Positions 1-64,000 of a stretch of DNA of 64,000 bases are shown piece after piece. Both the position numbers and the translations under genes were made by a program. The notes beneath the pieces were generated by a model. It had not been told where the DNA came from. It was given only the letters and a program-made list of their open reading frames with translations, and did not search any database. Positions within the stretch are counted from its first letter, which is position 1. Each line of letters begins with the position of its first letter. The stretch is taken from contig JAYWGN010000054.1 of assembly GCA_043778255.1 (NCBI GenBank), positions 73,613 through 137,612 of the forward strand, in the 5' to 3' direction. The stretch comes from Chitinophagaceae bacterium (GTDB lineage: Bacteria > Bacteroidota > Bacteroidia > Chitinophagales > Chitinophagaceae).

Positions 1-2
1 AT

Positions 3-27
3 AAAACCAACTAGAAGTTGGTTTTAG
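3..27. terminator. Hairpin (aaaaccaact-aga-agttggtttt) flanked by A/T runs; probable bidirectional rho-independent terminator downstream of the minus-strand gene ending at 157
   Basis: Perfect 9-10 bp inverted repeat with a 3-nt loop, followed by T-run on + strand and preceded by its complement for the - strand. Confidence 0.5.
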
Positions 28-156
28 TAACAATTAGTAAAACGTGGTTATGCCTTATTGTTAATCCTACCACTTACGTCCTAAACGGCTTTTTACCGAA
101 CATTATATAAAGCAAATATAGTTTTATTTTCATTTAACTAGCTTAAAAGCTAACCC

Positions 157-3100
157 CTACAACACTTTAAACTCCTTAAATAAATTTATTTTATTAGTTT
201 CTATTAGGGTTTGATAAGCTTTCCACTTAGTGGCAAAAAAGTTATTTATTTTTGTAACCGATTCGGCTATTTTTGCTTCAGCTTTGGTTACTAGCAATTC
301 TTCTTGCACTGTTGGTGCAGCATTTTTACCATTTATATAACCATTTGCTTCTTGCAGGGTGGTGAGTACAGTTTCTACTGGTATTTGGCCATAGCCTTGT
401 CGTTCTATTTTTTTACCACTTACAAAGTCTCGTATTTCCTTTATGGCATCTTGTATTTTTTTGCTTTGTTTACGTAAGCTATCGGCAGTGTTGCCTTCTA
501 CATCTTTTAATTGTGCTTCTTGTTTTTTTGCTATTTCCTCAGCATCGGTTAATTGGTCAAGTCCATTGGTAAGTTTTTCGCTACTTTTTTGTAGTCGTTT
601 ATTCAGTACTTTTTGAGCTATTCTAATGCTGCTATTATCGGGTACTCTTGGGTCGGGTTTTATGGTTATGTAGCTACTATCCATTTGTTTTTTGTAGGTA
701 AGTACTACCTTATATGTTCCAGGTAGTACTTTATCACCACCACGTTCGGGGTCGTTTGGCTTTGGCTTGGGTGAGCCTGGGTAGCGGTAGCCTTTTTCAT
801 CCATATTCCAGTATTTTTTGTTGTAGCCAGTATCCACAGCCCATTTAAGGGTACGTATTTGTTCGTTTTGCGGGTTATAAATTTTTGCGGTTACGCTATC
901 GATACCAGCACCCACTTTCCCCCCAGAGCCCCCCTGCCCCCCAAAGCCCCCCTGCCCCCCAAGGGGGGTTCTTGAATCGTTTAACTTTGAAGAGTCGTTT
1001 GTATTTACATTATTTTTTATAGTATTAATCTCATTGATATTTTTTGGTGTTGCCAAACTCTCCGCCTTAGGCGGAGTTATGGGACTTTTTGGGAGGTTTA
1101 CATAAAAATTAACTGTAGCGGCATTTGTTTTATTATCGGCATTCCATACACCCCAAGTACTCCACTCGTAGCCGGGTGCATTGCGGTAGGTAACGTCATA
1201 AGCATCGTTATTGGTAAAGGCAGTAAGTTTGGTGGGCAGCGTACCATTTTGCGAAGCTACATAACGCAGTGGCCGTATATTGTCCAATATATAAATGGCA
1301 CGGCCAAATGTGGCTATACACAAATCGGCTTCACGTTCCTGTAGGGCAAGGTCGTAAGTGCTTACACTAGGGTAACCATTTTTATATTGTTGAAACGTAG
1401 CTGCATTATCTAAACTAATCCACAGCCCTTGCTCTGTACCTACAAATATGAGGTTGGGGGTTGTGGGGTCCTGCAGCACACAAAGGGCATAGCCTTTTAT
1501 ATTTTTATTTTGCAAAATGTTGACCCAAGTACTACCATAATTGGTAGTGCGGTATATAGTACTTGCAAAGTTGCCACGGCGGTAATCGTTAGCTACCACA
1601 AAAGCCTCAGCAGCATTGTACCTACTGGCTTTTACCTGTGGCAACCAACTACCTTTTGTAAGCCCAGTTATATTTTTACTAAGGTTGGTCCATGTACTAC
1701 CTCCATCTTTGGTGAGTTGTACATTACCATCGTCGGTAGTTACCCATATAATGTTAGCATTTAATTGGCTTGGCTCTATAGCCAGTATGGTGCAGTGGTT
1801 TTCGGCACCTGTTATGTCTATACTTATTCCCCCGTTTTTAGTTTGGTCTATTTGGGTACTATCGTTATTGGTAAGGTCGGGGCTTGTGGTGGTCCAGCTA
1901 GCACCTTTGTTGGTACTTTTGTGTACAAACTGGCTACCGTAGTATATTGTTTTTTTATCTGTTGGGTGCTGGGCTATAGCGGCATTCCAGTTAAATCTTA
2001 ACCTATCTTTATTAATGGTATTTGCTACACTTGGCGGTTGTATATCCCAGTTTTCGCCAGTGGTTACATTGTACCTACCTACATTGCCACCTTGGCTCAT
2101 AGCATATACCCAATTAGCATCTTCAGCATCAGGCATTACATCAAATCCATCGCCACCCCACAGGCTTTCCCAATAGTAGTTTTTAAGGCCACTTTGGCTC
2201 CAAGTATAAGCTGGGCCACGCCAACTACCATTGTCTTGCATACCACCCATTACGTTGTAGGGTAATTCGTTATCTACATTTATATGGTAAAATTGACCAA
2301 CTGGCAACTTCTCATCAAACATCCAAGTTTTACCACGGTCTCTTGTAATACCTATACCACCGTCGTTACCATCTATTATATAATTGGGGTCGTTGGGGTG
2401 TATCCAAAAGGCGTGGTGATCGGGGTGTATACCGCTGTAGGGTATTACGGTTTTAAATGTACGGCCACCATCTTCGCTCATACTTACGGTTTGGTTTATA
2501 AGCCATAGTCTATTTTCATTTTGTGGATCAGCTATTATATCTTGAAAATAAAAACTTCGGTTGGCAGTATATTGAGGGTCTTCATTTACTTTTTCCCATT
2601 TAGTACCTCCATCATCGCTACGGTATAAAGCACTTTTGGTGCTTTCAATAAGTGCATATACACGGCTAGGCATATTGTGGCATATAGCCAACCCAATACG
2701 GCCGTAAGGCATTGCAGGTAAGCCATTGCCCGGTGCTTCAGTTTGTATAGCCAAGTTTTTCCAAGTACTGCCACCATCTGTAGTTACATACAAGCCACTA
2801 CCGCTACCACCACTGCTAAAGCTATACGGAGTACGGTTGTGTTGCCACATGGCCGCATATATTTTATTCGGGTTTTTTGGGTCCATTATCATATCGGCAA
2901 TGCCACTGGTATCGTTGGTATATAATATTTTGTTCCAAGTAGTACCGCCATCCATTGTTTTGTACACACCACGGTCGGGGTGTATGCCGTAAGGGTTGCC
3001 TATAGCACCAGCATATACTATATTGGGGTTGGTAGGGTCTATTATTACTCGGTGTATATTTCTAGTTTTTTCGAGCCCCATACATTTCCAAGTTTTACCA

Positions 3101-3477
3101 GCATCTAGGCTTTTGTAAATGCCTTCGCCAAGGCTTACGGAGTTACGAGGGTTACCCTCGCCAGTACCTACCCACACTATACTAGGGTTGCTTTGGCATA
3201 TAGCAATGCTGCCGATGTTTTGTATGGATTGTTCGTCAAATATGGGTGTCCAGTTATTCCCAGCATTTTCGGTTTTCCATAAACCGCCACTTGCCGAACC
3301 TAGGTATATAGTATTGGGGTCGCCGTGTAACGCATCAATAGTAGTAATGCGGCCACTCATTCCACTTGGGCCAATGGCACGTGGTTTTAGGTTTTTAAAA
3401 TCTTTTGCTAAGTTTACATTTTGGGCAAATGCATTTGCCCCCATTAAAATAAAAAAAAGGGTATACCGTAACTTCAT
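157..3477 (-). CDS. Secreted BNR/Sortilin(VPS10)-repeat glycosidase-like protein with C-terminal Gly-rich linker and coiled-coil tail
   Basis: 1106-aa ORF. N-terminal signal peptide (MKLRYTLFFILMGANAFAQ). Many S-x-D-x-G-x-T-W (BNR/Asp-box) repeats such as SLDAGKTW, TMDGGTTW, TTDGGSTW, SDDGGTKW, SEDGGRTF, TRDRGKTW and TKDGGSTW. GGQGGFGGQGGSGG linker. Confidence 0.65.
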   Translation of the reverse strand: MKLRYTLFFILMGANAFAQNVNLAKDFKNLKPRAIGPSGMSGRITTIDALHGDPNTIYLGSASGGLWKTENAGNNWTPIFDEQSIQNIGSIAICQSNPSIVWVGTGEGNPRNSVSLGEGIYKSLDAGKTWKCMGLEKTRNIHRVIIDPTNPNIVYAGAIGNPYGIHPDRGVYKTMDGGTTWNKILYTNDTSGIADMIMDPKNPNKIYAAMWQHNRTPYSFSSGGSGSGLYVTTDGGSTWKNLAIQTEAPGNGLPAMPYGRIGLAICHNMPSRVYALIESTKSALYRSDDGGTKWEKVNEDPQYTANRSFYFQDIIADPQNENRLWLINQTVSMSEDGGRTFKTVIPYSGIHPDHHAFWIHPNDPNYIIDGNDGGIGITRDRGKTWMFDEKLPVGQFYHINVDNELPYNVMGGMQDNGSWRGPAYTWSQSGLKNYYWESLWGGDGFDVMPDAEDANWVYAMSQGGNVGRYNVTTGENWDIQPPSVANTINKDRLRFNWNAAIAQHPTDKKTIYYGSQFVHKSTNKGASWTTTSPDLTNNDSTQIDQTKNGGISIDITGAENHCTILAIEPSQLNANIIWVTTDDGNVQLTKDGGSTWTNLSKNITGLTKGSWLPQVKASRYNAAEAFVVANDYRRGNFASTIYRTTNYGSTWVNILQNKNIKGYALCVLQDPTTPNLIFVGTEQGLWISLDNAATFQQYKNGYPSVSTYDLALQEREADLCIATFGRAIYILDNIRPLRYVASQNGTLPTKLTAFTNNDAYDVTYRNAPGYEWSTWGVWNADNKTNAATVNFYVNLPKSPITPPKAESLATPKNINEINTIKNNVNTNDSSKLNDSRTPLGGQGGFGGQGGSGGKVGAGIDSVTAKIYNPQNEQIRTLKWAVDTGYNKKYWNMDEKGYRYPGSPKPKPNDPERGGDKVLPGTYKVVLTYKKQMDSSYITIKPDPRVPDNSSIRIAQKVLNKRLQKSSEKLTNGLDQLTDAEEIAKKQEAQLKDVEGNTADSLRKQSKKIQDAIKEIRDFVSGKKIERQGYGQIPVETVLTTLQEANGYINGKNAAPTVQEELLVTKAEAKIAESVTKINNFFATKWKAYQTLIETNKINLFKEFKVL

Positions 3478-3591
3478 AAGTACATAATTTGAAGTGTAAT
3501 TTACAACATGTATAGTATATAATTAGTAAAAATGATAATTGGCAAATGCAAATATTTTAATTGTATTTTTATGTAAAATAAAACCAACATT

Positions 3592-3825
3592 ATGTGGCAA
3601 ACAATAGACAATAAATTATACCAAAAGTACGAGTTTAAAAACTTTAGTGAAGCTTTTGCATTTATAACAAGAGTAGCTATAGCAGCCGAAAAAGCCGACC
3701 ACCACCCCACTTTTACCAATACATACAACAAGGTAGAAATTTGGCTTTGCACCCACGACAATGGCAATGTAATAACCGAAAAAGACAGGGCGTTAGCAAA
3801 GCAAATAGATGGTATATTGAGTTAG
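3592..3825 (+). CDS. 4a-hydroxytetrahydrobiopterin (pterin-4a-carbinolamine) dehydratase
   Basis: 77 aa; conserved PCD/DCoH motif E-x-HHP-x(5-6)-V-x(3)-THD (EKADHHPTFTNTYNKVEIWLCTHD). Confidence 0.8.
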   Translation: MWQTIDNKLYQKYEFKNFSEAFAFITRVAIAAEKADHHPTFTNTYNKVEIWLCTHDNGNVITEKDRALAKQIDGILS

Positions 3826-3899
3826 TGGTGGGGTTGTTGTTGGGGGTTGTAATATGCAATTTTTATTTCCGAAATGATAAAAAATTATAACTTTACGTT

Positions 3900-4901
3900 A
3901 TGATAGAAACCCAAATAGACAGTTTAAAAGATTATAAATACATCGACCTCTTTGCAGGTATTGGCGGATTTCATTATGCATTAAAATCTTTTGGAGCTAA
4001 ATGTGTTTTTGCTTCTGAATGGGACAGTTATGCCTCTAATACTTACTATAGAAACCATAACCTAAAACCAAGTGGTGACATAACTCAAATTGAAGAAGAT
4101 AGCATACCAAAACATGATATTATTTGTGGTGGCTTTCCTTGTCAAGCATTCTCAATTTCGGGGAAACAGAAGGGTTTTGAAGATACAAGAGGAACATTGT
4201 TTTTTGATATAGCAAGGATAATAAATAAACATACACCTAAAGTTTTATTTTTAGAAAATGTAAAAAATTTAATTAAGCACGATAATGGCAGAACAATAAT
4301 TACTATTATCAATTCGCTTAAAGAAATTGGGTATAACGTACATTACAAAGTACTGAATGCAAGTAATTTTGGGCTTCCACAAAATAGAGAAAGGGTTTAT
4401 ATTGTTGGCTTTCATAAATCATTGAAATCAGAGAATTTTCAATTTCCTAAGTTATACAATACTAAAGTTTCTTTATTAGACATATTAGAAGAAAACCCAA
4501 AAAACACTAAGATAGTAGAACGTGATGACATTCAAATTTATAAAGAAATTTTACCAACTAAATCACTGTTTGAAGATATTGAATTATTAAATAAACCTAT
4601 ACAAATAGGTAAAGTAAACAAAGGTGGTCAGGGCGAACGAATATATCACCCCTTTGGACACTCAATCACCTTATCAGCTTATGGTGGTGGCATTGGTGCA
4701 AAAACAGGATTATATTTGATTAAAGGTAAAGTAAGAAAATTGAGTACTAGAGAATGTGCTAGGCTTCAAGGATTTCCTGAAGATTTCATAATAAATCCAA
4801 TACAAACTCAGGCATACAAACAGTTTGGAAATAGTGTATCTATAAATGTACTTCAACATATTTTGAAACAAATAACTAGTGTACTAAAAGATAATGAATA
4901 A
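3900..4901 (+). CDS. DNA (cytosine-5)-methyltransferase (Dcm family; Type II R-M modification subunit, M.HpaII-like by recollection)
   Basis: Motif I FAGIGGF, motif IV GGFPCQAFS, motif VI ENV, motif VIII QNRERVYIVG, motif X QFGNSV. Codon usage is more AT-rich than the neighbouring genes. Confidence 0.9.
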   Translation: MIETQIDSLKDYKYIDLFAGIGGFHYALKSFGAKCVFASEWDSYASNTYYRNHNLKPSGDITQIEEDSIPKHDIICGGFPCQAFSISGKQKGFEDTRGTLFFDIARIINKHTPKVLFLENVKNLIKHDNGRTIITIINSLKEIGYNVHYKVLNASNFGLPQNRERVYIVGFHKSLKSENFQFPKLYNTKVSLLDILEENPKNTKIVERDDIQIYKEILPTKSLFEDIELLNKPIQIGKVNKGGQGERIYHPFGHSITLSAYGGGIGAKTGLYLIKGKVRKLSTRECARLQGFPEDFIINPIQTQAYKQFGNSVSINVLQHILKQITSVLKDNE

Positions 4902-5643
4902 AGAACAATTATTAGGTTCACAAACTGCAAAAAATGGATTTATTAATGAAGATGATATTGTTAATAAATTTAATGATTGGGAAAATGATGACGATGCAAA
5001 AAAATGGCTGTCAATCATGCAATACAAATTAAAAGATATTGAATTTGTAAGAGCAATTAAATTGAGTGGTTTTAAAACTGATATTCAAGCACAAGTTACA
5101 ATTAAGTTAAAAAATGCAATAGATCTTCAAAATATACAAGTAAAATTAGTTAGTAATTTAAAAGGGTTTAATCAAATTGATAAGAGATGGGTAGCTAAGT
5201 ACATTGATATGTGGAATATTCCAAAAAAAATTGTTTCCATTTTAAAAAGATATACGGGAGAAATTTTACCTACTATTTTGAATCCCAAAGACAAACGAAG
5301 AATGTTTGCATACGAGTTTGACAAAAAGGAACAATCTTTAATTTTGAAATGGTTAAATGAGAACAAAGCTCTAATTGTAGCAGACATATTAAAAGGCAGG
5401 GGACAATTTGCAGCAGAATGGACTCTTGTTGCACAAAAACTAAACACTAACTCAAGATGGGTACTTAAGCCAATGAATTTTTGTATGAATTATTTTGGAA
5501 ATGGTAATATAGAAATTACTAAAAGAGGTAATTTTAAAATTGGTAGAATAACGATGCAACGTAAAGGTGGCGACGGAGGAAGAAATACTGCAAACATGTT
5601 ACAATTTAAGCTCAACCCTGCCGAATTATTTGACAGCGAATAA
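4894..5643 (+). CDS. Putative Type II restriction endonuclease (cognate of upstream C5-MTase); possibly MspI/HpaII-like (CCGG) - unverified
   Basis: 249-aa ORF overlapping the MTase stop by 8 nt (ATGAATAA), same strand and operon. No recognisable housekeeping domain, and the position is typical of an R subunit. C-terminal ...GGDGGRNTANMLQFK resembles my recollection of the R.MspI C-terminus. Confidence 0.45.
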   Translation: MNKEQLLGSQTAKNGFINEDDIVNKFNDWENDDDAKKWLSIMQYKLKDIEFVRAIKLSGFKTDIQAQVTIKLKNAIDLQNIQVKLVSNLKGFNQIDKRWVAKYIDMWNIPKKIVSILKRYTGEILPTILNPKDKRRMFAYEFDKKEQSLILKWLNENKALIVADILKGRGQFAAEWTLVAQKLNTNSRWVLKPMNFCMNYFGNGNIEITKRGNFKIGRITMQRKGGDGGRNTANMLQFKLNPAELFDSE

Positions 5644-5720
5644 ATAAACTGGAAATAATTATTGGTTATACTTAATAACTAATGTTATAATAAGTAAGTG
5701 AAACGTAAAAAAATACCTCA

Positions 5721-6500
5721 CTACCCCAACCTAAACTTATCCGCATCACCTAAAAAAGGAAATTTTTTTCTTATAGCTTCTACTTCGCTTATATGTAGTG
5801 TAATGGTGGCTAGTACTTCGTCATCGGCTTTGTGGTACAGCATTTCGCCTAACGGCGATACTACCATACTATTACCACTATGGTACGTACCATTACCATC
5901 GTACCCTACACGGTTTACAGCCACTACATAGCATTGGTTTTCTATAGCACGGGCTACAAGCAGTGCTTTCCAAGCTGCACTACGTACCTCTGGCCAATTG
6001 GCTACATACAACAATACATGGTACTGCAAAGCAGTAGTAGTTGGTTGCCTTGCCCATACAGGGAAACGTAAATCGTAACAAACCTGGCAGTTAAATACCA
6101 ACCCATTAAGTGTAGTAAACAGTTGGGTAGTACCTGCTGTGTAATGTTGGTTTTCGTTGCCTAAGCCAAACAAATGTTTCTTATCATAATACTGTACTTG
6201 GCCACTGGGTGGCATCCAAATAAAACGGTTATAATAATTTTGATTTTCATGTATAATTATACTGCCACATAATACTGCTTTAGTTGCAATAGCCATTTGT
6301 TGCATCCATTGTATAGTACTACCAGTCATAGTTTCGGCATAAGTGGCTGCCTCCATTGTAAAGCCTGTTGTAAACATTTCGGGTAGTACTATTAAGTGTG
6401 TTGTTTCTTTTATTTGAGCTATTTTATGGGTAAACATAGCTAGGTTTGCGGCTTTATTTTGCCAATGCAAATTGGCCTGTATAATAGTAATGTTATGCAA
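5721..6500 (-). CDS. Carbon-nitrogen hydrolase family protein (nitrilase/omega-amidase-like)
   Basis: 259 aa. N-terminal IIQANLHW...LIVLPEMFTTGF (catalytic Glu), later FNCQVCYDLRFP (catalytic Cys), typical of the CN-hydrolase E-K-C triad. Confidence 0.8.
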   Translation of the reverse strand: MHNITIIQANLHWQNKAANLAMFTHKIAQIKETTHLIVLPEMFTTGFTMEAATYAETMTGSTIQWMQQMAIATKAVLCGSIIIHENQNYYNRFIWMPPSGQVQYYDKKHLFGLGNENQHYTAGTTQLFTTLNGLVFNCQVCYDLRFPVWARQPTTTALQYHVLLYVANWPEVRSAAWKALLVARAIENQCYVVAVNRVGYDGNGTYHSGNSMVVSPLGEMLYHKADDEVLATITLHISEVEAIRKKFPFLGDADKFRLG

Positions 6501-6683
6501 GGTATTATTGGTTAATGGTGTACTATTTTAAATTTGTGATTTCATGCCTTTATAAAAATAACATTTTGCAAATACCTATACATGAAATCATTTTTATTTT
6601 AGCCCAAAGGGCGAAAAAAATAATAGCCATATAAATATTTATATAAGCAAAGTAAGGGTTTAACTTTAATTTTACAATATAAT

Positions 6684-8615
6684 ATGAAACTTAAACGAAC
6701 CTACGCCAAACTATTACATAGCCGCTATGGCAGTGCCTTACTGTTGCTTAGTATATTTATAGTATTTAGTACTATTACAAGGTTGGTGCTAACCTGCATA
6801 TCGCTACCAAGGGTGGAGTATAATGTAATTAATATTGTAGCCGCATTTGGTATTGGTTTATTTTACGATGTGGTGGCGGGTCTGTTTTTTGTTGCCTTAT
6901 TAATGCTGTATTTGTGGCTTTGCCCACACAAATTATTTATACAAAAATGGCATAAATATGTACTGTATGTATACTGTATTGTAAGCATGGTTATACTAGT
7001 ATTTAATAGTAGTGGCGAGGTAATTTTTTGGCAGGAGTATGGCAACCGATACGACTTTATAGCGGTGGATTACTTAATATATACTTACGAAGTTATCAAT
7101 AACATAATAGAGTCGTACCCAGTGTATTGGATACTTGCAGGGGTATTTGTAGTGGCGAGTGGGTTGTTTTATTTTGTAAAAAAATACCTCTACTTACCTA
7201 CTAAAGATACAAGGTTTGTAAAGCGAAGTGTAGTGTTTATCGTATATGCAGCTTTATGCTTTACCAATTATAAATTGCTTACCAATAGCTTTCGGTTTTT
7301 TAGCAACAATGCCTACAGCAATGAGTTAGCGGCCAATGGTTTGTACGAATTTGGTACTGCTTACTTTGCCAATAGTATTGATTATGCTAAAAAATATGTA
7401 ACTATAAATGATACTACGGCATTTAATTTATTGAAAAATAACCTATTTACTAAGGAAGCTACTTATACTACCAACCAGCTATATAACCTTAGTAGAGTTA
7501 TAAAAGCTGATACGGCCACCAAGCCTTATAATGTAGTGCTTATAAGTGTGGAAAGCCTCAGTGCTAGCTTTATGCAATACTTTGGTAGCAATAAAAATAT
7601 GACACCATTTATGGATTCGCTTATACCGAATAGTATGTTTTGTAGTAACTTATATGCAACCGGAACCCGTACGGTGAGGGGCTTAGAGGCCCTATCGTTA
7701 GCTATACCACCTACACCTGGGCAAAGCATTGTGCGGCGACCAAATAATGAAAATATGTTTACCATCGGTAATTTGCTTAGTTCCAAAGGCTATGATTGTA
7801 GGTATATATATGGGGGCAATTCTTTTTTTGATAATATGGGTCCTTACTTTAGCAGCAACGGTTATAAGGTGGTGGACAGTAGAGATTTTACGGCAGCCGA
7901 AACCACATTTACTACAGCATGGGGTGCATGTGACGAAGATATATTTAACAAAGCCATAAAGGAATGTGATGCAAGTTATAGCAACCAAAAATTATTTTAC
8001 AACCATGTAATGACGGTGAGCAACCATAGGCCATTTACATTTCCCAAAGGGAAAATAACTAGCTACAACCCCGATAACCACACAAGAGAAGGTGCAGTAG
8101 CCTATACCGATTGGGCCATTGGCAACTTTATACACCAAGCACAAAGTAAGCCTTGGTTTGTCAACACTATATTTGTAATAGTAGCCGACCACTGTGCTAG
8201 TGCAGCGGGCAAAGTAGCCTTACCTGTAACGGGCTACCATATACCTGCACTTATATATGCACCCAACCTTGTACCGCCAAGTATAATGAATAGGCTTATG
8301 AGCCAAATAGATATAATACCTACACTACTAGGTATTATGAATATAAACTACACTAGTAAATTTATGGGGTACAATATGCTGCAACTGGAGCCTGGCCGTG
8401 AAAGAGCCTTTATAAGCACTTATACCAAAATGGGTTATATAAAACACGATACATTGGTAATACTAGAACCTAAAAAAACGGCCGAAACCTACAAGCCCAA
8501 CTTTACTACAGGTACTGCCACACTATTGCAGCCCGATAGTGGCTTGATAAAAGAAGCCATAAGTTGGTACCAAATGGCCAATTATTTTTATAAAAAAAAG
8601 CTGTACGGTAAGTAA
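6684..8615 (+). CDS. LTA synthase / sulfatase-family membrane protein (phosphoglycerol or phosphoethanolamine transferase-like)
   Basis: 643 aa; about five N-terminal TM helices followed by an alkaline-phosphatase/sulfatase fold (VVLISVESLSASF ... HRPF ... VADHCAS). Confidence 0.7.
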   Translation: MKLKRTYAKLLHSRYGSALLLLSIFIVFSTITRLVLTCISLPRVEYNVINIVAAFGIGLFYDVVAGLFFVALLMLYLWLCPHKLFIQKWHKYVLYVYCIVSMVILVFNSSGEVIFWQEYGNRYDFIAVDYLIYTYEVINNIIESYPVYWILAGVFVVASGLFYFVKKYLYLPTKDTRFVKRSVVFIVYAALCFTNYKLLTNSFRFFSNNAYSNELAANGLYEFGTAYFANSIDYAKKYVTINDTTAFNLLKNNLFTKEATYTTNQLYNLSRVIKADTATKPYNVVLISVESLSASFMQYFGSNKNMTPFMDSLIPNSMFCSNLYATGTRTVRGLEALSLAIPPTPGQSIVRRPNNENMFTIGNLLSSKGYDCRYIYGGNSFFDNMGPYFSSNGYKVVDSRDFTAAETTFTTAWGACDEDIFNKAIKECDASYSNQKLFYNHVMTVSNHRPFTFPKGKITSYNPDNHTREGAVAYTDWAIGNFIHQAQSKPWFVNTIFVIVADHCASAAGKVALPVTGYHIPALIYAPNLVPPSIMNRLMSQIDIIPTLLGIMNINYTSKFMGYNMLQLEPGRERAFISTYTKMGYIKHDTLVILEPKKTAETYKPNFTTGTATLLQPDSGLIKEAISWYQMANYFYKKKLYGK

Positions 8616-8638
8616 TTTTTTTAGTAAAATATTTGAAC

Positions 8639-8788
8639 TAACAACCATTAGTTTTGTTAAAATGGAGAGAGAAATATTAAAATTAGTGCCTTTAAATGCC
8701 GATATAACAAAATAAAAGTACAATAAGCTGAAAGCGAAATTGGACTTTAATATTTTGTATATACAGCATAACAACCATTAGTTTTGTT
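8639..8788. repeat. Pair of identical 20-bp direct repeats (taacaaccattagttttgtt) 130 bp apart in the paaA upstream region
   Basis: Exact copies at 8639-8658 and 8769-8788; each copy is itself partly palindromic (AACAA...TTGTT). Confidence 0.7.
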
Positions 8789-8811
8789 TAATTTTACATA
8801 AATACTGTATT

Positions 8812-9768
8812 ATGCAAGTACACAATTTGGAACAAATATTTGAAGATAAAATAACTAAGGAAATAAAAATAGAGCCAAAAGATTGGATGCCCGATGCTTA
8901 CCGCAAAACCAACATAAGGCAAATAAGCCAACATGCCCATAGCGAAATAGTAGGTATGCTACCCGAAGGCAATTGGATAAGCCGAGCACCTAGCCTTAAA
9001 CGTAAAGCTATACTTATAGCCAAAGTACAGGACGAAGCAGGGCATGGCCTATACCTATACAGCGCCGCCGAAACACTAGGCATAAGTAGAGACCAAATGA
9101 TAGCCGACCTTAATAGTGGCAAGGCCAAATACTCTAGTATATTTAACTACCCTACACTTACTTGGGCCGATATGGGCGCCGTAGGTTGGCTGGTAGATGG
9201 AGCTGCTATACTTAACCAAGTAATGCTGTGCCGTACTAGCTATGGCCCGTATGCAAGGGCAATGGTACGTATATGTAAGGAGGAGAGTTTTCACCAACGC
9301 CAAGGGTTTGAAACCCTACTAGTACTAAGCCGTGGTAGTGCCGAGCAAAAAGCAATGTGCCAAGATGCCATAAACCGTTGGTGGTGGCCTAGCCTAATGA
9401 TGTTTGGGCCCAAGGATAGTGAGAGTACCAATAGCGACCAAAGTATGCATTGGAAACTGAAACGTAAAACTAACGACGAACTACGACAACAGTTTATAGA
9501 TATGGCAGCCGAGCAAGTAAAAGTATTGGGTATGACCCTGCCCGATGCTGACCTCAAGTGGAACGAAACCCGCAAACATTATGATAGTGGTGCTATAAAC
9601 TGGGACGAATTTTGGGCGGTGGTAAAAGGCAACGGCCCTTGCAACCAACAACGACTAACAGCACGTAACAAAGCCCACAACGAAGGTGCTTGGGTACGTG
9701 AAGCTGCAAAAGCTTATGCAGCCAAGCAAGCCGCTAAAAGAAATTTGGAAGTGAGTAAGGTGGCGTAG
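8812..9768 (+). CDS. paaA: 1,2-phenylacetyl-CoA epoxidase subunit A (PaaA-like ferritin-fold diiron oxygenase)
   Basis: 318 aa; diiron ligand motifs KVQDEAGHG and ...EESFHQRQG; overall PaaA-like sequence. Confidence 0.75.
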
Positions 9769-9816
9769 GGTAATTCTTGTTGTAAGTTTCCTAATTTCAT
9801 AACTCAAAGCAATAGT

Positions 9817-10869
9817 TTGGCTTCAAATAAAAAGAAGGGTAGTAGAAATAAAAAGTTAGCTAGGTATAACTTAATCCCATTAATTAGTGTTATAGGCGTT
9901 GCTGCTCTTGTATTTACAGTATATATAGCATACAGAACTTCAATAAGCGAAAAAAAATTATTCTCCGTTAGTTTACTAGCAATGTTTGCGGGTTTACTAT
10001 TAGAAAGTTTTAGGGTTTCAAACAAATGGAAGAATGTTATCTACATTTTTATAGGAAGTTATGGTTTAAGTATGCTTAATTTCCTCCCAGGCAAAAGAGA
10101 ACACAATTACAGTTTTGAAAATCATATTGAAAGTTGGCCTTACACATTTTTTTTTATTTTTGCAATTGCATTTACCTTTTCTAATAAGGGTAAAGTAACA
10201 GCTAAATTAACCGAGGGTATTATACTTTTGCAATCAATTTCACTAATTTATTGGGCAATTGATTATGGTTTTACTAACTACCATAATTGGTTAGCAATAT
10301 TGGTTTTTATTATTACTTTAGCATTTACAGCATTTACAATACTCAATGCCATAACTACATTGCAACTCACTAATACTACAAGACTAATTTTAAGTATTTG
10401 GAGTACTACAATAATGGTTGCTTTTGCATTAGACAATATAATTAGAGTATTCAATAATCAAAATATTGAAACTACTGAATATTTAAGTGGTGGGCTTTAC
10501 ATTGGTATACAATACTTTTTTTTAGGTGTTTCCACAATTTATATTTTACAAAACTTAATATTATTAGTACAATTTTTGCCAAGTAGTAATGGAAATTATT
10601 TACTAGACCTTAAAGAAAATAAAACAAGTCATATTAACCGATTTTCGGAGCACCAAGTTTCTATTAAGAAATCATGTATATGGATATTGTTTGCCACAAT
10701 TAGCTATACAATAAATTACTCTTATCAAATATTACCAAGGCACACTATGATATGGTTAGTATTTTTAACTTTTCCAATACTATTATATTTGATGCCTAAT
10801 AGCAAAATGCCAAAAACTCCACCAAGAATTGGCGGTGTTTTTAAACGTAACTTAAAAAAATACACATAA
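9817..10869 (+). CDS. Hypothetical polytopic membrane protein (about 8 TM)
   Basis: 350-aa ORF; multiple hydrophobic segments; very AT-rich codon usage; no recognisable motif. Confidence 0.45.
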   Translation: MASNKKKGSRNKKLARYNLIPLISVIGVAALVFTVYIAYRTSISEKKLFSVSLLAMFAGLLLESFRVSNKWKNVIYIFIGSYGLSMLNFLPGKREHNYSFENHIESWPYTFFFIFAIAFTFSNKGKVTAKLTEGIILLQSISLIYWAIDYGFTNYHNWLAILVFIITLAFTAFTILNAITTLQLTNTTRLILSIWSTTIMVAFALDNIIRVFNNQNIETTEYLSGGLYIGIQYFFLGVSTIYILQNLILLVQFLPSSNGNYLLDLKENKTSHINRFSEHQVSIKKSCIWILFATISYTINYSYQILPRHTMIWLVFLTFPILLYLMPNSKMPKTPPRIGGVFKRNLKKYT

Positions 10870-11007
10870 CTATAACTAGTATTTAAATAACTAATTTTTG
10901 TTTGGTTTTTTTCTATCCGTATATTCTCACTTTTCCATTTTTTTATATTTACAGTATTACTAATCAATTCATAACTGTCGTACATTTATACATAATAAAA
11001 CTACAGC

Positions 11008-11406
11008 ATGTGGACTTGCCCAAAATGTGAAAGAGATTTAAAAAATGCAAACCAGTGGCATAATTGTGTAAAGGTGAGTATTGATAGCTTATTTGAGGGT
11101 AAAGCCACCGAACTACTATTTGTATTTGACAAGCTGCTTTCCGAAATTATTGATTGGCAAAATGTAGCAGTGAGTGCCACCCAAAACTGTATAGTATTTG
11201 TACACAACCAAACCTTCCTAATAATTAAACCTATGAGAAAGGAGCTTGACCTAAAGTTTTATACACCTACACAACAAGAAAACGATTTGATTAAAAAAAG
11301 TATAGCCTACTCAGGCAAATTTGAAAACCATATAAGAGTGGCAACACTTGATGACCTCACCCAAACTGTGTATAGCTATATTAAAAAATCGTACCAATTG
11401 CTCTAA
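11008..11406 (+). CDS. Hypothetical small protein with N-terminal C-x2-C...H-x-C zinc-ribbon-like motif
   Basis: 132 aa; MWTCPKCERDL...WHNCVK; no further assignment possible by eye. Confidence 0.45.
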   Translation: MWTCPKCERDLKNANQWHNCVKVSIDSLFEGKATELLFVFDKLLSEIIDWQNVAVSATQNCIVFVHNQTFLIIKPMRKELDLKFYTPTQQENDLIKKSIAYSGKFENHIRVATLDDLTQTVYSYIKKSYQLL

Positions 11407-11882
11407 ATGCTTATGAAGTAATAAGATTGTGAAATGGTATTTAGTCCAAAAGTATTTTAGTTAATTAACATCAAATGCCGACCTGCCTGCCGGCAGGCAG
11501 GTTGAATAAACAAATAGTACAATAAGGCGAAGCCGTAATTGGACTATATTGTTTATCATTTCGGTATTACTCCTCTCCCGTTAGCTAACTAGTGCTAAGT
11601 ATTGTCTCAGTATATAACAATATCTTTATACTCCTAACGGGATTGCGGGGTAACCGCTGCAATCCGTCAGCCAGTCAGCAGTATAACATTATTAAGCTAT
11701 TTAGCTTCGCATAGTAATAACCTAATAATATATACAATCAAATTTATTCCTTACTTTCCAGTGTGTACCATTACAAATTATTGAAGCCAGTCCCGTTCTC
11801 AAAATCGGAGGGGTTGGGGGTGAGGTTTTAGCATATTTCTCAATATCAACTTATTGCCATAACTTCAAAAAAATTTCTTTAT

Positions 11883-12341
11883 ATGAAAAAACTCCTTTGT
11901 ATAATCTCTTTATTTGCAGCCATGCAAGTAACAGCCCAAGTAAAAATGCCAACTATTGGCGAAGGTACCATGGCACCAGCATTTCCTGTTGCAAACAGTA
12001 TATTAGTGGTTATTCAAAATTCGAGCAAAAGTGTAAATAAGGCACTTCAAAAAAACCTAGAAACCTATTACAAAGGTGAGTATAGGTTATTAGCAAACGG
12101 CGAAGCCCTTAACCCCAAGGATACTGCAAATGCAAGATTTTTTATAGTACCCATGGACCGAACTACCACAACAGCCCGTAACACTTTTGGAGACCGATTT
12201 ACCGATACTGGCTACAAGTTAATAATAACTGATAAGGTAACACTTACCTATTACGAATCTGATGTGTCGAGTAATTACGACCGCTTATTTAAAGAGTATT
12301 TTACAAAACTTGAAAAATTGCGAGTAGAGCCAAATAATTAA
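11883..12341 (+). CDS. Hypothetical secreted protein
   Basis: 152 aa; signal peptide MKKLLCIISLFAAMQVTAQ. Confidence 0.5.
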   Translation: MKKLLCIISLFAAMQVTAQVKMPTIGEGTMAPAFPVANSILVVIQNSSKSVNKALQKNLETYYKGEYRLLANGEALNPKDTANARFFIVPMDRTTTTARNTFGDRFTDTGYKLIITDKVTLTYYESDVSSNYDRLFKEYFTKLEKLRVEPNN

Positions 12342-12366
12342 TATAAAAAATATGGTTATTGGTATT

Positions 12367-12399
12367 AAACCTATAAGGTTTTTAAAACCTTATAGGTTT
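12367..12399. terminator. Perfect 15-bp palindrome hairpin (aaacctataaggttt-tta-aaaccttataggttt) after the 11883-12341 gene
   Basis: Perfect inverted repeat with a 3-nt loop located 26 nt after the stop codon. Likely an intrinsic terminator or operator. No long T-run, which lowers confidence. Confidence 0.45.
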
Positions 12400-12490
12400 A
12401 AGGAGATTAATTACGGAAAATACTGTAATATGTTAAAAAATAGTTAACTTTAACCCTCACAATATTACACAACTCAACTTACTTTAACCG

Positions 12491-15400
12491 ATGAAGCAAT
12501 TGTTACTCGTATTGGTATGTTTATTTACTATATGTACAACCCAAGCCCAAACCATAGGCATACAACCCAAAATATATAACCTGCCTTGTGGTGTTACCTG
12601 CACCAACTTTAACTTTAAAGTACCGGATTATAGGAGTACCGAGGAGTATATTGGAAAAACTATTGCATTTACACCAAGTGATTATACATCCCCACTTGGA
12701 AATGAATTGACTAATTTGTATAATGATGATGAATATTCACCTATTTGTAACTTGCCATTTACAGCAAGTTTTTATGGGGTTAATTACACACAGTTTACAG
12801 TAGGTTCTAATGGCTTACTTACGTTTGATGTAGCAACTAACAGTGCCCCTTGCAAAAATGCTTATCCAATTAGTTTCCCATTACCGTATGCAGGAGGCTC
12901 TAGCTGTTCAATAGCGCCAAGCTACTACCCAAAGGCTAGTATAATGGGTTGTTATACTGATTTGGAACCCAGTACAAATCTATGCCCACCTGATAGAAAA
13001 ATAGAGTGGCGTATTGATGGCACTGCACCGTTACGAAAAGCCGTAACAACTTTTTATAATGTGGGTATGTATGGCAACGGTACTTATGCATCTGGTACAT
13101 CCTGTAATGCTCAAAATCCTAACACTTTTCAAATGACTATTGAGGAGTCAACTGGTATAATTAATGTATTTATTAAAAATAAAATATGTAATGCCACAGG
13201 CTCAGGGCAATTTGCAATACTGGGTATTCAAAATTTTACAAGAGATAAGTTTGTAGCTGCCCCAGGTAAAAACCAAACTCTTTGGTCTGCCGTAAATGAA
13301 GGGTTTCAATTTAAACCGTCTGGCGCCACTCCATTATTCCAAAATGCATTTATTAAAAAATTAGATGGTACACTAGTAGGTAATTGTATAGTGGGTGGTT
13401 CGGGTAACGATAGTATTAATTTGAGTTATAACAACTACTGTGTTACAGGTGCTGGGCCCGATACTTTGGTGGTAACCGCCAACTACAATAGCTGTACCGG
13501 TTTACCCGCCGATGAGTTCAGCCTTACCGATACACTTATAGTAAAGCTTAACCCCGGCAACTTATTACCAACAGCTACCAAAACAGATGCTAGCTGTACA
13601 GCAGCCAATGGTACTATTACTGTTAACCTACCACCGGGCGGTGGTACTGGACCATTTATGTACCAAATAAATGGTGGGGCTTTTCAGGCTAGTAATATAT
13701 TTACAGGGCTTACAGCAGGTACATACACCCTATTTGTAAAAGATGCCACAGGTACTTGTACAGGCACTATTATGGTAACCATATTGAGTAGTAACAATGC
13801 AACAGTAAGTGGTACTACCACTGCTACTAGTTGTGCAGGTGTTAGCAATGGCACTATTACAGTAACAACTACCAATACCACAGCACCCATACAATACAGT
13901 ATAAATGGTGGTGCTAACCAAGCTAGTAATATATTTACTGGCCTTGCTGCAGGTAGCTACACTATACTAGTAACCGATGCAAATGGTTGTATAAAATCAG
14001 CAACATTTACAGTAAGTAATGGTGCTGGCATTACAGCATTAGTAACCCAAACTGCCACAAGTTGTGCAGGAGTAAGCAACGGGCAAATAACCGTTACAAA
14101 CCCAACAGGTACTGCACCACATACTTATGCTATTGATGGTGGGGCATTTGGAGTACCTAATATATTTATAGGCCTAGCATCTGGTGCACATACCATAATA
14201 GTAAAAGATAATAATGGCTGTACGGGCACTTATAATGTTAATGTAACCAACGGTGCTGGTATTACTGCTACGGCTACCCAAACTGCTACAAGTTGTGCAG
14301 GGGTAAGCAACGGGCAAATAACCGTTACAAACCCCACTGGCACAGCACCACATACTTATGCTATTGATGGTGGGGCATTTGGAGTACCTAATATATTTAC
14401 AGGCTTAGCCTCAGGTGGACATGTAATAATTGTAAAAGATGCAAACGGCTGTACTGGTACTTACAACGTACTAGTGGCAAACGGTGCTGGTATTACTGCT
14501 ACGGCTACCCAAACTGCCACTAGTTGTGCAGGGGTAAGCAACGGGCAAATAACCGTTACAAACCCCACTGGTACTGCACCACATACTTATGCTATTGATG
14601 GTGGGGCTTATGGAATCCCTAATATATTTACAGGCTTAGCCTCTGGTGCACATACGGTAAAAGTGAAAGATGCAAACGGCTGTACTGGTACTTATAATGT
14701 TACTGTATTGAGTGGTGCAGGCATTACTGCCAATGTAAATACAACGGCCACTAGTTGCCCTGGTGCAAGTAACGGTACGGTTACAGTGAGCAACCCTACA
14801 GGTACTGCACCTCATACTTATGCTATTGATGGTGGGGCTTATGGTGTTAGTAATATTATAACCAACCTAGCAAGTGGCCCACATACTGTTAATGTAAAAG
14901 ATGCTAACGGTTGTACCTATTCAGTAGCTATTAATATAGCTGCTGGTGCAGGTATTAGTGTACTATCCAATGTAATAGGTACAAGTTGCAATGGAGCAAG
15001 TAACGGCAGCATTACAGCTATAACAAGTGGCGGTAATACACCCTATAATTATAGTATTAATGGTGGCACACCACAAGTTGGCAATACCTTTGTAGGCTTA
15101 TTGGCAGGTAATTATGTAGTAATTGTAAATGATGTAAATAACTGTAGTGCTACCGTAAACTTAACGGTGCCACAAGGTGTAAACTTAGCCGCTACTACTA
15201 CACTTACACAAGTGGCTTGTAATGGCACTAGTACTGGTGCTGCTACTATTAACAATACTAATGGCAACCCTAATTATACGTATAGTTTAAATGGGGGTAC
15301 TTTTCAACCAACTAACACATTTAGCAGCTTGCCTGCTGGCAACTATACCGTAGCACTTAAAGATGCTAATAACTGTACTGGTACAGTTACCTTTACCATT

Positions 15401-16837
15401 ACTGAACCAACGTTGTTGGTAAATAATACCGCTGCAACCCCAGTACTTTGCAATGGCAGTAATACAGGTAGTATTACCATAAATGGAAATGGTGGAGTAT
15501 TGCCTTATACCTATTCAATTAACGGCACTACATATATAACCACTAACAATTTTGCGGTAGCAGCTGGTACTTATACTGCTTATGTTAAAGATGCTAATGG
15601 TTGTATAAAAACAAGCACTGTAACTGTAATTCAACCTACTGCCGTAACACTTACAGCATCTGCTACAAGTGCCACTTGCAATGGTGGTGCCGATGGCGTA
15701 ATTACTGCCACTGCTAACGGTGGTACTGCTCCAATTACATACTCTATTGATGGCACTGTGTTTCAAGCTAGTAATACGTTTAATGTACTTGCAGGTAATT
15801 ATACAGTATTAGCAAGAGATGCAAATAACTGTACCAAAGTGTTTGCTATAACCGTAACACAAGCTAGTAATATACTGCTGAGTACCCGTACAGATACTAC
15901 CATTTGCGAAAGCAAAACAGTAGTACTTACCACTAGTAGCAATGCTACTAGCTTTGTATGGCACCCAGGCAGTAGCCTAAATGATAGTACTCTCCAAAAC
16001 CCAACAGCAGCACCAACTGACAGTACTATGTATGTAGTAACGGCCACCTTAGGTTTTTGTAGTAAAATGGATACCGTAATAGTAAAAGTAAACAAAGCAC
16101 CCATACCCGATGCAGGGCTTGGTACTACTATATGCTTTGGCAAAAATTACCAATTGCAAGGTAGTGGTGGCTTAACCTATACTTGGACACCAACCGCTAC
16201 CCTTAACAACCCAACCTTACCTAACCCAACCGCTACACCACCTACTACCACTACCTATTACTTAAATGTACTTGATAATAAAGGCTGTGCATCATTAGTA
16301 AAAGATAGTGCAACAATAGTAATAACCCCTCCAATTGTAGCTTATGCTGGGCCAGATACTACTATAGTAATGGGGCAACCTTACCAACTTAATGCTACGG
16401 GTGCTAGTATATTTAGTTGGAGTCCTGCATTTGGGTTGAGTAACCCTAATATTGGCAACCCAATTGCTACCATATTTGCTGAGCAATTATATAACGTAGA
16501 AGTAAGTACCATAGAAGGTTGTAAAGGCAATGCTACGGTAAACCTAAAAGTATATGCCGGACCAACCATTTATATACCTACCATATTTACCCCAAATAAT
16601 GATGGTAAAAACGATGTGTTAACCTTAGTAACGGTAGGCATTAAGCAATTTGTGTATATGCGAATATACAACCGCTGGGGGCAATTAATATTTAGTACCA
16701 ACAACCCCAAACTTACTTGGGATGGTACTTACAAAGGTGTACCACAACCCACAGGTGCTTATATTTATAACATAAAGGGTGTAACTGACAAAGACAAAAC
16801 TTTAGACTTTAAAGGAACGGTGCTGATTGAGCGGTAA
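12491..16837 (+). CDS. Large cell-surface gliding-motility adhesin (SprB-repeat protein) with T9SS type-B C-terminal sorting domain
   Basis: 1448 aa. Signal peptide. At least 12 tandem ~80-aa repeats (TATSCAGVSNGQITVTNPTGTAPHTYAIDGGAFGVPNIFTGLASG.H...KDANGCTGTYNV) typical of SprB repeats. C-terminal ...YIPTIFTPNNDGKNDVL...NRWGQLIF...KGVTDKDKTLDFKGTVLI matches the gliding-motility-associated C-terminal domain. Confidence 0.8.
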   Translation: MKQLLLVLVCLFTICTTQAQTIGIQPKIYNLPCGVTCTNFNFKVPDYRSTEEYIGKTIAFTPSDYTSPLGNELTNLYNDDEYSPICNLPFTASFYGVNYTQFTVGSNGLLTFDVATNSAPCKNAYPISFPLPYAGGSSCSIAPSYYPKASIMGCYTDLEPSTNLCPPDRKIEWRIDGTAPLRKAVTTFYNVGMYGNGTYASGTSCNAQNPNTFQMTIEESTGIINVFIKNKICNATGSGQFAILGIQNFTRDKFVAAPGKNQTLWSAVNEGFQFKPSGATPLFQNAFIKKLDGTLVGNCIVGGSGNDSINLSYNNYCVTGAGPDTLVVTANYNSCTGLPADEFSLTDTLIVKLNPGNLLPTATKTDASCTAANGTITVNLPPGGGTGPFMYQINGGAFQASNIFTGLTAGTYTLFVKDATGTCTGTIMVTILSSNNATVSGTTTATSCAGVSNGTITVTTTNTTAPIQYSINGGANQASNIFTGLAAGSYTILVTDANGCIKSATFTVSNGAGITALVTQTATSCAGVSNGQITVTNPTGTAPHTYAIDGGAFGVPNIFIGLASGAHTIIVKDNNGCTGTYNVNVTNGAGITATATQTATSCAGVSNGQITVTNPTGTAPHTYAIDGGAFGVPNIFTGLASGGHVIIVKDANGCTGTYNVLVANGAGITATATQTATSCAGVSNGQITVTNPTGTAPHTYAIDGGAYGIPNIFTGLASGAHTVKVKDANGCTGTYNVTVLSGAGITANVNTTATSCPGASNGTVTVSNPTGTAPHTYAIDGGAYGVSNIITNLASGPHTVNVKDANGCTYSVAINIAAGAGISVLSNVIGTSCNGASNGSITAITSGGNTPYNYSINGGTPQVGNTFVGLLAGNYVVIVNDVNNCSATVNLTVPQGVNLAATTTLTQVACNGTSTGAATINNTNGNPNYTYSLNGGTFQPTNTFSSLPAGNYTVALKDANNCTGTVTFTITEPTLLVNNTAATPVLCNGSNTGSITINGNGGVLPYTYSINGTTYITTNNFAVAAGTYTAYVKDANGCIKTSTVTVIQPTAVTLTASATSATCNGGADGVITATANGGTAPITYSIDGTVFQASNTFNVLAGNYTVLARDANNCTKVFAITVTQASNILLSTRTDTTICESKTVVLTTSSNATSFVWHPGSSLNDSTLQNPTAAPTDSTMYVVTATLGFCSKMDTVIVKVNKAPIPDAGLGTTICFGKNYQLQGSGGLTYTWTPTATLNNPTLPNPTATPPTTTTYYLNVLDNKGCASLVKDSATIVITPPIVAYAGPDTTIVMGQPYQLNATGASIFSWSPAFGLSNPNIGNPIATIFAEQLYNVEVSTIEGCKGNATVNLKVYAGPTIYIPTIFTPNNDGKNDVLTLVTVGIKQFVYMRIYNRWGQLIFSTNNPKLTWDGTYKGVPQPTGAYIYNIKGVTDKDKTLDFKGTVLIER
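14023..14982 (+). repeat. Four tandem 240-bp near-identical DNA repeats inside the adhesin CDS (copies 2 and 3 more than 95% identical)
   Basis: Units start at about 14023, 14263, 14503 and 14743, each beginning ggtgctgg(c/t)attac...; more divergent copies extend from ~13560 to ~15200. Confidence 0.8.
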
Positions 16838-16922
16838 TGGTTTAATTAATAATTATTAATTAATAATTATTAATTAATCTGAGAATTATGTAAATAAAAC
16901 GATACCATAACCTTTGTGAAAC

Positions 16923-17100
16923 TTTGAGAACCTTCTTGTACCGTTACTACGGTATGCGATAATTTTTGAGAACCTTTTTGTACCGTTACTACGGTATGCG
17001 ATAACTTTTGAGAACCTTTTTGTACCGTTACTACGGTATGCGATAACTTTTGCGAATCTTTGAAATAACTTCTTGTACCGTTACTACGGTATGCGATAAC
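16923..17100. repeat. Intergenic tandem array: 4 copies of a 42-bp unit (ttttgagaacctttttgtaccgttactacggtatgcgataac), the 4th with an 18-bp insertion
   Basis: Period 42 bp (unit starts ~16923, 16964, 17006, 17048). Each unit contains a small hairpin TACCG-ttacta-CGGTA. Preceded by AT-rich ttaattaataattattaattaataattattaattaat at 16844-16880. Confidence 0.85.
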
Positions 17101-17144
17101 TTTTATGATATTTTGAAATCAAAAATCTAAAAACTAAAACCTTT

Positions 17145-18326
17145 ATGACTAATAGGCAATTATTTTTGAACCATGTAGCCCAAACAAGCACTGAACCCTT
17201 AGCTTTGGAAATTGAAAGTGCCTCTGGCTGCTACTTATACGATGTTAACGGCAAACAATACCTCGACCTAATAAGCGGCATAAGTGTATGCAATATTGGG
17301 CATAGCCACCCAGCTGTAGTAGCAGCTATACAACAACAAGCAGCTAAGTACCTACACATAATGGTGTACGGCGAAACTATACAAAGCCCACAAGTGCAAT
17401 ATGCTACTTGGTTGGTAAGCCACTTGCCCAATACCCTTAACAGTGTGTACTTTACCAATAGTGGCACAGAGGCTACTGAAGGTGCTATGAAACTTGCCAA
17501 ACGAGTAACAGGCAAAACGGATTTTGTAAGCTGTACCAATAGCTACCACGGCCATACACAAGGTGCATTAAGCATAATGGGTAGCGAAGTTTGGAAAAAT
17601 AATTACCGTCCTTTACTACCCGGTACAAGGCTTGTTGCTTACAACGACTTTGCTATATTGGATTGCATTAACAACCAAACAGCAGCAGTAATAATAGAAC
17701 CAATACAAGCCGAAAGTGGTGTAACACCAGCTAACAAAGATTGGGTACAAGCCATAAGAAAAAAATGTGATGACACTTGTACATTATTAATATTTGATGA
17801 AATACAAAGTGGTTTTGGTCGTACTGGCAGCCTTTGGGCTTTTGAACATTATGGAGTAGTACCCGATATATTATTGTTGGGCAAAGCATTGGGTGGTGGT
17901 ATGCCTTTAGGCGCATTTATAGCACACAAAAAATTGATGGATACATTTACCTATAACCCTGTGTTAGGGCATTTAACTACATTTGGTGGGCATCCTGTAA
18001 GTTGTATAGCAGGGTTGGCTGCCGCTAAAATATTGGAGGAGGAAAACCTTATAAAAACAGTAACAGCTAAGGAAGCATTATTTATACAATTACTACAACA
18101 CCCCAAAATAGTAGGTGTAAGTAGCAAAGGATTATGGATGGCAATTGCATTGCAAAATTTTGAAACTAATATAAAAGTTATACAGCATTGTTATGCAAAG
18201 GGGTTATTTACCGATTGGTTTTTGTATGCCAACAATTGTATAAGAGTAGCACCACCACTTACTATTAGCCACCAACAAGTATACGATGCTTGTACTATAA
18301 TACTTGAAGCTTTAGATGTTTGTTAA
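17145..18326 (+). CDS. Class-III PLP-dependent aminotransferase (acetylornithine/ornithine aminotransferase-like)
   Basis: 393 aa; motifs DEIQSGFGRTG and PLP-lysine region LLGKALGGG. Confidence 0.8.
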   Translation: MTNRQLFLNHVAQTSTEPLALEIESASGCYLYDVNGKQYLDLISGISVCNIGHSHPAVVAAIQQQAAKYLHIMVYGETIQSPQVQYATWLVSHLPNTLNSVYFTNSGTEATEGAMKLAKRVTGKTDFVSCTNSYHGHTQGALSIMGSEVWKNNYRPLLPGTRLVAYNDFAILDCINNQTAAVIIEPIQAESGVTPANKDWVQAIRKKCDDTCTLLIFDEIQSGFGRTGSLWAFEHYGVVPDILLLGKALGGGMPLGAFIAHKKLMDTFTYNPVLGHLTTFGGHPVSCIAGLAAAKILEEENLIKTVTAKEALFIQLLQHPKIVGVSSKGLWMAIALQNFETNIKVIQHCYAKGLFTDWFLYANNCIRVAPPLTISHQQVYDACTIILEALDVC

Positions 18327-18359
18327 GTAAAATATTTTTTTTGTAAAATATTTTTTACT

Positions 18360-18782
18360 ATGTTTATTGTTCTAACATCAACAAAAAAAACATCAATTAT
18401 GAAAATTGCAAAACAAATTCCTGCTTATTTATTAGGCATTTTATTTTTTGGCTTGGGTGGTATCGTTTATTTTTTTCACTTAATGCAAGCTCCGCCACCA
18501 AAAGGTGATGCATTACTATTTATGAATTTGTTTGAATCAAGTGGCTATATGGCAGCCATTAAAGTATGCGAATTGATAGGCGGTTTATTATTATTTTTTC
18601 CACGTACAAGGGGTGTTGGCTTATGTATAATTGCTCCTATAGCTATCAATATTTTCTTTTTTGAAATATTTTTAAGTAAAGATATTGGCTTTAGTATTTT
18701 AATACTTGTGTTGTTAGCACTAGCCATATTTTTTGAAAAAGAAAAGTTTGCAGGGTTATTGGGTAGGGTTAGTAAAGGGTAA
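18360..18782 (+). CDS. Small 4-TM membrane protein (DoxX-like); true start may be the internal Met at ~18399
   Basis: 140 aa, four hydrophobic helices, size and topology of DoxX-family proteins. Confidence 0.4.
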   Translation: MFIVLTSTKKTSIMKIAKQIPAYLLGILFFGLGGIVYFFHLMQAPPPKGDALLFMNLFESSGYMAAIKVCELIGGLLLFFPRTRGVGLCIIAPIAINIFFFEIFLSKDIGFSILILVLLALAIFFEKEKFAGLLGRVSKG

Positions 18783-19092
18783 AATATTATTTTATTAAAT
18801 TTTTTTTAAAAATGGAAACTTCATTTATTTTAAATGGCTGTAACAAAGCTATTGATTCACCCCAACCACTACCACGGGTGGATTGGGAGAAATCATTTGA
18901 AGAAATGCATATTAACGGTGATGACAATTTGATGATGCCTGATATATTTGTTGATGAAAAATTTGAAGAATGGGAGTAGTTTTCCTTTTTTATTTTTTTT
19001 AGGCCAAGCCTTTCTAAAAAAGGGTTAAAATAATTTTCCACTCCCACAACTCACTTATTATTAATTATTCATTATTAACTATAACTTTCTAC

Positions 19093-21471
19093 TTAATTTC
19101 CCTCAGTTCCGTTATAATTTTGTTGCTCTTCTTTTTTCTTAATTCCAAAGTTGTACCTCAGGTTAATGCCAAACCTACGGGTATCGCTGTTACGGTTACC
19201 AAAGGCATTTATACTGCCTTGTTGCAACGTAAATTCGTTTTGGTTGGTGTATAAAGCATCTCTCAAATTGAGGGTTACAATTAGTTTTTTGTTCAAAAAT
19301 TGACGATTAATAGAAAAGTTAAGTTGCCCAAAATTACTTAATTGATAAAATTGAAACAAGCCACCCGTTTGCATCCAACCCTGCATGGATAGTGAACTTC
19401 GCTTATCTAATTTTAATTGGTGATAGGTAAAAAAGTTCCATGAGGTGTTGTTGAACTGTAAAGGTTTGCCTTCATAAAAGCCATTGTATTTATTAAAATT
19501 TCGTTGTCCGCCTACTACAAAAAAGTACTTGCCACCTGGTGGTAAAGCTGCTGTAAACCGTAAATAATTTTCGGTATTGTTGCCTAAGTTATCGTAGGTT
19601 CTTAATGCCTCTTGTGGATTATTAGGGTTTTGGTATATAACGTTGGTAAATATGCCTTTGGTTTTATTTTGCCCTATGGCAAATATTGGTTGGTCTTCAA
19701 AGCTTATGTTAGCTTCTACCGTTTCGGTAAATTGTGGTTTGAGGTTGGGGTTACCTACTTCGCTCAAATAATTATCAATAAATTTTGAAAATGGATTTAA
19801 CAAATCGTACCCTGGCCTTGTAATACTTTTACGATATACTAGGTAACCCCGCAAATCATATTTCATAATAGTGGCTATTGGTCGGCTTAGGTACACGTAT
19901 GGAAAAAAGTCATTGCGGTTTATAGTAAATTTTTGAGTGCTTGGTACTAATTGTGTGCCTTGCATATTGGTATTTTCTAGTCGTATTCCAGTTTTTAATA
20001 CAAATTTTTCTACTGTTTTACTGGCTTGTAAGTAGGTGGCAGTAATGCTTTCGGTGTAGTCAAATTTGTTGCTACGTAGGTTATCGGTATTATTATTTTT
20101 AAAAAACTGGGCTTCATTTTTATACTGTATGGTACTACTTTTTACACCAGCTTCAAGGGTTAGTTTTTTTATAGGTTTCCATACTACATCTGTTTGCAGT
20201 ATAGTTAAGTATCGGTTACTATTTTGCTTGCCATTACCTGCAATAGTAAAGGCATTAGGGCTTGTATATTGGGTATTATAATTTTGGCTATTGTTGTATT
20301 TAAAATAATTAAAACTTACACTACTCGTCCACACTAATTTGTTACTATCGGTTTTTAATTTTGCATTAATATTTTGAGCAATATTATAAGTGCCACCATC
20401 ATTTGCTACAGTATTATAATCGTTAGCAAAGTTAGTATTGGTACTTTTTTTTGTAAAATTATTTACGTTAGTAGAGTTAGCGTTTGATTTGTTGTAGCTA
20501 AAGTTAAGGTCGTACCCAAACTCCCATTTTTTGTTAGGCATATAACTAGTGCCAAAGTTTAAGTAAGGGTTGTAGCCATTTGTTTTGCTGTATGATTGTT
20601 GTTGAAGTAAGCTATCTGCTTTTATAAACCGATTACTATTTATGGCATCATAGTTGGCTCTGCGGCTCATTCCGGTATATACATATATGGTACGCTTATC
20701 GGTATTGTTACTTATTGATGCACCAATAAATTGGTTACCATAAGTGCCTTGGTTACCACCACCAAACACACTGCCAGTAAGGCCTAGCTTCACTCCTTTT
20801 CTAAGTACAATATTTATAACTCCGCCACTACCACTTGCATCTTCTTTGGCCGATGGGGTTCGCACTATCTCAATTTTGAGTATTGCATTAGGCGGTAACG
20901 ATTTTATAAGTGAGGCCATATCGGCTGCACCTAATCGTAAATCTCGGCCATTTATTTGTACTATAGCAGGTGTGGTACTACTTAGGTAAAAGTTACCATC
21001 CTGATCGGAAAAAATGCCGGGTGTTTTTTCTAATACTTCAAAAGCATTGGTACTAGTTTGTACAAGGTTTTCAGGGTCCACTATTGTTTTATCGTCTTCT
21101 TGTGTTATCAGTGGTTTTTTGGCTACCACAGTTATAGTTTTATTTTTATTTACAATTTGTTGTTTTAATTGTACAGGTATATTAGTTGTAGTACTATTAA
21201 GTTCTATTACTTTTTTAATACTTTGGTAACCTATACTTGTAATTACAAGTGTGTATTTGCCCAATACATTTACTTGAAAAGTAGCCACACCAATATCAGT
21301 AGTTATTTGTTGCATTATAATGGTAGTGTCTTTCAAAGAATTTATACTAATATTAGCAGCGGGTATAGGCTGCAAAGTACTGTTAGTAACAGTTATAGTA
21401 ATATTTTTAGTTTGTGCTTGTATTATAGTAGAAAGTAATAATGCGAAAAAAAATAAGTAAATTTTAGCCAT
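19093..21471 (-). CDS. Outer-membrane beta-barrel / TonB-dependent-receptor-like protein with N-terminal carboxypeptidase-regulatory-like domain
   Basis: 792 aa; signal peptide MAKIYLFFFALLLSTIIQAQ; N-terminal beta-sandwich region then plug-like and long beta-barrel with aromatic C-terminus (...LRYNF). Confidence 0.65.
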   Translation of the reverse strand: MAKIYLFFFALLLSTIIQAQTKNITITVTNSTLQPIPAANISINSLKDTTIIMQQITTDIGVATFQVNVLGKYTLVITSIGYQSIKKVIELNSTTTNIPVQLKQQIVNKNKTITVVAKKPLITQEDDKTIVDPENLVQTSTNAFEVLEKTPGIFSDQDGNFYLSSTTPAIVQINGRDLRLGAADMASLIKSLPPNAILKIEIVRTPSAKEDASGSGGVINIVLRKGVKLGLTGSVFGGGNQGTYGNQFIGASISNNTDKRTIYVYTGMSRRANYDAINSNRFIKADSLLQQQSYSKTNGYNPYLNFGTSYMPNKKWEFGYDLNFSYNKSNANSTNVNNFTKKSTNTNFANDYNTVANDGGTYNIAQNINAKLKTDSNKLVWTSSVSFNYFKYNNSQNYNTQYTSPNAFTIAGNGKQNSNRYLTILQTDVVWKPIKKLTLEAGVKSSTIQYKNEAQFFKNNNTDNLRSNKFDYTESITATYLQASKTVEKFVLKTGIRLENTNMQGTQLVPSTQKFTINRNDFFPYVYLSRPIATIMKYDLRGYLVYRKSITRPGYDLLNPFSKFIDNYLSEVGNPNLKPQFTETVEANISFEDQPIFAIGQNKTKGIFTNVIYQNPNNPQEALRTYDNLGNNTENYLRFTAALPPGGKYFFVVGGQRNFNKYNGFYEGKPLQFNNTSWNFFTYHQLKLDKRSSLSMQGWMQTGGLFQFYQLSNFGQLNFSINRQFLNKKLIVTLNLRDALYTNQNEFTLQQGSINAFGNRNSDTRRFGINLRYNFGIKKKEEQQNYNGTEGN

Positions 21472-21603
21472 AAATAAGGTTTGGTATGTAAAAAAACGAT
21501 TTTTAAATTAATATAAAAAAGGCAAATTACAAACGGCAAGTATTGTACCTTAATTGGTAAATATTTTTATTTAACATTCATTTATATTTTTTATTTTTAA
21601 CAC

Positions 21604-22359
21604 ATGGAAATTACAATTGCTGTTGCTGCAACATATTACAAAGTAAATTTAGCTGAGCCTATTGGCATAAGTATAACATTACAGCATGGTACTGGTAATC
21701 CCAATTGTTTCAATGCAGCAAACCCAGTGTTTGAGCCAGTTGTAGCCAATAATTTTGTTGGTGATACTCGGCAAGGTGGAGCTGTTAACTTTTATAATAC
21801 TACCACTAACCCACATGGCAATGGCACACATACCGAGTGTGTAGGGCATATAGCAAACGAACGAATTTATATAAACGATTGTTTGCAACAATACCATTAC
21901 ATAGCCCAACTAATAACAGTTACACCAATATTACTTAATGGCGATACAGTAATTACAGCAACACATTTAGCCAATAAAATATTGCCCAATACTAACACCA
22001 TAATAATACGAACATTACCAAATGCTATAAATAAAACTTTACAAAATTATAGTAACACCAACCCAGCATATTTCACCAACGATGCCATACAATGCTTAGT
22101 AGATGCAGGTATTGTACACTTACTAACTGACTTGCCAAGTATAGATAAGGAGCAAGATGGTGGTAAATTGTTAGCCCACTATGGGTATTGGCAATACCCT
22201 AATAACACCCGATTACATGCTACTATTACCGAAATGGTATATGTTGATAATGCTATAGAAGATGGCATATACTTTTTAAATATGCAAATACTCAATATTA
22301 AATTAGATGCAAGTAGTAGTAACATTGTGCTTTATAAATTGCAAGAAGTAAACCAATAA
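21604..22359 (+). CDS. Cyclase-family protein (kynurenine formamidase-like)
   Basis: 251 aa; H-x-G-T-H-x-[DE]-x-x-x-H metal motif (HGNGTHTECVGH). Confidence 0.65.
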   Translation: MEITIAVAATYYKVNLAEPIGISITLQHGTGNPNCFNAANPVFEPVVANNFVGDTRQGGAVNFYNTTTNPHGNGTHTECVGHIANERIYINDCLQQYHYIAQLITVTPILLNGDTVITATHLANKILPNTNTIIIRTLPNAINKTLQNYSNTNPAYFTNDAIQCLVDAGIVHLLTDLPSIDKEQDGGKLLAHYGYWQYPNNTRLHATITEMVYVDNAIEDGIYFLNMQILNIKLDASSSNIVLYKLQEVNQ

Positions 22360-22378
22360 TTAATTAAAAAAAATAAAC

Positions 22379-23233
22379 ATGAATAATTCAATATACCCTT
22401 GCCTTTGGTTTGATACAGCAAACGGTAAGGAACAATTAGCTGCACCACAATTTTATTGCAGCATTTTCCCTAATTCAAGTATTACAATGCAATCACCCAT
22501 TGTAACTACATTTTTATTAAATGGTCAAAAATTTATGGCTTTGTATGGTGGCCCTATGTATGCTGTAACCAATGCTGTGTCGTACTTTGTACATGACGAT
22601 AGTGAAGTGGCTATAGATACATATTGGCAAAAATTACTAGACGGGGGCAAAGTAATTATGCCCTTAAATAAATACCCTTGGAGCGAAAAGTATGGATGGT
22701 TGCAAGATAAATTTGGTGTAAGTTGGCAAATTTATTTGGGTAAAAAAACTGAAACTTGGCAATTTATATCCCCCAGTATTTTATTTGTGGCAAGCCAAAA
22801 TGGAAATGCCGAAGCTGCTGTACATTATTATACAACAGTATTTAAAAATTCAAATATAAATGGCATTGCTAAATACGAAGCTAATGAAAATGACACAGTC
22901 GGAAATGTAAAACATGCCGAATTTGTAATTGATAATTATAAAGTAATGTGTATGGATAGCTCAGCTCCTCATCAATTTGAACTTACACCGGGCAACTCAT
23001 TTGTAATTGATTGTACTACACAAACTGACATTGATTATTATTGGAACACCTTTATAGCCGATGGTGGCAAAGCCAGTAGGTGTGGTTGGTTGGCCGATAA
23101 GTATGGTGTAAGTTGGCAAATAATACCCACCATACTAGGGCAACTAATGACCGACCCAACCAAAGCCCAACGAGTAGGGCAGGCACTAATGCAAATGGAT
23201 AAAATTGATATTGCAACCTTACAAAATGCATAA
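22379..23233 (+). CDS. VOC/glyoxalase-fold protein of the PhnB / 3-demethylubiquinone-9 3-methyltransferase-like family, two tandem domains
   Basis: 284 aa. N-terminal IYPCLWFDTANGKEQLAAPQFYCSIFPNS. A second copy begins ISPSILFVASQNGNAEAAVHYYTTVF. Confidence 0.6.
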   Translation: MNNSIYPCLWFDTANGKEQLAAPQFYCSIFPNSSITMQSPIVTTFLLNGQKFMALYGGPMYAVTNAVSYFVHDDSEVAIDTYWQKLLDGGKVIMPLNKYPWSEKYGWLQDKFGVSWQIYLGKKTETWQFISPSILFVASQNGNAEAAVHYYTTVFKNSNINGIAKYEANENDTVGNVKHAEFVIDNYKVMCMDSSAPHQFELTPGNSFVIDCTTQTDIDYYWNTFIADGGKASRCGWLADKYGVSWQIIPTILGQLMTDPTKAQRVGQALMQMDKIDIATLQNA

Positions 23234-23235
23234 CG

Positions 23236-24303
23236 TTAACTTACTATAATTACCTTTTCGCCTTTACTTACTATACGTCCTATTGGTTTGGTATGTTGTG
23301 TTAAGTTATGTTGCTGTAGCAATAATTGAATAGCCTCTACATAATTTTCATTTACTGTAAATAGTAAGCCACCACTAGTTTGTGGGTCGGGTAGTAGGGT
23401 AAAGGCATCCATCATAGGCACTGTTTTTTCAATCAATATTTTAGCTCCATAGCTATTCCAATTACGGCTTGTAGCATCGGGTCTTATACCTATTTTAATA
23501 TAGGGGCTAAGGTCAGTTACCATGGGTATAGCATCCCATTGTAAGGTAGCACTTGTGGTAGAGCCTTCACAAATTTCAATTAAATGCCCTGCTAGCCCAA
23601 AGCCTGTAACATCCGTCATAGCTGTAACGTAAGGCAGTTTGCCCAAGGCAATACCAATATCATTGAGGGTTGTCATTACGGCTAATGCTTTTGTAGCATC
23701 TTGCTCCAATAATTTTTCTTTTTTTTCGGCGGTAGTCAGTATGCCTACACCAATAGGTTTGGTTACAAATATATAATCGCCTACTTGTGCTGTATTATTT
23801 TGTTTTATATGTTGCTTTGCTACTATGCCATTTACACTTAATCCAAATATGGGTTCTTGGCTATCAATACTATGCCCACCAGCAAGTACAATACCAGCTT
23901 TGGCACACATATTTCTTGCACCTTCTATTACTTTATTAGCTAGTGCTGTAGGCAAAGTTTCTACTGGCCAACCGAGTATAGCCAATGCCAGTATAGGTTT
24001 GCCACCCATAGCATATATATCGCTTATAGCATTTGTGGCGGCTATTTGCCCAAAGTTATAAGCATCGTTTACAATAGGTGTAAAAAAATCGGTAGTGCTA
24101 ATTAAACAATTATCGTTGTCTAATTCATACACCGCTGCATCATCGTTGGTATGGTTGCCTACCAATAATTTTGCATCGGTATGGGTAGTAGTAGTTTGGT
24201 TTAGTAGTATTTCTTGTAATGTTTTGGGTGCTATTTTGCAACCACATCCTGCACCTTTACTATAGGTGGTAAGTTTTATATTTTCCATAAGTGTATAATA
24301 CAA
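23236..24303 (-). CDS. selD: Selenide, water dikinase (selenophosphate synthetase), Cys-type
   Basis: 355 aa; N-terminal TYSKGAGCGCKI (catalytic Cys in place of Sec) and the AIR-synthase-related fold. Confidence 0.85.
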   Translation of the reverse strand: MYYTLMENIKLTTYSKGAGCGCKIAPKTLQEILLNQTTTTHTDAKLLVGNHTNDDAAVYELDNDNCLISTTDFFTPIVNDAYNFGQIAATNAISDIYAMGGKPILALAILGWPVETLPTALANKVIEGARNMCAKAGIVLAGGHSIDSQEPIFGLSVNGIVAKQHIKQNNTAQVGDYIFVTKPIGVGILTTAEKKEKLLEQDATKALAVMTTLNDIGIALGKLPYVTAMTDVTGFGLAGHLIEICEGSTTSATLQWDAIPMVTDLSPYIKIGIRPDATSRNWNSYGAKILIEKTVPMMDAFTLLPDPQTSGGLLFTVNENYVEAIQLLLQQHNLTQHTKPIGRIVSKGEKVIIVS

Positions 24304-24477
24304 AGTAAGGGTTATTGTTTTATAATAGTGTTGGCTATTTTTTTCTATTTTGCAATATTTACATAATTATAATATTTGAAAAATATATTAGTTTGTATAA
24401 CTCCAATATTTAACAAATAAATTAGCATAAAATTTGCTATTTTTACGTTATAACAAATTAAAGAGTTAACCTTAAGT

Positions 24478-25320
24478 ATGAGTTATAAAATAATTGTTGT
24501 ACTTTATTTTAGTATGTGTAGCTATAATACATTTGCCCAAACGGGGCAAAATGTATTAAATGCTGAAATTGGCATAACGGCTGGCACAGCCTATTACTTT
24601 GGCGATTTGAATACAAGAGCACAGTTTAACCGACCAAAGCCAGTATTTGGAGTGTCGTTTCGTAAAGCATTTGGCGAATATTTAGGGGCAAAAATTTCGG
24701 CTCATTATGCCCAATTGGGTTATAGTGATACTTATAGCAAAAATGCTTTTCAAGTAGCACGTAATTTAAGTTTTAATACCAATTTATTTGAATTGTCGGC
24801 TGCTGCTGATTTTCATTTTTTCAAATTCAATCCTTTAGAAGGTTACAGGTTTACACCTTACCTTACTTTGGGTGTAGGTATATTCAGTTACGACCCTTAT
24901 GCTTTTTTGCAGGGTCGCAAAGTACTGCTCCGCCCCTTAAATACCGAAGGGCAAGGTACCAACATTTACCCCGATAGAAAACCTTATAACACCATGGCAA
25001 TTTGCATTCCATTTGGTATGGGTGTTAAGTACAATTTAAGCAACCGTATCAATTTTATATTTGAAGTTACACACCGCTTTACTACCACCGATTATTTGGA
25101 TGATGTAAGCAAAACTTATGCAGGTGTTACAGCATTTCCACCAGGGCCAAGTGGTGCATTAACTGATGCATACTTGCTGCAAGATAGAAGTTATGAAAAA
25201 GGCACACTAATAGGTGTAAAGGATAAACAACGAGGTTGGAGCAAACAAAAAGATCAATATTTGTTTGCACAAATGGGTATTACTTTCAATATTATGAAGT
25301 ATAATTGCCCAACATATTAG
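24478..25320 (+). CDS. Outer-membrane beta-barrel protein (porin-like)
   Basis: 280 aa; signal peptide; alternating amphipathic strands; aromatic-rich. Confidence 0.5.
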   Translation: MSYKIIVVLYFSMCSYNTFAQTGQNVLNAEIGITAGTAYYFGDLNTRAQFNRPKPVFGVSFRKAFGEYLGAKISAHYAQLGYSDTYSKNAFQVARNLSFNTNLFELSAAADFHFFKFNPLEGYRFTPYLTLGVGIFSYDPYAFLQGRKVLLRPLNTEGQGTNIYPDRKPYNTMAICIPFGMGVKYNLSNRINFIFEVTHRFTTTDYLDDVSKTYAGVTAFPPGPSGALTDAYLLQDRSYEKGTLIGVKDKQRGWSKQKDQYLFAQMGITFNIMKYNCPTY

Positions 25321-25351
25321 TGTATAGTTTTTACAAATTATTTAATTTTTT

Positions 25352-25960
25352 CTACTCCCATTTACCCAGGCCTTCCCTTATTAGCAAAGGCACTTCGTCA
25401 TTAGTATAGTCAATAATGGTAGAGGGAATAATGCCACCCATACCACCATCAATTACAATATCTACTTGGTTGCCAAAGGTTTCATATATTACCTCGGGGT
25501 CTGTATATTCCTCAATGGTAGTATTGGGTAACGATGCACTCAGTATTGGTTCGTTAAGTTCTGTTATTAGTTGCAAGGCTATTATATTATTAGGTATGCG
25601 TAGGCCAATTGTGTGTTTTTTGCTTTGCAATATTTTGGGTACTTGCTTACTTGCATTAAGTATAAATGTATAAGGCCCAGGCAAATGCTCCTTTAATATG
25701 CGGTAGGTAGGTGTGCTTATAGGTTTGGCATAATCACTCAAGTGGCTAAGGCTATTGCAAATAAAACTTAGCTGTGCTTTTTCGGGTTTAAGGCCTTTAA
25801 TTACACATATTTTTTCAATAGCTTTTGGTTTGCTTATACTACAGCCTAAGCCGTATATAGTATCGGTTGGGTATATTATAATGCCACCATCTTGTAGGCA
25901 TTCAACAATTTGTTTAAGCAACCTTGGTTGTGGGTTGGTAGGGTGTAGGGTGAGTAGCAT
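25352..25960 (-). CDS. tsaC: L-threonylcarbamoyladenylate synthase (YrdC/TsaC family)
   Basis: 202 aa; IYPTDTIYGLGC motif and YrdC-like fold. Confidence 0.85.
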   Translation of the reverse strand: MLLTLHPTNPQPRLLKQIVECLQDGGIIIYPTDTIYGLGCSISKPKAIEKICVIKGLKPEKAQLSFICNSLSHLSDYAKPISTPTYRILKEHLPGPYTFILNASKQVPKILQSKKHTIGLRIPNNIIALQLITELNEPILSASLPNTTIEEYTDPEVIYETFGNQVDIVIDGGMGGIIPSTIIDYTNDEVPLLIREGLGKWE

Positions 25961-26166
25961 TTATTTTATGTAAAGGTACATTTTATACAAATGTTAATTA
26001 TTTTCTGAAGCATTTTCCCAACGAAAAAACCACAATTAATGCCTTATGTACAAATGCTAAGTACAACTACTATTGTATACCGTGTTTTCTGTACCTACAT
26101 TTGCAACGTACTAATAACAATAACACAATAAAAAGTACACAAACACAGTTATTAAAAACACAGATT

Positions 26167-26550
26167 ATGAAAACAAGTTTTACTCAAAGAATTTTAGCAG
26201 TTGCAGTTATCGTTTTATTAAATGTTACCAATAGTTTTGCTCATACTGGCTTAATTAAGTTTGCTACCAAAGCACCAATGGAAATACGCCAAATTAATAA
26301 AAATACTGTTGAAATTACCAATAACCTTATAAGTGTAAATGGTGAGTATTATGAGTTAGAAAAATCAACCGACAATAAAAATTTTAAAACAGTTACCATC
26401 ATTTTCCCTTTTGACAATACAGATAATATTAATACTCCAGTAGTATTAAAAGATAAAGTAACTACCGCCACTACCTATTACAGGCTTAAATGTATTAATA
26501 ATAACAGCATTACTTATACTCAACTTAAGGGTATTACCCTTGCTAAATAG
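26167..26550 (+). CDS. Hypothetical secreted protein
   Basis: ORF track gives 26101-26550; the internal Met at 26167 is followed by a signal peptide (MKTSFTQRILAVAVIVLLNVTNSFA). Confidence 0.45.
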   Translation: MKTSFTQRILAVAVIVLLNVTNSFAHTGLIKFATKAPMEIRQINKNTVEITNNLISVNGEYYELEKSTDNKNFKTVTIIFPFDNTDNINTPVVLKDKVTTATTYYRLKCINNNSITYTQLKGITLAK

Positions 26551-26840
26551 TAGAAAATTTTCTACATCATTATTACCAACTTATTAGCATCCAACTTTAC
26601 TTTACAGCAACTTTACTTTTTATTTCACAAAAAAAATATTAGATACATAGTATCCAAATTTGTAACCATTATATAACTGTTACAAATTAGCACCTCGGTT
26701 TTTCTTTAAGGGTAACAAAAAGCAAGTCCATCTTTTTCTAAAGATGTTTGTTACAAAAAATATTTGTTTGCAGACTATATGCTTTTTTTAGAATGCGGGG
26801 CTTTGGGTCCCGTTTCTTTTTTGTATTAACTACCCAATTA

Positions 26841-28172
26841 TTAGTACAACCAATATTTAAACAGTGCTGTTAGGTTTTGTTTGCTAACCACTTCCATCAC
26901 TTTTTTAAAATCATTAGTACTAGCATTTTTATATTTGTAAGTACTATAGTATTTTTTAATACCATTAAAAAATAAGATATCGCCAAGCTTTGTACGTAAG
27001 GCTTGTAGAAATAAACCTGCTTTTTCGTAACTACAAGCATTAAGCAAACTCATATAATTTGTAGTTGTATTTATAACAGGTATTTTTTTACTTCGTAAAA
27101 AATTAGCCACTTTAACGGAGTCCGTTTTTAATCTTTTTTGTAGGGTATCTACACCATATTTTTTTTCTAAATAATAGTTGGTAAAAAATGTAGCGAAACC
27201 TTCACTTAGCCATAGCTGCGAAAAATCAGCTTCGGTAACTGTGTTGCCAAACCATTGGTGTGCTACTTCGTGGGCTATAAGAGCCTCCATACTTTGTGGT
27301 GCATCCACTGCATACTCATCGTAAAAAATATTATTGGCATTTTCCATACCGCCAAACATGGTAGTGCTTTGCACATTATTTAATTTATCAAAAGGGTAAG
27401 CACCTATTGTTTTTTCAAAAAAAATAAGCACTTCTTTTGCCACGTCCATTTTGTTAGGCTGTGCAGCATAAGTTTGTGGGTAGTAATAGTTACATATTTC
27501 AATACTATCTCTAAGTAGGGTACATTTTTTTTGTAGTTCGGCTATACCAATTGTCATCACTTTTGTAGGTATGGGTTGGCTTTGTACAAAATGCCAACAA
27601 GTGGTATTTACAGCACATTCTTTTTTGCTTTGCAGCAACCCATTAGCCACTACTTGGTATTGGCTTGGTGCTATTACATTCCAAGCTACCGTGGCTTTAT
27701 CGGCAATATTATCAATACAAGGCAACCAATATTGGGCTCTGTTGGGCCAATTATCGCCAAACCAAGTGCGGTTGCCAAATTTATTTTGTCCTATTATAAG
27801 CCCATTGGTAGGCACTCCGCTGTATTTTATTAGTAGGGTATAGTTGTATAGGTTTTGTTTGTAATTGAGGTTAATATCAATTACATTGTTACTATGGCTG
27901 TAGGCTAATGGTTTGCCATTTAGTTGGGTTACACTACTTACGGTCATTCCTTTTTTTGTACGGTCTTGGTTTTTGAGGTTAAGCACCAAGTGGTTGTTAT
28001 AGCCAGTGCCTTTGCCCGTTATAGTGGTAGTGCCTATTATACTATCGTTGCGCTCATTAACCTCTATAGTAAAGTTGTAAGCTAATACATCGGTTGTTGG
28101 TAATGGGTCTATTTGGGCGTAGCCCGAAATAAAATACACGGTAGCAAAAATAAATACACAAATTTTTTTCAT
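26841..28172 (-). CDS. M1-family zinc metallopeptidase (aminopeptidase N-like)
   Basis: 443 aa; GGMEN exopeptidase motif (FGGMENANNIF) and HEVAHQWFGN...E zinc site. Confidence 0.85.
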   Translation of the reverse strand: MKKICVFIFATVYFISGYAQIDPLPTTDVLAYNFTIEVNERNDSIIGTTTITGKGTGYNNHLVLNLKNQDRTKKGMTVSSVTQLNGKPLAYSHSNNVIDINLNYKQNLYNYTLLIKYSGVPTNGLIIGQNKFGNRTWFGDNWPNRAQYWLPCIDNIADKATVAWNVIAPSQYQVVANGLLQSKKECAVNTTCWHFVQSQPIPTKVMTIGIAELQKKCTLLRDSIEICNYYYPQTYAAQPNKMDVAKEVLIFFEKTIGAYPFDKLNNVQSTTMFGGMENANNIFYDEYAVDAPQSMEALIAHEVAHQWFGNTVTEADFSQLWLSEGFATFFTNYYLEKKYGVDTLQKRLKTDSVKVANFLRSKKIPVINTTTNYMSLLNACSYEKAGLFLQALRTKLGDILFFNGIKKYYSTYKYKNASTNDFKKVMEVVSKQNLTALFKYWLY

Positions 28173-28174
28173 AG

Positions 28175-29680
28175 TTAGGGTGCTTTTATAAATTTATTAA
28201 GGTAGGGTATTTTGGAGAGTTCCTTACGTTCTACATTTACTATAAGCCAAGTATATAGCCAAAAACTAAGTACCGCAAATCCGTAATAAATAGCATTGTA
28301 GGGTAGCAACCAATATAATAAACGTTGCAATAAAAATAGCAGAACGGTTATAAAAATAAAGGCTAATAATTTTTTGTAAGGGTATGGTATTCGGTAATAT
28401 TTTTGCCCTTGTATAAAGCTAATAACCATCATATAAGCATAGCAGCAAAATGTGGCAATTGCACTGCCCACATAGCCCATAAGTGGCACTAGTAATATAT
28501 TGAGTAGCACGGTTATAATTACGCCCATTATAGTTATATAGGCTCCATAGTTGTTTTTGTTAGTAAGCTTATACCATACACTTAGGTTGTAATATATACC
28601 CAAAAACACATAACCCATAGCAAGTATTGGTACTACTATAATACCCTCGGCATACTCCTTATGTTTGTAGGCAATTAGGTACTGCCATACATTGGTAAAC
28701 ATGGCAACTATCATAAATATAAAGCAACAAGCAATCACAAAAAATTTCATTACTCTTGCATAAGTTTTTTTTGCATCAGCATCATTTGCTTTTTTAAAAA
28801 AGAAAGGTTCTGCTGCCATCTTAAATATTTGGATAAATATAGTAACCAATACTGCTAGTTTGAAGTTAGCGGCAAATATGCTATTGGCTATTTTGGCTTG
28901 GGTAGTTGGCAAGGTAGAAAACCGCTCAAATAGTACCCTGCTCAGCATTTCATTAATCATACCACCAAAGCCTACTATTATAAGTGGTAGGGTATATACC
29001 ATTATTTTTTTCCAAAGTACTACATTGAATTTTAGTTTTATTTGCAACAACTCACGGTACAGTAATAGTAAGGTTACAAACGATGCAACCAAATTGCCAA
29101 TTATTAAATACCCTACTTTTATGTTAGGATTATAAAACCTAAGCCACATACTATTGGGGTTGCTAACATATAAATGCTCACATACAATGGTAAAAAATAC
29201 AACAATACTTATATTAAGCACTATATTAATTACCTTAATAGCTGCAAATTTTTTTGGTCGTCCCTCTTCTCTAAGTTTGCAAAATGGGAGTACCGCTAAG
29301 GTATCTAACAGTAATATGGCAAGCATCCAAGTAATGTACTCGGGGTGTGCATCTATATTAAAGGTTTTGGCTATGGTGCCTTTGGCAAAATAAAAAAGTG
29401 TAGAAAATATTACACTACTTATTATTAATGATATGGATAAGGTGTTGTATACCTGTTGCTTGTTTTCGGTATTAGCAAACCGAAAATAACTAGTTTCTAA
29501 CCCATATACATACAGCACATTAAGAAACGGCAATATGGCATATATAAGGTTGTAATTATTGGTAACTAAAGGCATGTACCGCAGTGCTAGTATGGCAATA
29601 GCATAACTTAAAAAACGGGTAAATATAGTAGGTACACCATACCATAATGTTTGCGATGCTAAATTTTTAATGCCACTCAA
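28175..29680 (-). CDS. Polysaccharide biosynthesis protein / oligosaccharide flippase (Wzx-like, MATE-like fold)
   Basis: 501 aa; 12-14 TM helices; typical Bacteroidetes lipopolysaccharide-biosynthesis-protein architecture. Confidence 0.65.
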   Translation of the reverse strand: MSGIKNLASQTLWYGVPTIFTRFLSYAIAILALRYMPLVTNNYNLIYAILPFLNVLYVYGLETSYFRFANTENKQQVYNTLSISLIISSVIFSTLFYFAKGTIAKTFNIDAHPEYITWMLAILLLDTLAVLPFCKLREEGRPKKFAAIKVINIVLNISIVVFFTIVCEHLYVSNPNSMWLRFYNPNIKVGYLIIGNLVASFVTLLLLYRELLQIKLKFNVVLWKKIMVYTLPLIIVGFGGMINEMLSRVLFERFSTLPTTQAKIANSIFAANFKLAVLVTIFIQIFKMAAEPFFFKKANDADAKKTYARVMKFFVIACCFIFMIVAMFTNVWQYLIAYKHKEYAEGIIVVPILAMGYVFLGIYYNLSVWYKLTNKNNYGAYITIMGVIITVLLNILLVPLMGYVGSAIATFCCYAYMMVISFIQGQKYYRIPYPYKKLLAFIFITVLLFLLQRLLYWLLPYNAIYYGFAVLSFWLYTWLIVNVERKELSKIPYLNKFIKAP

Positions 29681-29802
29681 AGTATAATAAAGTTAAGTAA
29701 CAAAAATACACCATATTATTATTACTTAATACATTGGCATTAGATTTGCAAGTTGATGCAACGAATAGTTAAATAAATACATCAACTAAAAAAAAGTAAA
29801 TT

Positions 29803-30444
29803 ATGAAAAAAATAATAGTAAGTATAATGGCCCTAATAAGCCTATATACCCTACAAGCACAAGCTATAGAAACCAAAGCAACTTACAACAAAGTAGAGCA
29901 GCCTGCCGTACTTGCAGAGTATATATATGATGCAGCTATTGTAGAAACAGCCATAACCGACGACCTAAAGCAACGTGGCTTTGGTAAAGGCAAAAGTACT
30001 AAAGGCTACAACCTGTACCAAGCTATAAACTTTGCCGAAATAAGTGCCGATAAAATAGACCTTTACATAAAAACAGAAAAGAAAAGTAAAAAAGAAAAAG
30101 ACCGTACTATTGTAACCGTGCTAGTAAGCAAAGGGTACGATAACTTTGTAAGCGGTACTACCGAACCTGCAATGATGACGGCAATATTGAATTATGTAAA
30201 TGGGCTAAAGCCAAAATTTGATACTAATAGCCTTGAGTTGCAAGTAAAAGACCAAGAGGAATTAGTAAAAAAAGCGGAAAAAAAGTACAATAACTTAACT
30301 GACGAAGGAGTAGATTTGGAAAAGAAAAAACGTAAAGTAGAAGATGATATTGCTACAAACAAGAACGACCAATCGGCACAAAAAAACGAAGTAGAAAAAC
30401 AAAGACAAATATTAGCTAGCCTCAAAGCACAAAGAAAGGGTTAG
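29803..30444 (+). CDS. Hypothetical secreted protein with Lys/Glu-rich coiled-coil C-terminus
   Basis: 213 aa; signal peptide MKKIIVSIMALISLYTLQAQA. Confidence 0.45.
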   Translation: MKKIIVSIMALISLYTLQAQAIETKATYNKVEQPAVLAEYIYDAAIVETAITDDLKQRGFGKGKSTKGYNLYQAINFAEISADKIDLYIKTEKKSKKEKDRTIVTVLVSKGYDNFVSGTTEPAMMTAILNYVNGLKPKFDTNSLELQVKDQEELVKKAEKKYNNLTDEGVDLEKKKRKVEDDIATNKNDQSAQKNEVEKQRQILASLKAQRKG

Positions 30445-30488
30445 GCTAAATTTCGATTCCCAAAAAATCGTTTTTAATTATACAATAA

Positions 30489-30535
30489 AAGTGTTAACCA
30501 TTACAGTAATGTGGTTAACACTTTTTTATTTTTTG
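30489..30535 (+). terminator. Rho-independent terminator (gtgttaacca-ttacagtaat-gtggttaacac + T-run)
   Basis: 11-bp perfect stem followed by ttttttattttttg, 45 nt after the stop at 30444. Confidence 0.7.
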
Positions 30536-31042
30536 TAACTCTACCACTCATCACACATACTTTACCTCTGGTGAAAGGTTTGTTACCAGTGGTAGCAATT
30601 TACTTGCTTAGGGCTTACTATTACTAGTATATTTGCACTACTTTAAAGCAATTAGTTACAACTTAAAATAGCCATTGCCTTATTATTACAATGAACAAAT
30701 TATGTGAAGAGGAACTGAAATTCCTATTTTGGATTACGCCACCACGGCAACTTACAGCATTACACACTTAACAATTTAATACTTGCTACGCCTTTGGCAC
30801 TTGCCCCACAATGCTTTGTAGCTTAATGGCTGCCAGATTGTAGTGGAAATCATTTTACTTTTTTTTTGGTTAAAGATTGCTATAAAAAAAGCAACAAAAA
30901 AAAGTAAAATATTGAAACGAAAAGCTGGAACTAAAGGTGCAAAATGGTATAATGCTAACAGCCCCCAATTGTATTAAAAAAAAATTACCTTTCGTGTAAT
31001 TTTAAAATATATACTTAACAATAAAAACAAACAACAAACACA

Positions 31043-32959
31043 ATGGATGCACAACAATTATTAACCCAATATTGGTGGGTTTTACTCGTACTAATTTGCT
31101 TAGTACTATACAAATTTATACTACGAGTTTTTTTTGGAATGGTAATAGTACCAGAAAATAGAGTAGGTCTGGTTACCAAAAAATTTGTACTATTTGGTGC
31201 CAACAAAGCATTGCCCGATGGGCGAATTATTGCTACAAAGGGTGAGGCTGGTTTTCAGGCCAAAGCCTTAGCACCAGGGCTTTACTGGGGTATGTGGCCC
31301 TGGCAATACGGGGTAGATATGAAAGCCTTTACCATAATACCCGAAGGTAAAATTGGCTTAATATTAAGCAACGATGGTGCCGAAATACCAACTGGTGCTA
31401 TACTTGCCCGTAAGGTAGATAGCGACAACTTTCAGGACACCCAAAAGTTTTTGGATAATGGTGGGCAAAAAGGACGACAAACGGCTTATATTACTGCTGG
31501 TACTTACCGTATTAACACTTATGCTTTTACTGTAAATGTAACCGATATGATTATAATACACGAAAATATGGTAGGTATTGTAACCACCCTCGATGGCCAC
31601 CCAATAGAAAGTGGGCAAATAGCTGGTAAGTACATTAATGCACATAATAATTTTCAAGATTTTGATACCTTTTTGAAAAACGATGGTAACCGTGGTTTGC
31701 AGCCAACAATTGTACTGGCTGGTAGTTACAACATTAACCCATGGGCTGTACAAATAGAAGAAGTACCTATGACCGATGTACCAATTGGATACGTTGGTGT
31801 GGTAATTAGCTATATTGGCGAAGATGGTAAAGACCTTACTGGCGACACATTTAAGCATGGCAACATTGTAAGCAAAGGCAGTAGGGGTGTATGGATGGAG
31901 CCTTATGGACCGGGTAAATATCCATTTAACAAATACATAATGAAAGTGGAATTAGTACCTACCACCAACCTTGTATTAAACTGGGCAAATGCTCGTAGCG
32001 AAAGCCATCAATTAGATAAAAACTTATCGACCATAACGGTGAGGAGTAGAGATGGTTTTCCATTTAACCTCGATGTGAGCCAAATAATACATATACCTGC
32101 AAACGAAGCCCCAAAGGTTATTGCACGGTTTGGTAGTATGAATAACTTGGTAAGCCAAGTGCTTGAACCTACCATTGGTAACTACTTTAGAAACTCAGCA
32201 CAGGATAGTGATGTAATTAGTTTTTTGAGTACACGAAAGGAGCGCCAAAGTAGTGCAAAAGAGCATATAAGAGCCGTGCTTGATGAGTATAATGTAAATG
32301 CGGTAGATACCCTAATTGGTGATATAGTACCACCCGAAGCCTTAATGAAAACCCTTACTGACAGGAAGATAGCGGAGGAAGAACAAAAAACTTACCAAAC
32401 CCAAAAAATGGCACAGGAGCAACGCCAAGGTATGGAAAAAGAAACAGCCATTGCCGATATGCAAAAGGAAATTGTAAAGGCACAACAAAGTGTAGAAATA
32501 GCCCAACGTACTGCCGATGCTACCGTAAAAAAAGCAGAGGGTGATGCTACTAGTTTGAAACTTAATGTAAATGCCGAAGCTGAAGCAACCAAAGCTAGAG
32601 CAAATGCCGAAGCTGAAGCTACCAAAGCTAGAGCTGGTGCACAAGCCGAAGCCACCAAACTTAATGCTAGTGCCGATGCGGAGCAAATTAGCAAAACTGG
32701 TTTGGCCGAAGCCGAAAAAATAATGGCCATAGGTAAAAGCACAGCCGAGGCTTACGAATTGCAAGTAAAAGCTATGGGTGGCGATAACTTTACCAAATTT
32801 AAAGTAACAGAAGAAATAGGTAAAAACAAGATAAAAATAATACCTGAAATACTTATAAATGGGAATGGTGGCACCGATGGTGGCCTTAACGGATTAATGG
32901 GTATGCAATTATTAGAAATGATAAAAACTAGTAATGCAACAAAACCAAGTGTAGAATAA
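31043..32959 (+). CDS. Flotillin-family SPFH/band-7 protein
   Basis: 638 aa. N-terminal TM. SPFH domain. C-terminal Ala/Glu-rich repeats (NAEAEATKARANAEAEATKARAGAQAEATK) characteristic of flotillins. Confidence 0.8.
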   Translation: MDAQQLLTQYWWVLLVLICLVLYKFILRVFFGMVIVPENRVGLVTKKFVLFGANKALPDGRIIATKGEAGFQAKALAPGLYWGMWPWQYGVDMKAFTIIPEGKIGLILSNDGAEIPTGAILARKVDSDNFQDTQKFLDNGGQKGRQTAYITAGTYRINTYAFTVNVTDMIIIHENMVGIVTTLDGHPIESGQIAGKYINAHNNFQDFDTFLKNDGNRGLQPTIVLAGSYNINPWAVQIEEVPMTDVPIGYVGVVISYIGEDGKDLTGDTFKHGNIVSKGSRGVWMEPYGPGKYPFNKYIMKVELVPTTNLVLNWANARSESHQLDKNLSTITVRSRDGFPFNLDVSQIIHIPANEAPKVIARFGSMNNLVSQVLEPTIGNYFRNSAQDSDVISFLSTRKERQSSAKEHIRAVLDEYNVNAVDTLIGDIVPPEALMKTLTDRKIAEEEQKTYQTQKMAQEQRQGMEKETAIADMQKEIVKAQQSVEIAQRTADATVKKAEGDATSLKLNVNAEAEATKARANAEAEATKARAGAQAEATKLNASADAEQISKTGLAEAEKIMAIGKSTAEAYELQVKAMGGDNFTKFKVTEEIGKNKIKIIPEILINGNGGTDGGLNGLMGMQLLEMIKTSNATKPSVE

Positions 32960-33100
32960 TAATTTTTATTTTTTAATAAAGTAAAAGCAGTTGCCGAGTT
33001 GATTGGTAGCTGCTTTTTTGTTAGTTTACCCTATTTTTACCCTATAAATAGTAAAGTAGCATCTTATTTTGCTTAATTTCAACAGATTTCAAATATTTAG

Positions 33101-33131
33101 GGTAGTATATTTTGCCAATTAAAACTTAAAT
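33101..33131 (+). promoter_or_regulatory. Candidate Bacteroidetes sigma-A promoter for rpsL (-33 TTTG ... -7 TACTTTTG)
   Basis: TTTG at 33101-33104 and a TAnnTTTG match at 33124-33131, 19-bp spacing, ~33 nt upstream of the rpsL start codon. Confidence 0.4.
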
Positions 33132-33164
33132 GCTACTTTTGCAATCCAAATTTTAAAAGGTACC

Positions 33165-33545
33165 ATGCCTACAATACAACAATTAGTAAGAAAAGGAAGA
33201 ACGATTATTAGAGCAAAAAGCAAGTCAAGAGCCTTGGATGCTTGTCCCTTCCGCAGAGGAGTATGTACAAGAGTATATACCACTACCCCCAAAAAACCAA
33301 ACTCGGCTTTACGTAAAGTAGCTAAAGTAAGGTTAACCAACAAAATAGAAGTAATTGCTTACATACCCGGAGAAGGGCATAACCTGCAGGAGCACTCTAT
33401 AGTATTGGTACGTGGCGGTAGGGTTAAAGATTTGCCAGGTGTACGTTACCATATAGTACGTGGTAGCTTAGATACTGCAGGTGTAAAAGACCGTAAGCAA
33501 AGCCGTAGCAAATATGGTACTAAAAGAGTAAAAGCTAAAAAATAA
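33165..33545 (+). CDS. rpsL: 30S ribosomal protein S12
   Basis: 126 aa; [12 protein letters not shown]...[10 protein letters not shown]...[14 protein letters not shown]. Confidence 0.97.
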
Positions 33546-33644
33546 GTTTAGCTGACATATAAGTAATTTGGTTATAGCTGAGTAAAGTTTATTTAATCTT
33601 GAAAAGTACAGCCTATAACTAACTATAAAAATTAAAAAAATACA

Positions 33645-34112
33645 ATGAGAAAACAACAAGCCAAAAAGTTGCCCTTATCGCCAGACCCTCGGTATAATGA
33701 TAAGTTGGTAACACGATTTGTAAACAATGTAATGTGGCAAGGTAAAAAAAGTATAGCCTACACCATATTTTACGATGCAATTGATAAAGTAAGTAAAGTA
33801 ACCAGCGAAGATGGATACGAAGTATGGAAAAGAGCTTTACAAAACGTAACACCAGCCGTAGAAGTAAGAAGTAGAAGAATAGGTGGTGCTACATTTCAAA
33901 TACCAAGTGAAGTACGTAACGACCGTAAGGTATCGTTAAGTATTAAATGGATGGTAAGGTTTGCTAGAGACAGGAACGGTAAAACAATGGCCGATAAATT
34001 AAGTGCAGAAATAGTAGCAGCTAGCAAAGGTGAAGGCGGTGCATTTAAAAAGAAAGAAGATACACACAAAATGGCTGAGGCAAATAAAGCTTTTGCTCAC
34101 TTTAAAGTATAA
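33645..34112 (+). CDS. rpsG: 30S ribosomal protein S7
   Basis: 155 aa; canonical S7 sequence (PDPRYNDKLVTRFVNNVM..., RSRRIGGATFQIP). Confidence 0.97.
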   Translation: MRKQQAKKLPLSPDPRYNDKLVTRFVNNVMWQGKKSIAYTIFYDAIDKVSKVTSEDGYEVWKRALQNVTPAVEVRSRRIGGATFQIPSEVRNDRKVSLSIKWMVRFARDRNGKTMADKLSAEIVAASKGEGGAFKKKEDTHKMAEANKAFAHFKV

Positions 34113-34146
34113 TACCAAGCATTTATACATAAAAAATTATAAAAAA

Positions 34147-34181
34147 AGTCCTGCAACAAAAATTTGCAGGACTTTTTTTTT
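34147..34181 (+). terminator. Rho-independent terminator after rpsG (agtcctgcaa-caaaaa-tttgcaggact + T9)
   Basis: 10-bp perfect stem followed by a run of nine T; lies inside the spurious 5' extension of ORF 34030-35118. Confidence 0.8.
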
Positions 34182-34236
34182 GTTAACTTGCTTTATACCT
34201 TTTTTTAGTTACTTAAATAATTGTTACAATATAGTA

Positions 34237-35118
34237 ATGCCTTTGCACAAAACTGAACATATACCTTGCCCCAATTGCACTGCCACAGCTTATACAGTAC
34301 AACACAAAGTGCAACAATGGCAAATAGTGCAGTGTAAACACTGCAAGTTTACCTACACCAACCCAAGGCTTACTAACAGTGCTATTATAGCTTTGTACCA
34401 ATCTAATTATTTTGCTAATCAGCAATTTGGGTATAGCAATTATAATGAAAATCCTCATCTAAAAAAATTGAATTTTAAGAAATGGATAACCGATGCTTTG
34501 CCTCATTGCAATAGAACCCATAACCTTACTGCACTTGATGTAGGCTGTGCAGCTGGCTATGCTTTGGAGGAGTATAAAAACCTACAAATACAAGCCGATG
34601 GATTGGATATGGATGAGCAATATATATATAACCTTACACAACAAGGCTACACTATATATACCAAACCGCTATTGCAAAATGTGTATAATAAGCAGTACCA
34701 TATAATTTCATTATTTGATGTAGTAGAGCACTTAACCGATGTACATTTGCACTTTGCAAAACTGCAACAACTATTAGTAACGGGTGGTATTGTTATAATT
34801 GTAACACCTAATTACAACAGTACCCAACGGCGTTTATTGGGTAGTAAATGGTTTCAGTTTAAGCCTATTGAGCACATTAATTATTTCACAAAAAAAAGCC
34901 TTAAAAGCCTTGCTAGTAGGCATGGTTTGCAAATGTTAGTATGCAATACAAGTGGACAATTTGCCGATGTTAACTTTATAAATAACCGATTGCAAAAGTA
35001 TAATTTTGGCTTCGCCAAAATACTAACTACACCAATTATAGCCGTATTAAAAATGCTAAAAAAACCACTCTATTTGGATAGTGCAAGTATATATTGTGTA
35101 TTTAGAAAAAAAGGGTAA
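34237..35118 (+). CDS. Class I SAM-dependent methyltransferase with N-terminal Cys4 zinc ribbon
   Basis: Start moved to ATG 34237 (MPLHKTEHIPCPNCTA...CKHCKF). Methyltransferase motif I LDVGCAAGYAL and later VVEHL. Confidence 0.6.
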   Translation: MPLHKTEHIPCPNCTATAYTVQHKVQQWQIVQCKHCKFTYTNPRLTNSAIIALYQSNYFANQQFGYSNYNENPHLKKLNFKKWITDALPHCNRTHNLTALDVGCAAGYALEEYKNLQIQADGLDMDEQYIYNLTQQGYTIYTKPLLQNVYNKQYHIISLFDVVEHLTDVHLHFAKLQQLLVTGGIVIIVTPNYNSTQRRLLGSKWFQFKPIEHINYFTKKSLKSLASRHGLQMLVCNTSGQFADVNFINNRLQKYNFGFAKILTTPIIAVLKMLKKPLYLDSASIYCVFRKKG

Positions 35119-35134
35119 TTTGGAATTTGTAGCA

Positions 35135-36649
35135 ATGAAAAAACAAACTATTTATATTATTATATCCTTTGCGGTTGTTAAGCTAATCCTTCATTTACTT
35201 GCCGATTCACACTCTGGTTTTCAAGGCGATGAATTGTTACATATTGATACTGGAAATCACTTAGCATTTGGCTATATGGAGTTTCCGCCGTTAATAGGGC
35301 TAATAGCTTACATGCAAAATTTGGTAAGTACTACAAGTGTGTATTGGCATCATATAAGTGTGCATATAGCAAGTATTATTATATTGGTATACGTTGCTAA
35401 AATAGTAGTAGCAATTGGTGGAGGCAATAGAGCTGTATTTGTAGCATTACTTTGTATAATAATTGCTCCAGGGTTTGGTAGGTCACAACAATTATTTCAG
35501 CCTGTGGTATTTAGCCAATTAGTATGGGTATTAAGTTTTTATCAGTTTTTATTATTTGTACAATATTGTAAAAAAAGAAACTTGCAATATTTAACCATAT
35601 TAGTGATATTGGGGTTTAGTACTAAGTACGACTTTTTCTTTTTTGCTGTTGGGCTCACAACTTTGTTGTATTATAAACCTACCAGAACAGCCATGCAAAC
35701 TTACAAATGGGGGCAGATAGTATTGGTAGTATTATTTGCTTTGTTGCCCAATATTATATGGCAAGTGTACCATAATTATCCTGCTTTGCAAATGGCTACA
35801 AGACTATATGATACACAGTTAAATAAAATTACCAGAGTAAAAAATATTACAAATTTAGTACTTTCAGTAAATCCTTTATTGCTTATTATAATAATGGCAG
35901 CGGTTATGTTTTTTTGTAGTAAAATGCAGCTACGGTACAAACCAATTGGCTATGCAATATTAATTTCCTTTTTAGTTTTACTGTGTACCAATGGTAAATC
36001 GTATTACTATTTTCCTATTGTATTAACGCTAATACCCTTTGGTAGTGTAAGGTTGGAGCATTTTTTTGCGAAGCAAAAAACTTATAAATTTGTGTTGTTT
36101 TCAGTTTTATTATTTGTTGGAGTATTACTTATTCCATTTGGTATGCCTGTATACAGTTTTGCTGAATATAAAAACTTAATACAAAAATATGAAACTAAAA
36201 ATGTAGCAGGAGGTACAATAGTAATAAAATATGATGAATACTATGCTAACCACAAATGGGATAGTACAATGCAATTAGTAAAGGCAGTATATGATAGTTT
36301 GCCCAATGCCGAAAAACAACAGTGTTTAATTTGGGGTAAACATTATGCACAGGTTGGTGCAGTTAATTTTTATAAAAGTAAGTATAGTACACCACCAGCA
36401 TTTTCGCTACATGGTAGTAATTATAATTGGTTGCCTATGGGTAATATGCCAAGTACAGTTATTGGTGTAAGTTATAGAGTCGGTAAGTTTTTTGAGCAAT
36501 ATTTTAAACAAGTACAAATCGTAAAACAATTGTACAACCCATACTCCGATAATGAAGAAGAACTCTACCAGTACATTTATGTGTGCAAACAACCCCTACA
36601 AACATTTGATGAATTAAAAGTAAAATTTAGGAGTAGAGTGTTTGAATAA
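35135..36649 (+). CDS. ArnT/PMT-like glycosyltransferase (GT39/GT83 family) integral membrane protein
   Basis: Start at internal Met 35135 (MKKQTIYIIISFAVV). First extracytoplasmic loop carries the GDELLH acidic motif typical of GT-C mannosyl/arabinosyl transferases. More than 10 TM helices. Confidence 0.55.
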   Translation: MKKQTIYIIISFAVVKLILHLLADSHSGFQGDELLHIDTGNHLAFGYMEFPPLIGLIAYMQNLVSTTSVYWHHISVHIASIIILVYVAKIVVAIGGGNRAVFVALLCIIIAPGFGRSQQLFQPVVFSQLVWVLSFYQFLLFVQYCKKRNLQYLTILVILGFSTKYDFFFFAVGLTTLLYYKPTRTAMQTYKWGQIVLVVLFALLPNIIWQVYHNYPALQMATRLYDTQLNKITRVKNITNLVLSVNPLLLIIIMAAVMFFCSKMQLRYKPIGYAILISFLVLLCTNGKSYYYFPIVLTLIPFGSVRLEHFFAKQKTYKFVLFSVLLFVGVLLIPFGMPVYSFAEYKNLIQKYETKNVAGGTIVIKYDEYYANHKWDSTMQLVKAVYDSLPNAEKQQCLIWGKHYAQVGAVNFYKSKYSTPPAFSLHGSNYNWLPMGNMPSTVIGVSYRVGKFFEQYFKQVQIVKQLYNPYSDNEEELYQYIYVCKQPLQTFDELKVKFRSRVFE

Positions 36650-36657
36650 TTAGGGTG

Positions 36658-37797
36658 TTACAAATTTTCGCTGCGGTACATTTTGCGAAGCACTAATAAA
36701 ACTAAAAATAATAAAAAAGGAAATAAGCAAAGGAAAAAACGGTTATGATAATCATCGCATTGCATGGCTACACTTGCCGCAAATAGTAATATTGTACTAA
36801 TTATAAATACCACTAAACTTTTGTGTAACTGCCTATACCAAAGCCTTACACCATATATAAGTAGTACATATAAGGGTAGTATTATAGTTAATAATATGGC
36901 ATTGTGTAGGGTGGAGTAGTAGGTACGTATAGGTACAAAAAATAAATATAAACGTTGGGCTGCAAGCCCTGTAAAATGGGTAAAATTGTGTGTAATGTAA
37001 TAAGCCAATACTTTAAGTTGACTACTAACGGCAATGGTATCCAAATTTTTATTTTCTATATTAGTGGGTATATCGCATATTAAATTTTCTTCAATAAAGG
37101 ATCGTTGTACCGTCCAATCGTTAGTAGTGGTAAGTACTACTTGGCTCACCGTATAAAAAAATAGTATGCCTACAATACTGGCAATGGCTAAGCCAAATCT
37201 CTGCAACTTATTGGCACGTAACCACAAAAATAAAAGTAACGGTAATAGCAATAATATACCTAACGGACGGCTGAATAAAATTAGTATAACTATGGTAGTT
37301 AATTGGCTAATATACTTTGCTGTAAAGCTTTTGTAGCTAAGCAAATGAGCAAATAAAAGTAACAATAAACTATAAAATATATTTTCGGTATAGAGGTACA
37401 TTGTCCAGCTTTGGAATGGCGAAAACGATACTAAACTTATACAAAATACTACGGCAAATAATGAGGATTGTGTGTAATAAATTAAAGCTTTGTATAGCTT
37501 TACATAACAGTATAAATTAAAAGCTAATAATGCTACTATTGCAAATGCTAGGTTGATGCCTAATACCTTGCAACCTGCTATTAACAATATTGTAGTACTG
37601 TAAAACAAATAGCGACCTGCCGAAAAGCTGTGGTGGCTTATATAATAGTTGGCCTCAGTTATATATTTTTGTGCCTCAAGTGTATAGTTAAACCCAAAAA
37701 ACAAATACAATAAACCGGTTGTTATACACCAAGCAGCTACTACTATTGTTGTACCTTTTTGGTTACAAGTATTTTTTATTTTATCAATTAAAGTCAT
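36658..37797 (-). CDS. Hypothetical polytopic membrane protein (possibly GT-C/O-antigen-polymerase-like)
   Basis: 379 aa; about 10 TM helices; adjacent to and convergent with the ArnT-like gene. Confidence 0.4.
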   Translation of the reverse strand: MTLIDKIKNTCNQKGTTIVVAAWCITTGLLYLFFGFNYTLEAQKYITEANYYISHHSFSAGRYLFYSTTILLIAGCKVLGINLAFAIVALLAFNLYCYVKLYKALIYYTQSSLFAVVFCISLVSFSPFQSWTMYLYTENIFYSLLLLLFAHLLSYKSFTAKYISQLTTIVILILFSRPLGILLLLPLLLFLWLRANKLQRFGLAIASIVGILFFYTVSQVVLTTTNDWTVQRSFIEENLICDIPTNIENKNLDTIAVSSQLKVLAYYITHNFTHFTGLAAQRLYLFFVPIRTYYSTLHNAILLTIILPLYVLLIYGVRLWYRQLHKSLVVFIISTILLFAASVAMQCDDYHNRFFLCLFPFLLFLVLLVLRKMYRSENL

Positions 37798-37805
37798 ACT
37801 ACTGT

Positions 37806-38393
37806 TTATACAATTTCATTGCGTCGGGCTATGTATTTGCCTATCATATCAAATTCCAAATTTACTACTGTACCTACCTCTATGGTGTGCATATTGGTAT
37901 GTTGGTAAGTGTAGGGTATAATAGCTACCGTAAACACATTTACCCCAATGTTAAATATAGTTAAACTAATACCATTAATTGCAATTGAACCTTTTTCAAT
38001 AATATTAGTGGCAAATATACCATCAAACTGAAAGGTATATTCCCAACTACCTTGCTTGTTAAGTACAAGAGTGCATGTACCTGTGGTATCAATATGGCCA
38101 CTAACAAAATGCCCATCAAACCTGCCATTGGCTTGTACACAACGTTCCAAATTAACACTAGTACCTTGTTGCCAAGTACCGAGGTTAGTTTTTTGAAGTG
38201 TTTCGTATATAGCCGTTACGGTATGTATATTATTAGTAATACTTTCTACTGTGAGGCAAGTGCCATTGTGGCTCACACTTTGGTCAATTTTAAGCTCCGT
38301 TGCCATTGTGCTTTCTATTTCAAAGGTTTTGTTAGTGCCATTTTCAAGTACATTTTTCACTATACCTACGGTTTCTATTATGCCTGTAAACAT
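37806..38393 (-). CDS. ribE: Riboflavin synthase alpha chain
   Basis: 195 aa; MFTGIIE...GTCLTV and an internal duplication of the lumazine-binding domain. Confidence 0.85.
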   Translation of the reverse strand: MFTGIIETVGIVKNVLENGTNKTFEIESTMATELKIDQSVSHNGTCLTVESITNNIHTVTAIYETLQKTNLGTWQQGTSVNLERCVQANGRFDGHFVSGHIDTTGTCTLVLNKQGSWEYTFQFDGIFATNIIEKGSIAINGISLTIFNIGVNVFTVAIIPYTYQHTNMHTIEVGTVVNLEFDMIGKYIARRNEIV

Positions 38394-38471
38394 TTTTATG
38401 TTTTTTATTTTATTATTAATTAGAAAAAACCTAATTTTGCAGTCCCAAATATAAACAAGGGATTTACATTT

Positions 38472-38666
38472 ATGTTAATTATTGATTCAAAAGATTGCGA
38501 AAATATAGACAAAGCATTAAAAAAGTACAAAAAGAAATTTGAGAAGTCTAAAACTTTGTTGCAATTAAGAGAAAGGCAATGCTTTATTAAGCCATCAATT
38601 GTACGACGTACACAAGTGCTTAAAGCAATATACAAGCAAAAATTACAGGACGGAACATTAGGATAA
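38472..38666 (+). CDS. rpsU: 30S ribosomal protein S21
   Basis: 64 aa, basic; ...NIDKALKKYKKKFEKS...LRERQCFIKPS..RR matches the S21 pattern; a TAATTTTG -7-like box sits at 38432-38439. Confidence 0.75.
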   Translation: MLIIDSKDCENIDKALKKYKKKFEKSKTLLQLRERQCFIKPSIVRRTQVLKAIYKQKLQDGTLG

Positions 38667-38736
38667 GTTCAATTTCCTCAATTAATATTTTTTTATAAAA
38701 AAAATAGCTACAAGTTTACTAACTTAGTAGCATTTT

Positions 38737-39642
38737 TTGTGTATGGCTATACCTAATACTTATTATAATGAGTTTGTAATGTACCTTACTACCGAAAGGC
38801 GGTACAGCCACCATACTATAAGAGCTTATAGCGACGATATAACTCAGTTTTTCGACTTTATGGAACTTACTTATGGTATGCTACCAATAACGGAAATAAA
38901 GGCTAGTTTAATACGTAGCTGGCTAAGTACACTAAAGGAACAGCAAAATACTGCCAAAACTATAAACAGAAAAATATCGACCTTAAAAACATACTTTAAG
39001 TACTTACAAATTAAGCAAATAATAGTAACCTCACCGTTGCAACATATTATAAGCCCCAAAATTAGTAAGCGGTTACCCCAATTTGTGGCCGAAGCTGATA
39101 TAAAAACATTACTGCAAGAGGTGGAATTTGCCCCTGAATTTGAAGGGCAATTACACCGAGTAATACTCTACATTTTTTATTATACAGGTATGCGGCTAAG
39201 CGAATTGCAACAACTACAACTTACCAATATTGACTTGCAGAGCAATACCCTTAAAGTATTGGGCAAAGGCAATAAAGAACGACTGTTGCCTATACAACAA
39301 GCATTGCAAAATGCCCTTACAAATTATACCCTACAACGAGCCACACTGCCAATTATAATTGATACAAACTATTTGTTACTTACCATAAATGGTAAAAAAT
39401 TGTATGCCAAATATATATACAATGTGGTAACCCAATACCTAAGCAAAGTAACTACTATAAGTAAAAAAAGCCCACATATACTACGCCATACATTTGCCAC
39501 ACACCTTACAAGTAATGGAGCCGAACTTAATGCAGTAAAGGAGTTGCTAGGGCATAGCAGCCTTGCCGCTACACAAATATATACACATAACAATATTGAA
39601 AGGCTTAAAAACATTCATAAAAAAGCCCACCCCAAAGCATAG
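38737..39642 (+). CDS. xerC: Tyrosine site-specific recombinase XerC/XerD-like
   Basis: 301 aa; catalytic region RHTFATHL...GHSSLAATQIYTH (R..H-x-x-R...Y); the rpsU-xerC linkage is a conserved Bacteroidetes arrangement. Confidence 0.8.
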   Translation: MCMAIPNTYYNEFVMYLTTERRYSHHTIRAYSDDITQFFDFMELTYGMLPITEIKASLIRSWLSTLKEQQNTAKTINRKISTLKTYFKYLQIKQIIVTSPLQHIISPKISKRLPQFVAEADIKTLLQEVEFAPEFEGQLHRVILYIFYYTGMRLSELQQLQLTNIDLQSNTLKVLGKGNKERLLPIQQALQNALTNYTLQRATLPIIIDTNYLLLTINGKKLYAKYIYNVVTQYLSKVTTISKKSPHILRHTFATHLTSNGAELNAVKELLGHSSLAATQIYTHNNIERLKNIHKKAHPKA

Positions 39643-39802
39643 GGGATAGGTATATATTTATTTGACATATCTATAGTTAAGTAATTACACCGAGTTTATA
39701 TTTTTTTGGAATATTTAATATTAGTTCACTTAAATTACATTAATTTGAGTGAATGTTAATTATAAAGTTCTAAGTTTGTAACTTCGCTAAAATTTTTAGT
39801 TT

Positions 39803-40894
39803 ATGAAAGTAGTTTCATTTTTTGCAGGTGCAGGTGGTCTTGATTTAGGATTTGAAAAAGGTGGCTTTGATGTAGTCTGGGCAAATGAATATGATAAAGA
39901 AATATGGGAAACCTATGAAAAAAATCATAAAAATACAATCTTAGATAGGCGTTCAATTGTTGATATACCTTCCTCTGATGTTCCTGATTGCGATGGAATC
40001 ATTGGTGGCCCACCTTGTCAAAGTTGGTCTGAAGCTGGTTCTAAAAAGGGTATAGCCGATAAAAGAGGTCAGTTATTTTATGAGTTTATGAGAATTCTTG
40101 CTGATAAGAAACCTAAATTCTTTCTTGCAGAAAATGTATCAGGTATGTTGTTGCCTGCACATAAAGAAGCATTATCTAACATAAAACAAATGTTTCAAGA
40201 TATTGGTTATACTTTGTCTTTTCAATTATTAAATGTGTCTGACTTTGGAGTGCCACAAGATAGAAAAAGAGTTTTTTTTATTGGTTATAGAAATGATTTA
40301 AAATTAAGTTTTCAATTTCCATTACCTACAACTTTAGAAAATAAAATAACTTTAGAAAAGGCAATAGGAGATTTAAAAGATACTGTCTTACCTGCAAAAG
40401 AAAATAATTTAACAAATGGCAATGAATGTAGAGTAGCTAACCATGAATATATGATTGGTGGCTTTTCTTCAATCTTTATGTCCCGTAATAGAGTTCGTTC
40501 TTGGGACGAAGTTTCATTTACAATTCAAGCTGGTGGTCGTCATGCACCGATACACCCACAAGCACCTAAGATGAAATTTATTGAGCAAAATCTTCGTGAA
40601 TTTGTGAAAGGAAAAGAAGACTTATATCGTCGCCTTTCTGTTAGAGAGTGTGCAAGAATTCAAACTTTTCCTAACAGTTTTATTTTTCATTATAAAAGTG
40701 TTGTTGCTGGTTACAAAATGATTGGCAATGCAGTTCCTGTTCGTATGGGTAAGGTTTTAGCAAGTAAAATTTTTAATGATTTATCAAATATAAAAGTTGA
40801 GAAAAAAGAAGTTAAAATTATAAAATCAAATTTCCTCAATGGTCATACAGTTCGTGAAAGAATGCTTGAAATTGTAAATGCAGTAGCCCAATAA
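39803..40894 (+). CDS. DNA (cytosine-5)-methyltransferase, M.HaeIII-like (GGCC-family by similarity from memory)
   Basis: Motif I FFAGAGGLDLGF, motif IV GGPPCQSWS, ENV, QDRKRVFFIGY, GNAVPV. Long collinear similarity to M.HaeIII as I recall it (CDGIIGGPPCQSWSE.GS..G..D.RG.LFYE..RIL, NHEY.IG..S.IFMSRNRVR.W.E..FT.QA.GR...HPQAP.M, LYRRL.VRECAR.Q.FP..FIFHY.S...GYKMIGNAVPV). Confidence 0.9.
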   Translation: MKVVSFFAGAGGLDLGFEKGGFDVVWANEYDKEIWETYEKNHKNTILDRRSIVDIPSSDVPDCDGIIGGPPCQSWSEAGSKKGIADKRGQLFYEFMRILADKKPKFFLAENVSGMLLPAHKEALSNIKQMFQDIGYTLSFQLLNVSDFGVPQDRKRVFFIGYRNDLKLSFQFPLPTTLENKITLEKAIGDLKDTVLPAKENNLTNGNECRVANHEYMIGGFSSIFMSRNRVRSWDEVSFTIQAGGRHAPIHPQAPKMKFIEQNLREFVKGKEDLYRRLSVRECARIQTFPNSFIFHYKSVVAGYKMIGNAVPVRMGKVLASKIFNDLSNIKVEKKEVKIIKSNFLNGHTVRERMLEIVNAVAQ

Positions 40895-40897
40895 ATT

Positions 40898-41869
40898 ATG
40901 CCAAAAGAAGCCAAACAAACTAAGACTGGTAAAGCATTTGAATTTGCTTTGCTTAATTTATTTTTAGAACGTTTAGAAATTAAAACTTCTGTTACTGTTG
41001 TCAAAAATGAACCTTATAAAACAGCAAAAAAATGTTTTGAAAGTTTTAAGGAAACTGAAAAGGGCTTATACAATTTAAATGCAAGTTTTGCAGTAAATTT
41101 TCTTATTGATTTAGAACCTCGACTTTCTAATGGCATAAATAAGAATGATATTTTGCAACTTGAAATTGTTTCTGATAAGCAAGGTCAAATCGGCGATGTT
41201 AGAGATGTCTTAGCAATTCGGTCTTTACAAAAATGGGAGATAGGTATTTCTGCTAAAAATAATCACAGAGCTGTTAAACATTCTCGACTTTCAAACGATA
41301 TTAATTTCGGTGAAAAATGGCTTGGAGTTTCTTGTTCTCAAAATTATTTTGCTGAAATAAAACCAATATTTGAAGAGCTTGCAAAACTTAGAACTGCAAG
41401 TAAAGCAACACAAAAATGGTCAACTCTTGGAGACTATCATACTTCTGTTTATGTTCCAATATTAAATGCTTTCAAAAAAGAATTACTAAAGCTTGATAAT
41501 GAAAATTTAGAAACTGTTGCACAAAATTTAGTTCAATATCTAATTGGAAATCAAGATTTTTATAAAGTTATAAAAGGAAATAATAAAGTCGAAATTCAAG
41601 CCTATAATTTACATGGAACTTTAAATTTGGCTTTTGATAAAATAAAATCTAAAATTAAAGTCCCTAAATTAAAACTTCCCAACCGCTTAATCGAAGTGGT
41701 TTTTCAAGATAATTCGCAAACAACTTTGTTGGTTACTTTAAATGAAGGTTGGCAAATTTCTTTTCGTATTCATAATGCAAGTTCAAGGATTGAACCTTCT
41801 TTAAAGTTTGATATTAATTTAGTTTCTGCTCCGCATACACTTTTCGCAAATCATCTTACATTAGGTTAA
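40898..41869 (+). CDS. Putative Type II restriction endonuclease (cognate of M.HaeIII-like MTase)
   Basis: 323-aa ORF starting 4 nt after the MTase stop, same strand, AT-rich, no housekeeping motifs; operon position typical of an R subunit. Confidence 0.45.
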   Translation: MPKEAKQTKTGKAFEFALLNLFLERLEIKTSVTVVKNEPYKTAKKCFESFKETEKGLYNLNASFAVNFLIDLEPRLSNGINKNDILQLEIVSDKQGQIGDVRDVLAIRSLQKWEIGISAKNNHRAVKHSRLSNDINFGEKWLGVSCSQNYFAEIKPIFEELAKLRTASKATQKWSTLGDYHTSVYVPILNAFKKELLKLDNENLETVAQNLVQYLIGNQDFYKVIKGNNKVEIQAYNLHGTLNLAFDKIKSKIKVPKLKLPNRLIEVVFQDNSQTTLLVTLNEGWQISFRIHNASSRIEPSLKFDINLVSAPHTLFANHLTLG

Positions 41870-41923
41870 TTCCCTTTACACAAATTTATTATTTATTCAT
41901 TAGTTTGTTTTTTCTTCTTGGTT

Positions 41924-43159
41924 TTATATATAAATCAAACACCCATCACCATAGCTTAAAAACCTATAGTCGTGTTGTAAAGCATAATCGTAAATATGCT
42001 GCCAATTATTATGTGTAGCAGCAGCTATTAATAATAATAAGGTTGACTTTGGTTGGTGAAAGTTAGTAATAATGGCCGAACAAATTTTAAAAGTATAACC
42101 AGGTACTATTAACAATTGTGTGGTGGTAGTAAGGCTAGTTAATTGGTTATGCTGTAGCCATAGTAGTAAACTTTCTAAGGCTTCATATTTGGTATATTGT
42201 TGTGGTAGTTCGTAGCAATCCCATTGTTTAATGTGTAGCTCATCGGGTGTTATATTTTTATTTGCAATAGTATATACCCCAAGCCAGTAAAGGCTTTCAA
42301 GGGTACGTAGGCTGGTAGTGCCTACTGCTGTTATGGGTTGGTTGGTGAGTAAGTTTTGTATAAGCAAGGCGGTTACTTGTATATATTCTTGGTGCATTGC
42401 ATGCTCTTGCATGGTGGTACTTTGTACAGGTTTAAATGTGCCAGCACCTACATGTAATGTTATATATTGGCTACTAATATTTTTGCTTTGCAAAGCAGTA
42501 AATATATGTGGTGTAAAATGCAAACCCGCTGTGGGTGCTGCTACCGAGCCATTATGGGCTGCATATATTGTTTGGTATCGTGTAGTATCTGCAGGGTTAG
42601 TGTTACGTTTAATATAAGGTGGCAAAGGCATATTGCCAGCTACCTCAAGTATAGTGGCAAAGCTGTGTGTGGTATGCCAAGTTAAGTTTATTATAAAGTA
42701 GTTTTCAATAGTATTTTCTATACTTGCCGTTAGCTCTATTTCGGTATTTTCTACTATTATTTTTTTATGCAAATGGGTGGCTTTCCATTTGTTAGCTCCG
42801 CCCACAAAGCATTTAACCAATATACTATGCTGCTGCTCCATAGCTAATGCAATGGGTATATTGTAGGCCTCTAGTACAAATATTTCAATAGTACCACCCG
42901 TTGCTTTGGTAAATAATAACCTTGCTTGTATTACTTTAGTATTGTTGAATACTAGCAAACTATTATTGGGCAAATGGTCAGCAATATTTTTGTAAATAGT
43001 TTCGCTAATTACTTCATTATGGTACACCAATAATTTGGATGCATCTCGCTCTGCTAAGGGTTCAAAGGCAATTTTATGATCGGGTAAGTTGTAGGTATAA
43101 TCGGTTATTTTTATTGCTTTTGGTTGCATAACAAAGTAGTAATTTTGTACAAATTTAAA
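41924..43159 (-). CDS. queA: S-adenosylmethionine:tRNA ribosyltransferase-isomerase
   Basis: Start placed at MQPKAIKITDYTYNLP (the ORF-track 5' extension overlaps pdxJ and is rejected); QueA motifs MPLPPYIKR and GTTSLRTLES. Confidence 0.85.
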   Translation of the reverse strand, partial: FKFVQNYYFVMQPKAIKITDYTYNLPDHKIAFEPLAERDASKLLVYHNEVISETIYKNIADHLPNNSLLVFNNTKVIQARLLFTKATGGTIEIFVLEAYNIPIALAMEQQHSILVKCFVGGANKWKATHLHKKIIVENTEIELTASIENTIENYFIINLTWHTTHSFATILEVAGNMPLPPYIKRNTNPADTTRYQTIYAAHNGSVAAPTAGLHFTPHIFTALQSKNISSQYITLHVGAGTFKPVQSTTMQEHAMHQEYIQVTALLIQNLLTNQPITAVGTTSLRTLESLYWLGVYTIANKNITPDELHIKQWDCYELPQQYTKYEALESLLLWLQHNQLTSLTTTTQLLIVPGYTFKICSAIITNFHQPKSTLLLLIAAATHNNWQHIYDYALQHDYRFLSYGDGCLIYI

Positions 43160-43169
43160 GCATATAAGC

Positions 43170-43910
43170 ATGACAAAATTATCGGTTAATATAAATAAAT
43201 TTGCCACCTTACGTAATGCCCGTGGGCATAATAACCCTAACTTATTGCAAGTAGCAAAAGATATTGAAGCCTTTGGTGCCGATGGTATAACGGTGCACCC
43301 TCGCCCCGATGAAAGGCATATACGATACCAAGATGTGTTGGACTTAAAAAACATTATTACCACCGAGTTTAACATTGAGGGTAATTGTACCGAAAGCAAA
43401 TTTGTAGATTTAGTACTACTTACCAAACCCACACAAGTAACCTTAGTACCCGATGCATTAGGGCAACTCACCAGCAACCACGGTTGGGATACTGTTACAC
43501 ACCAAAAGTACTTGCAACAAATGATTCAACTTTTTAAAAATGAAGGGATACGAACTTCCATATTTTGCGAAGCAAATACTGAAATGATACAAGCTGCATT
43601 GGACACTGGTACTGAAAGGGTAGAGTTATATACCGAGGCTTATGCTGTTGCTTATAATAATTCAAACTGTACTAACACTGCCGATGCAGGTGTATTACAA
43701 CAATTTGTAAGTGCAGCTAACTTAGCTACCCAATTAGGTATTGGGTTAAATGCAGGGCATGATTTGGATAGGCAAAATCTACACTTTTTTTTAAAAAATG
43801 TACCCAATATTAGTGAGGTTAGTATAGGGCATGCATTGGTATGCGATGCCATATATTATGGGTTAGAAAACACCGTGCAATTATATAAGTCCAAAACTGT
43901 TTTTTATTAA
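43170..43910 (+). CDS. pdxJ: Pyridoxine 5'-phosphate synthase
   Basis: 246 aa; NINKFATLRNARG...GADGITVHPRPDERHI canonical PdxJ motifs. Confidence 0.9.
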   Translation: MTKLSVNINKFATLRNARGHNNPNLLQVAKDIEAFGADGITVHPRPDERHIRYQDVLDLKNIITTEFNIEGNCTESKFVDLVLLTKPTQVTLVPDALGQLTSNHGWDTVTHQKYLQQMIQLFKNEGIRTSIFCEANTEMIQAALDTGTERVELYTEAYAVAYNNSNCTNTADAGVLQQFVSAANLATQLGIGLNAGHDLDRQNLHFFLKNVPNISEVSIGHALVCDAIYYGLENTVQLYKSKTVFY

Positions 43911-44149
43911 AATACAAAATTTTTATATTTTTATTTTTTGCAATTTACTTACAGTGTTGGTAAGCTAATATTTGCTATACTTAATAGCGTAACTGTTACT
44001 AGCAAAGTGATTAGCGGCAACTTAGGCATTTTTCAAAAGTAACATTTATATGACAATACTATAAAACCAAATGTTAACTGCTTTCGTAATTTTAATTGTG
44101 GCATAGTATTTGTTACACACTTTTTTTTGAACATTAAAACAATAAAATT

Positions 44150-44830
44150 ATGAAAAAAATTATGACAGGATTAATGCTATTTTTTAGCTTAAATGCAACA
44201 GTAGCACAAACATTTTTGGTAGGTGGTGCTAACCTCGGAGGCATTACTAAAGATGGTGGTGGTAATACAGAAGATAACAATTTTTTACTATCATTCAATG
44301 CAGGGTTATTACACCGATTTAATATTTCAAATAACGTAAACTTAGAGTCAGGTGTATTAATAACAGGTAAAGGTGCCAAAGCTGAAACATACTTTAATGG
44401 TGGCAATGATTATGTAAAGTCAACCTTTAACCCTATATATGCCGAAATTCCGTTAAATGCAGTATTGAAAGTTAGTAGCAAAAAAGGTAGTGGTGTGTTT
44501 GTACATGCAGGACCATACCTAGCAGTTGGTGTGGCGGGCAAATCTAAGGTTGATAGTAAACTAGGTTTATTTACATCGAGTAGCAACAAAAGTATTCAGT
44601 TTAGTAACGATGATCCATTTACATCGCAACAGGATGATGCCAATTATAACAAACTTAAGCGATTTGACTATGGTTTAAACTTTGGTGCAGGATTTGAGTT
44701 AGGTAAAACCTTACTACGAGTTAACTACGGCTTGGGCTTAGCCAAAATAAACTCAACCGAAAGTAATAATAATGTAGATGATAAAAATAAATTAAGAACT
44801 TACTCTTTGTCAATTGCATTTCCCCTATAA
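44150..44830 (+). CDS. Outer-membrane beta-barrel protein (OmpW/porin-like)
   Basis: 226 aa; signal peptide; alternating beta-strands; C-terminal ...YSLSIAFPL. Confidence 0.5.
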   Translation: MKKIMTGLMLFFSLNATVAQTFLVGGANLGGITKDGGGNTEDNNFLLSFNAGLLHRFNISNNVNLESGVLITGKGAKAETYFNGGNDYVKSTFNPIYAEIPLNAVLKVSSKKGSGVFVHAGPYLAVGVAGKSKVDSKLGLFTSSSNKSIQFSNDDPFTSQQDDANYNKLKRFDYGLNFGAGFELGKTLLRVNYGLGLAKINSTESNNNVDDKNKLRTYSLSIAFPL

Positions 44831-44844
44831 CAAATACAAAAATT

Positions 44845-44881
44845 AATGCATAACAAATTATGTAATAATTTGTTATGCATT
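44845..44881. other. Perfect 17-bp palindrome (aatgcataacaaattat-gta-ataatttgttatgcatt)
   Basis: Perfect inverted repeat 15 nt after the stop of the 44150-44830 gene; strong hairpin or operator without a T-run. Confidence 0.6.
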
Positions 44882-44945
44882 ATAACATCCGAATAATAGC
44901 GCAACAAACTCTTTTTTTTTAAATCCAATATCTAACTTATTTATA

Positions 44946-45488
44946 ATGCCAACAAAGAACAATTTAAGTATAACCCTTGGGGCAGGCTGCTTTTGGTGTG
45001 TAGAGGCAGTGTTTCAACAATTAAAAGGCGTAACCAAAGTATTAAGTGGCTACACTGGTGGCCACATTATTAACCCTACTTACGACGATATATGTAGTAA
45101 ACAAAGTGGGCATGTGGAGGTATGCCAAGTTCATTACAATGCCGATGAGGTAACATTAGCGGAAATACTAGAAGTATTTTGGCTTACACATGACCCTACA
45201 ACGCTAAACCAACAAGGTGCCGATGTAGGGCCCCAGTACCGTAGTGTAATATTTTATAATAATGATAAGGAAAAAGAAATTGCTGAAACATTGAAATTAC
45301 AATTAAACCAAAGTGGTGCATTTGCCAAAGGTATTGTAACTGCTATTGAGCCCGTTTCAACATTTTATACTGCCGAAACTTACCATCAAAATTATTATAT
45401 TAACAACCCTAACCAAGGCTACTGTTATTATGTAATTAAGCCGAAGTTAGAAAAGTTTCATAAAGTATTTGCCAATAAAGCAAAATAA
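44946..45488 (+). CDS. msrA: Peptide methionine sulfoxide reductase A
   Basis: 180 aa; active-site GAGCFWCVEAVF. Confidence 0.9.
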   Translation: MPTKNNLSITLGAGCFWCVEAVFQQLKGVTKVLSGYTGGHIINPTYDDICSKQSGHVEVCQVHYNADEVTLAEILEVFWLTHDPTTLNQQGADVGPQYRSVIFYNNDKEKEIAETLKLQLNQSGAFAKGIVTAIEPVSTFYTAETYHQNYYINNPNQGYCYYVIKPKLEKFHKVFANKAK

Positions 45489-45509
45489 AAATTACTGTAT
45501 TAAACAAGA

Positions 45510-45540
45510 AAAACCCTTTAAGTGAAAGGGTTTTTTTTTG
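45510..45540 (+). terminator. Rho-independent terminator after msrA (aaaccctttaagtgaaagggttt + T9)
   Basis: Stem plus T-run 22 nt after the stop. Confidence 0.8.
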
Positions 45541-45560
45541 TAACTGCAAAGTAATAAAAA

Positions 45561-46055
45561 TTATTTTGTACGTTTGAATAACATAATATATCCACATACT
45601 TCTTTCTTCTTTTTCTTATTTATTTGTACGGGTTTTATCATGTGGTATTCGCTAAATTTTGGGGCATATATATAGTCCAATATATTATCGTTTCGTCCAT
45701 CGGAATCAGTTATTCTATCATTTTTACTTTTCTGATATATAATTTGTTTCTCCTGCCAATCATACATTCTTAGTTCCAATAAACGGCTGCTTTCGTCGCC
45801 AATAAATACAACGTGGTACCAGCTACCGTCGTTAAGTGGCACTATTACAGGCATTTCGTATTCACTTTCCATTGCCATACTAGCTTCACGTATTACGGTA
45901 TATCCATCTTTAGCCATAGCTACTTTCACACTGTCTGCTTGTCTTTTTATGGCTACATTATCACAACTTTTTTGACGAATTACATCTTGTGCAGTGGCAC
46001 TATTTACACAAAGTGTAAAAGCTACTAGTAAGAATATAAAATTTTTGTTGTTCAT
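45561..46055 (-). CDS. Hypothetical secreted protein
   Basis: 164 aa; signal peptide MNNKNFIFLLVAFTLCVNSATAQ. Confidence 0.45.
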   Translation of the reverse strand: MNNKNFIFLLVAFTLCVNSATAQDVIRQKSCDNVAIKRQADSVKVAMAKDGYTVIREASMAMESEYEMPVIVPLNDGSWYHVVFIGDESSRLLELRMYDWQEKQIIYQKSKNDRITDSDGRNDNILDYIYAPKFSEYHMIKPVQINKKKKKEVCGYIMLFKRTK

Positions 46056-46292
46056 AATTATAAGTCAAAAGTAGTACCTATTATAAGCTAATCAAATAGT
46101 AGTAGTACTCCATATAACTATCATGTAGTTTTCAAATACAGTGCCAAATAAAGTACGATGTTGTTGCACAAAATACTATTAATTAGGTCAAAAAAGCTGC
46201 AAACAGTAAATTATTTAATAATATTTAGCATAATTATAATAATACAGTTATAATTACTATAAAATTATACTAAGTATAATAGCTTGTACAAC

Positions 46293-47057
46293 TTACGATT
46301 TGTAAAATGTAGTAGCGTTAGCCTGTTGTGTACAAGTTATATCTACATCGTTAATGCATACATGTGGTGGCAAAGTGGCGGTATAATATATTACATCGGC
46401 AATATCAACATCGGCTAATGCTTTGTAGCCATTGTATATGCTAGCTGCTGTAGTTGTATCGCCTTTAAACCGTACTAACGAAAATTCGGTTTCAGTAGCG
46501 CCAGGGTTAATGCAAGTAACTTTAATGCCATGCTGTACCAAATCAATACGTTGTGCTTTGCTTATAGCTACCACAGCATGTTTGGTGGCACAGTATACAT
46601 TTCCTTTTTCGTACACCTCTTTACCTGCTACCGAACCAATGTTAATTATATGCCCTTTGTGGTGCTGTATAAAGTAGGGTATTATAGCTTTACTTACATA
46701 CAGTAGTCCCTTTATATTAGTATCAATCATGGTTTCCCAATCATCTATATTTGCTGTATCAAACGCATCTCGGCCAAGGGCAAGGCCAGCATTATTAATA
46801 AGTACATCAATACTTTGCCATTCCTTTGGTAAGCTTTGCAAATGCTGTTGTACAGCAGTTTTGTCTTGCACATCAAAGCATAAGGTAAGGCAAGTGGTAG
46901 GGTATTTTTTTTGTAAAAATGTTTTTAACTCAGCCAATCTTTGTGCCCTACGGCCTGTAATAATTAGTTGCCAACCATTAGCAGCAAATAGGGTAGCACA
47001 AGCTTTGCCAATGCCCGATGTAGCACCTGTTATTAATACTATTTTTTTTGTACTCAT
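46293..47057 (-). CDS. SDR-family NAD(P)-dependent oxidoreductase (YdfG-like)
   Basis: 254 aa; TGATSGIG cofactor motif and catalytic YCATK. Confidence 0.85.
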   Translation of the reverse strand: MSTKKIVLITGATSGIGKACATLFAANGWQLIITGRRAQRLAELKTFLQKKYPTTCLTLCFDVQDKTAVQQHLQSLPKEWQSIDVLINNAGLALGRDAFDTANIDDWETMIDTNIKGLLYVSKAIIPYFIQHHKGHIINIGSVAGKEVYEKGNVYCATKHAVVAISKAQRIDLVQHGIKVTCINPGATETEFSLVRFKGDTTTAASIYNGYKALADVDIADVIYYTATLPPHVCINDVDITCTQQANATTFYKS

Positions 47058-47124
47058 TTATTTTATTTGTATAAAAATAAACAAACAATTGTAATTATTT
47101 TTGTTGAAAACATAATTAGCATTT

Positions 47125-47769
47125 ATGCAAATAAAATATACATTACTATTACTCCAATTACTAGCTACCACGGTTTACTGCCAAGTAAACACTATAAAAG
47201 CATATACAATTACTCAACCTTACTTTGATAGTTTGCAACTACATATAACTGGCAACAATTGGGCAACTTATTTAAATAATTCAACTAATGTAGCATTGTT
47301 AACAAATACTAGTAAACAAATAAATGCAATGCTAATAAAAAAGCCCCAGTTGAGTAACAATCCATTTATTGAGTGTATTTGGGATAGTGTAAATTATACC
47401 TACTCAGTTATAACTAACCAATACAATGCTGACACAGTATTTGCCATCAAAATTGATTACAGCCTCAATTTTGACCAGCACGAAAAGTATTGTATAAAAT
47501 GGTACAATACACTACTACAACAATTAAAAAAAGAGTACGAAAACACTTACAAAGGCGATAGTAATTCACCGTTAGGTTTTTCAAATGAGCAATACATTTT
47601 CCCATTTTATGAAGCTGCACTGAGCCGTAGCCTTGTGTTGGGCAATACTGATGACCCACTTAAAAAAATGCACCATATAACCATACAATTATACAAAAGC
47701 ACAGGTAGCAATCCTATACCAATATTTAGTAAGGGTGGTAAATGGTTTAAGAGAAAAGGTAAATTATAA
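47125..47769 (+). CDS. Hypothetical secreted protein
   Basis: 214 aa; signal peptide; no recognisable motif. Confidence 0.4.
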   Translation: MQIKYTLLLLQLLATTVYCQVNTIKAYTITQPYFDSLQLHITGNNWATYLNNSTNVALLTNTSKQINAMLIKKPQLSNNPFIECIWDSVNYTYSVITNQYNADTVFAIKIDYSLNFDQHEKYCIKWYNTLLQQLKKEYENTYKGDSNSPLGFSNEQYIFPFYEAALSRSLVLGNTDDPLKKMHHITIQLYKSTGSNPIPIFSKGGKWFKRKGKL

Positions 47770-47798
47770 AAGTTTTATTTTTTTTAGTAAAATAAGAT

Positions 47799-49697
47799 TT
47801 ACGCCATTTCACTCAACTCCAGCCATCGCATTTCTTTTGCATCTTGTAATTGTGTTATTTCGCCTATACGTTCACTAGCTTTTTGTAGGTTGGCAAAGTC
47901 AGTACCACCATTAGCTAATTGTGTAGTAAGGGTTTCTTTCTCAGTTTGCAATGCTGCTAACTCTTGCTGCAACAATTCAAATTCTCTTTTTTCTTTAAAG
48001 TTCATTCTTTGTATTGCTGTTGGCTTTGCTGCTGTTTTTGCCTCATCGGTTTTGCTTAGTATTGCTGGTTTTGTAGTAGCTTCTTCCATTCTGGTACTAC
48101 GTTCGGCATAGTTGCTGCTAAGCCTGTAATCACTATAATTGCCTGGAAAGTCGTTAATAACACCATTGCCCTCAAACACAAATAGATGGTCAACTAACCT
48201 ATCCATAAAGTACCTATCGTGGCTTACAATAAGTAGGCAACCTTGAAAGTCGCTTAAAAAATTTTCGAGTACGGCAAGTGTGGGCAAATCCAAATCGTTA
48301 GTAGGCTCATCGAGTATTAAGAAGTTAGGATTTTTAAACAATATACTCAACAAATGTAACCTTCGTTTTTCGCCACCACTAAGTTTGCTGATATAAGTAA
48401 ATTGCTTATCGGGTTCAAATAAAAATAGCTCCAAAAACTTACCTGCACTTAGGCTACTACCATCGGCCAACGGAAAATTTTCGGCTATATTTTTTACAAA
48501 TTCAATAACTCGCATATCTTCCTTTACTACCAAACCAGCTTGAGAGTAGTTGCCAAATACCACAGTATCGCCATGGTTAACCTTACCGCTATCGGGCATT
48601 TCAAGCCCTTGGGCTATATTAATAAAAGTACTTTTGCCAGCACCGTTTTTACCAATTACACCAACCCTTTCGCCACGGTTAAATGTATAATCAAATCCGT
48701 TTAATATTTTTTTGTCGCCAAAGCTTTTATATACTTTTTTCATTTCTATAACCTTACCACCAAGCCTATTCATTTTCATTTGTAGTTGTACTTGGTTGTC
48801 TTCTATTCTTTTTTTGGCAATGGCTTCTATATCATAAAAGTTGTCTTGTCGGCTCTTACTCTTAGTAGTACGGGCTTTGGGTTGCTTACGCATCCATTCT
48901 AATTCTCGTCTGTAGCTGTTTTTAGCTTTATCTATATTAGCTTGTTCGTTTTCTATACGGGCAGCTTTTTTTTCCATATAGTTTTCATAATCACCTTTGT
49001 AAGTGTATAATGTGCTACGGTCAAGCTCCCATATTTCTTCACTTACAGCATCTAAAAAGTAACGGTCGTGGGTTACCAGTAGTAGTGTTATTTTTTCTTG
49101 GCTTAGGTAATGCTCTAGCCACTCTACCATTTCCACATCAAGGTGGTTGGTAGGTTCATCCATTATAAGTAGTATATGCTTATGCTCAAAGCCAATATCA
49201 ATAAGGGTTTTGGCTAATGCAATACGTTTTCGTTGCCCACCGCTTAGGGTATTTATAGGTTGGTCAAGGTGGTTTATTTTTAGCTTTTCTAGTATTTCTT
49301 TTACTTTAGCATCAAAGGTCCAGGCACCCATATCGTCCATAGCCACTATAGCATCCATAAGTTTGTCAGTATCTTCTTGTTCACTTACTAATTCATAATT
49401 TTTTATGGCATTTAATACGGGGTGGTCGTGGTCAAATATATTTTCAATTATTGTTGAGTTTTCGTCAAACTGTGGGTCTTGTTCAAATAAGGCAACAGTT
49501 ACATCTTTATGTATCCATACTTTGCCACTATCGGCATATTCTTGCCCAGCCAATATACGGAGTAGGGTACTTTTGCCATAGCCATTTTTGGCAATTATGG
49601 CTATTTTATCGCCTTCTTCTATATTAAAACTAATAGTATCAAACAATGGCTGTATTCCGTAGGCTTTGGTTAAATTTTCGACACTCAAATAATGCAT
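47799..49697 (-). CDS. ABC-F family ATPase (tandem ABC domains, no TMD)
   Basis: 632 aa; two Walker A sites (GKNGYGKST, GKNGAGKST), two LSGG signatures, inter-domain linker and a C-terminal coiled-coil. Confidence 0.85.
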   Translation of the reverse strand: MHYLSVENLTKAYGIQPLFDTISFNIEEGDKIAIIAKNGYGKSTLLRILAGQEYADSGKVWIHKDVTVALFEQDPQFDENSTIIENIFDHDHPVLNAIKNYELVSEQEDTDKLMDAIVAMDDMGAWTFDAKVKEILEKLKINHLDQPINTLSGGQRKRIALAKTLIDIGFEHKHILLIMDEPTNHLDVEMVEWLEHYLSQEKITLLLVTHDRYFLDAVSEEIWELDRSTLYTYKGDYENYMEKKAARIENEQANIDKAKNSYRRELEWMRKQPKARTTKSKSRQDNFYDIEAIAKKRIEDNQVQLQMKMNRLGGKVIEMKKVYKSFGDKKILNGFDYTFNRGERVGVIGKNGAGKSTFINIAQGLEMPDSGKVNHGDTVVFGNYSQAGLVVKEDMRVIEFVKNIAENFPLADGSSLSAGKFLELFLFEPDKQFTYISKLSGGEKRRLHLLSILFKNPNFLILDEPTNDLDLPTLAVLENFLSDFQGCLLIVSHDRYFMDRLVDHLFVFEGNGVINDFPGNYSDYRLSSNYAERSTRMEEATTKPAILSKTDEAKTAAKPTAIQRMNFKEKREFELLQQELAALQTEKETLTTQLANGGTDFANLQKASERIGEITQLQDAKEMRWLELSEMA

Positions 49698-49860
49698 AGC
49701 TGCAAAGGTACTTTAGCATTGTTAATTATCGTCTTTATTAATGTTTAAATAATTCTTTTTAATTATTTTTAGCTTTGCTTTAAAAGCTTTAGCTAATATT
49801 TTTATTTACAATAAATTATTTTCAATAGTGCTAACACAAATGGGCAAATATCAATTTCCT

Positions 49861-49910
49861 TAATTAGCACATTAGCATATTATCACATTAGCATATCATA
49901 TTTGCTAATT
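49861..49910. promoter_or_regulatory. Cluster of TTAGCA half-sites (three direct, one inverted) in the divergent ABC-F / ispD intergenic region
   Basis: taaTTAGCAcaTTAGCAtattatcacaTTAGCAtatcatatTTGCTAAtt. Confidence 0.35.
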
Positions 49911-50118
49911 ATATAGAACTTCCACTTTCTTAATGTGTATTCCACTGTAGTTAGGTCGCTCATATTTTTAAATACTAGTATCTCTAGTTGTTTGTCGTTG
50001 GTTGATTTGCTTTGGCAACTTATTAGGCTTGCTAAAAAAAATATCAAAATTTTGTTCATACTTAATTTTTAAAAAACTACTACAATGGTTACATTTACAA
50101 CCTTATACAATACAATAT

Positions 50119-50787
50119 ATGCAAAAGTATGTAATAATAGCTGCTGGTGGTGTGGGTACACGAATGCAAAGCACTATACCCAAACAATTTTTGTTAGTAC
50201 ACAGCAAGCCGGTACTGTATTATACCATTTTACAATTTGTAAATGCCTATGCTGACATTACTATTATTTTGGCTGTGCCAAAAAATTATATTGAAAGTGT
50301 AAAAGAATTGGTAACCAATTACTTTGCATCAATTGAAATACAAATAGTAGAGGGTGGTGCTACTCGTTACCAATCGGTGAGTAATGCCTTACAGCAAATT
50401 AACATTGACGATGCCGTAATATTTGTACACGATGCTGCTCGGTGTATGGTAAGTGTGGCACTTATACAACACTGCTATGAGCAAACCTTAATTAATGGCA
50501 ATGCCATACCTTGTATAACCCCAACCGATAGTGTACGATTGGTGGAGGTAAATGAAAATAAATATGTAGATAGAAATGTAATTAAATTGATACAAACTCC
50601 ACAAACCTTTATGGCAGCCGATTTAAAGGAGGCATTTGCACTTACCTACAAAGTATCATTTACCGATGAAGCAAGTGTGGCCGAAAATGCAGGTATTAAA
50701 ATAAACCTTGTACAAGGTGAGGTGAATAATATTAAAATTACTACCCCTATTGATTTGCAGTTAGCTAATTTATTATTACACCCATAA
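50119..50787 (+). CDS. ispD: 2-C-methyl-D-erythritol 4-phosphate cytidylyltransferase
   Basis: Start moved to ATG 50119 (MQKYVIIAAGGVGTRMQSTIPKQF); IspD-like fold. Confidence 0.8.
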   Translation: MQKYVIIAAGGVGTRMQSTIPKQFLLVHSKPVLYYTILQFVNAYADITIILAVPKNYIESVKELVTNYFASIEIQIVEGGATRYQSVSNALQQINIDDAVIFVHDAARCMVSVALIQHCYEQTLINGNAIPCITPTDSVRLVEVNENKYVDRNVIKLIQTPQTFMAADLKEAFALTYKVSFTDEASVAENAGIKINLVQGEVNNIKITTPIDLQLANLLLHP

Positions 50788-50849
50788 AAAAATAAACCAA
50801 CTATTGTACAAAGTTGGTTCTAGTTATATTTATGATAGAAGTAGTGATA

Positions 50850-51374
50850 TTACATAGCCATTTCAAAATCTAAATTTAAGTTGCTTCTATACACTTCCAT
50901 ACTTTTATAGTTAAGTGTTATTATAATATACACCAACTCTAATAATGTAATAGTTCCGTAGTTTTTGTGGTGTACACAATATTTGTTAAAATAATCAAGG
51001 TTGTATTTAGCAATATAACACACCATATTTCTTTTGGCTTTACGTGTTGCTTTTTTAAATTTTTTACTTCCTAAATTCTCTGAGTTATTTACAATAGTAT
51101 CTAAAAAATTACGACTTACCATAGCTGTTACAATATCATAATTTCTACTTGTAGCCACATTCCTTTTTAGTGAAAACAATTTATAAAAAATATTGCCAAA
51201 TGCTTTATTACACAATTGATAGTTGTAATACATCATTTTATTGTATTTATTAATTTGCTCAGCTCTCTCATTTACCCTACTACTATTAACCATTACTGGT
51301 TCATCGTAAAACGATGAAAAGTTTTTAAAACTGTCATATACTGATATTATTAAATCGTCCTTTTGAGTTTGCAT
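50850..51374 (-). CDS. Hypothetical protein (orphan, very AT-rich, Asn/Lys/Tyr-rich)
   Basis: 174-aa ORF 20 nt downstream of purL on the same strand; no recognisable motif. Confidence 0.4.
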   Translation of the reverse strand: MQTQKDDLIISVYDSFKNFSSFYDEPVMVNSSRVNERAEQINKYNKMMYYNYQLCNKAFGNIFYKLFSLKRNVATSRNYDIVTAMVSRNFLDTIVNNSENLGSKKFKKATRKAKRNMVCYIAKYNLDYFNKYCVHHKNYGTITLLELVYIIITLNYKSMEVYRSNLNLDFEMAM

Positions 51375-51394
51375 AATACTTATTTGTTATTATA

Positions 51395-53611
51395 TTAACC
51401 TATCTTTTTTTTATTTATTATATTTTCTATGGCATTATTATATTTGGTGTGCCAATAGTTTATTTCATTGCAAAGGTCATTGTTAATAGTAATATTTCCA
51501 TTAGTGATATTGCCTAATTTTTTACTATGTAATTTTTCGGTTAGTTTTTCAAATTCCGCAATTTTGCTTGGGTTTATACTAAGTACATATCGTCCTTGGC
51601 TTTCGCCAAATAAATAGGCATCGGTTCTAAATGCTTTGTCAGTATGTATTTGAAACCCTAATTGGTTAGTAAAACTACTTTCGAGTAGGCAAGTAAACAA
51701 ACCTCCCTCACTTATATCATTTACACTATTTACAAGTTTATTGGTTATTAATTGTTGTACTATTTGCATTGTGTTGTACTCTTCATCCAAATTAAAGTAG
51801 GGAGCAGGGCTATGTTCCACTCCACATAATTTACTTAGGTACTGGCTACTATTTACATCATTTTTGGCAACGCCTAACATATATATAGCGTCGCCAACAT
51901 TTTTAAAATGTAAGGTCATTTTATTAGTAGCATCGTCCAACAAACCTACCATACCTATAGTTGGTGTTGGGTACACTGGGCCACCATCGGCTGATTGGTT
52001 GTAAAAGCTAACGTTACCTCCAGTAACGGGTGTATCAAATTTTCGGCAAGCATCGCCCATACCCTTTATGGCTTCTACAAATTGGTAATACACCTCTTGG
52101 TTGTAAGGGTTGCCAAAGTTAAGGCAATTGGTAACGCCCAATGGCACACCACCACTGCATACTATATTACGGGCAGCTTCGGCCACGGCTATTTGTGTAC
52201 CTATGTAGGGGTTAGCATATACATACCTACTATTACAATCGGTGGTTATAGCAAGGGCTTTAGTAGTGCCTTTTACTAATACTACAGCAGCTGCACTTGG
52301 TGCATTGGTATTAGTGTTGCCAGTACCTACCATACTATCGTATTGGTTATATAGGTAGTTTTTGCTAGCTATGCTTGGTAGTGTAATTAGTTGCTCCGCT
52401 ACCTCCATTAGGTTGGTAGGTTCGGGTAGGGTAGTAAGGTTAAATGCATTTAACTGTGTTAAGTAAGTTGGCTCTTTGTACTCCCTAGTATATACAGGTG
52501 CACCGCCACCCAATACCAATTCAAAGGCTGGTACACTGGCTTCTAATACACCATTCATATAAAAATTAAGAAGCCCATCTTCCGTTACACGCCCAATATC
52601 GCTACAAGGCAAATCCCATTTTTCAAATATGGAAAGTACCTCAGCTTCTTTACCTTTTTGTACTACCATGAGCATTCGTTCTTGGCTTTCGCTAAGTAGT
52701 ATTTCCCAGGTTTTCATACCTTGTTGGCGGGTAGGTACTTTATCCAAATTAATGTGCATACCTACGCCACCTTTCTCACTCATTTCGGCGGTACTACATA
52801 TTATACCAGCCGCACCCATATCCTGCATACCTACTACTGCACCAGTTTTTATTACTTCGAGGCAAGCCTCCAAAAGTTTTTTTTCCTGAAAGGGATCACC
52901 CACTTGTACTGCTGGCAACTCCTGTACACTTTCGCTATTAATATCGGCACTTGCAAAGCTAGCACCACCAATACCATCTTTACCAGTGGCACTACCCACA
53001 AAAAATACGGGATTACCCACACCTTTGGCGGTAGCCGATATGGTTTTACCATTTTCTACTATACCAACACTCATTGCATTTACCAAAGGGTTAGTATGGT
53101 AGCACTCATCAAAGTACACTTCGCCACCAACAGTAGGCACACCAAAGCAATTGCCATAGTGCCCTATGCCTTTTACTACACCTTTAAGTAAGTGTTGGGT
53201 TTTGGGTTCGTGTAAGTTTCCAAATCGTAAACTATTAAGTGCTGCAATTGGCCTTGCACCCATCGTAAATATATCTCTGTGTATGCCACCTACACCAGTA
53301 GCAGCACCTTGAAAAGGCTCAAGGGCACTTGGGTGGTTATGGCTTTCTATTTTAAATACTACACCCAATCCATCACCAATATCCATAAGTCCTGCATTTT
53401 CATCACCAGCTTTTACCAACATTCTTGCCCCATCTCTTGGCAATGTTTTTAGCCATTTTATGCTGTTTTTATAACTACAATGCTCACTCCACATGGCACT
53501 AAATGCACATAGTTCGTTAAAGTTGGGGGTACGGCCAAGTTTGGTTTTTATTAGTTCAAATTCGTCGGCTGTTAATCTAAGTTGTTCGGCAGTAGTTACG
53601 GTTATTTCCAT
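51395..53611 (-). CDS. purL: Phosphoribosylformylglycinamidine synthase subunit PurL
   Basis: 738 aa; tandem AIRS/PurM-like domains, typical large-PurL architecture. Confidence 0.9.
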   Translation of the reverse strand: MEITVTTAEQLRLTADEFELIKTKLGRTPNFNELCAFSAMWSEHCSYKNSIKWLKTLPRDGARMLVKAGDENAGLMDIGDGLGVVFKIESHNHPSALEPFQGAATGVGGIHRDIFTMGARPIAALNSLRFGNLHEPKTQHLLKGVVKGIGHYGNCFGVPTVGGEVYFDECYHTNPLVNAMSVGIVENGKTISATAKGVGNPVFFVGSATGKDGIGGASFASADINSESVQELPAVQVGDPFQEKKLLEACLEVIKTGAVVGMQDMGAAGIICSTAEMSEKGGVGMHINLDKVPTRQQGMKTWEILLSESQERMLMVVQKGKEAEVLSIFEKWDLPCSDIGRVTEDGLLNFYMNGVLEASVPAFELVLGGGAPVYTREYKEPTYLTQLNAFNLTTLPEPTNLMEVAEQLITLPSIASKNYLYNQYDSMVGTGNTNTNAPSAAAVVLVKGTTKALAITTDCNSRYVYANPYIGTQIAVAEAARNIVCSGGVPLGVTNCLNFGNPYNQEVYYQFVEAIKGMGDACRKFDTPVTGGNVSFYNQSADGGPVYPTPTIGMVGLLDDATNKMTLHFKNVGDAIYMLGVAKNDVNSSQYLSKLCGVEHSPAPYFNLDEEYNTMQIVQQLITNKLVNSVNDISEGGLFTCLLESSFTNQLGFQIHTDKAFRTDAYLFGESQGRYVLSINPSKIAEFEKLTEKLHSKKLGNITNGNITINNDLCNEINYWHTKYNNAIENIINKKKIG

Positions 53612-53784
53612 TGTAAATGTTAAGTGTATAACAAAGGTAATTAAGTATAAAAAAATAGTTGTTATAATTTAGTAACATTTACAGTAAAGTTTTACATTCC
53701 CATTATTTTCAATTGGTTTAGTATTGTTTCATTTTTTTTGCTTATTTTCATTTTTTTATAAATTTTTTAAAAATTAACATTGCC

Positions 53785-55713
53785 ATGTCAACCAAACAGC
53801 CAACCAACTATGGGGCTTTAAGTACTCTTGTAACCGTATTCTTTTTTTGGGGATTTATAGCAGCAGGTAACAGTGTGTTTATCCCTTTTTGCAAACACAA
53901 ATTTGATTTAGATCAGTTTCAAAGTCAGCTAGTTGATACTGCCTTTTATTTTGCTTATTTTATTGGTGCATTAGTATTGTTTGCTGTAGGTGCATCCAAA
54001 GGTAACGACCCAGTTGCAAAGTGGGGTTTTAAAAAGAGTATAGTGTACGGTTTGTTATTTTCGGCATTTGGTGCTGCCATTATGATAATAGCTGTAAACC
54101 TTGGTACTTTTCCGGGTATGTTAGCAGGTCTATTTGTAGTAGCATTGGGGTTTAGTTTGCAACAAACAGCTGCACAGCCTTTTTCCATAGCTTTAGGCGA
54201 CCCTAGTACAGGCACAAGCCGAGTTACATTGGGCGGTGCTATTAACTCATTTGGTACTACCATTGGGCCGTTAGTTGTAGGTATTGCTTTATTTGGTACT
54301 ACTGCTGCCATTACCGACGAAAAAATTGCTACCCTTAGCCTTAGTAAAGTAATATTATTATACAGTTGTGTTGGTGCATTATTTATTGGTGCAGCTATTA
54401 TGTTTTACAGCAGCAAAAAAGTACCAAGTGGTATAAGTAACGAAAAAACAGAACCTGCCAACAAAGCATTATACACCTTGTTAATGATGACAGGGTTACT
54501 AGCTATAATGTTTGTTCCGGTATTTAAAAGTTATACATCAACTGAGGCAAACAAAATGGATAGGTTAGAAAAATTAAACGGAGCTATATCAAAAAATATT
54601 GATTCGGTACTCAAAGTAACCTTACAACCACAAGGAAAAGATACTGCATTTGTAAAAGGTTTTTTAAAAGATAAAAAAGAAACCGTAATAGTAGCACAAC
54701 TAGACTCTTTAAACAAAGCTTATGCCTCTAATGCTACAGCAGTAGCTAACCTTGGTAGCATAACATCAAATAGAGCCACAATTACCTCAACAGAAAAAGA
54801 AATACAAACATTAAAATATCCACTTGAAAGTTATAGATTAAAATGGTTGTTAGGAGCATTTGGTATAGTGGTATTGGGTTTGGTATTTGCTAATAGGGCA
54901 GCACAAAAGGTAGAAACAGGGTGGGGCGCCATGAAATATCCACAGTTAGTATTGGGCATGTTAGGCATATTCTTTTATGTAGGTGTAGAGGTTACAGTAG
55001 GCAGCAACCTTACCGAATTATTAAAGCACGAAGGCTTTGGGCAACTCACCTCATCACAAGCCACACCTTATGTAGCTATGTATTGGGGTAGCTTAATGAT
55101 AGGGCGTTGGGCAGGTGCCGTAGGTGCATTTGGCTTTAGCAAACAAAAGCGAATTATACTACAATTAATAGTGCCATTTATTGCCTTTGCCATATTAATA
55201 GCGGTTAACAGTGCATTTGGGTACGATATGCAAAAACTATACTGGTATGTAGCTTGTGTAGTAATTCAAATAGGTGCATTTTTTGTGAGTAACGAAAAGC
55301 CAGCAAGAACATTACTCATATTTTCGTTGCTAGGCGTAGCTGCTATGGTAGTGGGTACCTTAACTACCGGTACAGTAGCCATTTATGCATTTTTAAGTGG
55401 TGGTTTATTTTGCTCTATTATGTGGCCATGTATATTTAGTTTATCAGTAGCTGGCTTAGGCAAATACACAACACAAGGTTCGGCTTTTTTAATAATGATG
55501 ATATTAGGTGGCGGCATTATACCTCCTATACAAGGCAAGGTGGCGGATTACTTACAAGCAAGTTCCACAGTTGATGGCTACGGCATACATGCCTCTTATT
55601 GGATTGCCGCTGCTTGTTACGCCTACTTAGCCTTTTTTGCTTACATAGTAAAAGGAATATTAAGTAAGCAAGGCGTTAATTATGACGTAAGCAGCGATGC
55701 AGCAGGACACTAA
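53785..55713 (+). CDS. MFS transporter of the FucP / glucose-galactose permease type with a ~110-aa hydrophilic central insertion
   Basis: 642 aa; 12 TM helices in two 6-TM halves separated by a soluble segment (~aa 250-360); followed by a ROK kinase. Confidence 0.65.
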   Translation: MSTKQPTNYGALSTLVTVFFFWGFIAAGNSVFIPFCKHKFDLDQFQSQLVDTAFYFAYFIGALVLFAVGASKGNDPVAKWGFKKSIVYGLLFSAFGAAIMIIAVNLGTFPGMLAGLFVVALGFSLQQTAAQPFSIALGDPSTGTSRVTLGGAINSFGTTIGPLVVGIALFGTTAAITDEKIATLSLSKVILLYSCVGALFIGAAIMFYSSKKVPSGISNEKTEPANKALYTLLMMTGLLAIMFVPVFKSYTSTEANKMDRLEKLNGAISKNIDSVLKVTLQPQGKDTAFVKGFLKDKKETVIVAQLDSLNKAYASNATAVANLGSITSNRATITSTEKEIQTLKYPLESYRLKWLLGAFGIVVLGLVFANRAAQKVETGWGAMKYPQLVLGMLGIFFYVGVEVTVGSNLTELLKHEGFGQLTSSQATPYVAMYWGSLMIGRWAGAVGAFGFSKQKRIILQLIVPFIAFAILIAVNSAFGYDMQKLYWYVACVVIQIGAFFVSNEKPARTLLIFSLLGVAAMVVGTLTTGTVAIYAFLSGGLFCSIMWPCIFSLSVAGLGKYTTQGSAFLIMMILGGGIIPPIQGKVADYLQASSTVDGYGIHASYWIAAACYAYLAFFAYIVKGILSKQGVNYDVSSDAAGH

Positions 55714-55772
55714 ATAATAATTTTTAATGTTCAATTAATATTTGTCAATTATTAGTTGTTAAATATAGCCGT

Positions 55773-56741
55773 ATGAAACAAAAATTAGCAATAGGAATAG
55801 ATATTGGTGGCACTACCACCAAATTTGGGGTGGTTGATACTAATGGTGCTATATTGGTACAGGATAGAATACCCACCAACATACACGAAGAAGTAGGTGA
55901 ATTTATAGAAGACCTATACCCTAAATTAATGCCCTTAATTACTGCTTATGGCGGCGTTACCAAATTTGTAGGTATTGGTATAGGTGCACCTAATGGCAAT
56001 TACTATAAAGGTACTATTGAGTATGCTCCAAACCTAAAGTGGAAGGGCATTATACCTATTGCAGAGTTAATACAAAAACGATTTGAGCTTACTACCAAAC
56101 TTACTAACGATGCCAATGCAGCCGCCGTTGGCGAAATGATGTATGGTGCAGCCAAAGGTATGCAGGATTTTATAACCATAACCTTAGGCACAGGTGTAGG
56201 TAGCGGTATAGTTACCAATGGCAAAGTTATATATGGACACGATGGCTTTGCTGGCGAACTTGGGCATACTATTATAAGGCCAGGTGGCCGTATGCACAAA
56301 GGTACTGGTATGCGAGGCAGCTTAGAGGCTTATGCAAGTGCCACAGGTGTACGAGAAACCGCCATAGAATTACTAACCGATTACCCCGAAAAGGAAAGCC
56401 TACTCCGCAACTACACCATTAACGACCTTACCAGTGAAAGTGTGTATGAGTGTGCCATGCAAGGCGATAATATAGCCAACGAAATATTTGAATACACAGG
56501 GCAAATATTGGGCGAATCGTTAGCCAACTTTATAATGTTTAGCAGCCCCGAGGCAATTGTATTATTTGGCGGACTTACCAAGGCTGGCGACTTGCTACTT
56601 AACCCAACACGGAAGCACATGGAGCTAAATTTGTTACCCATATTTCAAAATAAAATAAAGCTACTGTACAGCCAATTGCAAGAAGCCGATGCAGCTATAC
56701 TAGGAGCAAGTGCATTGGTATGGAAACATAGCTCGTTGTAG
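55773..56741 (+). CDS. ROK-family sugar kinase (glucokinase / N-acetylglucosamine kinase-like)
   Basis: 322 aa; N-terminal IGIDIGGTTTKFGVVD ATP-binding motif; ROK family signature. Confidence 0.8.
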   Translation: MKQKLAIGIDIGGTTTKFGVVDTNGAILVQDRIPTNIHEEVGEFIEDLYPKLMPLITAYGGVTKFVGIGIGAPNGNYYKGTIEYAPNLKWKGIIPIAELIQKRFELTTKLTNDANAAAVGEMMYGAAKGMQDFITITLGTGVGSGIVTNGKVIYGHDGFAGELGHTIIRPGGRMHKGTGMRGSLEAYASATGVRETAIELLTDYPEKESLLRNYTINDLTSESVYECAMQGDNIANEIFEYTGQILGESLANFIMFSSPEAIVLFGGLTKAGDLLLNPTRKHMELNLLPIFQNKIKLLYSQLQEADAAILGASALVWKHSSL

Positions 56742-57175
56742 TACTTGAGAGTAAACTTATATTTAAAATACTCCAACTTCAAATTTATAAGTGCCCTGAT
56801 TAGTGGAGTAAGAACACACTTGCCTCACTTGTATTAGTTATATAAAAATCTATTAAGTTTTAATTATTAATATTGTCCCGAGTATTCGGGATTATTAATT
56901 ATTCACTATTAATTATTAATTATTTTGGGGCTATAAGCAGCAAACCTTTATGCAGCTTATGTTCACCGCCCATTACATAAACCTACAGCCTTCGGCTTAG
57001 TAGGTGTTATTCCATTAAGCGGTGCAGCCAGTGGGCAGTATAATTTCAATTAAGCTTTTTGGTTTCAGTAATATTTAGTTTGTTACTATAAAACAAATTA
57101 TACGAAATTTCCAGCCTCGCCATTGTTGGAATGTCGAAGCCTTCCAACAACAATAAAACAAGTTTCAATTAGATA

Positions 57176-57242
57176 TTCCGTCTCGGTAGGGTCTTGTGGT
57201 TTACCGGATTTGGCGGTACAGGCTTCGCCCAAGACCCTACCG
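57176..57242. repeat. R1 repeat element copy A (31 bp, ttccgtctcggtagggtcttgtggtttaccg) embedded in a nested hairpin
   Basis: Outer 13-bp perfect inverted repeat cggtagggtcttg / caagaccctaccg, with an inner TACCG/CGGTA stem. A second copy of the 31-mer (3 mismatches) lies at 58403-58433, with a partial third copy at 58388-58404. Confidence 0.75.
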
Positions 57243-57373
57243 TAAAGTTAACTTTGCTTATTTTAATTGAATAAAATTAGTAATTTTAATTATAAAAAGA
57301 TTTAAGTGATAAACGTTAGGGTCTCGGCAAGAACCGAAGAACCAACGGAACAAAAGTAATTTTTAAGAAGTGG

Positions 57374-57404
57374 GCAGAGCCCAGCACTAGAGTTACTTTT
57401 TTCA
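57374..57404. repeat. R2 repeat element copy A (gcagagcccagcactagagttacttttttca); second copy at 59193-59223
   Basis: 31-bp near-identical sequences (3 mismatches) flanking the TA/XRE/ORF6N gene block. Confidence 0.75.
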
Positions 57405-57442
57405 TAGACCAGCGGCAGTAGAATCTTTTTTTATGTGTAAGG

Positions 57443-57700
57443 TTAGTAATGATTTTGGCAGGCAATTATTTTAATGTAAGCATCTGCAACACGATATACT
57501 AGTCGATGTTCGTCATTTATGCGTCTGCTCCAATAACCTTTAAGGTCGTGTTTTAGAGCTTCGGGTTTGCCAATGCCATCAAACGGAGTACGAGCCGTTT
57601 CAATAATTAATTTTTGTAATCGTTGGTATAGTTTTTTATCAATAACAAGCCATTGGTTATACTGTTCAAAAGCGATAGGCGTAAATTGTATATCCAGCAT
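57443..57700 (-). CDS. yoeB: YoeB/Txe-family toxin (mRNA interferase)
   Basis: 85 aa; ...ARTPFDGIGKPEALKHDLKGYWSRRINDEHRLVYRV...IIACQNHY matches YoeB almost position by position. Confidence 0.85.
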   Translation of the reverse strand: MLDIQFTPIAFEQYNQWLVIDKKLYQRLQKLIIETARTPFDGIGKPEALKHDLKGYWSRRINDEHRLVYRVADAYIKIIACQNHY

Positions 57701-57921
57701 TATTCGGTAATATTAGCAGTAATAGACTTTCCATTTTTATCTTGCTCTATAGATTGTAAAAGCATTGCTTTATTAGCAGGATTAGCCATTAAAAAAGCCG
57801 TTTCATCGTCTTCCACTTCAATGGTAAGTTTAATTGGTTTAGATTTAAAAGCGGCTTTAATTGCATCAATAACATCAGTGTTTATTTCTTGCGCCGAAGC
57901 TAAATGATAAGTAGTGTACAT
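57700..57921 (-). CDS. yefM: YefM/Phd-family antitoxin
   Basis: 73-aa acidic protein immediately upstream of yoeB, stop overlapping the toxin start by 1 nt. Confidence 0.75.
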   Translation of the reverse strand: MYTTYHLASAQEINTDVIDAIKAAFKSKPIKLTIEVEDDETAFLMANPANKAMLLQSIEQDKNGKSITANITE

Positions 57922-57933
57922 AATATAAATTTT

Positions 57934-58269
57934 TTAATGATCGTATGCTTGTTTTGTTTTATGGTCTGTAACAATAGTATCCAAAAAGTTGTCAACTGCT
58001 TTTTTAGTATCTCCTGAAAGTTGTTGAAAAACTTCAAATTTTTTCAATAATTCTTTGTCTTTAATTTCTATATTATTATCGTTTAATAAATAGTTGGAAG
58101 AAACCCCAAGTGCATCCGCAATTAATTTAAACGCATCGGCTGGCGGCATAGAAGAACCCAGTTTGTATCGAGACAAAATTTTTAAATTAACCGTAGATTT
58201 TTCTGCAAGGTTTTTTTGCGATAATTCCTTTCTTTGCCTAGTCAATCTAATTTTTTCTGCAATAGTCAT
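57934..58269 (-). CDS. XRE-family helix-turn-helix transcriptional regulator
   Basis: 111 aa; HTH LSQKNLAEKSTVNLKILSRYKLG; heads the minus-strand three-gene block. Confidence 0.8.
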   Translation of the reverse strand: MTIAEKIRLTRQRKELSQKNLAEKSTVNLKILSRYKLGSSMPPADAFKLIADALGVSSNYLLNDNNIEIKDKELLKKFEVFQQLSGDTKKAVDNFLDTIVTDHKTKQAYDH

Positions 58270-58402
58270 AATATGGAATTTTAGGTGTTATTTATCCAAC
58301 AACTGCGACTAATAAGACAAAGTTAAGAAGATATGCATAATTAATTCTCAAAAATAGGAGTAATTAACACCCAAATATTACACTTTTCGTCTCAGTGGGG
58401 TT

Positions 58403-58433
58403 TTCCGTCTCAGTGGGGTCTTGTGATTTACCG
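58403..58433. repeat. R1 repeat element copy B (ttccgtctcagtggggtcttgtgatttaccg) plus an adjacent partial copy at 58388-58404
   Basis: See copy A; here only the left arm is present, and duplicated. Confidence 0.7.
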
Positions 58434-58585
58434 CATTATGCAGTAACCCGAAGATTCCAAAGAACCAGAAAATTTTAAAAGAAGACTTTAAAAACTATTA
58501 TCCATTTTAAGTTTTATCTTCATAAGATTAAAACAATTGAAATGGCTAAAAAGAATTACCTGTATTAATAGTATAGCAAAGAATA

Positions 58586-59098
58586 TTGAATAAAATATTT
58601 ATCTTACATGGTGATAAAGTAATATTTGATAGAGATTTAGCAGAAATGTATGGAGTTTCTACTAAAGTTTTTAATCAAGCTGTTAAAAGAAATATAGAAC
58701 GATTTCCTAAAGACTTTATGTTTACAGTAAGTGAAAAAGAATGGGACAACTTGAGGTCACAAATTGTGACCTCAAGTTGGGGTGGTGCAAGATATCGTCC
58801 AAATGTGTTTACTGAACAAGGCGTAGCTATGTTATCCAGCATTTTAAATAGTGCTATTGCAATTCAAGTAAATATAAGTATTATACGAGTGGTTACCAAA
58901 ATGCGGGAATATGCCTCAACGCATAAAGATATTTTAATAAAACTTGCCAAACTTGAAAAAGAGGTAAGTAATAATAGCAATAATTCACAAAAGAACAGCC
59001 AAGACATTGAAAGTATATTTATGGTATTAAAAGAGCTATTAGAAAAAGGCAGTAAACCAGTAGCAAGAAATAAAATTGGGTTTAAACTTTACGATTAA
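58586..59098 (+). CDS. ORF6N-domain (KilA-N-like) protein
   Basis: 170 aa (TTG start in the ORF track). N-terminal ...DRDLAEMYGVSTKVFNQAVKRNIERFPKDFMF...VTSSWGGARYRPNVFTEQGVAMLSSIL is typical of ORF6N proteins found in Bacteroidetes mobile elements and phages. Confidence 0.7.
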   Translation: MNKIFILHGDKVIFDRDLAEMYGVSTKVFNQAVKRNIERFPKDFMFTVSEKEWDNLRSQIVTSSWGGARYRPNVFTEQGVAMLSSILNSAIAIQVNISIIRVVTKMREYASTHKDILIKLAKLEKEVSNNSNNSQKNSQDIESIFMVLKELLEKGSKPVARNKIGFKLYD

Positions 59099-59192
59099 TT
59101 CAATTTAAAAATCGGTAACAATTAGTCCATAATAGTGCTTACTTTCAAATACTGTATAAGTAGTACAGTCAAGTACAATTTTTACAAACTAA

Positions 59193-59223
59193 GCAGAGCC
59201 CAGCAGGAGTGTTACTTTTTTCA
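59193..59223. repeat. R2 repeat element copy B (gcagagcccagcaggagtgttacttttttca)
   Basis: See copy A at 57374-57404. Confidence 0.7.
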
Positions 59224-59307
59224 AAAGCTAAAAAAAATGGGTTTAAGTAAAACAATTTGATTTAAAACTTCAAGAATGTACTTTCACTTTTTTAAAAACT
59301 AACTAAC

Positions 59308-59793
59308 ATGAAATTTTTATTATTTTTATTTACGACCATTTTATTAAGTTGTGCTAACAATACTGACGGTTTAATTGGCTCAGTTAATGATAAAAGTAAA
59401 GCAATTAAAGATGGCTTTTACGTTTGTGATTATGTACCAAGCAAAAAAGTCTTTAAATTGCTTGATGGAAATATTTTAGTAATTGACACGGCTTGGGCTG
59501 AATGTAATTTTTACTTAAAGAGTGGTAAAAAAATTATAAATGCCAATTTGGGGTATGTAATAAATATTCCATACAACACGTCTATTAAAAATAAATATGC
59601 TATTGACTTTGTGTTAGCTAATAAAAATAATCAAATGTTTTCTCATCCATTTGGTACTTATTTTATTGGCTTATGCCCCAAGAAGTTAGATAAATACATT
59701 GCAGTTATTTTAGTTGAAAGAAATCCAGACTCTACTTTAGGATGGAAAGAACCCATAACAACTGATACATTTTATCTTAAAAAAATGAATTAG
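59308..59793 (+). CDS. Hypothetical lipoprotein
   Basis: 161 aa; lipoprotein signal MKFLLFLFTTILLSC. Confidence 0.5.
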   Translation: MKFLLFLFTTILLSCANNTDGLIGSVNDKSKAIKDGFYVCDYVPSKKVFKLLDGNILVIDTAWAECNFYLKSGKKIINANLGYVINIPYNTSIKNKYAIDFVLANKNNQMFSHPFGTYFIGLCPKKLDKYIAVILVERNPDSTLGWKEPITTDTFYLKKMN

Positions 59794-60008
59794 TAAATAA
59801 GGTTTAACTTTTTTATTTCAAAATATCTATTTTAATACCGTATGGACAGTATTGGCGATAGTAATTTTGGTAGTATTTGGACGACCCTAGCCCCAGTGTT
59901 ATTTTTTATTATTCACCAATAGCAAATAGGCTAAAAAATAATACACTGTATTTTTTTGTAAAAAATGTGTTAGCTTTTATAACTATTTTTGCAGCTTATA
60001 ATACTACT

Positions 60009-61229
60009 ATGAAATCGTTTGAAGTTCCCTTATTTTACAGAAGCCCACTTATAAGTGCCATAAAAAAATACCATAAAGAAAACGATAAACTCAAAAAAGA
60101 TTTTACACCCACCTTGCTCAACTTTGGTACTGTACAAATATACTTGGCTAGGCATTTTGGATTTTGCTATGGTGTGGAAAATGCCATTGAAATAGCCTTT
60201 AAAACAGTGGCTGAAAACCCAGGTAAAAATATTTTTTTGCTAAGCGAAATGATACACAACCCACAAGTAAATGCTGACTTGCAAGCCAGTGGTGTACAGT
60301 TTCTGCAAGATACGTATGGCAATGAACTGATTAATATAGCTACCCTAACCAACAAAGATATTGTACTAATACCTGCATTTGGTACTACCATTGCTATTGA
60401 AAATAAATTGAAAGCCATAGGCATACCCATTGAAAAATATGATACTACTTGCCCCTTTGTAGAAAAAGTATGGAATCGTAGCGAAGCTATTGCACAAAAG
60501 GGTTACACGGTAGTAATACACGGCAAACCAACACACGAAGAAACAAGAGCCACATTTAGCCATAGTGCTGTACACACACCTACTGTGGTGGTAAAAGACA
60601 TGGACGAAGCAAAAATATTGGCCAAATTTATAAATGGAACTTTACCGATGGCTGCTTTTTTTGAAATGTTTACTAACCAATACAGCGAAGGGTTTGACCC
60701 TCAATTGCATTTACAAAAAATAGGTGTAGTAAACCAAACTACTATGTTAGCCGAAGATACCCAAGCTATTGCCGATTATTTAAAACAGGCTATGGCACAG
60801 CATTTTGGCGAAGCCAATATAAAAAATAACTTTGCCGATACTAGAGATACACTATGCTATGCTACTAACGATAACCAAGCAGCCGTAAAAGGACTGTTGC
60901 AAACTACTGCCGATTTGGCTATAGTAGTAGGCGGTTATAACAGTAGCAACACCTCACACTTAGTAGAACTATGCGAACTGCAATTGCCTACCTATTATAT
61001 AAGTAGTGCAAGCAAAATAATAAATGAAAATGCTATACAGCACTACAATTTTCATACTAAGCAAGAGGCTATTACCGAAAACTATTTGCCTCACCATAAC
61101 CCTACAAAAATATTGATAACTAGTGGTGCTAGCTGCCCCGATGCAATGGTGGAGCAGGTTATAGCCAAATTGCTTACCTACTATACAACCAATGTAACCT
61201 TGCAACAACTTGCCGAAGCTTACAATTAG
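60009..61229 (+). CDS. ispH: 4-hydroxy-3-methylbut-2-enyl diphosphate reductase
   Basis: Start moved to ATG 60009 (MKSFEVPLF). IspH motif ARHFGFCYGVENAIE plus additional Cys ligands. The exact start is uncertain because the N-terminal extension is long. Confidence 0.8.
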   Translation: MKSFEVPLFYRSPLISAIKKYHKENDKLKKDFTPTLLNFGTVQIYLARHFGFCYGVENAIEIAFKTVAENPGKNIFLLSEMIHNPQVNADLQASGVQFLQDTYGNELINIATLTNKDIVLIPAFGTTIAIENKLKAIGIPIEKYDTTCPFVEKVWNRSEAIAQKGYTVVIHGKPTHEETRATFSHSAVHTPTVVVKDMDEAKILAKFINGTLPMAAFFEMFTNQYSEGFDPQLHLQKIGVVNQTTMLAEDTQAIADYLKQAMAQHFGEANIKNNFADTRDTLCYATNDNQAAVKGLLQTTADLAIVVGGYNSSNTSHLVELCELQLPTYYISSASKIINENAIQHYNFHTKQEAITENYLPHHNPTKILITSGASCPDAMVEQVIAKLLTYYTTNVTLQQLAEAYN

Positions 61230-61288
61230 TATTGTATTAACAAGCCTTTACACTCAATATAATTATATTTGCACAAAAATAAAACCTA

Positions 61289-61996
61289 ATGAAATATTTA
61301 TTACTACTAACCTTAATAATAGGTGCAATAAACACATTTGCCCAAAAAACAAAAATAGCCATACAAGGTGGCATAAACCTTAATAGCATTAATTGGAAAG
61401 ATAATGACCCAACCAATACCCAATCCGATAGTTCGGATTACTCATTTACCAAAACAAGTGGTAAGCAAGGCTTTCATGTTAACTTGGTAGTGGATATACA
61501 TACCGAAGAAAATTATTATTTTGAAACGGGCATTGGTATTACAAAAAAGGGTGGAAAAACCGATGAAACTACCACCTTGCAGCCCGGTAGTGTTAACTTT
61601 AAAAGAGTACAATACTTTAGCCCAACTTATATAAGAGTGCCACTATACCTAGTGTACATGCCCGAAATAAAAAAGAAGTATAAGTTTACAGCTGGTGTTG
61701 GTGCACATATAGCATTTGGCGTTGGTGGCAAAACTGAAAAGTCGACTACTATAAATGGTGGTGCTATAAAAAAACAAAATTATAAAGCTAAGTTTGGCGT
61801 TAATAGCAGCGACGATTTTAAAAGTACAGATATTGGCGTTGGCGCCAAAATAGGATTTATAATGAGTGATAATATTTCGTTTGGGGCAAGTTACGAAAGA
61901 AGCATATTTAACAATGCACCCAAAACAATTGAGCGGACTAACAATGCTTTATTTAGCACAATTGGATTATCAATTACCAAATATATACGACGTTAA
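61289..61996 (+). CDS. Outer-membrane beta-barrel protein (porin-family)
   Basis: 235 aa; signal peptide MKYLLLLTLIIGAINTFAQ; beta-strand periodicity. Confidence 0.5.
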   Translation: MKYLLLLTLIIGAINTFAQKTKIAIQGGINLNSINWKDNDPTNTQSDSSDYSFTKTSGKQGFHVNLVVDIHTEENYYFETGIGITKKGGKTDETTTLQPGSVNFKRVQYFSPTYIRVPLYLVYMPEIKKKYKFTAGVGAHIAFGVGGKTEKSTTINGGAIKKQNYKAKFGVNSSDDFKSTDIGVGAKIGFIMSDNISFGASYERSIFNNAPKTIERTNNALFSTIGLSITKYIRR

Positions 61997-62191
61997 CAGC
62001 TTTGTAAGTAGCCAATTGTTAATAATAAAATAACCATACCAACCAAACCAAATGGTAGTTGGGCTTAGGTACTTACAATATTATATGGCTTAATGCCAAA
62101 GGATTTTCGTATATTCGCTGCAACGGGTTGCTATTTAATATAATGTAACTTGTTGATTTAACACTATTTATATAAAAAAAATAACTTACAA

Positions 62192-63754
62192 ATGGATTAT
62201 ATACTCACCATAATAATAGGTGCTGTGGCATTAATAATAGGCGTGGTAGCTGGTAAATTTATATTTGCTAAAAGCACAAAAAAAATAATAGATGATGCTG
62301 ATGCTACGGCTAATGGCATAGTAAAAGAGGCTGAATTGAAAGCCGCTAACCTTGTAAAAGAGAAAGAATTGGAGGCTAAAGAAAAATTTGTGCAACTAAA
62401 AGCAGCACATGATAGGGATGTAAATGACCGTACAAGAAAGCTTAATGAAACAGAAAATAAAGCCAAACAAAAAGAACAACAAGTAAGCCAAAAAGAACAA
62501 CAAATAGAAAAGCAAGTAAAAGAAAACGATGTAATAAAAGATAACCTTAACAAGCAATTAGTAGTAGTAGCCCAAAAGAAAACTGAGCTAGAAAAGCACC
62601 AAGAAGAACACATAAAAAAATTGGAAAAAGTAGCCGGACTTACTGCCGAAGAAGCTAAAAACCAAATAATAGAAAGCTTACGACAAGAGGCACAAACAAG
62701 GGCAATAGGTATACAGCAAGAAATAATAGATACAGCAAAGCAAAATGCAAATAAAGAGGCTCGAAAAATTATTATACAATCCATACAACGTACGGCTGCT
62801 GAGCAGGCTATTGAAAATACCATTACAGTATTTAACTTGGAAAGTGATGAAATAAAAGGACAAATAATAGGGCGAGAAGGACGTAATATAAGAGCCTTAG
62901 AAGCAGCAACAGGAGTAGATTTGGTGGTAGATGATACACCCGAAGCTATTGTACTTTCATCTTTTGATCCGCTACGAAGAGAGATAGCAAGATTAAGCCT
63001 ACAACGCTTAGTTGCCGATGGCCGAATACACCCTGCCCGTATAGAAGAGGTAGTAGAAAAAACCCGCCGACAAATAGAAGATCAAGTACTTGAAATAGGT
63101 GAACGTACCGTTATAGAATTAGGCATACATGGCCTACACAAGGACTTGGTACGTATAGTTGGTAAAATGCGATTTAGAAGTAGCTACGGACAAAACTTAC
63201 TAATGCATAGCCGTGAGGTAAGTAACTTATGTGGTATAATGGCTGCCGAATTGGGGCTTAACCCTAAGTTAGCCAAAAGGGCTGGTTTGCTACACGATAT
63301 TGGTAAAGTACCCGATGAGGAAACTGAACTAAGCCATGCTTTGTTAGGTGCAAAAATATGTGAGAAATATGGCGAAAACCCTGCCATTATAAATGCAGTG
63401 GGTGCCCACCACGATGAGATGGAAATGACCTTTGTAATAAGCCCAATAATACAGGCTTGTGATAGTATAAGTGGTGCTAGGCCAGGTGCAAGGCGAGAAA
63501 TAATGCAGCAATACATACAACGTATTAAAGACCTCGAAAACTTAGCACAAAGCTATACAGGTGTAGAAAAAGCCTATGCTATACAAGCTGGTAGAGAGTT
63601 ACGTGTAATAGTAGAAGCCGATAAAGTAACCGACGATGCTAGTGATAAACTAAGCTTTGAAATAGCTAATAAAATACAAACAGAAATGACTTACCCTGGG
63701 CAAATAAAAGTAACAGTAATACGTGAAAAACGTGCTGTTAACGTAGCCCGATAA
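62192..63754 (+). CDS. rny: Ribonuclease Y
   Basis: 520 aa; N-terminal TM, long coiled-coil, KH domain ([13 protein letters not shown]) and HD domain (HSREV...LLHDIGK...GAHHDE). Confidence 0.9.
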
Positions 63755-63773
63755 ACTGATAAGCTTACCTACT

Positions 63774-63811
63774 AAAGGGCTTTTTTGCAATTTGCAAAAA
63801 AGCCTTTTTTG
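63774..63811. terminator. Bidirectional intrinsic terminator between rny and a convergent gene (aaagggcttttttgcaa / ttgcaaaaaagccttttttg)
   Basis: Near-perfect 16-bp inverted repeat flanked by A-run and T-run. Confidence 0.75.
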
Positions 63812-63822
63812 TATCTTGTACT

Positions 63823-64000
63823 TTTATTATAATTAGTTTCGCTTATCAAAGCCCCAAAGTAATTTGTTGCGTAAGGTTTGTAAAAAATTATTTTCGTTAA
63901 GGCGAATTAGTTTAATGCCAAAGTCTTCTTTTTTAATGGCAATTTGTGCCTTTAAGGGTACTATTTCTCTACGGGCATCTAATGCACAAATGTACTGTTC
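63823..64000 (-). CDS. C-terminal fragment of an unidentified protein; gene runs off the window end
   Basis: Reverse-strand reading frame ...EQYICALDARREIVPLKAQIAIKKEDFGIKLIRLNENNFLQTLRNKLLWGFDKRN* with stop at 63823-63825; open to the window edge. Confidence 0.4.

Follow-up and report, generated by a model that had tools for sequence, protein, structure and literature searches.

Do the small genes between the ROK kinase gene and ispH of this Chitinophagaceae bacterium form one undescribed system, or several unrelated ones? The initial annotation of the window (the whole 64-kb stretch of DNA that was analysed) had read them as either a decayed mobile element or a compact system. The accessory status, the decay (in the form of a lost ORF6N start) and the addiction- and defence-type genes all held up under analysis, but the single system did not. 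In our assessment, the islet is rather probably a patchwork of three independent modules, each of a known kind, and we reject one undescribed system. With similar confidence, we identify the first as an addiction operon of regulator, antitoxin and YoeB, the second as a defence-candidate ORF6N gene with a damaged 5' end, and the third as a lipoprotein that is probably an orphan immunity protein against a toxin. The sole unexpected feature of the islet is a conserved palindrome within the ORF6N gene.

An accessory islet between ROK and ispH

The 3.3-kb block between the ROK kinase gene (55773–56741, plus strand), which forms its left flank, and ispH is a genuine accessory islet. Its minus strand carries yoeB (57443–57700; 85 amino acids (aa); PF06769, E = 2.4e-32), an antitoxin gene (57700–57921; 73 aa) and an XRE regulator gene (57934–58269; 111 aa; HTH_19/HTH_3, RstR-like). 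Its plus strand carries an ORF6N gene (58586–59098; 170 aa; PF10543, E = 3.5e-33) and a lipoprotein-like gene (59308–59793; 161 aa; signal peptide followed by LLSC). All five lie where they had been placed initially, and the claimed ~1.3 kb of non-coding DNA amounts, with the gene limits used there, to 701 + 12 + 316 + 209 + 77 = 1,315 nt. Because the LytB domain begins only at residue 88 of the 450-aa ispH ORF, ispH likely starts at the ATG at 60009 rather than at the TTG at 59877, with a 215-nt spacer upstream (nc4, 59794–60008). The GC content of the islet is 0.31 (ORF6N gene 0.32, lipoprotein gene 0.27), compared with 0.35 for the window and 0.38–0.42 for the flanking housekeeping genes.

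We compared the locus with 80 related Chitinophagaceae/Bacteroidota genomes; the closest genomes available share only ~80% protein identity with it. The MFS–ROK gene pair was conserved, and in none of the 80 did the 10 kb downstream of ROK contain ispH or any gene of the islet, so the gene order is not core genome among these relatives. ROK and ispH were not neighbours in any relative examined, which leaves the initial picture of an insertion between adjacent housekeeping genes unsupported. The absence of integrase, transposase and flanking tRNA was borne out: a scan of the whole 64-kb window returned no tRNA or tmRNA, none of the five islet proteins matched an integrase or transposase family, and no recombinase lies within 56742–60008. 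The single window match to a tyrosine-recombinase query (39391–39588) falls in a XerC/D-like gene (38743–39642) ~17 kb from the islet.

A predicted operon of regulator, antitoxin and YoeB toxin

Toxins of the YoeB family are ribosome-dependent mRNA endonucleases that are freed once a labile antitoxin is no longer replenished. The islet YoeB scored 99 bits on TIGR02116 (cut-off 51.8) and aligned to residues 8–84 of E. coli YoeB (2a6q_E) with GKPE, EHRLVY and the C-terminal HY kept, motifs that include catalytic residues; the gene is apparently intact. A ParE model also matched this toxin, below its cut-off (0.0021). Of the YefM–YoeB pair proposed initially, YoeB stands but YefM is only half there: similarity is confined to the C-terminal part (residues 39–73 with NF008499; residues 39–71 with residues 52–84 of PDB 2a6q_A), which resembles the toxin-binding part of YefM. 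The antitoxin had no Pfam hit even at E ≤ 10, a Phd/YefM N-terminal domain was not detectable in it, and its N-terminal 38 aa matched no known DNA-binding domain. The islet thus shares with YefM–YoeB type II systems a clear toxin, an antitoxin gene placed upstream with a 1-nt overlap and a YefM-like antitoxin C-terminus; it differs in the short antitoxin lacking a detectable Phd/YefM N-terminal domain and in the XRE gene that heads the operon.

The XRE protein matched HTH_19 (5.8e-9) and, over its full length, the NCBIfam RstR model (76.4 bits, cut-off 80). Its gene precedes the antitoxin gene on the same strand, with 12 nt between them, and is predicted to be the first of a three-gene toxin–antitoxin (TA) operon, xre–antitoxin–yoeB. 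In XRE relatives with 86% and 64% identity, the same 12-nt gap is followed by an antitoxin and a toxin, yet these pairs are unrelated (YoeB type versus Unstab_antitox/ParE type, the latter carried by the 64%-identical relatives) and the two antitoxins cannot be aligned. Only these two XRE-family lineages have a TA pair; more distant XREs (62–65% identical) have none. DNA homology to the closest XRE–TA relative (locus L097) ends at 58387, before the ORF6N gene and next to the repeat D2b, and XRE–antitoxin–toxin modules are found alone elsewhere, without the ORF6N or lipoprotein families. Some XRE homologues are flanked by Rhs-core ORFs (loci L120 and L123–127) and others adjoin an integrase.

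The arrangement recalls paaR2–paaA2–parE2, a three-component TA system of E. coli O157:H7 (Hallez et al. 2010; PMC8630535), with which it shares the regulator–antitoxin–toxin order, a CI/XRE-like regulator, an antitoxin without a recognizable DNA-binding domain and a mobile-element-associated setting. In the islet, the toxin is YoeB rather than ParE, the phylum is Bacteroidota, and control by XRE is a prediction. By this logic, the XRE protein would repress the operon, and the 73-aa antitoxin, itself probably not DNA-binding, would neutralize YoeB through its YefM-like C-terminus. Release of YoeB on loss of the antitoxin would then stabilize the DNA that carries the operon.

An ORF6N gene that has lost its original start

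A search with PADLOC models returned a single-gene candidate, ORF6N, and otherwise only generic HTH models. The ORF6N protein, an ORF6N domain plus coiled coil, matched candidate PDC-S05 (PDLC04856, 4.2e-55; residues 1–166 against model positions 13–175 of 177) and also PHROG anti-repressor families, including PHROG 4792. Among its homologues, which number at least 8,000, the closest (70–76% identity) are chromosomal solo genes between unrelated housekeeping genes; relatives are also present on at least 92 IMG/VR viral contigs, with identities of at most 55%. At locus L085, a fragmented XerC/D-like recombinase precedes the homologue, which is the next gene; Rhs-core ORFs flank it, and Rhs-CT/immunity genes follow.

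Protein alignment, together with DNA alignment to loci L093, L094 and L085, revealed a relic of the 5' end of the gene at 58543–58585 (plus strand). Downstream of the ancestral ATG at 58543, one nucleotide has been deleted and a TAG stands in frame, and the current ORF opens at a TTG that corresponds to Leu16 of the 178-aa homologues. The original start has been destroyed by this frameshift and stop codon, and the original 15 N-terminal codons are lost. The gene may be expressed from the internal TTG, or else may be becoming a pseudogene.

We read the ORF6N gene as a probable stand-alone member of PDC-S05, a phage-defence candidate family of ORF6N/RhuM-type proteins, with a predicted DNA-binding domain and a coiled coil. 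One member of this family cut plating of T7, T5 and T4 10- to 1,000-fold (bioRxiv 10.1101/2024.09.26.614923). The islet gene resembles PDC-S05 in its full-length model match and as a single gene found in variable contexts; it differs in architecture from the tested member, which has a Virulence_RhuM domain (bioRxiv 10.1101/2024.09.26.614923), and in its missing N-terminal codons, and is a candidate resistance gene. ORF6N might still act with XRE, as the two are divergently transcribed and an anti-repressor-like annotation would fit.

A lipoprotein of a rare family

The lipoprotein family is rare, with 35 cluster representatives among 1.84 billion, and the AF2 model of the islet protein is a beta-sandwich (pLDDT 88). 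In locus L096, 30 nt separate the start of the homologue P0124 from the stop codon of a preceding 323-aa ORF, which has an Rhs-associated core (TIGR03696, 9e-16) and a C-terminal domain and is itself preceded by another Rhs-core ORF and a lipoprotein. This is the classic arrangement of toxin–immunity pairs, and the position of P0124 directly downstream of an Rhs-core/C-terminal-toxin ORF is one that the family shares with polymorphic-toxin immunity proteins. Another homologue, P0122, belongs to an integron-like array of cassettes in which small genes, all on one strand, are spaced by 13 copies of a ~215-nt repeat. These contexts, behind an Rhs toxin gene in one case and within a cassette array in the other, make the islet lipoprotein a probable orphan immunity protein that would act on a polymorphic (Rhs-type) toxin; Rhs-core had no match anywhere in the window, and no toxin gene adjoins the lipoprotein there. 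The protein would be exported and sit on the periplasmic side of a membrane, where it could bind and neutralize an incoming Rhs-type toxin domain from competitors.

Orphan immunity arrays of the Bacteroidales (rAID-1; Ross et al., bioRxiv 10.1101/471110) offer a parallel. As in those arrays, a low-GC gene encodes a small, predicted exported protein without an adjacent cognate toxin, at least two low-GC genes are co-directional (ORF6N and the lipoprotein, both plus strand), and relatives of the lipoprotein occur in two settings, behind an Rhs toxin gene and in the P0122 array, whose genes are parted by repeats and which resembles rAID-1. Of repetition between the genes, the islet shows two significant D1 copies, the further candidate in the lipoprotein–ispH spacer falling short, and no convincing repeated unit. 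The islet differs in having no adjacent XerD-like tyrosine recombinase, in its host (Chitinophagaceae-like, from an environmental metagenome, and not gut Bacteroidales) and in that its immunity role is predicted.

Repeats and hairpins in the non-coding DNA

The 701 nt between ROK and yoeB (nc1, 56742–57442) contain several stable hairpins, a 21-nt tandem repeat rich in A and T, and one copy each of the repeats D2 and D1 (D2a and D1a); they hold no ORF of 50 aa or more and no protein-level remnant detectable by tblastn/tblastx. A terminator scan placed a terminator-like hairpin downstream of ROK at 56875–56892 (plus strand). It is followed by the tandem repeat (D3 family, 56891–56925), whose copy number varies between assemblies (a 21-nt indel at 56891 relative to the ENA scaffold copy, L081). 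The RNA fold of 56920–57250 reached −97.2 kcal/mol (z = −4.6). The RNA-like stretches suggested initially could not be tied to any family: Rfam 15 gave no match at E ≤ 1 over 55500–61500, and searches of the fetched loci (the 80 related genomes among them), of viral contigs and of JGI metagenomes brought up nothing related to the non-coding DNA.

Two repeat families with 31-bp elements, as first reported, are indeed present, each in two copies whose cores match at 28/31 positions. D2a (57162–57218, plus strand), a 57-nt repeat, is the 5' arm of a hairpin with a 13-bp stem that extends to 57243 (−32.7 kcal/mol, z = −4.25), and D2b (58389–58445, plus strand) forms a weaker one. Together they flank the TA module as direct repeats; they are only 77% identical, and in this, as in having no integrase or tRNA, the islet differs from an integrative island or prophage. 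D1a (57358–57404, plus strand; element from 57354) lies 40 nt beyond the yoeB stop codon and is shaped like a bidirectional terminator hairpin with A/T flanks (−18.2 kcal/mol, z = −3.4); D1b (59177–59223, plus strand; element from 59173), 75–80 nt beyond the ORF6N stop codon, folds poorly. The two D1 copies are 83% identical (local alignment z = 10.6). Each D1 and D2 core occurs exactly twice in the 64-kb window, against an expectation of 0 in shuffled sequence.

A possible third D1 copy in the lipoprotein–ispH spacer (59864–59910, 62% identity) was rejected as not significant (z = 0.5–1.4). Integrons and CALINs (attC clusters without an integron-integrase) carry attC sites with R''/R' core sites; judged by eye, the ends of D1 (AAGTAAT…GTTACTT) do not fit RYYYAAC/GTTRRRY, and IntI is absent. 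Most simply, D1, D2 and the hairpin-rich non-coding DNA would be junction, terminator or scar sequence left by assembly of the block through insertions and deletions.

Origin of the islet

We propose that the islet is a mosaic, part of it now decaying, of three independent accessory modules that would have built up at a junction of the Chitinophagaceae chromosome with little conservation. Each family recurs without the other two: XRE–antitoxin–toxin alone, ORF6N as a solo gene, and the lipoprotein after an Rhs toxin gene or in a cassette array. They have a common habitat: in other Bacteroidota, members of all three occur next to loci of Rhs toxins or loci associated with recombinases. Their separate recurrence speaks against one compact, partly unannotated defence or abortive-infection system, in which XRE would be the sensor/regulator, ORF6N and the lipoprotein the effectors, and the spacers a source of structured RNAs. 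Tight clustering, low GC and a defence/addiction flavour of the genes, the confinement of D1 and D2 to the islet, and the strong fold of the hairpin-rich spacer would suit such a system. Given also the damaged 5' end of ORF6N, PADLOC matches limited to that single-gene candidate and generic HTH models, and non-coding DNA with neither an Rfam match nor relatives in the sets searched, we consider it very improbable, the least credible of the readings.

Another reading takes the block as what is left of a prophage or integrative element after decay, namely its immunity (lysogeny-switch) region. XRE would then be a CI/RstR-like repressor, the divergent ORF6N would act as anti-repressor or on the Cro side, the TA pair would have entered next to the repressor gene, downstream of it, as in paaR2–paaA2–parE2, and the lipoprotein would be a moron (prophage accessory gene). 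The full-length RstR phage-repressor match, the PHROG anti-repressor matches and viral relatives of ORF6N, the 316-nt control region between the divergent genes, the integrase beside other XRE homologues and the location of paaR2–paaA2–parE2 in exactly such a region are all consistent with this. We nevertheless find it unlikely: XRE stands beside ORF6N in no relative examined, homology to the nearest XRE–TA module stops before ORF6N, the closest ORF6N homologues are chromosomal solo genes rather than the more divergent viral ones, and the islet lacks an att-like tRNA, an integrase gene and any phage gene for structure or replication. Less probable again is a cassette array driven by a recombinase, either rAID-1-like or integron-like, that is miniature or eroded and no longer has its recombinase, with ORF6N and the lipoprotein as cassettes and D1 and D2 as degenerate inter-cassette recombination or promoter repeats. 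In its favour are the 13-cassette array around P0122, the place of the L085 ORF6N homologue between a fragmented recombinase and Rhs-CT/immunity genes, the lengths of spacers nc3 and nc4 (209 and 215 nt), the co-directional low-GC pair and the position of D1 40–80 nt past the 3' ends of two genes. However, the nearest XerC/D-like gene is 17 kb away and none adjoins the islet, each repeat has two copies only (the third D1 candidate being non-significant), the L107 repeat has no sequence in common with the window spacers, and the TA operon lies on the opposite strand.

A palindrome within the ORF6N coding sequence

A perfect palindrome (16 + 1 + 16; 58747–58779) lies in the ORF6N coding sequence. 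Other ORF6N genes of the family carry it too, and its arms covary; it spans cellular and viral homologues with 34–77% protein identity, conserved through compensatory changes that even alter the encoded amino acids. We tentatively suggest, with slightly less than even confidence, that ORF6N/PDC-S05 genes hold an undescribed cis-element, a palindrome with 12–16-bp arms at a fixed codon position that is kept by nucleic-acid-level selection. A weaker second element of this reading is that D1 and D2 may mark cassette boundaries of a recombinase-driven immunity/defence array outside the Bacteroidales. If the palindrome is functional, each ORF6N gene would be a self-contained protein-plus-site module, in which the site could serve as an operator for the dimeric protein, as an expression-gating mRNA or single-stranded DNA hairpin, or as a recombination site, and might explain how a common ORF6N defence candidate is controlled or triggered.

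The islet lies outside the core genome

The window's parent sequence is a 116.7-kb metagenome scaffold (ENA ERZ28574377, BUSI22-1 scaffold_34), of which two Logan assemblies hold identical copies. Because its ROK kinase shares no more than 81% identity with its counterparts in Chitinophagaceae/Ferruginibacter-like metagenome-assembled genomes, the source organism is, by this measure, a member of the Bacteroidota without a close sequenced relative in the collections searched. Between the ROK kinase gene (55773-56741) and ispH, the islet carries yoeB (57443-57700), a gene for a 73-aa antitoxin (57700-57921) and an XRE regulator gene (57934-58269) on the minus strand; ORF6N (58586-59098) and then a lipoprotein-like gene (59308-59793) lie beyond them on the plus strand. 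Every feature listed in the initial annotation was found at the coordinates given there, and non-coding DNA makes up 1,315 nt within the limits it drew (56742-59870). The absence of an integrase, transposase or flanking tRNA was likewise borne out: none of the five islet proteins matched an integrase or transposase family, and a tRNA/tmRNA scan of the whole window was empty. In phage and plasmid collections, islet DNA found matches over the ORF6N and YoeB coding parts only.

Synteny was compared in 80 genomes with a ROK orthologue (64–81% identity). The MFS-ROK pair upstream is conserved in this set, and no genome has ispH or any islet gene within 10 kb downstream of ROK. Genes 3' of ROK vary among relatives, often being a small lipoprotein gene and lipA. 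The GC content of the islet is 0.31, compared with 0.35 for the window and 0.38–0.42 for the flanking housekeeping genes. By its low GC and its absence downstream of ROK in the 80 genomes, the islet is accessory and lies outside the core genome, and by gene order its location is a general synteny breakpoint. Since ROK and ispH are adjacent in none of the relatives examined, the earlier picture of an insertion between two neighbouring housekeeping genes is not demonstrable.

Gene callers start ispH at TTG 59877, giving a 450-aa protein with its LytB domain from residue 88. An alternative start at ATG 60009 gives 406 aa and has a TAnnTTTG-like motif (TATTTTTG) upstream, at about 59981-59988; the N-terminal 44 residues of the longer call are probably untranslated.

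An XRE gene family heads unrelated toxin–antitoxin pairs

The identity of the YoeB protein is unambiguous and its gene appears intact, with family matches (PF06769, 2.4e-32; TIGR02116, 99 bits) and with the GKPE, EHRLVY and C-terminal HY motifs kept in alignment to E. coli YoeB. The antitoxin gene overlaps yoeB by one base. Likeness of the antitoxin to YefM is limited to residues 39–71, the toxin-binding end (PDB 2a6q, residues 52–84), and residues 1–38 matched no family even at E ≤ 10. The XRE protein is RstR-like (76.4 bits, below the cut-off of 80), and its gene ends 12 nt before that of the antitoxin. This arrangement shares the logic of the three-component paaR2-paaA2-parE2 operon of E. 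coli, in which a CI-like regulator heads the toxin–antitoxin (TA) pair and the antitoxin has no DNA-binding domain (PMC8630535). By analogy, transcriptional control of antitoxin-yoeB would be supplied by XRE.

Four comparison loci (L097-L100) with an 86%-identical XRE have the same order of XRE, 73-aa antitoxin and YoeB. In the closest, L097, DNA identity to window 57605-58387 is 86%, and yoeB is cut to 52 aa (L097 4303-4461) at the equivalent of window 57605; judged by these reading frames, its toxin is decayed, with XRE and antitoxin intact. At six further loci (L101-L106), an XRE 64% identical to that of the window has behind it, again after 12 nt, an Unstab_antitox/ParE pair whose antitoxin could not be aligned to the window antitoxin. 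Comparison of these loci with window 57700-58269 suggests a fixed regulator gene with cassette-like exchange of TA pairs behind it. One XRE family heads operons with unrelated antitoxin–toxin pairs at a fixed 12-nt junction, which extends the three-component design to the Bacteroidota and to YoeB. An N-terminal module common to both antitoxin types was considered and rejected, as nothing aligns. More distant XREs (62–65% identity) had no TA pair; their neighbours include an integrase, a RAYT fragment and Rhs toxin genes.

The ORF6N gene belongs to a very large family

The ORF6N protein has a complete domain (PF10543, 3.5e-33) and, beyond it, a tail predicted to form a coiled coil, and matches the PADLOC single-gene phage-defence candidate PDC-S05 over its full length (4.2e-55); PHROG anti-repressor families match it too. 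A RhuM-domain member of PDC-S05 lowered plating of T7, T5 and T4 10- to 1000-fold in E. coli (bioRxiv 10.1101/2024.09.26.614923). By homologue count the family is very large, with at least 8,000 members (all 8,000 candidates scored at E ≤ 1e-10). No confident structure was predicted for the protein (pLDDT 42).

Intact homologues are 178 aa long and start with MAKKELQ. In the window, a 1-nt deletion and an in-frame TAG come after the ancestral ATG (58543), and the reading frame resumes at a TTG corresponding to Leu16 of the homologues. The Pfam domain is complete despite this 5' damage. Expression of the gene may persist, or it may be a pseudogene at an early stage. Homology to other genomes runs from the old ATG to about 15 nt past the stop codon. 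Many chromosomal copies are 70–76% identical to that of the window, and the copies examined are single genes between unrelated housekeeping genes. One copy, that of L085, sits after a fragmented XerC/D-like recombinase and before an Rhs-core gene.

At L085 4811-8419 (also L086-L092), an XerC/D-like recombinase is split into three ORFs (99, 183 and 73 aa). On its 3' side, on the same strand, lie an ORF6N homologue and two further ORFs, one of 312 aa with an Rhs core and a C-terminal domain and one of 98 aa. By gene content, L085 is an orphan toxin/immunity locus associated with a recombinase, in which ORF6N comes first. The 73-aa ORF 5' of this ORF6N homologue was considered as an antitoxin and rejected, being a fragment of the recombinase.

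A covarying palindrome within ORF6N genes

The longest perfect inverted repeat of the islet, CAACTTGAGGTCACAA-A-TTGTGACCTCAAGTTG (58747-58779), lies within ORF6N and encodes NLRSQIVTSSW. We surveyed 84 homologues (loci L023, L085, L093, L094 and L128-L207), of which 80 come from viral contigs, 3 are cellular and 1 belongs to a related genome. In nearly all of them the same position holds the gene's best palindrome, with arms of 12–16 bp at a fixed codon position. Arms change in pairs (for example GGTCAC/GTGACC, GGTGCC/GGCACC, GGTTCC/GGAACC and GGGGTATCACA/TGTGATACCCC), and these paired changes alter the encoded residues.

With 31 distinct sequences aligned by MAFFT, 87% of palindrome cells pair, compared with 20–41% when the partner is slid, and in 11 of 14 pairs both sides have changed. 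Covariation scores 0.336, as opposed to 0.116 for shuffled alignments, and none of 500 shuffles reached the observed value. RNAalifold returned the palindrome helix as the sole consensus structure, and synonymous-codon randomisation never reached the observed score in 17 of the 31 sequences. On this covariation evidence, the palindrome is conserved and maintained by compensatory changes, and randomised synonymous codons do not account for it. Its hairpin is predicted at -24.8 kcal/mol on either strand, and no further copies that might serve as operators occur in the window. It may serve as an operator bound by a dimer, as a hairpin in the mRNA or as a structure of single-stranded DNA, and the data favour none of the three. 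No published mention of it was found in a literature of incomplete coverage. The palindrome offers a concrete, testable handle on PDC-S05, a very abundant phage-defence candidate.

A rare lipoprotein family with a proposed immunity role

A word-based search of 5.8 billion proteins returned a 98%-identical variant as the sole match to the lipoprotein, and exhaustive HMMER gave 35 cluster representatives of its family in 1.84 billion, with the motifs IDTAWAE and GW..P..TDT in common. The protein had no match in Pfam, NCBIfam, PHROGs or PADLOC. One relative, P0124 (39% identical), starts 30 nt past a 323-aa ORF in which an Rhs-associated core (TIGR03696, 9e-16) is joined to a C-terminal domain; upstream of that ORF lie another Rhs-core ORF and a lipoprotein gene. 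By this gene order, the P0124 locus is one of classic toxin–immunity pairs. A second relative, P0122 (34% identical), belongs to an array of small genes, all on one strand, with the appearance of rAID-1, the recombinase-associated orphan-immunity arrays of Bacteroidales (bioRxiv 10.1101/471110). Other relatives are found among small lipoprotein genes, or solitary beside ffh. Because relatives sit after an Rhs toxin gene or in a cassette array, we propose that the window lipoprotein is an orphan immunity gene against a periplasm-acting polymorphic toxin; the window itself has no Rhs-core match. With this, a rare family without a database match gains a proposed role in immunity to polymorphic toxins.

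The array of P0122 (L107 1-11757, JGI 3300025731 Ga0209396_1003997; same array in L108-L110) comprises genes for GNAT acetyltransferases, DUF4349 and DUF6000 proteins, unknowns and the lipoprotein homologue. A ~215-nt repeat occurs 13 times in its gene spacers and has conserved hairpins (AACAACACC...GGTGT; GCCAAATCTTTTAATTTGGC). The locus has the look of a cassette array of integron-like or rAID-like type, and no recombinase was found on the fetched part of L107.

Non-coding DNA and repeats

Both families of 31-bp repeats in the initial annotation are real: the copies of D2 (57162-57218 and 58389-58445) and of D1 (57358-57404 and 59177-59223) each match at 28 of 31 core positions, and each core occurs twice in the 64 kb, where none is expected by chance. 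A candidate third D1 copy 5' of ispH was rejected as within shuffled controls. Across all loci fetched and the contigs of IMG/VR and of JGI metagenomes, the cores occur in the source organism only. A 13-bp hairpin (-32.7 kcal/mol) has D2a as its 5' arm, and D2b forms a weaker version of it. D1a is an A/T-flanked hairpin 40 nt past yoeB and a possible terminator for both directions; D1b folds poorly. The order along the islet is D2a-D1a, the TA operon, then D2b-ORF6N-D1b, and the start of D2b coincides with the end of TA-module homology, an arrangement compatible with duplication or insertion scars.

The description of the non-coding stretches as RNA-like is not supported: Rfam gave no match in 55500-61500 at E ≤ 1, and no relatives were found among the fetched loci, viral contigs and JGI metagenomes. 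Region 56920-57250 is much more stable in folding than shuffled sequence (z = -4.6), with four hairpins. Promoter and terminator scans did not rise above shuffled sequence. Searches for pseudogene remnants (tblastn with ROK-downstream genes; tblastx against all loci) recovered only the conserved XRE promoter region. A small ORF in D2 (plus frame, SVSVGSC(G/D)LP; two of three differences synonymous) was set aside for having no start codon and two copies only. Reading the D2 hairpins as PATE/REP elements, IS200/IS605-like or RAYT-mobilised, gains from the RAYT fragment adjoining an XRE homologue elsewhere; with two copies, and islet proteins without a Y1 transposase match, it is speculation and was set aside.

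An AT-rich motif, ATTATTAATTATTCACTATTAATTATTAAT, lies just past gene 3' ends at 56891-56925, 16845-16876 and 19057-19078, and also in another Bacteroidota locus (L094 3203-3238). At 56891 it forms a 21-nt AT-rich tandem repeat, of which the ENA scaffold copy (L081) has one extra unit.

Probably three modules rather than one system

The initial annotation viewed the islet as the likeliest site of an undescribed system in the window. Its accessory, addiction- or defence-flavoured and partly decayed character stands; the single system is not supported. Among the relatives found, none of the three families has either of the others adjacent, and the DNA homology of the XRE-TA module to its relative stops at 58387, short of ORF6N. 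The habitat common to the three is the variable ends of Rhs/polymorphic-toxin and recombinase-associated loci in the Bacteroidota. The most economical reading of these gene neighbourhoods is a small 'junkyard' of independently acquired selfish and defensive modules. A decayed prophage immunity region is a reasonable rival. A cassette array is attractive but falls short on the recombinase and the repeats.

As such, the islet matters little, adding one more small low-GC addiction, defence and immunity patch at a variable chromosomal junction of an uncultured Chitinophagaceae-like bacterium. Its main value comes from a modular TA design headed by XRE, from the immunity family proposed here and from the palindrome within ORF6N.

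Other low-GC loci in the window

Within 38743-41869, an XerC/D-like tyrosine recombinase gene (38743-39642) precedes two low-GC genes on its own strand (GC 0.29–0.32), one C5-methyltransferase-like and the other of 323 aa. A second low-GC methyltransferase-like pair occupies 3900-5643. Judged from N-terminal motifs and GC content, both are probably restriction-modification islets.

Follow-up and report, generated by a model that had tools for sequence, protein, structure and literature searches.

A split non-coding repeat unit at the boundaries of toxin-antitoxin and ORF6N modules in a strain-variable islet of a Chitinophagaceae bacterium

CALINs often carry toxin-antitoxin (TA) cassettes, and in the minimal mobile elements of Neisseria and the pdif (Xer-site) modules of Acinetobacter plasmids, small modules that include TA modules are exchanged at fixed sites between conserved genes or short conserved sites. 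In the environmental Bacteroidota lineage treated below, integrons are rare, and how mini-modules of this sort move is little understood. The locus considered here lies in a 64-kb stretch (the window) of a Chitinophagaceae genome; all coordinates refer to this stretch. An islet of ~2.7 kb directly follows a conserved structured element downstream of a ROK kinase gene, and its layout can be written U::insA - [xre-antitoxin-yoeB] - U::ORF6N - lipoprotein-like ORF, where U is a non-coding repeat unit of ~130 bp. The two copies of U, the only ones found, have the same orientation and both lie in the islet.

A sequence-only reading of this DNA had described two families of 31-bp repeats, R1 and R2, in the order R1-R2-[xre/antitoxin/yoeB, minus strand]-R1'-[ORF6N]-R2'-[lipoprotein-like ORF], together with a tandem 14-mer and a perfect 13-bp inverted repeat. 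All of these elements are present far beyond chance, and the order is correct. The R1 sites (57176-57206 and 58403-58433) are identical at 28 of 31 positions, as are the R2 sites (57374-57404 and 59193-59223). The degenerate R1 31-mer has two sites in the 64 kb and none in 100 shuffles; that of R2 likewise has two sites in the window and none in shuffles. In a repeat search the similarity stretches to 57 nt at 77% for R1 and to 47 nt at 83% for R2, and the 14-mer CGTCTCAGTGGGGT occurs twice, exactly, at 58388-58401 and 58406-58419, with a period of 18 nt.

The division into two families, on the other hand, had to be given up. Because the similarity continues through 57331-57370 and 58446-58484, a joint match that 2 of 3000 shuffles reach in a fixed-position test, R1 and R2 are joined into one unit, and the joint and profile alignments show them to be the head and tail of U. 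Once the insertions described below are removed, an end-to-end alignment of the resulting composites, 131 nt for copy A and 130 nt for copy B, has one 1-nt gap and 99 of 131 positions identical. With an identity of only ~76% (~24% divergence), recent homologous exchange between the copies is unlikely. This corrected anatomy, a single split unit in place of two families, is as yet the main gain of the analysis.

Both copies lie on the plus strand. The left part of copy A (57162-57218), delimited by the repeat search, matches profile positions 1-77 (E = 2e-16) and includes R1 and the motif M, CGGTAGGGTCTTG (57184-57196). Its right part (57331-57404), to which profile positions 57-131 (E = 2e-21) and the joint homology both point, holds the joint, an AT-rich 13-mer AATTTTTAAGAAG (57358-57370) and R2. 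In copy B the left part (58389-58484; profile positions 1-97, E = 5e-28) contains the tandem 14-mers, R1', a hairpin, the joint and AATTTTAAAAGAAG (58471-58484), and the right part (59190-59223) carries R2', with profile positions 78-131 matching 59170-59223 (E = 1e-9). Read from its start, U has a 13-bp GGGTCT-type motif, in one or two copies, a small inner hairpin and an imperfect complement of the motif, which closes a 9-bp stem; next come an A-rich stretch with the 13-mer and the conserved tail GCAGAGCCCAGCA..AG.GTTACTTTTTTCA.

Copy A is split by a 112-nt AT-rich piece, ins_A (57219-57330, strandless), for which copy B has no counterpart in the end-to-end alignment, and copy B by a 705-nt block on the plus strand, ins_B (58485-59189), which is absent from copy A and matches Pfam ORF6N. 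Both extra insertions fall inside ~260 nt of U and nowhere else in the islet. The centre of ins_A is AT-rich; its inverted ends, CCAAGACCCTACCGT ... ACGTTAGGGTCTCGG, pair at 13 of 15 positions (reached by 4 of 2000 shuffles) and share the motif of U. In its flanks ~20 nt from U, at about positions 57-77, are weakly repeated (31 of 3000 shuffles). The perfect 13-bp inverted repeat is indeed there, with arms at 57184-57196 and 57230-57242, a spacer of 33 nt and an inner 5-bp stem, TACCG/CGGTA. The hairpin has a predicted RNA fold of -35.4 kcal/mol (z = -3.96), which none of 200 shuffles equals, and, as had been remarked, it is GC-richer than its surroundings (0.56 over 57176-57245 vs 0.37 and 0.22 in the flanks and 0.31 in the islet). 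The inverted repeat is, however, partly secondary, its right arm being the left end of ins_A and so supplied by an insertion peculiar to copy A.

Within ins_B the ORF6N gene has an ancestral ATG at 58542, an annotated TTG start at 58586 and a stop at 59098, and DNA homology of the block to other ORF6N loci spans only 58505/58514-59098. The 3' end of ins_B carries AATTTTTACAAAC (59177-59189), a second look-alike of the AT-rich 13-mer. ORF6N stands between two look-alikes (12/14 and 10/13) of a 13-mer that is single in copy A, with an extension of 11/16 (P ~ 0.001); set directly against each other, the two flanking 13-mers are not significantly similar (421 of 3000 shuffles), and the motif is of low complexity. 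Copy A was also considered as a decayed ORF6N/xre cassette, of which tblastn and DNA alignment found no remnants. Outside the ORF6N module copy B has 137 nt that share no homology with the inner 139 nt of copy A, because the insertions lie at different positions of U.

The TA module (57405-58388, minus strand; Pfam YoeB_toxin, HTH_19/HTH_3) lies between the two copies of U and comprises yoeB (57443-57700), a 73-aa putative antitoxin gene (57700-57921), an xre-type HTH gene (57934-58269) and the promoter region. A related module in loci L175-L178 shares 86% DNA identity over 57605-58387 and is unrelated beyond. As the homology to L175 stops at 58387|58388, copy B of U starts at the first base after the module; this xre-side end, set independently of the repeats, coincides with the first base of the R1' repeat, and the suggestion that the repeats mark cassette boundaries is borne out here and again by the ORF6N module, which lies inside the second copy. 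On the other side, copy A ends at 57404, 38 nt past the yoeB stop. Direct repeats hence bracket the inserted TA module exactly, as they would at an attachment (att) site, even if the end of U homology at the module is partly automatic, since any foreign DNA ends homology. The exact borders of the modules are now defined.

Comparison of loci shows the TA and ORF6N modules to be independent of U. At its xre side the L175 module has no U. In L035, L051, L055 and L181 a tyrosine integrase immediately precedes the ORF6N homologue, and the single gene is scattered across phyla, a distribution that fits a mobile module. In plasmid and phage collections the coding parts of the locus were matched and nothing else of it.

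The left border of the islet was located at 57050|57051 by a related strain (L184), with which DNA identity is 94.5% over 55322-57050 (99% at the amino acid level for ROK) and stops at 57050; past the border that strain has unrelated DNA, its contig ending 390 nt later. The alignment shows the islet to be strain-variable, the exchange at this border being seen in one relative, with different DNA there. The islet head (57051-57161, strandless) contains a hairpin at 57123-57151. Immediately before the border, an unannotated structured element on the plus strand (56925-57045) is conserved in L184, where 5 of 5 substitutions are unpaired and 36 of 36 predicted pairs are kept; in its tetraloop UUCG is replaced by UACG, and the plus strand has four G-U pairs. 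The element has no Rfam match at E <= 10 and is neither a tRNA nor a tmRNA. It may be a small RNA and could serve as a landmark for integration, structured elements of such a kind being the usual landmarks of integrative elements.

Relatives of the ROK gene at 88% and 81% identity are followed by other genes, so that their synteny is uninformative, and direct repeats around the whole islet (56947-56960 and 59986-59999, 13/14) are not significant (116 of 500 shuffles). An AT-rich 'core' at the junctions, AATTT[CT][AT]A...AAG (57042, 57358 and 58471; seven on the plus strand of the window), was set aside, since the pattern was designed after the fact.

The structure of U is solid, and as to its function the best explanation, put forward tentatively, takes U for a target or bracket sequence of att-like type at a hot spot where small cassettes integrate. 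Recombination at U, whether Campbell-type, site-specific or homology-assisted, would have brought in the TA module and left one copy on each side as direct repeats of the attL/attR type. Copy B would then have been struck again, at its AT-rich 13-mer, by the ORF6N block, and copy A by the hairpin-ended 112-bp piece. Points against this reading are the divergence of the two copies, the lack of U at the xre side of the L175 module and the low direct similarity of the 13-mers around ORF6N. In addition, the islet, whose genes are yoeB, the antitoxin gene, xre, ORF6N and the lipoprotein-like ORF only, has no integrase or transposase within or adjoining it, and no integrase is found among the called genes within +/-10 kb. 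The sole tyrosine recombinase in the window (38737-39642) is 17.5 kb away and scores best as XerC/XerD, far below integron-integrase cut-offs. Since related ORF6N genes elsewhere directly adjoin tyrosine integrases, the recombinase may act in trans or may have been lost.

The likeness to described elements is partial. With the attL/attR direct repeats of tyrosine-recombinase integrative elements, and with tandem accretion at integration hot spots beside small-RNA genes, the locus has in common direct repeats around an accessory module, an islet that directly follows a conserved structured element and is not the same in close strains, a second module (ORF6N) at an AT-rich core that appears on both sides, and integrase-adjacent relatives of ORF6N. 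It differs from them in the length of its repeats (130 nt), in their identity of only ~76%, in the lack of a cognate recombinase in or beside the islet, and in a structured element of another kind than tRNA or tmRNA; among the loci searched, where L184 is the one close relative recovered and more distant relatives lack synteny, neither an empty nor a second occupied U site was met. Set beside the Neisseria minimal mobile elements and the pdif modules, the locus has no dif-like 11-6-11 site identified in U, and exchange among strains is seen here from one relative with different DNA at the border. If U is truly of the attachment type, the locus would be a compact, readable example of TA and ORF6N single-gene modules stacked at one chromosomal hot spot in an environmental Bacteroidota lineage.

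A plain local tandem duplication, by slippage or unequal crossing-over, is a less probable origin, though one to be taken seriously; later and unrelated illegitimate events would then have added the 112-nt piece, the ORF6N block and the TA module, and U would be functionless. There are only two copies, both at one locus and ~24% diverged, no recombinase is nearby, and homology would stop at inserted DNA anyway, all of which such a duplication accommodates. Against it, three separate insertions would be required, all in or exactly between two 130-nt copies, the TA module is at the junction to the nucleotide, and the hairpin substitutions all preserve pairing.

The hairpin also bears on the possibility that U is a cis-acting regulatory or small-RNA element duplicated with expression cassettes, R1 being a cluster of protein-binding sites or a plus-strand RNA hairpin and R2 a promoter-like or 3' element. 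The hairpin stem is retained by both copies (9 of 9 outer pairs), a point that counts for the att-like reading too, and the changes between the copies, one compensatory and two from G-C to G-U, are workable on the plus strand only; with two copies only, this covariation is reached by 241 of 500 controls in shuffling. The motif is repeated in direct and inverted orientations, GGGTCT occurring four times within 1.3 kb vs 12 times in the window as a whole. After the hairpin of copy A comes, at 57249, a perfect Bacteroidetes-type -7 box, TAACTTTG, and the lipoprotein-like ORF begins 85 nt downstream of R2'. Against such a role stand the copy B hairpin, which folds no better than shuffles (z = -1.5), and the two R2 sites, whose folds (z = -1.65 and +0.75) show no conserved structure. 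The position relative to promoters is unlike between the copies, elsewhere (L175) the TA module does without U, and a different palindrome lies upstream of ORF6N homologues. The small structured RNA that had been envisaged also failed to match any known family: an Rfam 15 scan of 56700-59400 returned nothing at E <= 10 except noise far below gathering scores. A regulatory or RNA role for U is, on balance, unlikely. R2 was tried separately as an intrinsic terminator; it is uncalled in a terminator scan, and its hairpin is lost in copy B.

That U or ins_A belongs to a family of small non-autonomous elements elsewhere in the genome, as a MITE-like or palindromic mobile repeat, is improbable. Like MITEs and REP, BIME, Correia or ERIC-type repeats, U is short, hairpin-forming and non-coding, and ins_A, by its motif-bearing inverted ends, AT-rich body and weakly duplicated flanks, has some of the look of such an element. 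U itself, however, is without terminal inverted repeats, and two copies of U and one ins_A are all that was met in the sequence searched. Searches by nhmmer and with a covariance model gave neither a third U nor a further R1, R2 or motif cluster, whether in the window or across 1.4 Mb of related loci. The related loci (80 ORF6N and 80 IspH loci, 1.3 Mb), searched by blastn-short, nhmmer and covariance model, gave chance matches only, such as a 16-mer inside the metH gene in L067. In scans of public collections the exact degenerate R1 pattern had no match among genomes, metagenomes or viruses, and that of R2 none in the viral collection; these negatives are weak, because the copies differ by 12-24% while the scan demands exact matches. 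The proposed MITE-like family thus finds no backing in these searches, nor does the terminal repeat of an insertion sequence, the repeats being direct, not inverted, and the proteins between them having no transposase domain. A third R2-like copy at 59864-59910 (62% identical, nhmmer E = 0.2-0.35) was treated as chance.

Of the 'recombination sites' that had been proposed, the position at module boundaries holds and the integron-type site does not. The mark of an attC site was taken to be an imperfect palindrome of 57-141 nt that has a conserved R'' box (RYYYAAC) at one end and a conserved R' box (GTTRRRY) at the other. As in attC arrays, imperfectly palindromic sites of ~60-130 nt here separate short cassettes, one of which is a TA module; unlike in attC arrays, no R''/R' pair (RYYYAAC...GTTRRRY) lies 50-150 nt apart on either strand of 57000-59400, and the nearest tyrosine recombinase is XerC/XerD-like, with no IntI. 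There are, moreover, two sites only, the cassettes are in opposite orientations, and one of them (ORF6N) is inside a site, not between sites. It is very doubtful that U is the recombination site of an undescribed integron-like but integron-independent cassette system of Chitinophagaceae, in which a ~130-bp hairpin site beside a small structured RNA gene would let a tyrosine recombinase acting in trans stack modules (TA, ORF6N and others), the AT-rich 13-mer being the crossover core and the GGGTCT motifs the recombinase-binding sites.

Least credible of all is that the repeats are decayed coding fragments, R2 the 5' end of a small ORF or signal peptide on the minus strand (translations MKKVTLVLGSAHFLKI in copy A and LKKVTLLLGSA*FVKI in copy B) and R1 a further coding piece. 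In its favour, a 29-codon ORF of copy A shares the strand of yoeB and lies 38 nt downstream of that gene, and in the minus frame none of nine R2 differences falls at a second codon position, most being synonymous or conservative. Against it, a simulation by codon position gave no significance (P = 0.053 for R2 and P = 0.067 for R1 in the best of six frames), copy B has a stop at codon 12, protein similarity never extends past the DNA repeat, and there is no paralogue in the window or the loci.

A likeness of R1 to the ORF6N palindrome, drawn by eye from GGTC and TTGTGA only, is unconvincing. A palindrome conserved inside ORF6N genes is possibly of wider interest, as is the unannotated structured element at the islet border.

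The repeats that the sequence-only reading had described as two interleaved families of 31-bp elements, R1 and R2, belong to one non-coding unit of ~130 nt, here called U, which occurs twice as direct repeats (copies A and B) with an insertion that differs in identity and place in each copy. Both pairs are present as placed, R1 at 57176-57206 and 58403-58433 (three mismatches between the 31-mers) and R2 at 57374-57404 and 59193-59223, and each degenerate 31-mer hits only its two sites in the 64 kb, with no hit in 100 shuffles. Similarity reaches 57 nt (77%) around R1 and 47 nt (83%) around R2. The 38 nt directly after R1', the second R1 (58446-58484), match the 40 nt directly before the first R2 (57331-57370), a joint match equalled by 2/3000 dinucleotide shuffles in a fixed-position global test. 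Without 57219-57330 in copy A and 58485-59189 in copy B, the two copies (131 and 130 nt) align over their full length, with 99/131 positions identical and a single 1-nt gap. A profile of the composite U finds exactly four pieces in the window: A-left at 57162-57244 (profile positions 1-77), A-right at 57330-57404 (57-131), B-left at 58389-58484 (1-97) and B-right at 59170-59223 (78-131). In light of these pieces and the collinear alignment, R1 is therefore the head and R2 the tail of a single unit. The partial duplicate of R1 is an exact 14-mer, CGTCTCAGTGGGGT, at 58388-58401 and 58406-58419.

The insertion in copy A (ins_A) comprises 112 nt with an AT-rich centre and inverted ends, CCAAGACCCTACCGT and ACGTTAGGGTCTCGG, which agree at 13/15 positions (4/2000 shuffles) and carry U's own GGGTCT motif again; ~20 nt of U are weakly duplicated in its flanks (31/3000 shuffles). 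The perfect 13-bp inverted repeat reported around R1 (57184-57196 and 57230-57242) and its inner TACCG/CGGTA stem were both found, as was the GC-richness of the hairpin (56% G+C versus 31% for the surrounding islet), and the copy A hairpin folds at -35.4 kcal/mol (z = -3.96). Because its right arm is the left end of ins_A, the perfect hairpin is partly an insertion product. The insertion in copy B (ins_B) comprises 705 nt and carries the ORF6N gene, and at the DNA level it resembles its nearest ORF6N loci (75-77% amino acid identity) over 58505/58514-59098 only. Copy A has one AT-rich 13-mer, AATTTTTAAGAAG, whose look-alikes lie at both ends of ins_B, at 58471-58484 (12/14) and at 59177-59189 (10/13, or 11/16 with an extension, P ~ 0.001). 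Because these two show no significant mutual similarity (421/3000 shuffles), a possible target or core duplication at ins_B is suggestive only.

Between the repeats lie genes for a YoeB toxin (Pfam), a 73-aa ORF without a Pfam match that is labelled antitoxin from its position only, an Xre-type HTH protein and an ORF6N-domain protein; a 161-aa ORF has a lipoprotein-like N-terminus and no Pfam match. A related xre-antitoxin-yoeB (TA) module is found in other short contigs (L175-L178), one from the window's own sample, with 86% amino acid identity in Xre. DNA of the L175 type is 86% identical over 57605-58387 and unrelated past 58387, so that homology breaks between 58387 and 58388, and with 58388 begins the tandem 14-mer at the head of U copy B. 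On the other side, 38 nt separate the yoeB stop from 57404, the last base of U copy A; because the 3' half of yoeB is replaced in L175, homology fixes the xre-side border and not the yoeB-side one. The module is bracketed exactly by the U copies and exists without U elsewhere. The related module of L175-L178 has a different context, adjoining a TonB-dependent receptor gene, and its yoeB breaks off after about codon 32, with unrelated sequence in place of the remainder.

These genes occupy a ~2.7-kb islet downstream of the ROK kinase gene. A related locus, L184, encodes a ROK protein 99% identical to that of the window, and its DNA is 94.5% identical over 55322-57050; past 57050 it consists of unrelated AT-rich DNA with no U. 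The whole U/TA/ORF6N arrangement is strain-specific, and the islet starts, between 57050 and 57051, at a conserved structured element. This unannotated, G+C-rich element of ~120 nt (56925-57045, plus strand) follows the ROK terminator, ahead of the islet border, and is kept in L184, where 5/5 substitutions are unpaired, one of them turning a UUCG tetraloop into UACG, and 36/36 predicted pairs are kept; four G-U pairs indicate the plus strand. It has no Rfam match at E <= 10 and no homologue among the compared loci. It is a candidate for a small RNA or for a 3' element of ROK, and a possible landmark for integration, a role that structured RNA genes usually fill for integrative elements. Upstream of it, a 21-nt AT-rich tandem repeat (56891-56925, CACTATTAATTATTAATTATT) has one copy more in the ENA scaffold (L001) than in the window, itself part of a metagenome scaffold (ENA ERZ28574377, scaffold_34), and two Logan contigs stop at 56920. 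The sole terminator-like hairpin after ROK (56875-56892, GTCCCGAGTATTCGGGAT plus a T-rich tail) is mostly removed in L184 by a 20-nt deletion. ROK kinase homologues at 78-88% identity place the organism, a Chitinophagaceae bacterium, in the neighbourhood of Ferruginibacter.

The favoured reading, held tentatively with only two copies to go on, is that U may serve a small integration hot spot as an att-like target or bracket sequence. The TA module would have entered by recombination at U, leaving one copy on each side, and further hits on U would then have brought in the ORF6N block and ins_A, with a recombinase that acts in trans or has since been lost. Indirect support comes from relatives of ORF6N, which lie directly downstream of tyrosine integrases (L035, L051, L055, L181), form the lone gene between the halves of a split metH (L033, L041) and are scattered over many phyla. 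Against the att-like reading stand the lack of a local recombinase, an identity of only 76% between the U copies and the low complexity of the putative core; neither an empty nor an alternative site is known, and inserted DNA would end the homology anyway. No integrase or transposase is found among the genes neighbouring the repeats, and the only tyrosine recombinase in the window (38737-39642) is XerC/XerD-like. The closest working likeness is to attL/attR repeats at an integration hot spot. That to an integron cassette array is superficial only, since tests for attC and IntI turned out negative, with no R''/R' box pair of the attC type on either strand; no tRNA or tmRNA gene was found. The earlier idea of cassette boundaries survives. 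The locus is a direct-repeat-bracketed accessory islet and not a new class, and with the module borders known exactly, reads or sister genomes can test the att-like hypothesis directly.

Among the rival readings, a functionless local duplication is somewhat unlikely. A role for U as a cis-regulatory or RNA element is unlikely. In a two-sequence alignment both copies retain a 9-bp outer stem (UAGGGUCUU/AAGACCCUA in A, UGGGGUCUU/AAGAUUCCA in B), with one pair changed on both sides (A-U to G-C) and two pairs from G-C to G-U, and 4/5 inner-stem pairs are kept; 4/4 stem substitutions are compatible with pairing on the plus strand, in a comparison whose two-sequence control is uninformative (241/500 shuffles). 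Copy B folds no better than shuffles (z = -1.5), folds of both copies reveal no conserved structure in R2, and a known structured RNA is unsupported by an Rfam 15 scan of 56700-59400, which gave no match even at E <= 10, noise apart. The GGGTCT motif, direct and inverted, has 4/12 of its window occurrences within 1.3 kb, a recurrence that fits candidate protein-binding sites at least as well as RNA.

A MITE-like repeat family, also proposed earlier, is improbable and not demonstrable for U: pattern, nhmmer and covariance-model searches give no third copy in the window, nor is there one in 1.4 Mb of fetched loci around ORF6N, IspH, ROK and Xre homologues. Degenerate exact-pattern scans of 185,579 species genomes, JGI metagenomes (R1) and IMG/VR (R1 and R2) were empty, weak negatives given that such scans are insensitive at 12-24% divergence, the level between the U copies; plasmid and phage collections matched coding parts only. 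Coding remnants, a very improbable minor rival, would account for an R2 minus-strand frame (MKKVTLVLGSAHFLKI in copy A, LKKVTLLLGSA*FVKI in copy B) without differences at second codon positions, but a codon-position simulation on the best of six frames gives P = 0.053 (R2) and 0.067 (R1), and there is no protein-level similarity past the repeat and no paralogue. A 29-codon hydrophobic ORF, MKKVTLVLGSAHFLKITFVPLVLRFLPRP, overlaps R2 on the minus strand (57319-57405), starting 38 nt downstream of yoeB and on the same strand; its counterpart at R2', the second R2, begins with TTG and is stopped at codon 12.

The ORF6N coding sequence contains a perfect 16+1+16 palindrome, CAACTTGAGGTCACAA-T-TTGTGACCTCAAGTTG (58747-58779), encoding NLRSQIVTSSW. 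The comparison took in loci L015-L094, L181 and L182; 60 homologues, spread over many phyla, are likewise palindromic at this position, with strong covariation, such as TCA..GTG, TCG..GCG, AGC..GGC and TTC..GGA; TTG..CAA versus TGG..CCA also occurs, so that amino acids change to keep pairing. Paired cells make up 86% versus 74% in shuffles, and cells changed on both sides number 108 versus 32 +/- 4.7 (0/500). An extra copy lies within ~150 nt upstream of the ORF6N match start in ~17/80 loci and in L181 and L182, and at 200 nt in L056; the window's ORF6N has no upstream copy. A Logan contig (L014) breaks exactly at the palindrome, which could act as operator, recombination site or mRNA hairpin; nothing on it was found in a set of papers that mention ORF6N. 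A recurrent order is tyrosine integrase, one or more palindromes, ORF6N (the four integrase loci, also L040 and L182), the palindrome beginning no more than a few bases from the integrase stop codon. In Segetibacter and Ferruginibacter (L033 2721-7221, L041 2860-7221), and probably in L067, ORF6N and an upstream palindrome sit inside the split metH, between the Hcy-methyltransferase half and the pterin/B12 half. The 5' end of the window's ORF6N (58542-58590) is damaged relative to homologues, which begin MAKKELQ.LV.EQKILNKI, by the loss of 1 nt after ATGGCTAA and the conversion of GAG to TAG near codon 12; the annotated ORF opens at an internal TTG (58586) and retains the entire Pfam ORF6N domain. 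Elsewhere, the sole Rfam family match within the window is a Flavo-1 RNA (RF01705) at 30816-30935 on the plus strand, which scores 50.5 bits, above the gathering score, and carries a 25-nt terminal-loop insertion.
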